64,000 bases of DNA from Heptranchias perlo (taxonomy: Eukaryota), in the NCBI RefSeq assembly GCF_035084215.1, contig NC_090338.1, forward strand, positions 44,392,001-44,456,000. The letters run 5' to 3'. Each line of letters begins with the position of its first letter. Position 1 is the stretch's first letter. Made by a program: the position numbers and the translations under genes. Shown here one piece after another: positions 1 to 64,000 of the stretch. The notes below the pieces were generated by a model, which searched no databases, was not told the origin of the DNA, and saw nothing but the letters and a program-made list of their open reading frames with translations.

Positions 1-1015
1 CGGATAGGGTGGATAGAGGGAAACTATTTCCGCTGGTTGGGGATTCTAGGAGTAGGGGGCACAGTCTAAAAATTAGAGCCAGACCTTTCAGGAGCGAGAT
101 TAGAAAACATTTCTACACACAAAGGGTGGTAGAAGTTTGGAACTCTCTTCCGCAAACGGCAATTGATACTAGCTCAATTGCTAAATTTAAATCTGAGATT
201 GGTTGACAAAAAGCTATCTAAGGTATTAAGGGATATGGGCCAAAGGCGGGTATATGGAGTTAGATCACTGATCAGCCATGATCTTATCAAATGGCAGAGC
301 AGGCACGAGGGGCTGAATGGACTCCTCCTGTTCCTATGTTTCCTATGAATACAAGGGGGTAAAAGTTATGCTACAGCTATACAAAGCCTTGCCAGGTCAA
401 ACATGTTAAATATAACAAATATACAAATACGTCACAGGTGTTAATATTTATCAAGCTCAAAATGCTTGCTATTTCAATGAATAGCAGGCAACCACCTGGA
501 GTAGTGTGGTTAGCCACCTTAGGAGGGATATATTGGCCTTGGAGGATGTGCACCGTAGATTTACTAAAATGATACCTGGACTCCAAGAGTTAAATTACGA
601 GGAGAGATTACACGAACTAGGGTTGTATTCCCTGGCATTTAGAAGATTAAGGGGTGATTTGATTCAAGTTTTCAAGATATTAAGGGGAACTGATAGGGTA
701 GATAGAAATTATTTCTACTGGTTGAGGAGTCTAGGACTAGGGGACATAGCCTAAAAGTTAGAGTCAGGACTTTCAGGAGCGAAGTTAGTAAACACTTCTA
801 CGCGCAAAGGGTGGTAGAAGTCTGGAACTCTCTTCCGCAAATGGCAGTTGATGCTAGCTCAAATCTGAAATTGATAGATTTTTGTTAACCAAAGGTATTA
901 AGGGATATGGGGCTAAGGCGAGTATATGGAGTTAGGTCACATATCATCAGCCATGATCTCACTGAAGGACGGAACAGGCTGGAGGTGCTAAATGGCCTAC
1001 TCCTGCTCTTATGTC
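1..1015 (+). mobile_element. Two tandem CR1 3' fragments
   Basis: RGHSLKI..FYTQRVVEVWNSLP and RRLRGDLI motifs, followed by the CR1 3' UTR hairpin and TTCCTATG tail. Confidence 0.85.
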
Positions 1016-2108
1016 CTGAAGAGAGGAGTACTGAGTGGAATGTCTCAGGGATCAGTACTGAGACCTGTACGGTTTCTAATTTACATAAAGTACCTGGATT
1101 CAATGCAGTGGCCAAGTACCAAACTGCTACGGGTAATGGAATCAGAAGAGGCAGCTCAGAAACCACAGTATGAAAGAAAGACTTGCATTTATATAGTGTC
1201 TTTAATGACCTCAGGCCATCCCAAGGCACTTTACAGCCAATGAAGTAGTTCTGAAGTGTGGTCACTGTTGTAATGTAGTAATGTAATGAGTTGGATAAGA
1301 TGTGTAATTGGGCATAACAATGGTAGATGAAATTTAATGCAGAAAAATGTAAAGGGCTACACAAAGGAACATAAAAATAGACGCTACATGTACACCATGA
1401 ATGGTAGTGAAATAGCTAAGGATGAAGTTGAAAGAGAAGTTGGAGTCTTATAAGTAACATAAGAACATAACAAATAGAAGTAGGCCATATGGCCCCTGGA
1501 GCTTGCTTCGCCATTCATTAAGATCATGGCTGATCTTCGACCTTAACTCGACTTTCCCGCCTGATCCCCATATCCCTAGAGTTAGACTCAATGATAAGCA
1601 TGTCCAAACAATGGAAAGTAGGAATCAACAAAACTAATAGGATGTTGAACTACATAGCTGAAACAGTAGAATATAAGTCAGAGGTAATGATAAAACTTTT
1701 TAAAGTGCTCTCGTCAGACCGCATCTTGAATACTGCATCTTTGACCTTGTGAACAGAAGGATATTACAAATGAAACCATTTAAAAAGGAATAGAAAAAAG
1801 GAGGGAAACACACACAAGAAATATAGACCTGTGAAGTGCTTGAGTGGAAAACAGGAAATGTTTAAATGTTAGAAGTGATATTAGCATGTTTTCTTCCTTC
1901 CCCTTACAGTTGTCGTGAAACATAAAGGTACACACCTGAGTGTTCCCAATGTTTTCTATTTTTGTTTCCGATTTCCAGCATTTGCATTTATATTAGCAGT
2001 TTTGCAATACAAATTGACAACATAAGCCTCGAGTGATATCCTGATGTATCTTAAATGGAATATTTTCTTAATGGGGAGCGACTAGGAGCTGTTCAGGAAC
2101 AAAGTAGT

Positions 2109-3530
2109 TACAACACTGGCATCTACCCGACAATGTGGAAAATTGCCCAGGTATGCCCTGTCACAAAAAGCAGGACAAATTCAATCTGGCCAATTACCAC
2201 CCCATCAGTCTACTCTCAATCATCAACAAAGTGATGGAAGGTGTCGTCGACAGTGCTATCAAGCGGCACTTACTCACCAATAACCTGCTCACCGATGCTC
2301 AGTTTGGGTTCCGCCAGGACCACTCGGCTCCAGACCTCATTACAGCCTTGGTCCAAACATGGACAAAAGAGCTGAATTCTAGAGGTGAGATGAGAGTGAC
2401 TGCCCTTGACATCAAGGCAGCATTTGACCAAGTGTGGCACCAAGGAGCCCTAGTAAAATTGAAGACAATGGGAATCAGGGGGAAAACTCTCCAGTGGCTG
2501 GAGTCATACCTAGCACAAAGGAAGATGGTAGTGGTTGTTGGAGGCCAATCATCTCAACCCCAGGACATTGCTGCAGGTGTTCCTCAGGGCAGTGTCCTAG
2601 GCCCAAACACTTTCAGCTGCTTCATAAATGATCATCCCTCCATCATCAGGTCAGAAATGGGGATGTTCGCTGATGATTGCACAGTGTTCAGTTCCATTCG
2701 CAACCCCTCAGATAATGAAGCAGTCCATGCCCGTATGCAGGACAACATCCAGGCTTGAGCTGATAAGTGGCAAGTAACATTCGCACCAGACAAGTGCCAG
2801 GCAATGACCATCTCCAACAAGAGAGAATCTAACCACCTCCCCTTGACATTCAACGGCATTACCATCACCGAATTCCCCACCATCAACATCCTGGGGGTCA
2901 TCATTGACCAGAAACTTAACTGGACCAGCCACATAAAAACTGTGGCTACAAGAGCAGGTCAGAGGCTGGGTATTCTCTGGCGAGTGACTCACCTCCTGAC
3001 TCCCCAAAGCCTTTCCACCATCTACAAGGCACAAGTCAGGTATGTGATGGAATACTCTCCACTTGCCTGGATGAGTGCAGCTCCAACAACACTCAAGAAG
3101 CTCGACACCATCCAGGACAAAGCAGCCCGCTTGATTGGCACCCCATCCACCACCCTAAACATTCACTCCCTCCACCACTGGTGCAACGTGGCTGCAGTGC
3201 GTACCATCCACAGGATGCACTGCAGCAACTCGCCAAAGTTTCTTTGACAGCGCCTCCCAAACCCATGACCTGTACCACCTAGAAGGACAAGAGCAGCAGG
3301 CACATGGGAACAACACCACCTGCACATTCCCCTCCAAGCTGTTCCTTAATCATCGCTGGGTCAAAATCCTGGAACTCCCTATCTAACAGCACTGCGGGAG
3401 AACCTTCACCACACGGACTGCAGCGGTTCAAGAAGGCGGATCACCACCACCTTCTCAAGGGCAATTAGGGATCGCCAATAAATGCTGGCCTTGCCAGCGA
3501 CGCCCACATCCCATGAACGAATTTTTAAAA
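2109..3530 (+). mobile_element. CR1-group (Zenon-like) LINE 3' part, family B
   Basis: ALDIKAAFDQVWHQG, AGVPQGSVLGP, FADD, YKAQVR.VMEY; ends GCCCACATCCCATGAACGAAT(A)n. Clade label is tentative. Confidence 0.85.
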
Positions 3531-4145
3531 AAGGGATTTAGGTGTCCATGTACACATCACTTAAAGCTAGTGCACAATTACAAGAACAGGCTGATGGAAT
3601 GTTGGCCTTTCTCAAGCGGGTTGGAATACAAAAGTGAGGAAGTGATGCTTCAGTTGTACAGAACCTTGGTTAGACCTCATCTGGAATACTGCACTCAGTT
3701 TCAAGCACAGAACCTCAGGAAAGATATATTGGCCATGGAGCAGGTGATACCAGGGCTTAAAGGATTAAATTGAGGACACGTTGCATAAACTGGTTTGTAT
3801 TCCTTTGAGTTGAGGCAGTTATGGGGTGATCTAATCAAGGTCTTTAAAATGATAAAGGACCCTTTTCCTCTGGTGGGGGAATAATAAAATTACAGCTAGA
3901 CCAGTTAGGAGTAAAATCAGGAAGCACTTTTTCACACAGAGGGTAGTGGAAATCTCTTCCCCCAAAGTCTGTTAATGCTGGGCCAATTGAAATTTTCAAG
4001 ACTGAGATCAATAGATTTTTGTTAGGTAAGAGTATCAAGGGATATGGAACAATGGCAGGTAAATGGAGTTGAGGTACACATCAACCATGATCTAATTGAA
4101 TGGTGGCAAATACTCAAGGGACTGAATGGCTTACTTCTATTCCCA
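3531..4145 (+). mobile_element. Degenerate CR1 3' fragment
   Basis: LYRTLVRPHLEYC motif and CR1 3' UTR. Confidence 0.75.
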
Positions 4146-4734
4146 AAAATGCAATGGTGAGGCACCCCTTTATGGAGGTTGTCTCACACCATTTCAGCTC
4201 AATGATACTAAATTAGGTTTAAAAATGCTCGGACCCAAATCATGTCTAATGTTCTGAGACTATGGACACTCAAACTAAAGCCTTCGAAACATTAAAGTTT
4301 AGCAGTCAGAAGTAGAGCTATATGCATATATTTAAACATGCATTTGCAGAGCTTGCTCCCGACGGCAAGAATGAAGTTTATAACCTGCTGGCCTAAGACT
4401 GGGAACGTTGTCTGACTGCAGCTTTAGATCTTATTTATGACGGTGCATCTTTATGGTTGGATTGGTCAGTAAATCAAACTTAAATCTGCCATTATAAATT
4501 GCCCAATCTAGAGTCATGAATCAACACTAACAAACAAGCATCTATGGGATAGGTCTCCTGCCAGTAGACTCCTGACCCAAATTCATCAAAATCTTTTTCG
4601 TTCCCCCTCTTGCAAGCAATATGCTGTATTGTTTGCTATCGTGCGATATAAAAAAATTAAAGCACATTTTCAAAATGATTTTTACACTTGCATGTTACTT
4701 TTTCATTAAAAAATATAAAATGTTTGTTGTTTAT

Positions 4735-5790
4735 TTTTATTCATTAATGGGATCTTGACCCAGCAACAATGAAGGAACGGCGATATATTTCCAAGTTGGG
4801 ATGATGTGTGACTTGGAGGGGAACGTGCAGGTGGTGGTGTTCCCATGTGCCTGCTGCCCTTGTCCTTCTAGGTGGTAGAGGTCATGGGTTTGGGAGGTGC
4901 TGTCGAAGAAGCCTTGGCGAGTTGCTGCAGTGCATCCTGTAGATGGGACACACTGTAGCCGGTGGTGAAGGGAGTGAATGTTTAGGGTGGTGGATGGTGT
5001 GCCAGTCAAGCAGGCTGCTTTGTCCTGGATGATGTCGAACTTCTTGAGTGTTGTTGGAGCTGCACTCATCCAGGCAAGTGGAGAGTATTCCATCACACTC
5101 CTGACTTTTGCCTTGTAGATGGTGGAAAGGCTTTGGGGAGTCAGGTGGTGAGTCACTCACCGCAAAATACCCAGCCCCTGAACTGCTCTTGTAGCCACAG
5201 TGTTTATGTGGCTAGTCCAGTTAAGTTTCTGGTCAATGGTGGCCCTCAGGATATTGATGGTGGGGGATTCGGCGATGGTAATGCTGTTGAATGTCAAGGG
5301 GAGGTGGTTAGACTCTTGTTGGAGATGGTCTTTGCCTGGCACTTGTCTGGTGCGAATGTTACTTGCCACTCATCAGCCCAAGCCTGGATGTTGTCCACCT
5401 CTTGCTGCATGCGGGCATGGACTGCTTCATTATCTGAGGGGTTGCGAGGGGCTGAATGACCTACTCCTGCTCCTATTTTCTATGTTTCTATGAATGGAAC
5501 TGAACGCTGCAATCATCAGCGAACATCCCCATTTCTGACCTGATGATGGAGGGAAGGTCATTGATGAAGCAGCTGAAGATGGTTGGGCCTAGGACACTGC
5601 CCTGAGGACCTCCTGTAGCAATGTCCTGCGGCTGAGATGATTAGCCTCCAACAACCACTACCATCTTCCTTTGTGCTAGGTATGACTCCAGCCACTGGAG
5701 AGTTTTCCCCCTGATTCCCATTGACTTCAATTTCACTAGGGTCAAATGCTGCCTTGATGTCAAGGGCAGTCACTCTCACCTCACCTCTGG
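4735..5790 (-). mobile_element. Family B LINE fragment with a ~45-nt CR1 tail inserted at ~5447-5491
   Basis: Reverse complement of the 2109-3530 family. Confidence 0.82.
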
Positions 5791-6284
5791 AATAAGCACA
5801 TCCTGTGGCTAAACTACAACTCAAGGTCATCACATAAAGTGAAGATTTTTTCTTTGCGAAGCATCATTAATTAATTAATCTGGATATGTGTGCCATGAGT
5901 TTAGTCTGTCTGGCTGAAGGCTATACCAGGCGTTAGCTTTATCTATTAGGAACAGTTTGGACGTGCACGAATTACAGTTCGATAGTGATTAAAATATTTC
6001 AGTCTATTGTTTTATTACTTACTCTGCTCTCTGATTTAAAGAGGGGCAATGAGCCAAGCAGTTGGATTGTAGTGGTACCATTTTGCTGTAACAATAATGT
6101 TTGCATGTTTATCATGTATATCACCACTAGATGACATCATATCTGCTATGTGTGGCCAGCCTTCACCTGAGCTAAAGCTTAGTTTATATTGAGGCCTGAT
6201 GTAAAATGATGTTGAATATTTCTATTCATTGGTGGATTTAGTGTCACTGTTTCATTTTATAACTGGCATCAACACCAAACATTG

Positions 6285-7494
6285 AATGTACTCTGGGTGG
6301 GGACTTCAACATCCATCACCAAGAGTGGCTCGGTAGCACCACTAATGACCGAGCTGGCCGAGTCCTGAAGGACATAGCTGCCAGACTGGGCCTGCGACAG
6401 GTGGTGAGCGAACCAACACGAGGGAAAAACCTACTTGACCTCGTCCTCACCAAACTACCTGTCGCAGATGCATCTGTCCATGACAGTATTGGTAGGAGTG
6501 ACCACCGCACAGTCCTTGTGGAGACAAAGTCCGCGCTAAATGGGATAGATTCAGAACAGATCTGGCAGCTCAAAACTGGGCATCCGTGAGGCGCTGTGAG
6601 CCATCAGCAGCAGCAGAATTCTATTCCAGCACAATCTGTAACCTCATGCTCCGGAATATTCTCACACTACCATTACCAACAAGCCAGGGGATCAACCCTG
6701 GTTCAATGAGGAGCGTTGAAGAACACCCCAGAAGCAGCACCAGGTGTATCTAAAAATAAGGTGCCAACCTGGTGAAGCTATAACACAGGACTACATGCAT
6801 GCTAAACAGCGGAAGCAACATGCTATATACAGAGCTACGTGATTCCTTAAACAACGGATCAGAAAATAGCTCTGCAGTCCTGACACATCCAGTTGTGAAT
6901 GGTGGTGAACAATAAAACAACTAACGGGAGGAGGAGGGTCCATGAACATCCCCATCCTGAATGATGGCGGAGTCCAGCACGTGAGTGCAAAAGACAAGAC
7001 TGAAGCATTTGCAACCATCTTCAGCCAGAAGTGCCGAGTGGATGATCCATCTCGGTCTCCTCCTGATATCCCCAACATCACAGAAGTCAGTCTTCAGCCA
7101 ATTCGATTCACTCCACGTGATATCAAGAAACGGCTGAGTGCGCTGGATACAGCAAAGATTATGGGCCCTGACAACATCCTGACTGTAGTGCTGACGACTT
7201 GTGCTCCAGAAATAGCCGCACCTCTAGCCAAGCTGTTCCAGTACTGCTACAACACTGGCATCTACCAGACAATGTGGAAAATTGCCCAGGTATGCCGTCA
7301 CAAAAAGCAGGACAAATTCAATCCGGCCAATTACCGCCCCATCAGTCTACTCTCAATCATCAACAAAGTGATGGAAGGTGGCGTCGACAGTGCTATCAAG
7401 CGGCAATAACCTGCTCACCGATGCTCAATTTGGGTTCCGCCTGGACCACTCGACTCCAGACCTCATTACAGCCTTGGTCCAAACATGGACAAAA
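6285..7494 (+). mobile_element. Family B LINE, endonuclease end to RT N-terminus
   Basis: GDFN, EPTRGKNLLDLVLT, SDH, MGPDNI, NYRPISLLS. Confidence 0.85.
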
Positions 7495-7702
7495 GTGATA
7501 ACAGATTGTCAAAGATCTGGTTAGCCAGCACCTCTTGGGGTAATTGAGGCATGTCCAAAATACAATAATGATTGATTAGTCATTTTTGCAGGTAATAGAT
7601 CAACATTAGTCTGCTGACAGATGACAACATTTGAGAAATGTATTATACAGACCATGTATTATTCTATAAGTATAAATGCGTAGGCTTCAAGGAGCTCTTG
7701 AC

Positions 7703-7831
7703 ATTTACCTGAGGAAGGAGGAAGCCTCCGAAAGCTTGTAGATTTCAAATAAAAATTGTTGGACTATAACTTGGTGTTGTAAAATTGTTTACAATTGTCA
7801 ACCCCAGTCCATCACCGGCATCTCCACATCA
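7703..7831 (+). mobile_element. PLE terminal module with hammerhead motif and tail
   Basis: ATTTAC-CTGAGGA-A-GGAGGAAGCCTCC-GAAA-GCTT-GTAGAT, then AATAAA and the same tail ending CTCCACATCA. Sequence from ~7495 may be PLE 3' UTR. Confidence 0.82.
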
Positions 7832-7837
7832 TTACTA

Positions 7838-8405
7838 CAATTGTACAGGGCTTTAGTTAGACCATACCTGGAGTACCGTGTACAATTTTGGTCTCCTTAC
7901 CCAAGAAAGGATATACTTGCCTTAGAGGCAGTGCACCAAAGGTTCACTAGCTTGATTCCTAAGATGAGAAGGTTGTCCTATGAGGAAACATTGAGTAGAA
8001 TGGGCCTATACTCTCGAGTTTAGAAGAATGAGAGGTGATCTCATTGATTCTAAGGCTTGACGGGGTAGATGCTGAGAGATTGTTTTCCCTTGTCTGGAGA
8101 GTCTAGAACTAGGGAACATAGTCTCAGGATAAGGGGTCGGATATTCAGGATTGAAAGGAGGAGGAATTTTTTCACTCAGAGAGTCGTGAATATTTGGAAT
8201 TCTCTACCCGAGGGCTATGGATGCTCAGTCGTTGAGTATATTCAAAACTGAGATCGATAGATTTTCTAGCGCAATCGAGGGATATGGGGAATCGGGCAGG
8301 AAAGTGGAGTTGAGGTCAAAGATCAGCCACGATCTTATTGAATGGTGGAGCTGGCTTGAGGGGCCATATGGTCTACACCTGCTCCTATTTTTTTATGTTC
8401 TTATG
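7838..8405 (+). mobile_element. CR1 3' fragment
   Basis: YRALVRPYLEY..QFWSP; CR1 3' UTR. Confidence 0.82.
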
Positions 8406-10021
8406 TTAAAGACTGCATGTGACTTGCTTCATCCAGCAAGACCCATTCTCTGGTTCATGGCACTTTTGAGGTAGATGAACTGTTAAGCACAGCTGATGGC
8501 ATTATTTCTGACTTGCAGACAAAGAAATTAAAAAACGAGGCAAAGAAAATACATTTTATTTCATACTCTGCTAATGTGTTCTCATTCAAAACATGGCAAT
8601 TTCTTTCAATAGACAACTAAGGATCTATTGGCAAATCTTGTTCATTTTCAGTACAAATTGTTGATAAAGGTGTTACAGATGTGAATTGTAGCCAAATGGT
8701 CCAGCCCTTGGTTTATCATGGCAGAAATTGATCTCTTTAATGCCAATTTTTCCCTTTCTCTCAAAGCTATTAACTTTTTGCTAGGTGCAGTAAGCCACCT
8801 GCATACTTATTTATATACCTGGATTTAAGCACCAATACATTTAAAAGTCACAAAGTACAAACACAACTAATTTTGGAAAGCAAGAGTATTTTTCAGATAC
8901 CATAAAAGATATATGTTCCACACTGTTTTGTTTAAAAAAACAATTAAACTAAAATTGCTACTTTTAACAATTAAATAACTAAACGAACTATTTTCTCCCT
9001 AATGAATTTCTCATACCTATTTGGCCCTGCTCACAAAGAATCTCCAAAAATCTAATATGTCATCTGTATTCACTGCCCAAAAACAGTTGCGATTCCTGAC
9101 ACAGTTGATACAACAGGTTTGACGGAAAGCAGTATGGAACAAAGCAGTGCATTAACCTCAAAACAGTAAACTTTCAACATTAGTAATTTTATTTCCTTTG
9201 TCATATTTCAAACATCAATTCAAATCAGAATTTCTGAAGCATCTATTTCAACATATTGAAGATTAAGTGAACACTTCACAGAATACATTTTTACATAACC
9301 TACTAAAATACACAGATTATGGCATCTTAAAAAGTACACATGCATTCTGGGAGAGCACAAGCTGTTACCAACGATGCTAGATTAAAGCAGTTAAGTCAGA
9401 TTGCTACTCAAACAAGAGTTTTTATTGATTATTACAGCCTTTACACATAGCGCTATTCATAAAAAAGTAGTGCAGCATATTGGCAGTAGGAAGCCTATAA
9501 TTCTTGACAAAACCAAACCTCAGCTGTACAAAAATGAAAGAGTGGGGGCCAGGCACTTCTCCACAAGGTGAATCAGAAAACAGCAAGTCATCCAGGCCAC
9601 GGATTAGCAATGGTGAAGAATCAAAAATTTACCTGCTGGATGTCAAGGTCTGCGAATTGTGCAGGGCAAGAGAAAGTGCAAATGGAAAGAGGGAAAATTG
9701 TGAGACAAAAAGACTTGAAATCCTGGCCTTGTTACAAATCCACCATTTTTGTTAACAAGGGTTTCCTTCGCAACAGAAACTTCCAGTGATAATAGAGCCA
9801 ACAAAGCTCATATATAAATAGCTTTAGTTACTGGAAACTTGCTAAATTTAAATGGCATCACCAGAAAGTTGAATGCTGAAATTGTATTTCTAGAGTGAGT
9901 TTCAATCACTTTCATACTTCAGTTGTTAAAAGGATGCATGAAGAAATTGCCTACATTTACTATTTTGCATTTGCCAGTTTCAGGTGTTCCTGCATGAACA
10001 CTGACCGCCAGAGTAGAAAAT

Positions 10022-10191
10022 TCACTTATTCCTGCTCTTCATTGCAGTAGCTACTACACCCACCAGGATAGCAGCGACAGTGAAACCTTGGGCAAAGATA
10101 CGTGCTCGCATTAACACCTGAGATTGCCGAGTCTTGCCATGTTTAAAAGCGATCAAACCATAGGTAAGAGCACCTGCTGTGCCCAACATTC
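10022..10191 (-). CDS. HIGD2A: HIGD2A coding exon 2 (HIG1 domain, stop)
   Basis: TTTTATAG acceptor, phase 1 matches exon 1; reads (G)MLGTAGALTYGLIAFKHGKTRQSQVLMRARIFAQGFTVAAILVGVVATAMKSRNK*, with the HIG1 QxxMRxRIxAQGFT motif. Total 105 aa. Confidence 0.93.
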
Positions 10192-10969
10192 CTATAAAAG
10201 AAACAAGAAACCACTTAATCGTTTATCTTAAGACACTTAAAAAAAAAACTATAGTCCAGGGGCATTCAAGCTTTTGTCTTTGTGGGGCACACAGGTGCAC
10301 ATGCAGCCTTAGGGACAACATTATAAAGTTTAAATTGTGTTCCCATTTCAAGCTGTTGATAGTAACAGATCTTAATGTTCTGATTTAGGCCTTGATTTTA
10401 GCAGCACTGCGAAAAACCACCCTTTCCACATCTCCAGGCCCAACAAATTGAAAAATGACTAACTGGCAAATCACAAATATAAGCACAAATAGGACTGTAT
10501 TGTCTGGGCTTTGAGGGCAGTAGGTTTTGACACCTTGGCTTTAGTCTACATTATTTCAGCAACACAATAGCACTTTTCACCATTTATAGCATTGGGCACT
10601 TAACTCAAAATGTCATTCAAGGTTGGACTATAACCCGACCAATTCAACTGCCTTCACTAGTCAAGTTTTGGCAGAGTGGGCACTGTGTGGCAGTAGAACA
10701 CAAAAACTAAGTTTGAACTCTACAAACATTGTTGATGTGTTATAATTTTCTTTATTGCTCAACAGCATTTCATCAAGTTTTAGAATGAACATTTGAAAAA
10801 TCTGGTTGTAAACTAAAGGCCATCTCAAAATAAATTCTATAGCATCTAGATATATAGCAATATTGAACTTGAGACCACTCACTACAGTTAAGCTGACCAA
10901 TGTAATGTGGTAACGTACAGGATGGATCCTTAAATTTGGTCATTTTATATCTGTTGGATATTACATTCG

Positions 10970-12172
10970 AACATACAAATTAAGAGCATTCGGCCCCTCG
11001 AGCCTTCTCTGCCATTTGATAAGATCATGGCTGATCTGATTGTGACCTCAACCCTACTTTCCAGTCTACCTACTATAACCTTTGACTCCCTTGTTAATCA
11101 GGAATCTATCTAACTCAGCCTTAAAAATATTCAATGACCCTGCCTCCACCGCTCTCTGGGGAAGGGAGTTCCACAGACTCACAACCCTCAGAGGAAAAAT
11201 TTCTCCTCATCTCCGTCTTCAATGGGAGATCCCTTGTTTTTAAACTGCGGCCCCTAGTTCTAGTGTCTCCCACAAGGGGAAACATCCCCTCAGCATCTAC
11301 CCCTTCTAGTCCCCTCCGGATCTTATATGTTTCATAAGAACATAAGAAATAGGAGCAGGAGTAGGCCAGTCGGCCCCTCGAGCCTGCTCCGCCATTCAAT
11401 AAGATCATGGCTGATCTGATCCTAACCTCAAATCTAAATTCATGTCCAATTTCCTGCCCGCTCCCCGTAACCCCTAATTCCCTAAGATCTTCAATAAGAT
11501 TTTCAATAAGATCTTCACCACCGGCGCACTGTGGCTGCAGTGTGTACCATCCACAGGATGCAGTGCAGCAACTCGCCAAAGCTTCTTTGACAGCACCTCC
11601 CAAACCCACAACCTCTACCACCTAGAAGGACAAGAGCAGCAGGTACATGGGAACACCACCACCTGCACGTACCCCTCCAAGTCACACACCATCCTGACTT
11701 GGAAATATATCGCCGTTCCTTCATCGTCGCTGGGTCAAAATCCTGGAATTCCCTTCCTAACAGCACTGTGGGAGAACCTTCACCACACGGACTGCAGCGG
11801 TTCAAGAAGGCGGCTCACCACCACCTTCTCAAGGGCAATTAGGGACGGGCAATAAATGCCGGCCTCGCCAGTGACGCCCACATCCCATGAACGAATAAAA
11901 AAAATAAGATCACCTCTCATTCTTCTAAACTCCAGTGTATACAGGACAGATTAGTTTTGTTTTTCATTCACAGTAGCACACAATGGCAATTGATGCTAGC
12001 TCAATTGCTAAATTTAAATCTGAGATAGATAGCTTTTTGGCAACCAAAGGTATTAAGGGATATGGGCCAAAGGCAGGTATATGGAGTTAGATCACAGATC
12101 AGCCATGATCTTATCAAATGGCGGAGCAGTCTCGAGGGGCTGAAAGGCCTACTCCTGTTCCTATATTTCCTA
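10970..12172. mobile_element. Nested CR1 (-), CR1 tail (-), family B 3' end (+, ~11516-11905) and CR1 tail (+) in the HIGD2A intron
   Basis: Recognisable 3' ends of both families; AATAAGAT repeated at the nested junctions. Confidence 0.78.
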
Positions 12173-12519
12173 CAAGCCAGATTTTTGAACTGCACTAATG
12201 AGAGTTTTTGGAGATAATTTTGCATTTGAACAGTATAAAGGAACATCGTACTGGTAATTTTCATTTATATACAGTAAAAAAAAGGGAGACTTGCCTATAT
12301 ATATATATATATATACATATAAAAAAAGTTGCATACGTTATGACTTTTTGTACATTTCATTCTATTAACTTTTTTTTACAATTGGAATTGCAAGTGGTGA
12401 TCAGGGACACTTATATAAACTCAACACCAAAAGATCAGTAGACAGCAAAACGTTTATACTTTAACAATCAATTTCAGCTCTGTATGCCAAACAATGATTC
12501 AGTTTAAAAGCAATTAATT

Positions 12520-15500
12520 TTTAAAAATTTGTTCATGGGATGTGGGCGTCACTGGCAAGGCCAGCATTTATTGCCCATCCCTAATTGCCCTTGAGAAGGT
12601 GGCGGTGAGCCGCCTTCTTGAACCCCTGCAGTCCATGTGGTGAAGGTTCTCCCGCAGTGCTGTTAGGGAGTTCCAGGATTTTGACCCAGCGACGATGAAG
12701 GAACAGCGATATATTTCCAAGTCGGGATGGTGTATGACTTGGAGGGGAACCTGTTGTTCCCATGTGCCTGCTGCCCATGTCCTTCTAGGTGGTAGAGGTC
12801 GCGGGTTTGGGAGGTGCTGTCGAAGAAGCCTTGGCGAGTTGCTGCAGTGCATCCTGTGGATGGTACACACTGCAGCCACGGTGGTGAAGGGAGTGAATGT
12901 TTAGGGTGGTGAGGGATCACTTTGGGACCAGTGATCATAATTCCATTAGTTTTAAGATAGCTATGGAGAAGGATAGGTCTGGCCCAAAAGTTAAAATTCT
13001 AAATTGGGGAAAGGCCAATTTTGATGGTATTGGACAGGAACTTTCAGAAGTTGATTGGGAGAGTCTGTTGGCAGGCAAAGGGACGTCTGGTAAGTGGGAG
13101 GCTTTCAAAAGTGTGTTAACCAGGGTTCAGGGTAAGCACATTCCTTATAAAGTGAAGGGCAAGGCTGGTAGAAGTAGGGAACCTTGGATGACTCGGGAGA
13201 TTGAGGCACTAGTCAAAAAGAAGGAGGCATATGACATGCATAGGCAGCTGGGATCAAGTGGATCCCTTGAAGAGTATAGAGATTGCCGGAGTAGAGTTAA
13301 GAGAGAAATCAGGAGGGCAAAGGTGAATCCAAAGAGCTTCTACATATACATAAAGGGCAAAAGGGTAACTAGGGAGAGAGTAGGGCCTCTTAAGGATCAA
13401 CAAGGTCATCTATGTGCGGAACCACAAGAAATGGGTGAGATCCTGAATGAATATTTCACATCGGTATTTACGGTTGAGAAAGGCATGGATGTTAGGGAAC
13501 TTGGGGAAATAAATAGTGATGTCTTGAGTGTACATATTACAGAGAGGGAGGTGCTGGAAGTCTTAACGCGCATCAAGGTAGATAAATCTCCGGGACCTGA
13601 TGAAATGTATCCCAGGACGTTATGGGAGGTTAGGGAGGAAATTGCGGGTCCCCTCGCAGAGATATTTGAATCATCCACCGCTACAGGTGAGGTGCCTGAA
13701 GATTGGAGGGTAGCAAATGTTGTGCCTTTGTTTAAGAAGGGCGGCAGGGAAAAGCCTGGGAACTACAGACCAGTGAGCCTGACATCTGTAGTGGGTAAGT
13801 TGTTAGAGGGTATTCTGAGGGACAGGATCTACAGGCATTTGGAGAGGCAGGGACTAATTAGGAACAGTCAGCATGGTTTTGTGAGAGGAAAATCATGTCT
13901 CACGAATTTGATTGAGTTTTTTGAAGGGGTAACCAAGAAGATAGATGAGGGCTGTGCAGTAGACGTGGTCTACATGGACTTCAGCAAAGCATTTGACAAG
14001 GTACCGCATGGTAGGTTGTTACATAAGGTTAAATCTCATGGGATCCAAGGTGAGGTAGCCAATTGGATACAAAATTGGCTTGACGACAGAAGACAGAGGG
14101 TGGTTGTAGAGGGTTGTTTTTCAAACTGGATGCCTGTGTCCAGCGGTGTGCCTCAGGGATCGGTGCTGGGTCCGCTGTTATTTGTTATTTATATTAATGA
14201 TTTGGATGAGAATTTAGGAGGCATGGTTAGTAAGTTTGCAGATTACACCAAGATTGGTGGCATTGTGCACAGTGAAGAAGGTTATCTAGGATTGCAACGG
14301 GATCTTGATAAATTGGGCCAGTGGGCCGATGAATGGCAGATGGAGTTTAATTTAGATAAATGTGAGGTGATGCATTTTGGTAGATCGAATCGGGCCAGGA
14401 CCTACTCCGTTAATGGTAGGGCGTTGGGGAGAGTTATAGAACAAAGAGATCTGGGAGTACAGATTCATAGCTCCTTGAAAGTGGAGTCACAGGTGGATAG
14501 GGTGGTGAAGAAGGCATTCAGCATGCTTGGTTTCATTGGTCAGAACATTGAATGCAGGAGTTGGGATGTCTTGTTGAAGTTGTACAGGGCATTGGTGAGG
14601 CCACACTTGGAGTACTGTGTACAGTTCTGGTCACCCTATTATAGAAAGGATATTATTAAACTAGAAAGAGTGCAGAAAAGATTTACTAGGATGCTACCGG
14701 GACTTGATGGTTTGACTTACAGGGAGAGGTTAGACAGACTGGGACTTTTTTCCCTGGAGAGCAGGAGGTTAAGGGGTGATCTTATCGAAGTCTATAAAAT
14801 AATGAGGGGCATAGATAAGGTCGATAGTCAAAATCTTTTCCCAAAGGTAGGGGAGTCTATAACGAGGGGGCACAGATTTAAGGTGAGAGGGGAGAGATAC
14901 AAAAGGGTCCAGAGGGGCAATTTTTTCACTCAAAGGGTGGTGAGTGTCTGGAACGAGCTGCCAGAGGCAGTAGTAGAGGCGGGTACAATTTTGTCTTTTA
15001 AAAAGCATTTGGACAGTTACATGGGTAAGATGGGTATAGAGGGATATGGGCCAAGTGCAGGCAATTGGGACTAGCTTAGTGGTATAAACTGGGCGACATG
15101 GACATGTTGGGCCGAAGGGCCTGTTTCCATGTTGTAACTTCTATGACTTCTATGACAATCAAGCGGACTACTTTGTCCTGGATGGTGTCGAGTTTCTTGA
15201 GTGTTGTTGGAGCTGCACTCATCCAGGCAAGGAGAGTATTCCATCACACTCCTGACTTGTGCCTTGTAGATGGTGGAAAGGCTTTGGGGAGTCAGGAGGT
15301 GAGTCAATCACTGCAGAATACCCAGCCTCTGACCTGCTCTTGTAGCCACAGTATTTATATGACTGGTCCAGTTAAGTTTCTGGTCAATGGTAACCCCCAG
15401 GATGTTGATGGTGGGGGATTCGGCGATGGTAATGTGGTTGAATGTCAAGGGGAGGTGGTTAGATTCTCTCTTGTTGGAGATGGTCATTTGTCTGGTGCGA

Positions 15501-15778
15501 ATGTTACTTGCCACTTATGAGCCCAAGCCTAGATGTTGTCCAGGTCTTGCTGCATGCGGGCTCGGACTGCTTCATTATCTGACGGGTTGCGAATGGAACT
15601 GAACACTGCGCAATCATCAGCGAACATCCCCATTTCTGACCTTATCATGGAAGGAAGGTCATTGATGAAGCAGCTGAAGATGGTTGGGCCTAGGACACTG
15701 CCCTGAGGAACTCCTGCAGCAATGACCTGGGGCTGAGATGATTGGCCTCCAACAACCACAACCATCTTCCTTTGTGCT
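12520..15778 (-). mobile_element. Family B LINE (12520-12911 and 15156-15778) split by the young CR1
   Basis: Collinear on both sides of the CR1, with ~10 bp lost at the site and no TSD. Confidence 0.85.
12912..15155 (+). mobile_element. Young CR1 LINE, 5'-truncated, open RT frame
   Basis: Open frame to 15074 with SPGPD, NYRPVSLTS, YMDFSKAFDKV, GVPQGSVLGPLLF, FADYTK; TTCTATGA-type tail; interrupts a second LINE family. Confidence 0.93.
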
Positions 15779-15961
15779 ATATCGATATTGACAAACTGAA
15801 TTTTGACTCCTTTGACTATCGGAGCCCCCTCTTTTTGTTCGAAGGTTAATTATAACTTAATGAGCTCTTTTTCCAAAGCCATGGCCCGATTACTTTCACT
15901 TGGAACATTCAGTCCCTGTAATCTAAACTGTGAACCTCCAGCCGCCCGACCCAGCGCTCAC

Positions 15962-16109
15962 CGATTGGCACGAATGGATTTTCCTTCGTTTTCCTGATAA
16001 ACTTGTCCTGAAACCCTTCCTCCCTGGGTTTGGGCACGGCGGTAAAACCCTCGATGACCGGAGGCTTCGTTAAATCGAGCACCGAGGTCGCAGAAGCCGG
16101 TTTCGCCAT
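15962..16109 (-). CDS. HIGD2A: HIG1 domain family member 2A, coding exon 1
   Basis: ATG at 16109-16107 reads MAKPASATSVLDLTKPPVIEGFTAVPKPREEGFQDKFIRKTKENPFVPI(G), with the HIGD2A-type KFxRKTxENPxVPIG motif; ends at G|GTGAG donor, phase 1 (148 nt). Confidence 0.93.
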
Positions 16110-16756
16110 CTTCCTCCTGTGACCCAGGAAACAGCGAGCCGTGACACGTGACACGAATCACAATGGAGAGGGCGGGGCCTTAACCTGTGATTGACGCTAA
16201 TTACAATGGAGAGGGTGGGGCCTTAACCTGTGAGTGACGCTAATCACAATGGAGAGGGCGGGGCCTTAACCTGTGATTGACGCTAATTACAATGGAGAGG
16301 GCGGGGCCTTAACCTGTGATTGACGCTAATTACAATGGAGAGGGCGGGGCCTTAACCTGTGATTGACACGAATCGCCATGGGGGGATTGCTGGGCGGGGC
16401 CTTAACCTGTGATTGACGCGAATCACAATGGGGGGGGGGGGGAGCTGGGCGGGGCCTTAACCTGTGATTGACAGTCAATATCTTGTCAATACCTCGAACT
16501 GCTCGTAACCAGGCAAAGGCAAACCAATCACAGCAAAGGCGGGGCTTCTTATATTTTAACTGAATTATTTAAGTAATCAAAAAAAATAAAGTTATTAGGA
16601 GGACGAATTGTTACATATTATCAGATTTATATGCAATTCTGGAACTGATCGGCCGGTGACGGTCAGAGGTCAGAGTTGAGGGGCGGGGTGAGGCGAGGCC
16701 ACGCTGCTGTGGAGTGAGCTCGAGCTGAAGGGCGCGGGCAGGGAACTTGCTGGAAA
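16110..16756. promoter_or_regulatory. HIGD2A/NOP16 bidirectional CpG-rich promoter
   Basis: 647 bp between divergent ATGs; CpG-rich; E-box CACGTG at 16145, repeated GGGCGGGG GC boxes, CCAAT near 16524. Confidence 0.85.
16156..16473. repeat. 43-bp minisatellite, ~7 copies
   Basis: Unit AAT(C/T)ACAATGGAGAGGGCGGGGCCTTAACCTGTGATTGACGCT; five near-exact 43-mers from 16156, plus two longer variants at 16371 and 16421. Confidence 0.95.
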
Positions 16757-16863
16757 ATGCCGAAAGCAAAAGGGAAAAACAGGAGGAAGAAGTTTGATTA
16801 CAAGTCTGATCGGAAAAAGCTGAAACGGAAGATGTTGAAGAAAGCGGCGCCTCGGATCGAGTG
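16757..16863 (+). CDS. NOP16: Nucleolar protein 16, exon 1
   Basis: MPKAKGKNRRKKFDYKSDRKKLKRKMLKKAAPRIE(C); TG|GTGAGT donor, 107 nt, phase 2. Confidence 0.93.
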
Positions 16864-18137
16864 GTGAGTGTAAGCGGGGACTGAGGTGCCGGCGCGGCTG
16901 CCACCGCTCGACCTGTTTTAACGAGGGCTTCTCTTCCGCAGCGATATTTACTGCAGTAACCCTCGGGCTCCATTTTAAAAGTAATGTAAAATTAAAACGG
17001 TAATCAGTCATTGCTCAACTGGCAGCTGACGGTTTATTTAAAGCGATCTCCAGGTAGCAGTTGTCTTTTGCCTTTTTCTCCTTCCTCCCTCGTGTGCTTT
17101 TTTTCTTTGAGCCTGTACTCCACCTATTGGCCTCAAAAGAGTTTCTGTTTCCTTCTCCAGCTGCGTCAACTTGGTTCAGGCGGCGTCACCCTCGCCTCTG
17201 AGTCAAAAGAGTGAGTTCAAGCCCCAGTACAAATGAGGATGTTTCCTCCGTGCTAAGGGAGTGCCGTATTGTCCGAGGTGGTCAGATGTTATGGAGCGTG
17301 CAGTTCTCTTGTGGCCTGGCCAGCATTCATTTTTCAGTGAACACCACCAAAACATTGAAGGGCAAACTAGATAAGTACACGAGGAAGAAAGGAATAGAAG
17401 GCTATGTTGATAGGGTGAGATGAAGTAAACAGAGTGGAAGGAGGCTCATGTGGAGCATAAACGAATGGCTTGTTTCTGTGCTGCAAATGCTGTGTAATTC
17501 TATGTAAAACAGATTAACCGGTCAATAATCTCAATGCTGTTTTGGGGGCCATGCACTACACAAATTGGCTTTTGCATTGCTTACAAAACAATTTATCCAC
17601 AAGATAGGAAGGCATGAAATTAGAGACAAACTTCTGAGGGGGTTTGAAAATTGCTTAAATCAGATAAAGAAAAGGGCAGTTGTGAGAGCACTTTTTCGAC
17701 ATGGCAAGAGATCAAGAGTGGGGTACCATGGGGATCATTTCTAAGGCCAACGCTGTTTACAGTATATATGAACGGTTAAAGGCTGGGGACAGAAACAAAG
17801 TTGTCACCAGCAGGCAAACCAAATATAGAGGGACCTGGATAGGCTATGATGTTGGGCTGATGAATGGCAAATGGCATTTGATGTAAACAGATGTAAGGTA
17901 ATGAGACTAGAGAAGGGAAATAAATCATGGTAAAATAAGATTCATGGTTCTAGGCTACAGGACCCATCACGAGAGGGTCCAGGGATATTGGTAGATTGTT
18001 TACCAGAGCCTACAACACATGTGAGGCACCAGTAAGGAAAGCTAAATGGATCGTGGTTTGTATAGTTAGAGGGATAGAGCACAAATGTCAAGAAGTGATG
18101 TAAGGCACTGGTGTGTTTGCATTTGGGGTAAAGGAAG

Positions 18138-18537
18138 AATGAACTTGCATTTATATAGTGACTTTCATGACCTCAGACATTCCAAAGCGCTTTACAGCCA
18201 GTTAAGCACTTTTGAAGTGTAATCAATGTTGTACTTTAGGAAACACGGTAGCCAATTTGCACACAGCAAGGTCACACAAACTGCAATGAAATAATGACCA
18301 GATAATCTGTTTTAGTGATGTTGGTTTGAGGGATAAATATTGCCCAGGATACCGGGGAGAACTTTCTTGCTCTTCGAAATAGTGCCGAGATCGTTAACGT
18401 CCACCAGAGAGGGCAGACAAGGTCTCGGTTTAATGTGCCGTCCAAAAGACAGCACCTCCTTCAGTGCAGCACTCCCTCAGTACCGAAGTGGAGTGTCAGC
18501 CTAGATTTTGTGTTCAAGTCTCTGAACTGGGACTTGT
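18138..18537 (-). mobile_element. Deu-domain SINE (SacSINE1/AmnSINE1-like)
   Basis: GAGGGAGTGCTGCAC..GGAGGTGCTGTC..CAGGTGGA-type core and TATATAAATGCAAGT tail, recognised from memory; related copies at ~24345-24690(+), 17165-17290(+) and 1170-1280(-). Confidence 0.65.
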
Positions 18538-19180
18538 CCAATCTCATCACCGTATTACAGCAAGGATATCCAGGCACCGGAGGCAGTACAGAAAAGGACA
18601 ACTAAACTGATATTTAACTTGAAGCATCTGAGTAAGAGGTTGAAGAGCTCAGGATTGCTTACTCTGGAGAAAAGAAAGCTTAGGTGAGATTTTATTCAAG
18701 ATTCCTAAGGGAACAGAAAAATTGAATAATGATGTGTTCAAGATTGCCACAAATTCCAGAGAACATGGACTAAAACTTAGAAAAGGGAAGATGCACAGAC
18801 AGTTTAGATTTAACTACCATATGCAGAAGGTGGTGAATGTGTGGAATCGACTAGCAAGGGAGGTAGTGGAAGGCAGATAGGGAAAAATTCAAGGAAGAAT
18901 TGATTAGATATTTGATGGAGTGATCGCTTTGTTTTTAGAACTGGCCAGATAGACTGTAGAGTACTTTCTGGTCCTGTACTCGCCTAGTAGGATAGGGGAA
19001 ATATTTTGTTCTCTCTTGGATAAGTTACTCTGTTGTAATGTTTATTTGCAATAGTCACTAAATTATTCTTCTGGGAAGTTCCAGATAATATTTTTTGCAA
19101 CAAGTTATAGAAATGATGATTTCCAAAAGAGTGTAATAACTGAGCAAAGTGTTTAATTGAAGATTGATTGTTTTTTTTAG

Positions 19181-19289
19181 TGAACATATAAGAAAAGCAT
19201 GGAACATCAAGAAATCAGTTGCTCAGAATTTAGCTGAAATGGGTTTGGCATCTGACCCAAACCGTACAGTTCCCATTAAGAAGAGAAAG
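19181..19289 (+). CDS. NOP16: NOP16 exon 2
   Basis: T-tract + AG acceptor; EHIRKAWNIKKSVAQNLAEMGLASDPNRTVPIKKRK; AAG|GTATGT donor; 109 nt. Confidence 0.93.
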
Positions 19290-19619
19290 GTATGTACGAC
19301 TGTGATTCTGTATTAATGCTAAAAACCTGAAAGCTCGTAGTGTGTGTGACATACAATTGTAGAATATGGACAGTAGTCCATAATGACCTGACTGCATAAC
19401 CTACATCGTGATTTATTACCTGTGTCTAAAATGTAGAGAATCTTCTCACCCACATTCACCTGCATACGTTGATAATTTGCAAAATAATGGAATTGATTGT
19501 TCGAACAAACTTGAAGATCACCTATATGAAAATGACAATCAGCACAATTTCAAGCTGCTTGACTTTTTTTGACATCTCAAGTGGACATTGGAAAATCCTA
19601 TTATATAGTTTTGTACTTT

Positions 19620-20300
19620 TTTCCCGGGATGTGGGAGATGCTGCCAAAGCTACATTTGTTGTCCATGGCTAGTAGTCTTGAGAAACTGGTGGTTGGCCTT
19701 CTTGAACAGCTGCATCCTTGTGGCAATGGTGCTCCCGCAATAGTATTATGTAGGGAATCCCAGGACTTTCACCAAGTGATGATGGAGGAACTGTATATAT
19801 CCAAGTCGGGTTAGTGTATGACTTGGAGGTGGTGTTTCCATGATCTTGCAACTCTTGTCCTTAGTGGCAGAGATCATGGGGTTGGGAGGTGCTGTGCTGT
19901 TACGGTATGTTTGATGCGTTGCTACAGTGAATCCTGAAGATAGTACACACTCCAGTCACAGTGTGTCGGTGGTGGAGGGGATGGATGTTGAGCTCAGTAG
20001 CAAGGGCACCAATCAGGCAGACTGCTTTGTCCTGGATGGTATCAAGCTTCTTGAGTGTTGTTGCAGTTGCACCTATATAGGCAAGTGGTGAGTATTCCAT
20101 CAAATTCCTGACTTGAACCTTGCATGTGGTGGAGAGACTTTGAGGGTCAAGGCATAAGGCACCTTTCACAGAGTTCTCAGTCTCTCCTACACATCTAGCC
20201 AAAAGTGTTAATGTGGCTGATCCAGATAAGCTTTTGGTCACTGGTGACCCCAGGAATATTGATTGGTGGGGGGGAAACTTGGCAATGGTATTGTATTGAA
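19620..20300 (-). mobile_element. Old family B LINE 3' fragment
   Basis: KVQVRNLMEYSPLA..LKKLDTIQDKAV. Confidence 0.75.
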
Positions 20301-20724
20301 AGTAAGGGTGAAGTGGTTTGGCCTTTTTTATTTGTTCTTGCGATTTGGGTCACACTGCTCAGGCAGCATTTATTGCCTATCCTTAGTTAACCTGAATGCA
20401 TTGAGAGTCAACCATGTGGTATCGGACTGGAGAAACATGTAGGTCAGACCAAGTAGGGGTGGCAGTTCCCTTCCCTGAATGACATTAATGAACTAATTGG
20501 GCTTCTAATGACAAAACAGTAGCTTTTGTGGCCATTTTTTTTCTGGTACTGGCCTATAAATTACCAGATTTATTGAATTCATTTTCACAACTTGGCATGA
20601 TAAGATTTGAACACATGACTTCGGGGTTACTGGTCCAGTACTGTAATCACCGGAGCAAGTCTTTTACTTAGTGGTAGCATTCCCACCTGAGTTAGAAGAT
20701 GTAGGTTTCAAATCCTGCTCCAGA

Positions 20725-21360
20725 CAGTCAGTATGGATTTATGAAAGGTAGATCATATCTAACTAATCGAATTGAATTTTTTGAGGATGTCAATCAGCAT
20801 GGTGAATAGGGGAGTATCTATGGACGTTATCTCTATGGACTTCCAGAGACATTTGATAACATTCTGCACATTGGCCTTGGATGGGGTACAGGGCAGATGG
20901 ACCAGAATGATACCGGGGCTTAAAGGGTTAAATTATGAAGGCAGGTTGCATAAACTTAGTTTGAATTCCCTTGAATTTAGACAGTTGAGGTGTGATCTAT
21001 TCGGAGTCTTTAAAATGGTAGAAATTCAATAGGGTAGATACAGAAAAACATATTTCTTCTGGTGGTGAATCCAGAACAAGATAATCTTAAAATTAAAGTC
21101 AGGCTATTGAGGAGTGAAATCAGGAAGCACTTTTTCTCAAAGTGTAGAGGAAATATGGAACTCTCTCCCAAAAGGCTGTGGATTCTGTGACAACTGAAAT
21201 TTTCAAGATTGAGATCGATAGATCTTTGTTAGGGAACTGTATCAAGGAATATGGAGCAAAGATGTGTAAATGGTGTTGAAGTATAGATCAGCCATGATTT
21301 ACTTGAATGTTGGAACAGGTTCGAGGGGTTGAATGGCCTACTGCTGTTCTTGTGTTCCTA
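20725..21360 (+). mobile_element. Degenerate CR1 fragment
   Basis: SQYGFMKGRS, MDFQ and TRMIPGLKGLNYE remnants; CR1 3' UTR. Confidence 0.75.
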
Positions 21361-21726
21361 AATTAGAATACAAGTCAGACCATCATACTGAAGCTCTATA
21401 GTGTTCTGGTCAGGTCACACCTTGATACTGTGTTCACATGGCTGTCCTTTGTGTCAGAGGACTGAGTTATGAGAAAGGTTAGAAAAACTGATTCTTCAGC
21501 CTTGAAAGATGAAAAAGTGGGGACATTGTAGAAGTATACAAAATACTAAGTGTAATAGAAAAGGTTAATCTGGAGTACAATTCCAAATTAAACCATCACT
21601 GTAGGGATGTAGGTGCAAGGCAGTAAAAGGCAAATTCAGGGCTGATGTCAGGAAACACTTTATGGTAGGAGATGGTAGGCCAATGGAGTTAAAAGCTCTG
21701 GTCCTGAATTTCCTCAACGTCTGTAG

Positions 21727-23235
21727 TTTTTTTTTATTCGTTCACGGGATGTGGGCGTCGCTGGCGAGGCCAGCATTTATTGCCCATCCCTAATTGCCCT
21801 CGAGAAGGTGGTGGTGAGCCGCCTTCTTGAACCGCTGCAGTCCGTGTGGTGACGGTTCTCCCACAGTGCTGTTGGGAAGGGAGTTCCAGGATTTTGACCC
21901 AGCGACAATGAAGGAACGGCGATATATTTCCAAGTCGGGATGGTGTGTGACTTGGAGGCGAACGTGCAGGTGGTGTTGTTCCCATGCGCCTGCTGCTCTT
22001 GTCCTTCTAGGTGGTAGAGGTCGCGGGTTTGGGAGGTGCTGTCGAAGAAGCCTTGGCGAGTTGCTGCAGTGCATCCTGTGGATGTTGCACACTGCAGCCA
22101 CAGTGCGCCGGTGGTGAAGGGAGTGAATGTTTAGGGTGGTGGGTGGGGTGCCAATCAAGCGGGCTGCTTTATCTTGGATGGTGTCGAGCTTCGAGTGTTG
22201 TTGGAGCTGCACTCATCCAGGCAAGTGGAGAGTATTCCATCACACTCCTAACTTGTGCCTTGTAGATGGTGGAAAGGGTTTGGGGAGTCAGGAGGTGAGT
22301 CACTCGCCGCAGAATACCCAGCCTCTGACCTGCTCTCGTAGCCACAGTATTTATATGGCTGGTCCAGTTCAGTTTCTGGTCAATGGTGACCCCCAGGATG
22401 TTGATGGTGGGGGATTCGGCAATGGTAATGCTGTTGAATGTCAAGGGGAGGCGTTTAGACTCTCTCTTGTTGGAGATGGTCATTGCCTGGCACTTATCTG
22501 GCGCGAATGTTACTTGCCACTTATGAGCCTAAGCCTGGATGTTGTCCAGGTCTTGCTGCATGCAGGCTCGGACTGCTTCATTATCTGAGGGGTTGCGAAT
22601 GGAACTGAACACTGTGCAGTCATCAGCGAACATCCCCATTTCTGATCTTATGTCGGAGGGAAGGTCATTGATGAAGCAGCTGAAGATGGTTGGGCCTAGG
22701 ACACTGCCCTGAGGAACTCCTGCAGCAATGCCCTGGGGCTGAGATGATTGGCCTCCAACAACCACTACCATCTTCCTTTGTGCAAGGTATGACTCCAGCC
22801 ACTGGAGAGTTTTCCCCCTGATTCCCATTGACTTCAATTTTACTAGGGCTCCTTGGTGCCACACTCGGTCAAATGCTGCCTTGATGTCAAGGGCAGTCAC
22901 TCTCACCTCACCTCTGGAATTCAGCTCTTTTGTCCATGTTTGGACCAAGGCTGTAATGAGGTCTGGAGCCGAGTGGTCCTGGCGGAACCCAAACTGAGCA
23001 TCGGTGAGCAGGTTATTGGTGAGTAAGTGCCGCTTGATAGCACTGTCGACGACACCTTCCATCACTTTGCTGATGATTGAGAGTAGACTGATGGGGCGGT
23101 AATTGGCCGGATTGGATTTGTCCTGCTTTTTGTAGACAGGACATACCTGGGCAATTTTCCACATTGTCGGGTAGATGCCAGCGTTGTAGCTGTACTGGAA
23201 CAGCTTGGCTAGAGGCGCAGCTAGTTCTGGAGCTG
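21727..23235 (-). mobile_element. Family B LINE RT and 3' end (NOP16 intron 2)
   Basis: 244-aa RT ORF 22529-23263 with ALDIKAAFDRVWH and FADD; poly(A) end at ~21727. Confidence 0.9.
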
Positions 23236-25067
23236 TTGTAGTGTCAGAATTAACGCCATTCACCAGAAGAAGAGTAGCACGGAGAGTATCCTGGATAAGT
23301 TCATTTTCATATGAAGTGGCATTGGCATTAGATGTGGCGTATTGTGCTATAAAGGCACTCTGAAGATCGGACCAGCTGTCCCACTGAAGGCCTCAGCCAA
23401 GACCAGGGCCGTCAGCAGGTAATTGTTGAGGATGGAATGGAGGGAAAGGGGGCCTCCATAGGGGCACTTAGGTAGTTACTGCCGCTTTCCGGGGCCTACT
23501 GCCACCTTCCCATGGCAGCCCTGGGAAGCGACTGTAACACTGGATGAGTTCACTGGGGACCTGGGCCTTTCCCCCACCACCATTTATATGGAAGGAGAGG
23601 ACAGTGGTGGTGTTGATAGGAGCGGCGGGTAGGGAAGTACAGGTCAGGCTTTGAGGCAGCGGGAGGCCTCGCTCAGCACTTTTCTTCATTCTTTGCTGCT
23701 TTCCTGCCCAAAATTGCAGAGGAGGATCCTTTTCTAGGTTTCTATAGACAGATGAGATGGATGGCTCATATGGCTTCCTCATCTGTACTCTTTATGATCT
23801 ATCATGTCATTGAATGTGTTGCAAAACAAGAATGCTTGTTTTCATTAGCTTTTCCTTTTGATGGAGGCAGAGTTATGCCAGCTGCAGTGAAAAGTAAAGG
23901 AATAATCCTGTATTCTATGGGGTTCAATGGATGTTGGTTGATTTGTGAGCCACTTTGAAATTAAAAAAAATCTATTTTAGTAGCTGCTTCCAACACAGTT
24001 CCTTCCAATTGGGAAGACAGATGAATGGATAATAAATCTTTTCATGACCTCTGTTTCATTGTCTCACAGGAAGTCGTATAGATGCAGGTGGAAGGTTTCT
24101 ACGCTTGCGTCTGCCCCTTCAGTTGTGACCCATCTTAAAATTGGTGCAAAATATTGGTTGACTGAAGCTGGACTCAGGTCTCAGCTGTGGAGTTGTGTAT
24201 GTTAGATCAGGACTTAAAATTTGAAATTTATTAAAGCATCTGTGAAAAGTCTTGGTTTTAACGTATCTCTACTGCAATTTAATTCAAAATGATGCTTCAC
24301 TGACATTTTCCTTGATTGTGAACTGTCAGACGTTATTAATGTTGCCTTGGTTCAATTGGTAGCACTCCTGCCTCTCAGTTCAAGTTTTACTTCAGGACTT
24401 GAGAAATTAATCTAGGCTTACCCTTCATTCTGGTGTTGAGGGAGTGCTGCATTGTCGGAAGTGCTGTCCTTTGGATGAGAAATTAAATCAAGGCTCTGTC
24501 TGCCTTTTCAGGTGGATGTTCAAAGTCCCATGAAACAATTCAAGGAACAGCAGGGAATTCTGTTGACCTGGCAAAAATTCCTTCCTTAGCAAACATCACT
24601 CAAAACAAATTTACTGGTAATTCATCTCATTACTGTTTGTTGGACATTGTTGTGGGCAAAATAGCTGTGACATTCACCTTTATTAAGAGTGTTCAACTTG
24701 CACTCCCAGCACCTTTTGGCTCCAAATCTTGTGTGTTCTTGTGTTTCCTACTTGCTGTTTTGTCCTGTTTGAATTTTGTGGCCCTGGAAGTTTGGGAAGG
24801 GCTGTTTCTGGAACATGTCTTATTGGTGGATAAATCATAATTCAATGCCAAGATTTCTTTTGGTACCTGCAGCTTGATGTATGCAAATTAATGGGAACAT
24901 GTATTTAAACTTTGTGTGATCCCTGAGGCTCTATGGTACACACCTATGTGACCTACAATTTAACCAGGTTATTTGCTATTAAATATGTACAAATTATTTG
25001 AAATTCAAGTAACTCAAATAGCTGCATTAGAGTTTGCACTTTTAAAACCTTAGGTTTTGGGTGATGG

Positions 25068-25112
25068 ATCACATCACCTTGTGATGTACATCACATCACA
25101 AGGTGATGTGAT
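25068..25112. repeat. Perfect 20-bp inverted repeat with 5-nt loop
   Basis: ATCACATCACCTTGTGATGT-ACATC-ACATCACAAGGTGATGTGAT. Confidence 0.85.
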
Positions 25113-25521
25113 GTACAGACAGATAACTTTTTAATAGCATTGCTTTCCTTTCACTTGGACAAAGCATGAGACACTTAATTGGCCTTGGGTATGTTATACT
25201 GCACCATATATTTCCCTTCTCAGCATAGAGTGCATACTGTGCAAAAAGAGGAGACTGTTGGGAGCATCACATGACCCATGCCATACAGCAGCAATGTAAA
25301 ACATAAACTTGGTTCTGGTCAAAATCTTTTGTACTATTTCTATATAGAAAGTGGGGAAAGAGTTTTAGAACAAATTTAATCAACATTTCTGCATTTCTTT
25401 TGCAAAGCCAGTTTTTTGCTAAAATTAGACTTTGCTTACAAATATTGTATGGTAGATAATAATGGCAGATTGTGTAAGTTATTCTTATGGTTACCTCTAT
25501 TTGTTTTAATTTGTTTTACAG

Positions 25522-25591
25522 ATAATGAAAATGGAAACAGCCTCTGCAGATGGAGAAGGACAAGTCGTTATTAAGCCGTATGTCATTAATG
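25522..25591 (+). CDS. NOP16: NOP16 exon 3
   Basis: TTTTACAG acceptor; IMKMETASADGEGQVVIKPYVIN(E); G|GTTTGT donor; 70 nt, phases fit both neighbours. Confidence 0.88.
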
Positions 25592-27326
25592 GTTTGTATC
25601 CAGTTGTCAGAATTTTTTAATTTTAGATATGCTTGTAGATTTTTTTTTCTCTTTCTTGCCTGTTGAAGATTCCATCAGGGAGGCTGTGACCTACTTTGTT
25701 TTTTTGTGTATGAATTAGCAGAGGACAAGAATACTAAATCAGTGAAAATTTGATTATATTTTAGTGTTGGAATACTTAATTCATAGTAAAGATGTTGGAA
25801 CTTGCTAACAAGTGTTGTGTTCTGAAGTAGACAGCAGACCTCTACATTTCTGGTTCTGAACAGTCCGACACTTCAAAGCATGGAACAACAACTTGCATTT
25901 ATACAGCACCTTTAACCTTGTAAAACATCCCAAGGTGCTTCACAGGAGCATTATCAAACAAAATTTCACACATTTGTCACATAAGAAGCTTTTGGACAGG
26001 TGACCAAAAGCTAGATCAAAGAGATAGGTGTTAAGGAGCATTAATTAATGGAGGAGAGAGAGGTTTAGGGAGGGAATTCCAGAGTTTAGGGCTTAGGCAG
26101 CTGAAAGCATGGCCACCAATGATGGATTGATTAAAATCGGGAATGCACAAGAGGCCAGAATGAAAAAGTTTTAGCTCCTGTTCTGGTTTGAAACTTAGTC
26201 TGAATCAATTTTTTTAAATGTTTACACTTCTTTACTTTTATTCATTATCTTTACTTTTATTTGACTGGAGAGGTGGGTGTCTCCCTAGTGTCATCAGTGC
26301 CTCTCTATATCAGTTGCTGAGAAGCAAACTTAATGAAACAGAATACATCAATCTGGCAACCTTCCCTTCCGCAAATATTTTTTTCCCCCCTTTAATTTTC
26401 TTCCTTTGTTCCCTCCTGTCCTGAAGGTGGTGATTTGGGATTGGGTACTACCTGCCTTGCCAAAGTAGCAATTTTTAATTTTTCTAGACAGTGAGTAATT
26501 ATAGGCTGTCTAAAGATGGTGGTCATTGTAGCCAAGCCTGATTCTGTCCTTCCACAAGGGTCACTGGATAGTAATCAGGAGTGGAAATCGTTTTGCCCCC
26601 CTTTCCAGGCACAAGCAGTGAGGGCAATTGCCATGCATCCACCTGAAGCTCTTTACTGAGATCATCTAATTCACCATAGACCAGGATTCAACCTGGTGTA
26701 TGATTTATTGCCACATCACGCAGTACATTTACACAGTGAACCATCAGATGAGTCCCACTGGAGAGATTAGATGCTCTACTACTGCTGTAATGATCCTCTC
26801 TTCATGAGCACTGGCCAACCTGGCTTCCGGTTTCCTGGCAGGTTATTCTTGATAGCTCAGTGCTCCTCCCTACTGTTTTTTTCCTCCTCAGAGGCATGTG
26901 CATGTACAGCCTCCATCCATTCTTGCTCACAGTCAAAAAAATAAAACTCAGAGCTGTTTAAAAAGACAAAAACAACTCTTGAGCAATAAGTTTTTTAAAT
27001 GCATATTTTGTGGTGAGTCTTGGTGCAGCCAGAAGAAATATTTCTATATTAAAAACAGTTTGATGTTAATCTCCTCTAAAAAGGAGTCTGAACACTTTCC
27101 TTACAAAGGGAACAACAACCTCCTCTAGTTTCTGGGTATTAAGGCTTGATAATACTGAATAAATAATGAAAGTGGTGTCCAAATGGACATAATGTATGGG
27201 AACCTATTTGTATGGGAACTTATCTATGGATGAGTGGTCATGCTCAGTTATAGGAATGTGAAATTTTGTAAGGTGAAAGCAAAATTACTCCCACTTTACA
27301 GAATATCTTTCCCCATTATTCCACAG

Positions 27327-27433
27327 AGCTAGAGGCACAGGCTAGCCTCCCAGAAGTAAAACGATCTACCCTCTCCAGAGAATTCATTGACTATGTGCGG
27401 CATATGATTGAGAACTACAAGGACAATTACAAG
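27327..27433 (+). CDS. NOP16: NOP16 exon 4
   Basis: CCACAG acceptor; LEAQASLPEVKRSTLSREFIDYVRHMIENYKDNYK; AAG|GTATGA donor; 107 nt. Confidence 0.93.
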
Positions 27434-29877
27434 GTATGAAATATCCAGAAATCCCTGAACAGTTTCACGCAACATTGTTCAGCTTTCAGAAGATAGACTT
27501 GGCAGGATACAAATCTGACCAACAAAATATTTAAACAATTGTTTATTGGATAGTCTTCTAATATGTGGAGGAGAATAGTTGCTGTATTTAACTAAATTAG
27601 AACTACATTTCTTATTAAAACAAACAAAATAGAAACTAAAGATAGATAAGTCTAAAACTAAAGTTATTTCTAGGACTAGAACAGTCAATAGTTGTCCACA
27701 ATTTTTGGAACAACTCTGTTGTCATTCATGCACCAGTTTATTATTTTTCAGCATTACTTGTGGCCTTATAAGTTGTATAAGAAATGAAACAATTGATATT
27801 TTGCAAAAATAGGCTGATAAAGTTAGAATGCAAGTGTGAGGCATTAGTGTTTTACGGTACTTATATTTTTTTGAATTTTACAATGTTAGATTGTGATATT
27901 TGGCAATATTCAATAGCCAGATAGATGCCAGGAATTCAGTAAAACATACTAGTGAGTATGGCCAACCTGGGTGAGTACTGCCTGACAGTGCACATCACTC
28001 CTGCTTTTGCAGGTGAGTCTTTTCAGAAATAGAAACATTTTAACTAAATTGTATCATAGAAAACTTTTTAAAACGAGGATTTAACTGAAATTTAGTTTTG
28101 TATTCTCCGACAATTATATTAATAACAATTGCTCTGCAAGTATCACCACTTTTTCTTTAATACAGAATTTAAACATTGATGAGACTATTGACATCCGTTC
28201 CATTCTGGCTGCCTAGTTACAATGGTTGCCATAGTTGTCTCCAGCACTTGTAACATTATTAGATTATTATTCCCTCCACTCTGCACTATTTCTATTAACT
28301 TCAACTTTGAAATATTTTAAGAAAAAAATTGTGTGTATAGCACTGATCTTTCACCAGTGATGGCAGGTTCTGCAGCGTGCTACAATTAACACAGAAGTGA
28401 GTTGCAATAAAAGTGCATTGGGCTACCTGCTGTTCCCTTTCATTCCCACTTTAAATGCATGTTGACAACACTGAAGAAGTCTGTGCTTGTGTTGTATGGC
28501 TCGATAGAACAGGGTCCTTTAACTGTTAACCTTACTCCATCCTCATTAAACATCCGGTGTTTTTCTTGTAATAGTCAGTAACAGTTGAAAGTTCAAGTAT
28601 ATTGGGCAGAAAATTTAGTTAACCAGAAAATGTGTTAATCATTCTAAAGCTCATTAACCAACCCTATTGAGTACTATAACCCCACCATAAGTAATGTATC
28701 ATTTTATTTTCATTTAAAATAAAAAAATGTACAAAACTAAAATATCCTTAAAGCTTATTTAGCACTGTAGTATTTGTACAATAGCAAAATTAAAGAACAA
28801 TGCAGTGAAATTTACATGCCCTCTAATCCTAAATGTTATAAAGGGAAATATTTTCACTTACTGGTGTTTCTCTCTTGTCCCTTGTTAGAATTTTACTTAA
28901 GACCTGGAAAATCTAGGGAGAGTAGTCATTATTCAAAGTAATCCCCTTTTTAATGGAAGAAAATTATAAACTCGCCTTGAAATATATATTTTTCTTTGCT
29001 GAATGTCATTTTCCTGCAGACACAAATAAGTATGGTCTCCTTCCCTGCTAGGTCACTCTGGTGATATCGATGATGGGAAGCAAGCCGAGCATTTTCGTTA
29101 CAGCGGTGAGGTGTGACTTCAAACCAGCCTGGAGTCGACCTTGGTTCAGTTTGAAGTTACACTCCCATGCTGCTGCTTAGAGAAAAACCCTGTGTAGCAG
29201 CCCAGGGAACTGTCCTTTTTATAGCATGAGAAAAGGAAAATGTTAAAATGTACATTGGAGGGAAGAGTGGCAAGAATGGTCCCAAGTGTAAAGTGACTGA
29301 ACAATGAGGAAAGATCAGAGAAGTCAGGGGGTGATTAGGGAGGGGGGGGGAACCCAATTTTGAGGTATAAAATTATTACATGTTTTAGATAAAGTAAACT
29401 AGGAATATTAGACTAGTAGGACCAAAAGATTTAAATTTGAATTGGTAAAAAGTAAATTTAGACAGGTTTCATTTAACTCAAAAGGTCATAAATCTTTGCA
29501 ATAATCTGCCAGGCAGGGTATTATAGACATTAGAGGCATCTAAATTCCTTTGGTTGGCAGACTTGGGGAATTAAGGCAAGTTTTGACGAGTCAAATTTTC
29601 TCATCCCTAAATGCTCTTCAGTCAACAGCCAATTCATCTCACTGGGGGAGGGCAAGGATCATTACTGCTAAATCTAATCCTGTCCTCGTAGGAATTGGGA
29701 GCAGGAACCCTGGCCAATTTCCTGTACTCTCTGCAGCGGTTATACCTCACTGAAGCTGCAGCTCAGATCACTTCAGTACAATGCCATACTGTTTATGTAC
29801 TGATTCACAATCACAATTTAATAAGTTATTTTGAAATATAGAGCCATTGAACATGTGCTTTACATTTTTCCATTTAG

Positions 29878-30018
29878 GCAATGGCAAGAGATGAGATGAA
29901 CTATTACCAGGACACACCACATCAGATCAAGAAAAAAATTGAATCTTACAAACGTTTTTATCCAAGTGAATACAATGTTTTGGTTTCTTCTTTGCATGAA
30001 AAGATGGATGCATCATGA
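29878..30018 (+). CDS. NOP16: NOP16 exon 5 (stop)
   Basis: CATTTAG acceptor; AMARDEMNYYQDTPHQIKKKIESYKRFYPSEYNVLVSSLHEKMDAS*, with the conserved AMARDxxNYYQDT motif. Total 177 aa. Confidence 0.93.
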   Translation, partial: AMARDEMNYYQDTPHQIKKKIESYKRFYPSEYNVLVSSLHEKMDAS

Positions 30019-30394
30019 TGGATTTGTTTTTTTAAAAAAAACAGGCTACAGTACTGAACAATTACACTGTCAGCCTCCAGATCTGTGTTTCTTCTATATT
30101 TCCATTCTTGCATACCATTACATTTTGCAAAGTACAAAAGTTCTATCCTGTATGCTGCCCTATTGTAAGTTTTGAAGGACAACAGCTATTTGTGAATTTC
30201 TACTCTAGAAGTGAATGGAATGGCCTGCTAGTTATCATTGAAATTGTGATCTAAACTCTGCTTTTTGCTGAAGCTTGAATGCTGTGTTCAAAAGTAACTA
30301 TATTAGTTTGATGTGACTATCCTTTGAGGTTTATAAATGCAAAATGTAATACTTTTCATTTTGATAGTTGTTTGCCAGCAGTATCTAAAACTAT

Positions 30395-30400
30395 AATAAA
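30395..30400 (+). promoter_or_regulatory. Probable NOP16 polyadenylation signal
   Basis: AATAAA ~375 nt after the NOP16 stop, followed by T/GT-rich sequence. Confidence 0.55.
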
Positions 30401-32524
30401 ATACAAGTATTTTATAGCAATATTTGGGTAGCTTTTACATTTATTAGCAGAAACTTTACCTCCACATGTGCCTGTGCTATACCTGACCTGCTGGTGCTTG
30501 ACATTGACACTAGCTGCCAAAAATGGGGGGAAAGTGTTCCATTTCCCAGCTCGCCTATCATTAAATCTTAAACTACTTGAACTTTAGTTTGAAGTTTACC
30601 ATTTTTAAAGTCAATTTCATGTCTCCATTCTTTCCAAGAGATGATCTGCAGTTGATTTTGCAAAACAAAAGTAACAAACCTGCTTAAACCAGTACCATAA
30701 ATCCTGTACTAGCATTGAATATCAGGATCAGTTTAGTAAAAATAAGCACAATTTAACACACAGCCTGAAGTGCACTGTCTTTTGGAAGCATGTTAAAATT
30801 GAGAATGTCAACTCATTTAAATAGAATGGGTAGTTATTTTTATTTTGATCCAGCAACACAAGAACATATTCCATTTATAGATACTTAATATCTCAAATGC
30901 AATGTCAAAAATTAGTAGGAAACCCAACTTCTGTTTTAATAGTCATTAATTACAAATAATTATTTTACAAGCAAATACTTTATTACACATTGTTTCCTCA
31001 ATTTGCAGCACTTCCATAATTGAAATACTTCATTACCTTAACTGCTTTAAAAAAATCTTCCTCCAGGATCTATTCTGCAATAATAAAGTAAGCAATTTAT
31101 GTCAACTCCTGATCAATGATGGTGCCAGAATGTTTCATCAAACCGAAAGCCAACTCCTTTGTTCGCTCTCGCCTCTCATCTTTTATTATTACCATTGTAT
31201 AAGCCAGATTTCTGAAATTTACCCCTCTTATTTACAGTTTTTCTCTAGCAACAAGCTTGTCAACACTCTCTTCGTTGATTCTCCCAAACAATGACCTAAA
31301 CAACTCCATTGCATTCCCCCTTAAATTTTGGATACCATAATCAGCTATGATAAATACAAAACAGCCTCTTTCTCCTGCATTTTCCTTCCCTCTCTTTCGC
31401 TTCCCTGACCCTCCCCACCTACCTGCAAAGAATTGTACAATCTCAGCATCTAAGCTGAAATGAGGACAGCTGCACAAAGTTTGAGTATTGTAGCACAAAA
31501 TTAATTTTGATTCACTAGTTTGAAAGTGAGATGGCTTTTGTTTTGTAAAACAAATGGTTTCTGCCGTACTGCCTCAATTTCTGCAATCTGGAAAATTGGT
31601 AGCAATTTTGAGTGAAATTGAAAGTAATAGCAAGTTAGTGACAATTCTATTCAATTTGCCTGCTAGTTCCAAAATTTTATTTAAAATAAATAAAATCTTT
31701 CCATGTGATCTGTACATAAACATCTAAAATCTACAACGTTTGAACAAATGTGTGTATGAATAACAATAGTTTAGAAATTTGAATATGACAAATAGAACCA
31801 CTAGAATTGCATAATTGCACCAATTTCAAATTCTCATCCCAATATCTTTAGAATAATTGTGGAAAATTTGTAAGAAGCTAAATAAAAATGAATAAGTATA
31901 GAATTTTCCATTTAATCATGCCTATTAAAACTAAGGAAATAAAAGTAATATAGCTGTCACAAAATGACTACAGTGTAACAATTTAAGTTTTTATGGTGTA
32001 GATGAATGGAAAACCTTTTTAAAAGCATTTGAAGTTGTAAAAAAAAGTCTGCTATTAACATCATCTGGTTGTATAGTTTTAGTAACTTTTACAATTTAGT
32101 GCCAAAAAAAATTCATGAAGCTGGTGTAGCTTTTATAATTTATCTGGAGTAAAGAAGCATCAGATAATGCAAAACACAAACTGTTAAACCAATGAATAGT
32201 CTGCTGGTGCTGTGGCAAACTTGAATCCATGTTTAACAATTTCTGTCACAGCAAAATTAACAAGTTCCAAATGAGGCTTGATGTAATCGTTCCTAATCTA
32301 GAAATGTTCAGTATCAGGCTGAACCAGGGCTATTCTACCTCTCGCCTCTACTCATGCCTCAATGGAAATTCTGAAGCAAGACCTAAACACAATGGAGTAC
32401 AAGTCTCCAGCATCCGATTACCTTGTGTTCTAAATTAATGCTTTTTCTTCCACTTTTCAACACTTTTAAAATCCATTCTTTGCCTTTACTCTACTTCAGG
32501 TGAATGTACCATCATACCCCATAT

Positions 32525-34262
32525 TGATACTACAGCACAGAAGGAGGGTGTTTGGCCCATTGTGCCTTTGCCGGCTCTTTAGTCAGAGCTATCCAATTAG
32601 TTCCACTCCCCTGCTCTTTCCCCATAGCCCTGTAATTATTTTCCCTTCAAGTATTTATCCAATTCCCTTTTGAAAGTTATTATTGAATCTGCTTCCACCA
32701 TCCTTTCAGGCAGTACATTCCAGATCATCATAACTCACTGCATTAAAAAAAATGTTTCTCGTATCGCCTCTGGTTCTTTTGCCTTAAATCTGTGTCCTCT
32801 GGTTACCCGACCCTTCGGACACTGGAAACGGTTTCTCCTTATTTACTCTTATCAATGCCGTTCATGATTTTGAACATCTCTATCAAATCTCCTCTTAACC
32901 TTCTCTGTTCCAAGGAGAACAACCCCAGCTTCTCCAGTCTCTTCACATAACTGAAGTCCCTCATCCCTGGTACCATTCTAGTCAATCTCCTTTGCACCCT
33001 CTCTAAGGCTTTGACATCCTTCTTAAAGTGTGGTGCCCAGAATTGGACACAATACTCCAGCTGAAGCCTAACCAGTGTTTTATGAAGGTTTAGCATAACT
33101 TCCTTGCTTTTGTACTCTATGCCTCTGTATAAAGCCCAGGATCCCACATGCTTTTTTTAATAGCCGCCTTAACTTGTCCTGCCACCTTCAAAGATTTCTG
33201 TACATATACTCCCAGGTCTCTCTGTTCCTGCACCCCTTTAAAATTGTACAATTTAGTTTATGTTGCCTCCTCATTCTTCCTACCAAAATGTATCACTTCA
33301 CACTTCTCCACATTAAATTGCATCTGCCATGTGTCTGCCCATTTCACCACTCAGTCCATGTCCTCCTGAAGTCTCTTACTATCCTCCACGTTTACTACAT
33401 TTCCGTGTTTCGTGCCATTTGCAAATTTTGAAATTATACCCTCTATACCCAAGTCCAGGTCATTAATATATATCAAAAAAAGTAGCAGTCCTAATACTGC
33501 CCACTGGGGAACACCACCTCCAGTCTGAAAAACAACCATTCACCACTACTCTGCTTTCTGTCCCTTAGCCAATTTTGTATCTATGCTGCCACTGTCCCTT
33601 TAATCCCATGGGCTTTAATTTTGTTAGCAAAGGGTAATGGTGGATGGGTGTTTTTGTGACAGGGCTCAGTACTAGTTCCATTGCTTTTTGTACTATATAT
33701 CAATGATTTAGACTTAAATGTAGGGGGCGTGATTAAGAAGTTTGCAGACGATACAAAAGTTGGCCGTGTGGTTGATAGTGAGGAATAAAGCAGGAAGATA
33801 TCAATGGACTGGTCAGGTGGGCAGAAAAGTGGCAAATGGAATTCAATCCAGAGAAGTGTGAGGTAATGCATTTGGGGAGGGCAAACAAGGCAAGGGAATA
33901 CAGAATAAATGGTAGGATACTGAGAACTGTAGAGGAACAGAGGGACCTTGGAGTGCATGTCCACAGATCCCTAAAGGTAGCAGGACGGGTAGATAAGGTA
34001 GTTAAGAAGGCATACAGGATACTTTCCTTTATTAGCCAAGGCATAGAATATTAGAGCAGGGAGGTTATGCTGGAACTGTATAAAACACTAGTTAGGCCAC
34101 AGCTAGAATACTGTGTACAGTTCTGGTCACCACATTACAGGAAAGATGTGATTGCACTAGAGAGGGTACAGAGAAGATTTACGAGGATGTTGCCAGGACT
34201 GGAGAATTTTCGCTCTGAATAAAGATTGGATAGGCTGGGGTTGTTTTCTTCGGAACAGAGGA
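32525..34262. mobile_element. Two CR1 copies head-to-head (32525-33625 minus; 33626-34262 plus)
   Basis: Both carry QGSVL/YINDLD/FADD-like and LVRPxLEYCVQFW motifs, in opposite orientation. Confidence 0.85.
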
Positions 34263-34703
34263 GGTACGCAGCCTCATTAAAATATTTAAATTATGGACCT
34301 GCCACTCGAGTGCAGGTTACTCATCCACCTCCAGTAAAACCGGAAGTGGATGGGTTTCTGATTTTTGACATTTTAACCCCACTCCCGGCAGTCCTGGGGG
34401 CTTAAAATTCCCTCCCTTATATCTGACATTAGGGTTGTCAAAAATGTAACATGTATTCAAGGGTGCTGAAACACACTTGCTACGGAAGGTAGTCCTTGCA
34501 TTCAAGGACTTTGATCTAAAAAAAATATTTTTTTTAAATTCTGCATATTAGTACTTAATTTCTTGCAAAGGTAAATCCATTGATTTATTTTTCCTGATCT
34601 GGCTGAATAAATTATGGAAAGACAGATGAATTACGGGTACACATTATAGTATTATCCAGTAAGTAAATTTCTAACAACCCTCCAGAAACATAGTGATGTC
34701 TGC

Positions 34704-34883
34704 TCAGACTTTCTGAGAGATCAATTGTGTGATAAGTTCCTTAACGTCATGAATACTTTTAGGGATCTCTGTTCCATCCTCTGTGATATTAGTAGCCATG
34801 AGGAAAAGCTTTCTTTCATAATTCACATCATGGAGTAGGAGCTTTCTATGAAGATCAGAAATATTAAGAGCCCCATCAAGGTC
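34704..34883 (-). CDS. ARL10: ARL10 exon 4 (stop)
   Basis: CATAG acceptor; DLDGALNISDLHRKLLLHDVNYERKLFLMATNITEDGTEIPKSIHDVKELITQLISQKV*; completes NKQD. Total 219 aa. AATAAA on the minus strand at 34584-34589. Confidence 0.88.
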   Translation of the reverse strand, partial: DLDGALNISDLHRKLLLHDVNYERKLFLMATNITEDGTEIPKSIHDVKELITQLISQKV

Positions 34884-35071
34884 CTATGTGAGCAAAATTA
34901 ATACAACTATTGAAATAATGGGTACAAATAAAAAATTACTTTTTACCAAAATACAGAACAAACTACACATCCTACAAACATTCATATTGTGCTTCCCAGA
35001 GTGGTGGCACATCTTTAACTTAATTTGAACCTAGAAATAGTGGCAATGATACCACAATAAATTAACATTAT

Positions 35072-35603
35072 GGCCTAAATTTTAACATGGAGCCAGGAAG
35101 ATGGCGGGGGAGAATTCCTGATGGGAAACCTGGAAGTACAGGCTGGCCTCGGTCGGACAGGAGAAGAGGAAGGAAACGGATGCGAGAAGGTAAGTCTTAG
35201 ATTGGGGGGAGAGGGGGTGGTGGGAGATCGTTTTGGGTGGGTTCACTGCAGGTAGCCTCGTTGGGCTTGGGGGAAACACTCCTGCTCTTCCTGGCCCACA
35301 AGCTATTCTATAAAGGCATTCACCTGTTTTGGGCCTTTTCGCCACCTCTCACGTGGCATGAAGCAGAAGGCCCGGAAATCCTGGCCCCCAGGGGTTTAAA
35401 ACAAAAAAGCTATAAAAATGCACCCCGGTAGCCTCCTTGAAAGCTTTTAGTGACCGACCTGCCTCCTAAGAGCGGGTTGGTCGCTTGCCCATCCTCTTGC
35501 CTCCATTAAAACCGGAAATGGGCAGGTTTTCGATTTTTAAAATTTTTACTGCCCCCCACCCCCATCCCCAACCCACCCGTTTTTCAGAGTTAAAATTTAG
35601 AGC
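35072..35603. mobile_element. Non-autonomous DNA transposon (MITE, PIF/Harbinger-like)
   Basis: Terminal inverted repeats CTAAATTTTAAC / GTTAAAATTTAG; TAT on both flanks (3-bp TSD-like); GC-rich interior. Confidence 0.6.
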
Positions 35604-36049
35604 TATTTGTATCATTAGCTTGCTCAATAAAAATTTTCAACATTTTCACAATATAATGTACAGACAGACTTATAATTAGCATTTTTATCAATTTAACTTG
35701 TGATGTCAAAAATGAAATATTTTATTGTATCCCATTGTTTGATAATTCCTTTTTTGCTTGTTTTAGATTCATTTCATTGTCTTCAATAGGATGTATGTCA
35801 TTTCCAGGCTTTGCCCCAATATTTTCTTGAGCCGACTAATAGGTGTGCTGGAATAACTCAAGTTAACTTCCCATTCCCCTATTTTCCCTCACTATGGGAA
35901 GCACAGATAGGTAGAAATTGCTTTCAGTGATATTATCATATGAACCTTTAATGCACTCATCCCAAATTCCTCTCTTCACTAACTCAGCCATTATTTGGTT
36001 TACTCAGTTTCTGTTCAGTCCCCACCCCAAAATTACACATTTGTAATCA

Positions 36050-37120
36050 GAACAGCAACAACAACTTACATTTATACATCTTTGATGTAGATAAACATCC
36101 CATGGCATTTCATAGAGAAGTAAGATTTTTTTTAAAATGAATACCAAACCTAAGAAGATGATATTGGGAGAGGTGACCAAAAGCTTGGTCAAAGAGGTGG
36201 ATTTTAAGGAGGGTCTTAAAGTAGGAAAGAGAGGTGGAGAGGTTTGGGGGAGAATTTCAGAACATGGAGCCAAAGTGGCTGAAGGCAAAGTTAACAATGA
36301 TGGGGTGAAGGAACGAGGGATGCACAAGAAGCCAGTGTCCGAGGAACAGAGTGCAGGGGAACTGTCAGTGCTGAAAGAGACAACAGAGGTAGGAAGGAGC
36401 AATACCATGAATTCGTTTAAACACAAGAATTAGAATTTTAAATTTGAGGTGTTGGGGAATAGGAGATAATACAGGTCAGTGAGGACAGGGGTGACGGGTG
36501 AGTGGTGTGAGATGGAATCCGGCACCTGTTTTTGGATGAGCTGTTGTTTATGGAGGATGGGAGGCCAGCCAGGAGAGCATTGAAATAATCAAGTCTGGAA
36601 TTAACAAAGCCATAAATGCTTTCAATGGCACATGGGCAGATGCAGGCAATACCACAGAGGTATTGTAGGCAGTCTTTGTGATGGAGAAGCTCAGTTCAGG
36701 GTCGAATAGGACATCATAGTTGTGAACAGATTGGCTCTGTCCATGACAGTGGCTGGACAGGGGATGTAGTCCGTGGCAATGGTAAGGAATTTACGGCAGG
36801 AGCTGAAGCCAATGGCTTTGGTCTTCCCAGTGCTTAGACGGAGAAACCAGCGGCTCATCCAATACTGGATGTCAGACAGTCTGATAGCACAGAGGCAGTG
36901 GAGGATTTAAGAGCCATGGTGAAGAGGCGGAGTTGGGTATCAGTATGCATGTGGAAGCTGACTTCATGTCTGTGGATGATGTTGCAAGGGGCAGCATGTA
37001 GATGAGGATGGGGCCAAGGATGGAATCTTGGAGGTCTCCCAATGAAATGGGATAAGAGAAGAAGCCAATGCTAGAGATGCTCTGGCTGCTATTGGGTAGG
37101 TAAAAGTGAAACCAAGCAAG
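36050..37120 (-). mobile_element. L2 LINE 3' fragment
   Basis: (CAA)n-CTTACATTTATA L2 tail; degenerate ILGPILIYMLPL RT remnant. Confidence 0.75.
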
Positions 37121-38285
37121 GGCAGGCTTTGAAGTAGAATGCATGCTATTTGGGGAATGACAGACAAAACTGCACCATTGCTATAGTTTTTGTATTAAAA
37201 TCTTCACAACATCCAATAGTTCAAAATATTTCCACAATCTAAATGATTTGTAGACATTACCCAGACAATTTAATCAAAAGTAAAAAAAAAGCACCCAGGA
37301 TCATAGTAGTTAAGATGTTCTTTTCATGAACCTGTGATTGTGGATTTGAGTCTCAGGGCTGTCTGTCATTAGAATAAACCAGCCACAAATTTATTACATT
37401 TAATAGATTCTCAGCTGGAATGCCACATGAATCATCCAGGGAATGAAAACTTGAGGAGAGATTGAGTAGAATGGGCCTATATTCTCTGGAGTTTAGGAGG
37501 TTGAGAGGTGATCTCATTGAAACGTATAAGATTCTCAGGGGGCTTGACAGGGTAGATGCTGAGAGGCTGTTTCCCCTGGCTGGAAAGTCTAGAACTAGAG
37601 GTTATAGTCTCAAGATAAGCGGTCAGCCATTTAGGACCGAGATGAGGAAGAATTTCTTCATTCAGAGGATTGTGAATCTTTGGAATTCTCTACCCCAGAG
37701 GGTTGTGGATGCTCAGTGGTTGAGTATATTTAATTGTAAACAATTTTACAACACCAAGTTATAGTCCAGCAATTTTATTTTAAATTCACAAGCTTTCGGA
37801 GGCTTCCTCCTTCCTCAGGTGAACGTTGTTGGAAATGAAATCCTCGAAATGAAATCGCATTTATAAATCACAGAACAATGCTTGGTGATTACAGACAGCT
37901 TTTTCAACTGCCCGTTGCCAAGGCAATCAGTGTGCAGACAGACAGGTGTTACCTACAAGGTCTCCGAATATACAAATCACCAAAAAAAAACAAAAAAAAA
38001 ACAGAGATAGAGAGGTAGAAACATAGAAAAGACAGCAACTGACCCGTTATATTAAAAACAGATAACAATTGTTTGCTGGTGGGGTAACGTGTAGCGTGAC
38101 ATGAACCCAAGATCCCGGTTGAGGCCGTCCTCATGGGTGCGGAACTTGTCTATCAATTTCTGCTAGACGATTTTGCGTTGTCGTGTGTCTCGAAGGCCGC
38201 CTTGGAGTACGCTTACCCGAAGGTCGGTGGCTGAATGTCCTTGACTGCTGAAGTGTTCCCCGACTGGGAGGGAACCCTCCTGTTT

Positions 38286-38670
38286 CATAGAATCATAGAA
38301 TCATAGAAGTTACAACATGGAAACAGGCCCTTCGGCCCAACATGTCCATGTCGCCCAGTTTATACCACTAAGCTAGTCCCAATTGCCTGCACTTGGCCCA
38401 TATCCCTCTATACCCATCTTACCCATGTAACTGTCCAAATGCTTTTTAAAAGACAAAATTGTACCCGCCTCTACTACTGCCTCTGGCAGCTCGTTCCAGA
38501 CACTCACCACCCTTTGAGTGAAAAAATTGCCCCTCTGGACCCTTTTGTATCTCTCCCCTCTCACCTTAAATCTGTGCCCCCTCGTTATAGACTCCCCTAC
38601 CTTTGGGAAAAGATTTTGACTATCGACCTTATCTATGCCCCTCATTATTTTATAGACTTCTATAAGATCA
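38286..38670 (-). mobile_element. CR1 3' end (same young subfamily as 12912-15155) inside the PLE composite
   Basis: Nearly identical to 14777-15155; (TTCTATGA)n tail. Confidence 0.92.
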
Positions 38671-38885
38671 TCGTGGGGGATACTGGTGTATAGTGCCGAG
38701 ACGTCCATCGTGGTGAGAAGTGTTCCTGGTTCAACTGGTCCGTGGGTGCTGAGTTTTTGTAGGAAGTCTGTAGTGTCGCGACAGAAGCTGGGGGTTCCCT
38801 GTACGATGGGTTTCAGGATGCCCTCGATGTATCCAGAGAGGTTCTCACACAGGGTTCCGTTGCCTGATACGATAGGCATCGCTGC

Positions 38886-40250
38886 GATGACGGCATCGCT
38901 GCGACAGCATCAATACTCAACACCAACAACAGCCAATCTCCAGTCGCCATCCTACAACTCATCCGCTTCATCCTGGATCACAATGTCTTCACCTTCGATA
39001 ACCAGTTCTTTACCCAAACACACGGAACAGCCATGGGGACCAAATTCGCACCCCAATACGCCAACATTTTCATCCACAAGTTCGAGCAGGACTTCTTCAC
39101 TGCACAGGACCTCCAACCAACACTATACACCAGATACATCGACAAAATTTTCTTTCTATGGACCCACGGCGAGGAATCACTAAAGAGACTACACGATAAC
39201 ATCAACAAGTTCCATCCCACCATCAAGCTCACCATGGACTACTCCTCAGAATCAGTTTCTTTCTTGGACACACGAATCTCCATTAAAGACGGGCACCTCA
39301 GCACCTCACTCTACCGCAAGCCCACGGACAACCTCACGATGCTCCACTTTTCCAGCTTCCACCCTAACCACGTCAAAGAGGCCATCCCCTATGGACAGGC
39401 CCTGCGAATACACAGGGTCTGCTCAGACGAGGAGGAATGCGATGGACACCTACAGACGCTGAAAGACGCCCTAGTTAGAACGGGATATGCCGCTCGACTC
39501 ATTGATCGACAGTTCCGACGGGCCACAGCGAAAAATCGCATAGACCTCCTCAGGAGACTAACACGGGACGCAACCAACAGCGTACCCTTTGTCGTTCAGT
39601 ACTTCCCCGGAGCGGAGAAACTACACCATGTTCTCCGCAGCCTTCAACATGTCATCAATGACGACGAACACCTCGCTATGGCCATCCCCACACCTCCACT
39701 ACTCGCCTTTAAACAGCCACGCAACCTCAAACAGACCATCGTTCGCAGCAAATTACCTAGCTTTCAAGAGAACAGCGTCCACGACACCACACAACCCTGC
39801 CACGGTAACCTCTGCAAGACATGCCAGATCATCGACACAGATACCACCATCACATGAGAGGACACCACCCACCAGGTGCATGGTTCATACTCCTGTGACT
39901 CGGCCAACGTTGTCTACCTCATACGTTGCAGGAAAGGATGCCCCAGAGCATGGTACATTGGCGAGACCATGCAGACGCTGCGACAACGGATGAACGGACA
40001 CCGCGCAACAATCACCAAACAGGAGGGTTCCCTCCCAGTTGGGGAACACTTCAGCAGTCAAGGACATTCAGCCACCGACCTTCGGGTAAGCGTACTCCAA
40101 GGCGGCCTTCGAGACACACGACAACGCAAAATCGTTGAGCAGAAATTGATAGCCAAGTTCCGCACCCATGAGGACGGCCTCAACCGGGATCTTGGGTTCG
40201 TGTCACGCTACACGTTACCCCACCAGCGAACAAATGTTATCTGTTTTTAA
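38886..40250 (+). pseudogene. PLE RT + Cys linker + GIY-YIG endonuclease ORF, 5'-truncated and disabled
   Basis: GTAMGTKFAPQYANIF, YTRYIDK (YIDD altered), HPTIKLT, SFLD, LYRKPTD; linker PCHGNLCKTC; NVVYLIRC..C..WYIGET; internal TGA at 39855-39857. Confidence 0.9.
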
Positions 40251-40467
40251 TATAACGGGTCAGTTGCTGTCTTTTCTATGTTTCTACCTCTCTATCTCTG
40301 TTTTTTTTTGGTGATTTGTATATTCGGAGACCTTGTAGGTAACACCTGTCTGTCTGCACACTGATTGCCTTGGCAACGGGCAGTTGAAAAAACTGTCTGT
40401 AATCACCAAGCATTGTTCTGTGATTTATAAATGCGATTTCATTTCGAGGATTTCATTTCCAACAACG

Positions 40468-40506
40468 TTCACCTGAGGAAGGAGGAAGCCTCCGAAAGCT
40501 TGTGAA
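40468..40506 (+). ncRNA. Minimal type I hammerhead ribozyme motif (PLE terminal repeat)
   Basis: TTCAC-CTGAGGA-A-GGAGG(AAG)CCTCC-GAAA-GCTT-GTGAA: stem I, CUGANGA core, 5-bp stem II, GAAA, palindromic AAGCUU helix III. Inverted copy at 37785-37823. Confidence 0.75.
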
Positions 40507-40912
40507 TTTAAAATAAAATTGCTGGACTATAACTTGGTGTTGTAAAATTGTTTACAATTGTCAACCCCAGTCCATCACTGGCATCTCCACATCATGAGTA
40601 TATTTAAGATTGAGATCAATGGATATTTGGACATTAAGGGGATATGGGGATAGGGCGGGAAAGCGGAATTGAGGTAGAAGATCAACCATAATCTTACTGA
40701 ATGGCGGAGCAGGCCTGAGGGGCCGTATGGCCTACTCCTGCTCATATTTCGTATGTTCTTATGTTGAGAGAGCATACTCCCTTGAGATGCATTATTATTA
40801 GTGAGTGAGACAAAGGAACCTGCAGCTTAACAATCCAATCTCTGCTCCACTCTCTTCCCTTCCATCCACCAACAGAATACCTCCATCAAACACCCATGGA
40901 GGGTGCACTCAC

Positions 40913-41088
40913 CTGTTTATTTGCTAAAAGCACCAGTGGCAGCAATGGGTCTTCTTTGAGCAGCCGATGTAGCTCCTGCCCAGCTAGAGGCAAGCGTTCC
41001 TGGTCTGTGGAATCCACCACATAAATCAACACTTGGGCTTTATTTAGGTATAGATTCCAGTATGATCGCAAGTTGCAGCTGCCACCAA
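40913..41088 (-). CDS. ARL10: ARL10 exon 3
   Basis: (I)GGSCNLRSYWNLYLNKAQVLIYVVDSTDQERLPLAGQELHRLLKEDPLLPLVLLANKQ; the atypical G3 EIGGS of ARL9/ARL10 and G4 NKQ(D); TTACAG acceptor, CAG|GTGAGT donor, 176 nt. Confidence 0.92.
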
Positions 41089-41446
41089 CTGTAAGAAAAA
41101 GATAATGTATCTTCAAGAACTAAACAGGATAGTTTGTGCATTTTCAGGTTAAAGGAATGTACTATTAAGATTGCAATAACAACTTGCATTTCCATAGCAT
41201 TCCTCAAGTGTGGGAAGATGTCTCTAAATACTTTACATTAAGTGGATGCTGAGCTGGAGGGAAAAGGGGAAAATGGAAAGTTAATCACAGTTGAAAAGAA
41301 AAGCTTTGAGGAAGTTTTTGAAAGTAGGAAGGTGGAAGGTAACTAGGCAGGGATTTTCAGAGGATTGAAGCATAATAATTGAGTGAGCGGCCACCAGTGG
41401 CGCAGTAGAGAACAAGGTGTATTGGTGATGTTAGAGCAGAGTGTGT

Positions 41447-43105
41447 TTTTTTATTTGTTCATGGGATGCGGGCGTCGCTGGCAAGGCCAGCATTTATTGC
41501 CCATCCCTAATTGCCCTTGAGAAGGTGGTGGTGAGCCGCCTTCTTGAACTGCTGCAGTCCGTGTGGTGAAGGTTCTCCCACAGTGCTGTTAGGAAGGCAG
41601 TTCCAGGATTTTGACCCTGCGACGATGAAGGAACAGCGATATATTTCCAAGTCGGGATGGTGTGTGACTTGGAGGGGAACGTGCAGGTAGTGGTGTTCCC
41701 ATGTGCCTGCTGCCTTTGTCCTTCTAGGTGGTAGAGGTCATGGGTTTGGGAGGTGCTGTTGAAGAAGCCTTGGCAAGGTGCTGCAGTGCATCCTGTGGAT
41801 GGTGCACACTGCAGCCACAGTGCGCCAGTGATGGAGGGAGTGGATGTTTAGGGTGGTGGATGGGGTGCCAATCAAGCGGGCTGCTTTGTCCTGGATGGCG
41901 CTGAGCTTCTTGAGTGTTGTTGGAGCTGCATTCATCCAGGCAAGTGGAGAGTATTCCATCACAATCCTGACTTGTGCCTTGTAGATGGTGGAAAGGTTTT
42001 GAGGACTCTGGAGGTGAGTCACTCGCCACAGAATACCCAGCCTCTGACCTGCTCTTGTAGCCACAGTATATATGTGGTTGGTCCAGTTAAGTTTCTGGTC
42101 AATGGTGACCCCCAGGATGTTGATGGTGGGGGATTTGGCGATGGTAATGCCGTTGAATGTCAAGGGGAGGTGGTTAGACTCTCTCTTGTTGGAGATGGTC
42201 GGTGCCTGGCACTTGTCTGGCGCGAATGTTACTTGCCACTTATCAGCCCAAGCCTGGATGTTGTCCAGGTCTTGCTGCATGCGGGCACGGAGTGCTTCAT
42301 TATCTGAGGGGGAGCATGAAGCTGGAAGAGGTCAGCATAGCCATGGGGGGTTTGAAAGTGAGGCTGAGAATGTTGAAGAATGTGTTGGGGCACGGGGAGC
42401 TAGCGGAGTTTTTTAAAATTATTCGTTCATGGGATGTGGGCGTCGCTGGCGAGGCCGGCATTTATTGCCCATCCCTAATTGCCCTTGAGAAGGTGGTGGT
42501 GAGCCGCCTTCTTGAACTGCTGCAGTCCATGTGGTGAAGGTTCTCCCACAGTGCTGTTAGGGAGGGAGTTCCAGGATTTTGACCCAGCGACGATGAAGGA
42601 ACGGCGATATATTTCCAAGTCGGGATGGTGTGTGACTTGGAGGGGAACATGCAGGTGGTGTTGTTCCCATGTACCTGCTGCTCTTGTCCTTCTAGGTGGT
42701 AGAGGTCACGGGTTTGGGAGGTGCTGTCGAAGAAGCCTTAGCGAGTTGCTGCAGTGCATCCTGTGGATGGTACACACTGCAGCCACTGTGGTGAAGGGAG
42801 TGAATGTTTAGGGTGGTGGATGGGGTGCCAATCAAGCGGGCTGCTTTGTCCTGGATAGTGTCGAGCTTCTTGAGTGTTGTTGGAGCTGCACTCATCCAGG
42901 CAAGTAGAGAGTATTCCATCACACTCCTGACTTGTGTCTTGTTGATGGTGGACAGGCTTTGGGGAATCAGGAGGTGAGTCACTCGCCGCAGAATACCCAG
43001 CCTCTGACCTGCTCTTGTAGCCACAGTATTTATATGGCTGGTCCAGTTAAGTTTCTGGTCAATGCTGACCCCCAGGATGTTGATGGTGGGGGATTCGGTG
43101 ATGGG
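41447..43105 (-). mobile_element. Two tandem family B LINE 3' fragments (41447-42310, 42415-43105)
   Basis: Each has the family B 3' tail and the QDLDNIQAW/YKAQVR motifs. Confidence 0.88.
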
Positions 43106-43897
43106 GTCGGAATGGGGCTAGGTGATAATGGAAAAATGAAACTGTAGGCGAGGATAGAGACTGCCATTCAGAACAATAAAGATGACATCAGTCAAAAAGG
43201 GGTTAAAAAGCTTTTTTTAAAAAAAGAACATATTACACAACAACAAAAACTTTAAAGGTGCTTTATGGCGACATGAGGAAAAAACAGACTCCAAGTCAAG
43301 AGGAGAGATTAGGGAGGGTGACCAAAAGCTTGGTTAAAGAGGTGGGTTTTAAGGATGCTATTAAAAGGAGGTGAAGTAGTGGAGAAGCCAAAATACTTAG
43401 GGAAGGAATTCCAGAGAGCGGGACCTAGATGACTAGGTATGGTGGGCAAAGGAAGGTGGGGGGCACAAGAGGCTGGAGTCAGAGCAATGAGTGTTTGGGG
43501 GGAGGGAGTTTATAGCACTGGAGGAGGTTAGAGATAAGGAAGGGAGAAGCCATGGAAGAATTTCTTGCAATCTAAATTCATTTCAAATGTGCTGTAGTTA
43601 TTGGCTGTTCTTTTTACTCTTTTCTATTAACTCAGTGATTCCCAATGTCTCTGTCCTTTGCCCCACTTTGTTCCTTTTCATTATCAATGGGCCTCCCCAA
43701 TTCATCATCCAGCCCTATCCATTGTTTTGCTAAGAATTCCATTCTATATTCAGGAACTTCCTTCAGATGACATACCCTCAATGCACACATTCTCCATTTC
43801 TTTCTCAATCCAGTAGCTGAATTACTACATCTTGAGCTCCTCTATTCTGCTTGATGTGACCATAAAAAGTTGTTTCTTTCAGTTCCTCTGAGATATA

Positions 43898-45563
43898 GAG
43901 GGAAAAAGAAATTGGATAAGGCCTGTTTTCAGGCGCGGGTAGCGCGATGCACTATTAACCCGCACCCAATGGCCCCTGTGCAGGCAGGACGAGACTTTTG
44001 TCCGGCCTGAGGACTTACCTGTAAGCAGCATTGGAAATCAGCCTTGACACAAGGATTCAATGCTATTCTCACTTTCCACCTGCAGGGGGAGCCCCAATCT
44101 CTTAAAGGCAGGTTATCTCTTAAAATCTCCTAAAAGGTAGCTGGTACCTGCTTTTTGCTAAAAATAATACTCTGCAGTCTGCACAGAGTCTGAACGGAGA
44201 TCAGACATGGCACACATAAAACAAAGATGCAGGTCCCGTCCCTATGTTTACAAACTGATGAGTTATATTAAAACATTGAATAAAGGTTGAGCACTACTAA
44301 ATCCCATATCTTCCAATCTGCATGCCAGACCTCACTAATCTGCTGATCTGAGTTTGTACTAGGCCTGCGAGAGAGCGTGTACTAAGGTTCTCTGCTAAGG
44401 CCTTGGTGCAAGAGGTGGACGGAAGGAGGGGCATCCTATATCCACAGGGGGGCAAGAGGCCCACCAGACATATGCCCAAAAGGCAGTGGGAGGCAGTCGA
44501 TGCCAGGTGCATAGCACGACGAACATGGATGCAGTGCAGGAAGAAGTTCAATGCTTTGACACGAGTGGTCAAGGTTAGAGAGGTCAACTGTCAAGTGGCG
44601 TTTTCTACAAACTGCACCACTAGCCGCATCCACAGCTCCACGCACTATACCCCCCATCACCCACATACCAACAAACTCTTTCCATCAGTACTCAACTCTT
44701 CCAATCAGATGCTTCCTCTCACCCTTACACATTACCACTGTTGCAGGCCACACACCCACAACTTATAGATCACACACACTGGCAGCTATTCAACCATGAC
44801 AGGCACATCACATAGACACACATTCCACTTTCTTGCAGGAGAAGGTGGTGCATATCAGGAGGCAGCAAGTCGCAGTGGCGTTTAGCCCCACGAGCCTGTT
44901 CTGCCATTCAATGAGATTATGGCGGACTTGTTACTTAACTCTATATACCCATATATACCTTAGCCCCATATCCTTTAATACCCTTGGTTCACAGAAACCT
45001 ATCAATCTCAGATTTAGAATTCACAATTGAGCTAGCATCAACGTTTGCAGAAGAATGTTCCAAACTTCTCCCACCCTTTGTGTGTAGAAGCATTTCCTAA
45101 CTTCACTCCAGCACGTCCTGGCTCTAAATGTTAGGCTATGTCCGCTAGTCCTAGTATTCAAGTGTAGGAGACCTCCAAAAACAGATACAAATGTATTGGC
45201 AGCCAGAAGCAGTAATCCAGCCACTAACCTGTAAATCCTGCATGGTCCCTTTAAATAACCCTAGTGGGGGGTCCTCCAGGCACTCTAAGACATGTTCAGA
45301 TGGTCGTGGTTAAGACTGTGAGTTGAGCGTTAAGTGCCAAAATGGTGTCTTTCACTTTAAATCAGCGTTGCACACTGATTGTATTACTTTACATGGAGCT
45401 GCTGTTCGGTATTTGCGCATGTGCTAATACCTATACCAAGATGGCATCCGGCACACTTCACGTTGGAAACGTATGTGCGCAGCCAAGATGCCATCTTGGA
45501 TGTTCGGGAGACCACGTAACACCAAAACAATGGCGAGCGGATACATGACCCAATTTAGCACCC
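43898..45563 (+). mobile_element. Degenerate PIF/Harbinger-like element with Myb/SANT-like ORF remnant
   Basis: RERVLRFSAKALVQEVDGRRGILYP..KRQWEAV..RRTWMQCRKKFNALTRVVK | intron | EKVVHIRRQQ resembles Harbinger accessory (NAIF1/MSANTD-type) proteins; GC-rich ends with weak TIRs; CR1 fragment nested at ~44890-45155. Boundaries approximate. Confidence 0.6.
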
Positions 45564-46184
45564 ATAGTTTCTTATGTCTCTCACAAGTCTAATTAACAGC
45601 CTTACCTTTGGAGCTCCACCTTTACCTTTCTTCATTTATTGGCATTCTTAGCCTCACTATCTGCTCTGACCTCAAACAACACTCCCACATCTTCTGCAGC
45701 TATTTCCAAGAAGCTTGTTTTTCTCCTTTGTGCCAAATACTTCTTTTCCACTCAACATTTCTTAACTTATAATAAAGCTCAAATCTGCTCAAGACTTGAA
45801 TACTGCTCCTTTATCTGGGAAGGCTCTTTCAGAACATTTCTCATACTTCTGGACAGGATTATGGAAAAAGCTGGTTATCTGAAAAGTGATCTTTCTCTCA
45901 CCTCTAACCTTTCCTTTATCACAAGTTTCTTTGGCAGTCTCTGATTTATGAAAACTGCTCTGGTTATTGCTCCCCTTAACTTTCCTCTCTTGTTCTTCAT
46001 AAACTGCAAATATATCATTCTATACACTTTTTCCCCTCTCTATCCTCACTGTTGAAATGAACTAACTCATCTTTACCAGGATATCAAAACTGTGCACTCT
46101 TACCTCATAACAGTAACACAGTTTTTTCACAACTCTTCTGAATCCTGCACCTTCACAATGCTGTATCCAGAATATTATACTCAC

Positions 46185-46353
46185 TTTCTAGGAAATCCAA
46201 TTTGCAGCCTCTCGTATGTATGCAGACTGCATTAAAGCCTTGGGTAGGTGATGAATTACGTTTCACTGTGCGGGTGGCCAAACAGTTGAGAATGCTGGTT
46301 TTTCCAGCACCGTCTAAACCAAGAACCAGAATCTTCTTTTCCCTAGGTTGCGT
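46185..46353 (-). CDS. ARL10: ARL10 exon 2 (P-loop)
   Basis: CAG acceptor; TQPREKKILVLGLDGAGKTSILNCLATRTVKRNSSPTQGFNAVCIHTRGCKLDFLE; G1 GLDGAGKT and switch I PTQGFN; A|GTGAGT donor, 169 nt. Confidence 0.92.
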
Positions 46354-47304
46354 CTGTTTGAAAAAAATTCCAACAATTTAGTAAAGAAGCAAGCTATGCA
46401 AGATAATCAAAGTGAAGCAAAGGAATGAAACCACAGTAGATAGAGCATAAAAGGTAACAGCGGTGTAACATGTGGATAAGAGACAAACCCATCTAATACG
46501 TTAGACATGTAATGGCTCTTCCATCATCAACATAACTTCTCCAGCTTCAAACATTAACATTCTTGCTTTCAACTTACCCCATTTTACAGCATACATACAC
46601 TGCCTCTGTGGGAATGGACAATGAGGTAAACTTCAACCATATAGTACCAGATGCAATGAATTATTATGGATTATTTGGTATACTGGGATGTAGAGATTGT
46701 GCAAACGGCTTCACTCAGCAACAATTTATTTGCCCTATGACAGTTTTATTGCTACTCAAATTATATTCACAGTATCCTAATCAAATCCTTTCCCCCATGC
46801 ACGACAATGAAGACAATAAAATCAGAACAGAAAGACCAATAAAGATTTTTTAAAGATATATATATATATATATGATAGTTATTAGCTTTTAAGTGGAAAG
46901 CATCTCTCGGTAGCAGAGTGTTAAAATCAAAAATGAATGTGTTTAAAAATATAAATTGATAGATGACAGGTCCTACTGGCTTTTCGCTTTCCTCATCAGC
47001 TTCTCTAATCACTTCACTGCCGAGGGATGCTTTCTACCTGCAAATAGCAGAACAAAGCAAAGGGGAGAAGAGTAGAAAGAAAATGAGACAGCAAATGAAA
47101 TATGAGTCGAGAGGGACAAACAGCAACAAGTTAAAGATGAAAGTGGAAAACAGAAATTAAAAGTGCATGTATTAAAGCAACATTCTGCCACAATTCAGAA
47201 CTAAATATTTTACCCTGAAAAGAATCTAATATGTTGGGGAGAAAGACATGCATATTTAAAACATAAAGTGAGATGTATGACTGAATTTGTGCTTTGACAA
47301 CGTC

Positions 47305-47560
47305 TCTGATGGCTCAGTTGGTAAATGCGTTCCCTCGTATTGGATTGAGTGATACAGACTTTGAAGTTCCCTGGCCCAATGCCTGGTTTGTTCTGAGTTA
47401 GCTAATCTCAGTCCATAGGAATTATACAATTAGGTTCAATCTCCCTACGTTAGAGAAGAGAAAAATCTGAGAGGGTTTCCACTAACAATTGCTATCAAGT
47501 GATCACTTTAGAAAATGTGCGTTTGTGTGGATGTTTGGTGAGAATGGAATCAGGATCAAT
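47305..47560 (+). mobile_element. tRNA-derived SINE, degenerate
   Basis: TGGCTCAGTTGG A-box head; no complete cloverleaf. Confidence 0.5.
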
Positions 47561-48479
47561 GGTCATTATCCCCTCCAGGTAAATAACCTGCCAACACTCC
47601 CAGTCTTGACTCACACCTGGAAAATGGCCATTTGGGTGAGTGGGTGGAGGGCAGAAAGCACTTGTACAGGAGTTAACATCATCAGCAATGAGGGGAGAGA
47701 ACATTTGGGGAGGGCAAAACAAAGAGTTTGTGCTTTAGGGTCAGTTAGTTGATTTTTCATAACTCCATATCAAAAATATCCAAACTAAGAAACATCTAAT
47801 TTACTGCAACCATGACTGCACCATCTTTATAAATACAGCCAAGCAACTGTTCCACACCAATCAACTGTGATCGTGTCATCATAACATTTTGTTTTAATTT
47901 TTCTTTTTAAAACAAAGAAATATATAATAGTTTTAACCATGATTACCATTTACTTGCTCAATAATTTTACTTTGTAAAGGTATTACTCTTAAATACCTTT
48001 TATCTGTTGTTGTCATCGAGTGCAACAATAGATAAAAGGTATTACAAGAAGAATATTTTAACGCTAATTCCAAAATGTAATCGTGCTTTAATTAAATAGT
48101 ATAAACCACAGAAAGAATTAACAGACGTGACTACCTAAGCTGGATGTAGTCTGTAACCACCAATTAAAACCTAAAACGAATTTGCAAATATTGCTTTATC
48201 ACTATGATTAGTTTACAGTAATTTATACTTGAATAATTTCAGACTAGGTCAAAACACGCTTATATTTGAACATTTGTAAACCAAAAAATGATAATTTCTG
48301 TAGCCTACTTTTCCTTAAAATATTGCATCTCAGTAAAGCATAGCATAAAATTCTTTAGTTCAGTTCATGTCTGAGCATGCTTGTATCATTGATGTTTGTG
48401 GCTCAGAAGGTGATCATTCAGCAAGTCGTGTCTGTGCCAATTCTTTGCTAGAGCAATCCGATACTAATCCAGAAGCAGA

Positions 48480-48600
48480 ACACTGCGGATGCTGGAAATC
48501 TGAAATAAAAACAGAAAATGCTGGAAACACTCAGCAAGCGAAGCAGCATCTGTGGAGAGAGTTAACGTTTCAGGTCTTTCGTCAGAACTGGAAGAAGTTA
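48480..48600 (-). mobile_element. Older PLE-like terminal repeat with degenerate hammerhead
   Basis: Minus strand AGTT-CTGACGA-AAGACCT-GAAA-CGTT-AACT, then ..TTTCAGATTTCCAGCATCCGCAG; related copies at ~49500-49680, 58450-58580, 59000-59070 and 1935-1985. Confidence 0.6.
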
Positions 48601-48883
48601 AAGATTTAACAGTTTATAAGCAAGTCCAGAGCCAGGCACACTAATCCATTGCCTTGCTCTCTCCATAACCCTGTGTCTACCTGTTTCAATTTTTATCCAC
48701 TTTTCCTTAGAACGGAAGAATGCTCTTTGTGGCAAAGCATTCCATGCCCTAGCTCTCTGTGTCAAGAAAAACCGTCATAAACCGAATGACCTTAATAGGA
48801 TTTGATAGCGACATCTGCCAGTTCTCGTTTCCTCCTGATACACAAAAGAAATACGCCCACAGTACTAGTTCTTTCCCTTTTAC

Positions 48884-49018
48884 CTCTTTGATAATATCGT
48901 ACTCTTCTTCGGAATAACGCCTTTTGCTGTTAAAGTATCTCCACGAGATGAACACAACGCTGCCCAGGATTGCAGCCACAGCTCCCAATGCCGCTCCAAT
49001 TTGCCGCAGGTGAGACAT
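48884..49018 (-). CDS. ARL10: ADP-ribosylation factor-like GTPase 10, coding exon 1 (N-terminal TM anchor)
   Basis: MSHLRQIGAALGAVAAILGSVVFISWRYFNSKRRYSEEEYDIIKE; hydrophobic N-terminal segment as in ARL10; GAG|GTAAAA donor, phase 0. Confidence 0.82.
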
Positions 49019-52000
49019 CGTTCCACGTTGATCTCCGGCCAACACGGACAATAAACGCCGCCTTGCTCTGCTCCCAGCACGTCACGCCACAGACTCGTAA
49101 CCAGCGGCACCAGCAGGAGTTTCTCTGCTTCAAATGGATTCCTTCCAATTTGTAAACAAGAAACGTATACTAAGAGCCAAAGAAAGTTTGAGACAGGTTC
49201 AGGATTTTCTGTGCGTGCATTGTGGGAATCCGATTATGGTTTGTTTCAATGCGAATAGATAAACTGTTTTAACATCCATCAGATTATTGCCAGCAGGGAA
49301 GGTATGTCACATTCTGTCACACAGAAGCAAAACAACAGTACGTGCTTATCATTTTTAATTTAATTGCCAGCACGGCTGGTGGACTGGCTAAATAGAATTC
49401 TTCGTCAGTGACAAAATGACCATTGATTGTAACTGTGACAGCCTATCTGATCACTGTCTGCTAAGAAAATACTGTTTGAAAAAACACAACATATTATGTA
49501 AATTAAAAACAGAAAATGCTGGAGAAGCTCAGCAAGTGAGGCAGCATCGGTAGAGAAAGAAAGAGTTAACGTTTCAGATTGAAGACATTTGATCAGAACT
49601 GGAAGATGTTAAAGAGTCTCTATTTCAGTCTCTATTTATGAAATCTCGATATTAGATTTCCAGCATCTGCAGTATTTTCATAGAATCATGGAAGAAAGCC
49701 ATTCGGCCTATCGAGTCCGCGAGGGCCCTATGCATGAGCAATCCAGCTAGTCCCACTGCCCCGCCCTATCCCTGTAGCCCTGCGCATTTTTTCATTTCAA
49801 GTACTTATCCAGTTCCCTTTTGAAGACCATGATTGAATCTGCCTTCACCACCCCCTCGGGCAGTGCGTTCCAGATCCTAACCACTCGCTGTGTAAAAAAG
49901 TTTTTCCTCCTATCACCTTTGGTTCTTGTTTTGATATTATGTAAAATAACGTTTTATCTCATTAAGTAAAAATACCTTTGCCGTCATCTTTAAAAAAAGA
50001 AATAACTCAATTCTTTATTTCCATCCTAAAGATCAGCTTATCCAAAAAAAAGCCTTAAAAAGAATAAATTATAAGATTGCCCCAGTTAATATTTTATATC
50101 CCTGGAATCAACTAGGACCTTCTAACAAAATGCTCTGAACAAGAACTTGCATTTCATCAGCTGCTGTTTAGTAAGCTCAACTGATTCTGTTGCTTTGTTT
50201 TAATGCAATACATTAACTCATCTACATTTTTAAACAGATTCACATTTGATTTTTATCAGGATATCTCTCCAAGTATAAACAATAGCAGATCCAGCAATTT
50301 TCCATTCTCTTCATTCCTTTTCTAGGTTTATTTTAAATTGGATTTTCCAAAAAGTACAAGCAATTTCCTCCAGCGGTTTTTTTAAACAAATGCATGCTCA
50401 GTAAATCTGAAATCTCAAGAGTTAACTATTTTATTAAAACAATCACAGACAAAGCTAAACTTGTCTGCCAGAGAAATTGTCTTTATCTTGTGTTTGTGAT
50501 GGAATTAACTATTACATCAAAGCACTTCAATACTCATAGTAATGTTAAAGGAGGGGCATATCCCCCATAGTAAAAGATACAATGACGTTGGCTTATACTC
50601 ACCACCCCTCATTGTTTTGCACAGATTGGAGATCACCAGAACATCTACGAACAACCCCCCTCGCAGGAGGAAGATACTACTAACAAAAAACAGGCAATCT
50701 GTCCCAAGTAAAATCAATATTAAATAATTAAAACAGTAATAGTCAAATCTGAATTGATAAGGCAGTCAATTCTGTGTGGGGCCTGCCATTTGTGGAAAGC
50801 TTCTAGCAAACTGGTGGGTGCATAATGGCACCCAGGCATGTCCTAAAATTCTAATCATGGGCAAGTGATCAGTTGGTTACCTTTGTAAATAAATGTAACT
50901 AGCTGCCAACCAGGGAAGAAACTGGTCACCATCCATTATTGTTTTCCCTCCTTTGTCTCTCCCCCAATAACCTAGTTAAGATTGGGAAACTGCATCATAG
51001 GGAAATCACATGAACAATCCTGTGCCATGTCATGATGCATCAAATTAGTACAATCATTCTCTGGGCAACTGGCCAGTCCTCAAAAAGTCAATTTTTAAAA
51101 GTTCTTTCTGGTGCATTTTGTTTTGAAGATACTTTGCAGCAGATTTCAATGCAAGGTACGTGTAATTTCTTTCCACAAATACTTGACGGAAAAAATTTAC
51201 AGGGCTATGGGGAAAGAGCAGGGGAGTGGGACCAATTGGATAGCTCTTTCAGACAGCCGACACAGGCACAATGGGCTGAATGGCCTCCTTCTATGCAGTA
51301 ACATACTATGATACTATGATACCACTGCCCTTTGCTCTTTCCCTTTGGACTTCTGGCAATAAAATTCACACAGTATTCACCTGTAATTTAGTCCTGAATA
51401 CTTCATAAATATTGTTTTATAAAAGAAAGTACATCAATATATTATTTGTGTTATTTTAAAGCTCTCCATCTCTGTACATCATTTCCCAGCCAAGCTTAGG
51501 CTTCTAGCAACAAGATTTGGTTCTACAAGCAAATTATGAGTTTTCCTCAGCCATCCAAAAAATAGATTCAATCAGAGGCTGAAAAACTATTGCCTATAAA
51601 ATACTGTATGCAGTTTATGAAACTATCTATATATCTGAAACAAAGCATGTGTTAAAGATAGACTTCACACATATACATGTAGTGCAAATTAAAAAAAACA
51701 CTATCTCTCCCACATAATTAAAAACACTTTCCCATGAAACTGTAGCAGATGCAACATCTGTTTATATATGGTTTCTCATACCATTTTCAAGATAGTTCAG
51801 TCATGTGAGACAGCAATATATTACTCATTTCAATCTAGTATACTGTATTTGTTGCTTGTAGTGGGATCGTCTCTACATTACAAAGACAAAATGCAGACTG
51901 GGTGACTGCATTGCCAATTATCTTCATTCTGCATGCAAGTAATCCTCACCTCTCTCTGGTTTAACATTTCAACTCCCTTAGTGGCCCCTAGCAGGCAGCG

Positions 52001-52936
52001 TACACAAAGTATTGATAGATTTTTGTTAACCAAAGATATTAAGGGATATGTGGCTAAGGCAGATATATGGAGTTAGGTCACAGATCAGCCATGATCTTAT
52101 TGAATGGCTGAACAGGCTCGAGGGGTAAAATGGCCTATTTGTGTTCGGATGTTCCTATGGAATCAGGCAGGAAGGTCTGAATACCACAGTCCTGATTCAG
52201 TGGTACTGAATGTTTTCGTTCTTTTGATGGCATGCGAATAGCATGTGTAGGCCTCAATATGACCCTAAAGTTTATGTAAATTGATGGTGATAAGTCCCAT
52301 CATTAATTCTCTGTGTTTTCTCACCTCTGAATTCTGTGTGCACTGTTCACCTGTTAAAAATTGGTTCTTGATGCTGTTCACTGTAGAATATCCATTCTGG
52401 GCTAGAACTGACTGATTTCTGGAAGTCTATTTGATGCATTTTTGACTTGGAATAGCGCTATTTCTGCATTATTGCTGGCAAAATAGATTTTTTTCCTGCT
52501 GTTTCATGCTAAATATTTGCCATACACGATTTCTGCTGCACAGATCTCCAACCATAGCATTGTTGCTGCTCCCAGCTGCAAACTTAACTCCAACCACATT
52601 GCTCAACATGGACATTTCATTGCACCATCCAAAGACTGTCATGGAATTGGAGGGGTTCATTCAGAGGGGAGAAAGGCAGATATATTTGCATCTCATTTGT
52701 TTTGGTGCTCATCTAGAAAAACCCAGGAAATATGTTTTCTGATCCAAACATACATTGTCACAGTTTTTGAGCATTTACTCTAGACATGCTCATGGGTTCA
52801 GTATCACCTTGTATTTCCTATGATGTGTACTTTTTTCTGCCCAATATCTGTATAATCAATAATATAGCCCAGAGATCACAATAAAGAACCCATACTCTGT
52901 ACGGCGGCTACTGAAATATAACACATGCCATTACAA

Positions 52937-54200
52937 AATCAACAACAACTTGCATTTATATAACGCCTTAATGTAGTAAAACATCCCAAGGCACTTCACA
53001 TGAGCATTATTAAACAAAATTTGACACCGAGCCACATAATAAGATATTAGGATAGGTGACCAGATTGGTCAAAGAGGTAGGTTTTAAGAAGTGTCTTTAA
53101 GGAGGAAAGAGAGGTAGAGAGGCGGAGGTTTAGGGAAGGAATTCCAGAGCTTAGGGCCTAGGCAGCTGAAGGCACAGCCGCCAATGATGTAATGATTAAA
53201 ATCGGGGATGCGCAAGAGGCCAGAATTGGAGGAGCGCAGAGATCTCGGAGAGTTGTGGGGCCGGAGGAGGTTACAGAGAAAGGGAGGGGCGAGGCCATGG
53301 AGGGATTTGAAAACAAGGATGAGAATTTCAAAATCGAGGCAATCTCGGACTGGGAGCCAATGTAGGTCAGCGGCTACTGAAATATGACACATGCCATTAC
53401 AACAACAAACAACAACAACAACATTCATGTGAGTTAGGATAAGGGCAGCAGAGCTTTGAGCTCAAGTTTATGAAGGGTGGAAGATGGGAGAGCAACCAGG
53501 AGACCATTGGAATAGTCAAGTCTAGAAGTAACAAAGGCATGGATGATGGTTTCAGCAGCAGATGAGCTGAGGCAAGGGCGGAGATGGGTGATGAAACAGA
53601 GGTGGAAGTAGGCAGTCTTGGTGATGGAGTGGATTTGTGGTCGGAAGTTCATCTCAGGGTCAAATAGGACACCAAGGTTGCGTACGGTCTGGTTCAGCCT
53701 CAGACAGGCCAGGGAGAGGGATGGAGTCGGTAGCTAGGGAACAGAGTTTGCGGCGGGGACCAAAGACAATGGCTTCGGTCTTTCCAATATTTAGTTGGAG
53801 GAAATTTTTGTTTATCCAGTACTGGATGTTGGACAAGCAGTGTGGCGAATCAGTGACAGTGGAAGGGTCGAGAGAGTTGGCAGTGAGGTGGGTGTCATCG
53901 GCATACATGTGGAATCTGACGTTGTGTTTTCAGATGATGTCACCGAGGGGCAGCATGTAGCTGAGAAATAGGAGGGAGCCAAGGATAGATCCTTAGGGGA
54001 CTCCAGAGGTAACGGTGCGGGAGCGGGAAGAGAAGCCATTGCAGATAATTCTCTGGCTACGATTGAATAGATAAGAATGGAACCAGGCGAGCGCAGTCCC
54101 ACCCAGCTGGATGATAGAGGAGAGGCGTTGGAGGAGGATAATGTGGTCAACTGTGTGAAAGGCTGCAGACAGGATGAGAAGGATAAGGAGGGATAGTCCT
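52937..54200 (-). mobile_element. L2 LINE 3' part
   Basis: LSAAFHTVDH, SGVP, YADDT, FVTSRLDYSN, LHWLPV; L2 tail. Confidence 0.85.
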
Positions 54201-55034
54201 ATTTGACCCTGAGATGATGAGGGATAGTTTACCACGGTCACACATGAATTCTCCTGTCTTTTTGGAAGGTGGACTGAATAAGGACTCTATTGAGGCAAGA
54301 AACAGGCTTCAAACCAATATTTACATAAAATACATAAAAAAACAGTATACAGTTTGACACAATGGAAATATACATTCTCTACACTCCTCGATTTATAAAA
54401 TCAATTAAATGTAACTTGCTTTCTTTCCAAATATAGGTTCTAAGAAGACTACAATTTTAGGTTAACCCTTCGAAGTTAAGTTGGTTCAGGCTTTAAAATA
54501 TAGTCAGCCTTTTTCTGCTGACTACAAAATCACAGATAACTCTGACTGAGAGAGACTGACATCTGTCTCAGATCAATACCCCTTTAAAATAATTAGTTCT
54601 GGTCCCTAGCCACCGAGTTGTCAATCATGAAGGGCTCCAGAACAGGACCTCTCCATAGAATTGTAGGTAGCCAATACACTTCTCATGATTTAATTAAACC
54701 AAAATGGCTATTCACTGATATTGAATTAAAGCAATCTTTATTGATGGCTTCAGATGCTGTCAATGAATGTCACCATTCCAGCTGACTGACCCCTGTATTG
54801 TTCACAGCTTAAATAACTTGTATAAGTAAGCAGTATGAATGCTATGTCCAACTAATTAACACTTCAGATCACTATTGTGTGACCCTAAATAAATTTGCAT
54901 CTTGAGGGGTATAAGAACATGAGATGATAAGAAATAGGAGCAGGAGTAGACCGTACGGCCCCTCGAGCCTGCTCTGCCATTCAATAAGATCATGGCTGAT
55001 CTTTGATCTCAACTCCACTTTCCCGCACAATCCC

Positions 55035-55490
55035 TATATAATGGTATGGTAGTGCTATTAGACTAGTAATCCAGAGAAGAGGATTTCATAATCCCACCAT
55101 AGCAGTTTGACAATTTGAATTCAGTTTTAAAAAAATTTGGACACATAAAGTTGATATCAGTAAAAGTGACCTTGAAGCTGTCAGATTGTCATTAAAACCC
55201 AACTGGTTTACTAATGTCCTTTAGGGAAGGAAACCTGCCATCATTACCTGGTCTGGCCTATATGTGACTCCAGCAAAGTGGTTGACTCTTAATTGCCCTC
55301 TGAAGTGGCCTCGCAAGCCTTTTAGTTGTGTCAAACCATTAAATACCATTGTGGGAACACCATCACCACAAAGACTGCAGTGGTTCAAGGAGAAGGCTCA
55401 CCACCACTTTCTCAGGGCAACCAGGGATTGGCAATAAATGCCGCCCTTGCCAGCAATGCCCACATCCTGAGAGTGAATTTAAAAAAAAAA
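55035..55490 (+). mobile_element. tRNA-derived SINE sharing its 3' tail with family B LINE
   Basis: tRNA-like head, central GTCCTTTAGGGAAGGAAA..GACTCC core, then GCAGTGGTTCAAG..GGCAATAAATGC..GCCCACATCC tail as in 3420-3530; related copy at ~20360-20650(-). Confidence 0.65.
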
Positions 55491-56117
55491 GAAAATTGTT
55501 ATGGACAAATAGACCACTTTCAGGCTTCTGGCTCAATGTTAAAGAAGATGCTGTGTGCAGCCTTGGGAGTTAACCCCTTACATGCTGAATCTATCAGTAC
55601 AGAATTATTAAAAATCAAACAAAGGCAACTGGTGCCTCTGTTGAGGAATGCATGATGGATGTCCATCATGAATAGCCAGCTTCCTGTTCATCCCTTTGTT
55701 TGATTTTTAATAATTCTGTACTGATAGATTCAGCATGTAAGGGGTTAACTCCCAAGGCTGCACACAGCATCTTCTTTAACATTGAGCCAGAAGCCTGAAA
55801 GTGGTCTATTTGTCCATAACAATTTTCTTTTTTTTTAAATTCACTCTCAAGATGTGGGCATTGCTGGCAAGGGTGGCATTTATTGCCAATCCCTGGTTGC
55901 CCTGAGAAGGTGGTGGTGAGCCTTCTCCTTGAACCACTGCAGTCTTTGTGGTGATGGTGCTCCCACAATGGTATTTAATGGTTTGACACAACTAAATGGC
56001 TTGCGAGGCCACTTCAGAGGGCAATTGAGAGTCAACCACTTTGCTGGAGTCACATATAGGCCAGACCAGGTAATGATGGCAGGTTTCCTTCCCTAAAGGA
56101 CATTAGTAAACCAGTTG
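55200..56117. repeat. Long inverted repeat (~425-bp arms, 67-bp spacer)
   Basis: 55200-55625 is the reverse complement of 55693-56117 with only about six substitutions and an A-tract length difference. Confidence 0.95.
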
Positions 56118-57025
56118 TTCTGAGGAACTTGCTCTCCAAATCACTGGGGTGGAGGACATAGCAAAGAAGAGCTTGGTGGCTTCATGACAGCCCAAAGAGC
56201 TAACTGTTTTCTTCAAAATCTGCTTCTTGCAAGGACTTCAAATCCATTCAGTGAGCAATGCATGACACATCTGCTACTGAGCTGCATGGCACTGTACTGG
56301 CTGTGCCATTGCATGCACATCCATTTGCCCCACACATCATGGTAACACATGTTCCGTTTCTCTTTGTGTCAGGGCTCATAAGATGTGGAAGAGGTCGTGG
56401 CTGACTGAACTGCCACTAGCGACGATTCTCTCTTGATGGTCGTGGGTATTTTCTCCTTTAAAAACATATGAACATATGAAAAATGACAGGAAAAGGCCAG
56501 CTGGTCCATTGAGCCTGTCCCATCTCGGCATGGTGTAACTTCTAGATACCATCAACCCTCCCACCTCCCATACCTCACACAATTATCCAATCTCCAGGGA
56601 AAGGCAAAAAAAGAGAAAAAAACTTTAGGAAAAAACTCTGAAAATTTCCTCTCCAGCCTCTGATGATGATCAAGCAAGCCGCAAGAGACCACAGTGACTG
56701 GGTGACAAAACCCCCAATAACCAAACTACCTTCTATTTGGAGATACTTTAGCCACTCTCAGGAACCCATCCAGCTTCCTTTGAATGCTTGCAGTGAATCT
56801 GCACATGCCTGCAATTTATTCCAGAGATCGACAATTCTCAGCGAAAGAAGTACCTCCTTGAATCCAAACCAGTCCTATGCTTTTGTAACTTACACTTATT
56901 TCACCTGGTCCTTCCTAACCTATCTGGTTCAAATAGCCTATCCACTTAGACTGAGTCTCATACTTTCATTATTTTAAAGAACTCATTACTATCTCTTCAA
57001 ATTCTATGCTTTTTCAAAATAAAAA

Positions 57026-57245
57026 TGATGTGGAGATGCCGGTGGTGGACTGGGTTGACAAATGTAAGGAATCTTACAACACCAGGTTATAGTCCAACTG
57101 TTTTATTTGAAAATCACGAGCTTTCCGAGGCTTTCTCCTTCGTCAGGTGACACTCACCTGACGAAGGAGAAAGCCTCCGAAAGCTTGTGATTTTCAAATA
57201 AAACAGTTGGACTATAACCTGGTGTTGTAAGATTCCTTACATTTG
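57026..57245 (-). mobile_element. PLE-derived fold-back mini-element, second subfamily, two hammerhead motifs
   Basis: ~95-bp arms around a CAC loop (57151-57153); TSD TCAAAATAAAAA (57014-57025, 57246-57257); core CTGACGA. Confidence 0.88.
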
Positions 57246-58654
57246 TCAAAATAAAAAGCCCAGGCTTTCTAAGCCAATCCCAGTAACCAAGGACCATAAA
57301 TACAGTGTCAGCTTTGGCTCAGTGGGTAGCACTATTGCCTCTAAGTCAGAAGGTTGTGGGTTTCATAACTATTATGATTTGTTGATGGTCCCTGATCATG
57401 CTGTGAGGGTATTGTAAAAGTCAATAAGGTGTTAGGATGATTACCAAGACAATTAAGGATACAAAACCACACAGCTGGAAATCTGAAATAAAAACAAGGA
57501 ATCATGCAAACAAAAATAGATGCTTTCTGCTTTCAGCATGAGGATGCAACATGAGATGTACCCCAATGATCAGCCCACATTATGCATGAAAGATGACTAC
57601 AGGGCATGCAAGTGGTTTGAGCAGCCACATTTTAACCAACTCTACATTAGCAATTCTCTTCAGTCTCAAAAATGGCCATGACCCTCTGCTTCACCTTCTC
57701 CAGCAGCACATCCACACTTTATTCGTTGAAGGGGGCAATTCTACTATTTGCTCCAGACATCTTCTTTACAGCAGTACGCCAGAACACTTGGGTTCAATGA
57801 AAATTGACCAACACCTTTTTAACACCAACAACAGCTCTTTAAGAGCTGCCACAGTCCTCAGTCTTCTGCCCCCACCTGCTGCCATAGAGCTCCCTGCACA
57901 CAAAGGAAAACATGCAGGAAGTATGTTTAAGAATTTAAATTAGGTGACTTCGTCAAATCTGGTGAGTTCTGCAGATTACTCTGTGAGTATGGGAGGGTAC
58001 ATCAGCTCTGTAATTTCGCCCTAATTGGGAATAGACCCTCATATCTCTTTCCCTTGGGTACTCTGCAGCCCTCTTGTCTGAACATTGTTTTTAGCAACTT
58101 CAGACCTTTCTTGTCTCCCCATTTTTTCCTGTTGTTTTCATCCACATTCCACATCTTCGTCCAACATTTTGTTTTCTTTTCCCTTGTTCCTTTCTTGACA
58201 TTTTAGCACCTTCCCTTAGCATTTTTACATCCCTTTGTTCTTTTAATGTATTTCACTGCCTCACTCTGATGTTTATGTATCACCTACCAATTTTTCACTT
58301 CTTTCCAGCTTTTTTAAAACCAATTCATAATTATTACACCCATTAACAGCCTTTTTGTGAAAGGAGTAAACATATCTGACTCCTGACTTTTACCCATTGT
58401 TCACGCCCCCTCCCCACATTGTTCAATTTTATAAAATGGTTTGCTTAACTTCCAGTTTCCAATTTTGATGAAAGATCTACATGTAAAGCGTTATGCTATC
58501 TCTTCCTTCGGTTGCTGATAAACATTCTGTGTAATTCTTAACAATTTCTGCTTTTGTTTCAGTTGTCTAGTATTTGCAGTCTTTCCATTCTTGCTCCTGA
58601 TCAATATCCAATAACTGCTGTTGGGAGTATTCTGGCAGTAATGTGTTTTGAGTA

Positions 58655-58766
58655 TGATGTGGAGATGCCGGTGATGGACTGGGGTTGACAATTGTAAACA
58701 ATTTTACAACACCAAGTTATAGTCCAATTGCTGGACTATAACTTGGTGTTGTAAAATTGTTTACAA
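58655..58766 (-). mobile_element. PLE-derived fold-back mini-element lacking the ribozyme
   Basis: Tail plus ~35-bp inverted arms; TSD GTGTTTTGAGTA (58643-58654, 58767-58778). Confidence 0.88.
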
Positions 58767-59089
58767 GTGTTTTGAGTAAGAGGTGGTGACCCATGTCAGA
58801 AAGCTGTGTGAACGTCGGGTGAGAACAGATGTGATGTCCTTCGTGATCAAATATCCTGCCAACATCTGCCTGTGTGGGACGACAGTTGGGTGAGGGACTG
58901 GAGGGGCTGTTGGTGACCAATCGAACAATTCTGCAGTGTGAGTTAGTGCCTTCAAGAGGGGAGAATTACACGACAAACAGGGTGGGAGGAACAAAAACAC
59001 AATACTGCGGATACTGGAAATCTGAAATAAAAAACCCCAGAGATATGCCGCAAACACTCAGCGGGTCAGGGTGAAGGGAATACGCTGGG

Positions 59090-60130
59090 ATCAGCGCGAG
59101 CCAATCCCTATCTCCCAGTCGGTGACACCACTGCACCGCCCATGGTAAACAGCGCCGGTGCGCATGCGTTGCCAGTCTATCCGCTCGAACGAGTCCGAAT
59201 GCCGGTGACGTCACAATCTCGCGATAAGGCGGCAGAGCGGAGGAGGGGGAGGGAGAGAGTCTGGGCGACACTGTTTATGGCTCCTTGTCCTTTCTGTTCA
59301 CCGGCTCTCACTTTTACTAGCACCGTATTCAGCTGGAAGGGAAAGAATACGCCGCCGCGGTTTATTAATTAAATGTGTTTTTAACAAAAAAATAACAGAT
59401 AACGGAAGGGCCGAACTATTTAAATTCATAAACGTTCTCAAGCAGGATTCCAAATCACCAGGCGCGCGCTGGCCTCGCGAGTTCTAAATGACGCGTTCGA
59501 CGTCTCTCGTTTCCATAGAAGTCGGGGTTCGGACCCAAGCCTCCGTCTGATTGGATGGTTTTGGGGCTCGCGGCTCCGAGTGGGCGGGACCGTTAGAGTC
59601 ACAGCCTGGGCGGAGGAGGAGGAGGAGGAGGGCCGCTATATACTGTCCCGGGCATCGGCACTCAGCTCAGCGCACCCCCTTCCCTCTCTCCCCTCCTCCG
59701 GGACCCTGAGCTCTTAACACCGGCACCTTTTAAAGTCCCCCAGTCTCTTCCCCCCCCCCCCACCCCACATACACACTGACTTGCGGCGGGTGAGGTGATG
59801 GCGGAATCCAGTCGGCCCTGAACCCCCTCTTCCCCCACCCCACCCCGGGCTCCGTTTCGAGGTGCAGCCCGTGATCACTTTCTTTCCCCCCCACCCACCC
59901 CGGATCCGCTACAACATGCTTCAGTGTACGCCGCTCCACGCCGGGGGCGGCCCGCACCGCGCATTGCTGCCGTAGGACCGCGCTTCAGCCGCTCACCCGG
60001 ACCAGACCGTAAGTGCATCTTCGATGCTCCGCGTCTTAAACCGTTCAGTGCGACTCCCGTATCCAACCGGGGCCTGGTGGGTTTGTAAATTGCAGAGTGC
60101 AGCGACCCGCGACTGCTGCAGTATGTAGAG
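59090..60130 (+). promoter_or_regulatory. KIAA1191 CpG-island promoter and probable non-coding exon 1 (to donor at 60009)
   Basis: CpG-dense; NRF1-like TGCGCATGCG 59159, CRE TGACGTCA 59206, inverted CCAAT 59550, GC boxes, TATATA 59637, GTAAGT donor at 60009. Confidence 0.75.
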
Positions 60131-60283
60131 AGAGAGAGAGGGGGAAAGGGAGGGAGGATGCTGCTTGCTTCCTTTCGAAGGGAGGATTTAGTGTTTCTTG
60201 TATTTTTTTCTTTAACAGGTGGAGGAATCTAAAGAATTTTCACTGTTTCCTTCTGGAGAAACTGTAGCAGTAACACAGCAATT

Positions 60284-60311
60284 ATGGCTTCAAATGAACA
60301 TAACGTTGCTG
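60284..60311 (+). CDS. KIAA1191: KIAA1191 (p33MONOX) first coding segment; exon starts at 60219
   Basis: TTTAACAG acceptor at 60218; ATG GCT TCA.. MASNEHNVA(A); G|GTAATT donor, phase 1 fits the next exon. Confidence 0.75.
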
Positions 60312-60687
60312 GTAATTTAGGCTCGTTTCTGTTTTGCTTTGTTCCCACCTCTTGTAGTGCCTTTAAAGGCAACAGAAACCCATCCGGTTTTCCTGCAGTT
60401 GTTCTCGCGGATTGTTCGCTACCCATCGGTTTTTAAGGCTAAATTGGCTATGCAATAATGCAGTTTCAAATGTGCATTAAGTTGAATTGTCAAATTATTT
60501 TCAGCAGTACAACTTCAAATTTGTTTCAATTGCGGTTGACCGTGGTTTTATTTATCTATCTATCGATGATTTGACGTAACTGATTATAATTCGTATTAAT
60601 TGTAGTATCAATAAATAGAATCCAATATAACAGTCTTTGACGCTTGTACACAAGTAAACTTAAATGTATTGTCCCTGTATGTTGCAG

Positions 60688-60875
60688 CCATCGAACATTC
60701 TTCGAGCTTATTAGGAAAGATGTCCCTACCAATAGGGATGCACCGTAGGGCGTTCAGTTATGATGATGCCTTGGAAGATTTAACGCCAATGACTCCTCCA
60801 CCTTCTGATATGGGAAGCAATATATTGTGGAAACAACCCGTTATCTCAGAGCGGAAATACCAGCAATTGTCTATG
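60688..60875 (+). CDS. KIAA1191: KIAA1191 coding exon 2
   Basis: IEHSSSLLGKMSLPIGMHRRAFSYDDALEDLTPMTPPPSDMGSNILWKQPVISERKYQQLSM matches the KIAA1191 LGKMSLPIG..RRA.SYDD..ED..PMTPPPSDMGS motif; TTGCAG / GTATAC boundaries. Confidence 0.92.
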
Positions 60876-60943
60876 GTATACTTCTATTTGTAATATAAGA
60901 ATTGCAGTAAGATTCGTATGTCCTCACTTCTATAAAATATAAC

Positions 60944-61182
60944 TAAACAATTTTACAACACCAAGTTATAGTCCAGCATTTTTATTTTAAATTCACAAGC
61001 TTTCGGAGGCTTCCTCCTTCCTCAGGTGAACGTTGTTGGAAACGTTCCAACAACGTTCACCTGAGGAAGGAGGAAGCCTCCGAAAGCTTGTGAATTTAAA
61101 ATAAAAATGCTGGACTATAACTTGGTGTTGTAAAATTGTTTACAATTGTCAACCCCAGTCCATCACCGGCATCTCCACATCA
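60944..61182 (+). mobile_element. PLE-derived fold-back mini-element with two hammerhead motifs in a KIAA1191 intron
   Basis: Perfect ~98-bp arms (60944-61041 / 61045-61142) plus 40-nt tail; TSD TAAAATATAAC (60933-60943, 61183-61193); hammerheads at 60992-61030(-) and 61056-61094(+). Confidence 0.9.
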
Positions 61183-62829
61183 TAAAATATAACATTTGCA
61201 GTTGAATGCAATAGTGTGCTTTCAGTTTGTTCTCCCATCTTTTTTATTTTTGAAAAGCAGTTTTTCAATTTTCACCAACAGTGTTATGTTGACCCCTATT
61301 TCAGATTGCTGATTATGGACAGATGATCGGCACTCATGAAAATTATTTTGCTGCAAATGACTCTTCAGTTGCTTTTGTTGTAGTTTTTGATTCAAGAGTT
61401 TAATATGTGGTATGAGTTTCTTTGTGTATTCTGCTAATATTGTTAAGTAAGAAAGCACAGAGAACATAAGAAATGTACAGATAATTACTCTTGGAATGGA
61501 AAATGTGCCATTTTGAAAGCTCCATTGAATAGCTGTTGTACTCAAATGGTTAAAACAAGAGGAGAATGAACATGAATTTGATTTTTTTTCATTTAAGTCT
61601 ATCTTCTTTCAAGTTAAACACAAATTTAAGCTTTCTTTTAACCCTGCCAAGTTTAGACCTAAAAAAACGTTACATTTGAAACATTCCCTCCTGATTCTAA
61701 CTCTGGCTTCTGCCATTTCCATGTTATACCAGTAGGTGGTTTATTTAATAGTGGTCTGAAAAATGGCTCCAGAAAGATCTTTGATTGCTATGCTGCCTAC
61801 CAAGCAGAATTTATGTATACCAGCTGACAATTTGGTCATGATCAACATACTCTGTTGCTGTGACAGTGAAAGTTCTAGTCCCTGGTATGGCATGCATCCA
61901 TTGCAAGTAGAAACTTCCAGTTTGAGATTGCATTTCTTGCAAACGTAAATCCTGAAACTCGTGGTTATCGGCATATGGTATGTTCAACTTATAAATGGTA
62001 CTTTAAGTTAACTGTAGAACATCATGCAGTGCTGCTAACTTGAGGTTACTTCATTGGCTGTAAAGCACTTTTGGGATGTCCTGAGATTGTGATGGGGATA
62101 TATAAATGCAAGTCTTTTTAGGTTGAAAATGTTTACAAATAGTAAACTTATTTCACAGGATTGTTACTTCAGTGATGTTCAGACCAAATGATCTGAATGG
62201 TTGTAAAAGCTGAGACCTGGGTGATTTGGGAATGTATAATTCTACTTCAGATGCTAACTGATGATTCAGTCAGTATTTGTCTATGGCAGGTTATTGGACC
62301 AATCTTGTTTTGGAACTATTTCACATTGAAGTATTTTCTATCCTTTTATAGTACAATTTTCTTTACCAGATTAGGCCTTTAATTAACCCATATGTGAAGG
62401 AGACCTAAGATATTGCTTGAATTGTTCAACCCGTTTGTAACTACTTAAATATAACTCAATTAAGGTGCATTTAAATGTATGGAAGTTAACACTCTTATAT
62501 TTGGAAGAGGAACAAATAACATTTGAGCCAATTATGTTTTAATCAATGACATAACTGGATACATAAACAGTAGTAATGTATAGATTTGCATAGTAAATTA
62601 TGTATAAAATTTTGTAAAGTGCTAGCAATTCATGCAAAATCATATACCAACCAGATATAGTTTTGAAATTTGAGTTATACCTGCTGTTTACATAAGTGCT
62701 AATTTTGTGTTGTAAAAAAATTGCACAAACATTTGTAGATGCAGGATTTCTGACTTGCAAAGCAAAAGAATTGCATTGTCTCTGTATTCTGGGAGAAACG
62801 TTTCACTTCTTCACCGTCTTTTACTCTAG

Positions 62830-62950
62830 GTGGAAGATGGAGAAAATGGTGTTCCGTCTTCAATTATAGCTCAATCAGCAGAAAGACTGAGCAAAGTCAA
62901 TGTGGTGAAAGCTAAAGCAACTTCTGTCATTATGAACTCGCTTATGACAA
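62830..62950 (+). CDS. KIAA1191: KIAA1191 coding exon 3 (gene continues beyond window)
   Basis: VEDGENGVPSSIIAQSAERLSKVNVVKAKATSVIMNSLMT, with the conserved VVKAKATxVIMNSL motif; CTCTAG acceptor, A|GTAAGA donor. Confidence 0.9.
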
Positions 62951-64000
62951 GTAAGAAGTCACTTTTTAAACCATCAAGATGATTTGCTGACCTAATGGCA
63001 TTAATAAATCTTAATTGTTGTAGTAAAGATTTTAAAGGACATTGTCTCACAACGCTGCTTAATACATCTAGACCAGTGGAATAGCTAGGCATTTGCTTCA
63101 CTAGCGAACCTAAAGTCCCTCCTTTCAACCACCCCTGACCTCTAACAATGATGTAGTCACGGATCACCACCCTTATTGGGTTCAAATTGGTGATTTCAAC
63201 CTCCATCTTGCCCTTCCCAACCACTGATTTCCTTGCACACTTGCTTCCATCAGCCTCACCCTCCATGTCGATTTCCTCCACCCACACATATGGCTACCTT
63301 CTCAACATTGTTATTACATGGGCTTCAAGACCTCTCTCATTGGAGCGCTCTGAGACCACTTTCTTATTTCTCTTGACAGCCCAAACCCAATCCAGTTTCA
63401 CATTCTGTCTGTGGTGGTGGGTTGGGACCTCTCTCGCCAGTTCTTTTTAGGGCCTTCTCAAACTTCATCCTCCATCTTCCCTGATCTGCCACCTGCAATG
63501 ACATTGATCCCCTTCATAACTGCCTCACCTCCACCTTTTCATGGCCTTGTCCCCATTAGATATTGTACAATCTGCCACTTCACCAGTACAACGGCCACCT
63601 TCATGGCCTCAATTCCATACCTCATAAATTCAAATGTACCTGGCATTTGACTGGATTATTGGTTCACTGCCAGACCTAGTTTGATTTATTCTTGCTGCAT
63701 TTCCTTAGCTAAATCCACCTACTACTCCCAAATTATTTTGGAGAGTAGAAGAAATTCCAAACTCCTATTCTGCATTACTAACTCTCTCCTCTCCTGCCTC
63801 TCCTCCTACTTCTTTCATCCTCTTCAAATTTGAAATGCAAAGAACTTATGGATTTCTTTGAGGTATCCTCAGCAGCATCTCTGCCTTTGCCTCCAACCTA
63901 TGCCATGACTCATCTTGTTGATGAAACTCATCACCTGCTCCCTTGACCCCCTTCCCAACCCCAGCTTCTGACCGCTCAACAGCTTATTGCTTGCTGAGGT

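Follow-up and report, generated by a model that had tools for sequence, protein, structure and literature searches.

A one-off fold-back insertion of a young Penelope-like retroelement in Heptranchias perlo, with arm ends that suggest how such elements likely copy themselves

The window analysed here is the whole 64,000-nucleotide stretch of contig NC_090338.1 of Heptranchias perlo (assembly GCF_035084215.1, positions 44,392,001 to 44,456,000 of the forward strand). Towards its end lies an exon of KIAA1191, and the intron that follows carries a 239-bp insert at 60944-61182, a non-coding, one-off product of a young Penelope-like retroelement (PLE). A sequence-only reading of this DNA had placed the insert 68 nt past a KIAA1191 splice donor, and this is confirmed by the exon match and by RNA contigs, which in both of the two RNA runs join the exons across intron 60876-62829, indicating normal splicing. 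The features of the locus are as follows.

60681 to 60875, forward strand: KIAA1191 (P33MONOX) exon (Pfam E 3.8e-21), with a GT donor at 60876
60876 to 62829, forward strand: host intron containing the insert, spliced in RNA contigs
60932 to 60943, forward strand: left TSD, 12 bp, with an 11-bp core at 60933-60943
60944 to 61041, reverse strand: inverted tail-less arm, element positions -41 to -138 (-139 counting one loop base)
60991 to 61031, reverse strand: mirror copy of the minimal hammerhead motif, which follows from the perfect inverted repeat
61042 to 61044, no strand: joint ACG, a 3-nt loop, unique in the genome
61045 to 61142, forward strand: forward arm (-138 to -41 of the element), with its 5' end at +31 from the first T of the subfamily's TATA box
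61055 to 61095, forward strand: minimal hammerhead motif of type I, with its predicted cleavage site between 61089 and 61090 (at -93 of the element)
61111 to 61162, forward strand: predicted stem-loop over the internal -36 start, a candidate RT-binding structure
61143 to 61182, forward strand: 40-nt PLE tail, which in intact copies abuts the A of the ORF's ATG
61182 to 61193, forward strand: right TSD, 12 bp, its first A common to element and TSD

The anatomy given by the sequence-only reading (239 bp, perfect arms of about 98 bp, a 3-nt loop and a 40-nt tail) was recovered in full, the arms being two perfect 98-bp inverted repeats. The TSD that it gave as 11 bp is present on both sides as a core (TAAAATATAAC at 60933-60943 and 61183-61193), but becomes 12 bp (ATAAAATATAAC) once the tail's last A is counted, which is also the mode of the family. 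The hairpin folds as one 98-bp stem at -174.6 kcal/mol (z -30), and none of 200 shuffles was equally stable. Short-read contigs cross from unique flank into both ends of the insert (X1: 60400-60968 and 61163-62076), reaching less than 31 letters into the repeat at each end, with all runs derived from one sample that may be the source of the assembly. Among the short-read contigs listed none bridges the loop, and among the contig joints listed there is no empty, insert-free allele. The contigs show no alternative letters over the hairpin, which says nothing on editing, since assembly into contigs discards rare variants and the hairpin attracts sequence from thousands of paralogues. An assembly artefact is unlikely because 80 similar TSD-flanked structures occur in the sample described below.

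A hammerhead motif on each strand had also been proposed, and it holds at the level of the motif, by sequence and by the single-arm fold. The motif at 61055-61095 reads CUGAGGA-A-GGAGG/AAG/CCUCC-GAAA-GC-UU, with stem I GUUCAC/GUGAAU, and thus has the CUGANGA core, extra base, G10.1-C11.1 helix II, GAAA, palindromic 15.2-16.2 and helix I of the minimal type I form, with a palindromic AGCU standing in the place of helix III. A single arm folds stems I and II (-33.5 kcal/mol for the arm alone); among hammerhead copies N7 is G or C, and helix II is paired at 94% in 24 rows. The Rfam scan returned no hammerhead model match at E 1 and only generic miRNA-hairpin matches below the gathering score. U at the hammerhead cleavage position makes a poor substrate. 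Minimal type I hammerheads of PLEs are reported to show no in vitro cleavage as monomers and low activity as dimers (PMC4209133). Copy ends do not pile up at the predicted cut: 5/213 fall at -95..-91, and the 10-nt bins to either side contain 7 and 9; on this count hammerhead-cut RNA was rejected as the usual template.

That the antisense arm, made first in the host pre-mRNA, would mask the ribozyme is thermodynamically sound (-174.6 against -33.5 kcal/mol), but masking is automatic for any head-to-head pair and only 32 of 80 fold-backs carry the whole motif on both arms. It is expected without selection, because transcription from either strand meets the antisense arm before the other, and the duplex is much more stable than the ribozyme fold. 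Use of the fold-back by Dicer or ADAR is plausible, and Penelope in lizard has been described as heavily edited (PMC5625713). Masking and the double-stranded form are given by the geometry of the sequence, and any function of either is putative. The stem-loop at 61111-61162 is a weak prediction: one apical pair is changed on both sides in 4/24 rows, and RNAalifold predicts a different pairing.

Other copies of the same element type lie in the window.

37734 to 40594, forward strand: long sister insertion of the same PLE subfamily, 13-bp TSD, composed of an inverted arm (37732-38285), a LINE fragment (38286-38670), an inverted RT piece (38668-38880) and a forward arm (38882-40594)
40426 to 40431, forward strand: pLTR TATAAA box of the long sister copy, its T at element position -169, a putative promoter element
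40455 (the A, element position -140), forward strand: Inr-like TCATTT in the long sister copy
57026 to 57245, reverse strand: second fold-back, an older variant with a 12-bp TSD and a different joint
58655 to 58766, reverse strand: third fold-back, arms of about 40 bp, no hammerhead, 12-bp TSD
7701 to 7832, forward strand: short solo copy that lacks an inverted arm, no TSD found

The hairpin had been derived from a PLE at 38886-40594. The PLE origin stands, but the unit is really 37734-40594 and is a sister, not the parent, of the hairpin, since it is 5'-truncated, carries an in-frame stop and has 2 mismatches to the hairpin arm over 138 bases. Its inverted arm measures 554 bp, and at the RT HDD motif it carries an inversion of the L1 type. 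The 385-bp fragment at 38286-38670 belongs to a very young LINE family, is 98-99.5% identical to several loci, and sits between non-contiguous inverted pieces (-596 and -1723); either the joint captured it, or its insertion went with a 1.1-kb deletion. Copying from 14777-15155 of the window (99.5% identical) is unsupported, as most of its length is matched at 98-99.5% by five or more other loci. A second kind of long inverted repeat occupies 55200-56117, with arms 55200-55494/55823-56117 and 55479-55625/55693-55839 that are 97-99% complementary; BLAST found no relation to the PLE end, and the structure is possibly a LINE-derived fold-back. A tandem array of 43-bp period lies at 16106-16424.

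The parent family has an open 902-aa ORF at three loci (L068, L070 and L114) in units of about 3081 bp. This ORF contains an RT domain (RVT_1, E 1.7e-8) followed by a weak GIY-YIG match (E 5.4e-4, 20.6 bits, just under the cut-off of 22.6), and the order of RT then GIY-YIG in a single ORF is that of EN+ PLEs. The partial-tandem pLTR arrangement is present in the 3081-bp units and in 660 tail-ORF junctions, and the insertions show the inverted 5'-truncated copy, one-sided 30-40-bp tail and TSD of EN+ PLEs. The string CHGNLCKTC in the ORF is a CX2-5CxxC linker (here CX4CxxC) between RT and endonuclease, a motif defined for Neptune and common to Nematis as well (PMC8557442), and it points to one of these two clades. 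The sequence thus points to a young Neptune-type PLE with intact RT-GIY-YIG copies, Nematis being also allowed by the motif. Because the tail ends at the ORF's ATG, 140 bases serve both as the 3' end of one unit and as the 5' leader of the next, and 60944-61182 is this 5'-leader/pLTR end.

Copies were counted as exact sequence patterns in the 3.25 Gb genome because a similarity search scored only 40/64 candidates; the 40-nt tail has 25,082 exact matches, the arm pattern 49,500 and the tail-ORF junction 660. At L068 (G000:C1:4435143-4442364) a near-full-length head-to-head pair, with both arms about 3.1 kb and one intact 902-aa ORF, has the same geometry at unit scale. At G000:C2:21273032-21276300, nine tail-ORF junction matches stand exactly 404 bp apart in a direct tandem of a short pLTR-containing unit, which is a candidate for a true non-LTR retrozyme of this PLE family. 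Arrays on C1317 and C555 (L031-L034) were rejected as PLE tandems; they are satellite-rich segmental repeats, of about 3.5 kb period, that have multiplied one PLE insertion with an 85-bp inverted arm.

The structure of individual insertions was examined in a set of 170 unique tail copies drawn from the initial 48 Mb of contig C1, about half of them chosen by three flanking bases; copies with less than 400 bases of upstream sequence were left out, and arm ends were called with a panel-based method. There were 37 long and 133 short copies, and among the short ones 84 have an inverted arm and 49 do not. A TSD of at least 8 bp surrounds the whole unit in 82 of the 84, so that the search for TSD-flanked fold-backs elsewhere, proposed by the sequence-only reading, was answered in the affirmative. 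Joint statistics refer to the 80 fold-backs with a spacer of at most 70 nt, leaving aside the four of 84 with longer spacers and the 37 long copies. These 80 fold-backs are the commonest product in the sample (80/170); their TSD is 11-14 bp in 73/79, with a mode of 12 bp (41/79). Scaled to 25,082 tails, a rough step from a one-contig sample, this gives about 11,800 short fold-backs, of which about 4,700 would carry whole hammerheads on both arms, a large potential ADAR and small-RNA load.

The outer and inner ends of the arms are not scattered. In 67/80 fold-backs the start of the inverted arm falls between -34 and -40. Towards the loop, exact genome counts of the hairpin subfamily's arm extended to -132, -138, -143 and -149 are 1155, 944, 547 and 495, so that 42% is lost over the 5 nt from -138 to -143, and 18% and 10% over the 6-nt steps on either side. 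This cliff spans the Inr-like TCATTT, 29 nt behind TATAAA. The hazard of arm ending peaks at TATA+27..32 (59/153) and is 2/63 at the TATA box itself. No part of the pLTR changes faster than the TATA-to-hammerhead spacer, which puts TATA at -154 to -170, whereas the surroundings of TATA, the core of the hammerhead and the tail stay fixed. The end peak lies at -131/-132 in short-spacer and at -138/-139 in long-spacer subfamilies (Fisher p 0.002). As a test, 40 further short-spacer regions were fetched, in which 8/37 arms end exactly at TATA+30 and 16 extend beyond the TATA box; the pooled mode is TATA+30 (35/232). The arms of 60944-61182 end at TATA+30 and +31. Transcription typically starts about 30 nt downstream of a TATA box. 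We infer from these positions that the ends at TATA+30 probably mark where reverse transcription ran off the 5' end of a sense transcript. An additional G, as a cap would leave, was seen in 22/61 against 16/69, which is not significant (p 0.12). An RT stall could contribute to the short-spacer ends, as a small hairpin ends at about the same place. The Drosophila Penelope promoter has been described as TATA-less (PMC2377424).

The two arms of a fold-back resemble each other more than chance would allow. Only 13 of 821 polymorphic sites are discordant between arms, where 203.5 are expected from independent draws; 108 minor alleles are shared and the discordant sites fall in 9 fold-backs. Later gene conversion or one dominant source locus could have raised this concordance. 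Where arm pairs end away from the peak, 17/28 end at most 6 nt apart (2.7 expected). In five fold-backs (L051, L076, L192, L248 and L252) the arms look like different subfamilies, and these are possible two-template events. At the joint, microhomology of at least 2 nt occurs in 30/46 against 17% in simulation, and 15 of 23 inserts of at least 5 nt match the element. The joint inserts of L060, L212 and L112 are 32-62 nt long and mostly non-element, that of L060 including a copy of its own TSD. Microhomology and templated inserts are signatures of polymerase-theta-type joining.

Taking together the observed outer ends (at the tail end and at about -36), the pile-up of inner ends, the shared alleles, the microhomology and the templated inserts, we favour, at a probability of roughly 0.6, a reading in which both target strands prime on one sense RNA, the cDNAs run off its 5' end and are then end-joined head to head. 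The element mRNA would start about 30 nt behind the pLTR TATA, so that a 130-140-nt 5' leader before the AUG holds the hammerhead, the priming region and the tail. The RT-endonuclease, possibly as a dimer, would make a 12-nt staggered cut, after which one target strand would prime at the tail end (mostly -2 to +2) and the other about 36 nt further in; the arm at 60944-61041 would be the cDNA that the top strand started close to the internal -36 site. Both cDNAs would run off the 5' end of the RNA. Since both are antisense they cannot pair, so end joining is needed, and host microhomology-mediated joining of the polymerase-theta-like kind would fuse their 3' ends. The rarer long copies may result when a read-through transcript is primed at its downstream pLTR. 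The two hammerheads would be passengers, and the product lacks promoter and ORF. A lizard PLE is reported to cut and extend both strands in vitro and to start at two sites bracketing the tail (PMC11167929). Either arm can be the longer by at least 5 nt (the tail-less arm in 32/80, the tailed arm in 20/80), and one and the same joint is seen in mirror forms, both of which speak for end joining. Against the favoured reading, at differences of at least 10 nt the tail-less arm is longer 23 to 5 (p 0.0009), an excess that plain symmetric priming does not predict.

That excess would fit fold-back of the cDNA started at -36, in a rather unlikely alternative where one of the cDNAs, after run-off, folds back through microhomology and makes a sense strand, to which a second, short cDNA from the other target strand anneals. 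It likewise supposes formation at each insertion from a sense transcript, and it directly explains the shared alleles and matching inner ends. A loop is possible in 29/46 blunt or microhomology joints, but in the other 17, which include perfect palindromes at AGATCT and the recurrent AAA-CA-TTT joint, at most 2 bases remain for a loop, and both mirror versions of the process would be required. Simple snap-back of a tailed cDNA, which the sequence-only reading had offered as the usual product of this RT, fails as a general route on the same 17/46 joints and on the 32/80 longer tail-less arms.

A published proposal for head-to-head PLE palindromes (Arkhipova et al. 2013, PMC3846280) has an antisense RNA fold back and prime itself, the endonuclease then resolving the hairpin with the tail left on one side. 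It would account for the tail-less arm being more often longer, but gives no reason for inner ends that track the sense TATA at +30 across subfamilies, or for tailed arms at least 5 nt longer in 20/80, and we consider it very unlikely.

Still less probable is that the hairpin itself is a non-autonomous retrozyme- or SINE-like family, transcribed and re-inserted. There are thousands of copies of similar size, and some joints do recur: some do so among 23 tight joints of the hairpin's subfamily, with up to 3 of the 20 that were fetched equal in one orientation, and one short-spacer joint is found at 7 loci. However, the ACG junction of 60944-61182 occurs once in the 3.25 Gb genome, and 78 distinct joints were found among the 80 fold-backs. 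In the 20 tight joints fetched (19 orientable), equal joints appear in both mirror orientations relative to the tail, mostly with different outer ends, and the seven-locus joint divides into 3 of one mirror form and 4 of the other, at microhomology hot spots beside a fixed end. Re-insertion would leave a hairpin's orientation to the tail unchanged, so recurrent joints are repeated products rather than copies. The insert also has no TATA box, and ends are not piled at the hammerhead cut (5/213). No unit amplified to many loci was found, and at 60944-61182 the hammerheads form an inverted pair in place of direct tandem units. The retrozyme-like family that had been suggested is therefore not upheld, and the other option of that reading, a hairpin formed at each insertion, agrees with the joints. 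Its junction test served for this unique joint and the 78/80 distinct ones, but identical junctions in mirror forms mean that recurrence is not proof of amplification. A few re-amplified hairpins may be present among the fold-backs.

Equally improbable is a palindrome that arose after insertion or in assembly, by repair-induced inverted duplication or chimeric reads: inverted repeats do trouble assemblies (PMC8557442) and no listed contig bridges the loop, but TSDs enclose the whole unit in 82/84, the inverted arm starts at a fixed element position and contigs reach both outer junctions.

The single insertion is ordinary, being the published PLE pattern in its shortest form, and its value lies in the data. 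The stopping points of the arms suggest how PLEs likely copy themselves. The end and joint statistics predict a start at TATA+29..31, one RNA for both arms and dependence on end joining, in a family that has intact ORFs. We give an even chance to the wider view that the genome is a fossil record of a PLE integration intermediate, in which most insertions are strong-stop-like leader copies, made twice from one sense RNA and joined by microhomology. If so, the fold-back record would settle the question of sense versus antisense template for head-to-head PLE repeats and the PLE promoter would be mapped from DNA alone. About 12,000 or more near-perfect 80-100-bp hairpins would then supply the genome, from within, with double-stranded RNA directed against the leader of the element.

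Two PLE studies (PMC3846280, PMC11167929) name the way in which inverted pLTRs with a tail on one side arise as an unsolved problem. In the literature searched, which includes few subscription papers, we found no report of TATA-tracking ends, one-template evidence, joint statistics or PLE twin priming. This analysis adds the TATA-tracking arm ends, the arm concordance and the joint statistics; the head-to-head pLTR with tail is itself a published PLE pattern. Complex EN+ PLE insertions (PMC3846280, PMC8557442), published as an inverted 5'-truncated pLTR with a one-sided 30-40-bp tail and TSD, are alike in the head-to-head geometry, the one-sided tail at the ORF start, the TSD of about 10 bp, the TATA and Inr-like motifs of the pLTR and the palindromic joints. 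They differ in that here both arms are cut to the 130-140-nt leader, as the commonest product (80/170), and in that the numbers here suffice for the TATA+30 end and joint statistics.

Poseidon PAc of Anolis carolinensis (PMC11167929) is alike in two RT starts bracketing the tail, the cutting and extension of both strands, AT-rich targets and a hammerhead dispensable for insertion. It belongs to another clade, and PAc starts 111-118 nt inside the ORF, whereas here the starts are at or just before the ATG; no head-to-head product or start-site run-off is discussed in the passages compared. The minimal hammerheads of metazoan PLEs (PMC4209133) have the same core, extra base between 9 and 10.1, G10.1-C11.1 and palindromic 15.2-16.2 without helix III. 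Dual motifs on opposite strands, 100-700 bp apart, are described there for Schistosoma, and only sequence family and spacing differ here (about 25 nt between motifs). Non-LTR retrozymes (bioRxiv 10.64898/2026.07.22.740005) are likewise non-coding, derived from a PLE pLTR and equipped with a type I hammerhead, but are direct tandem units each with a hammerhead, whereas 60944-61182 is an inverted pair with a unique joint. LINE-1 twin priming (PMC11702581) is alike in the priming of a second target strand on the same RNA, resolution by microhomology or end joining, and inversion between TSDs. The L1 cDNAs copy adjacent, mostly non-overlapping parts, whereas here the same stretch is copied from starts 36 nt apart, giving an inverted duplication.
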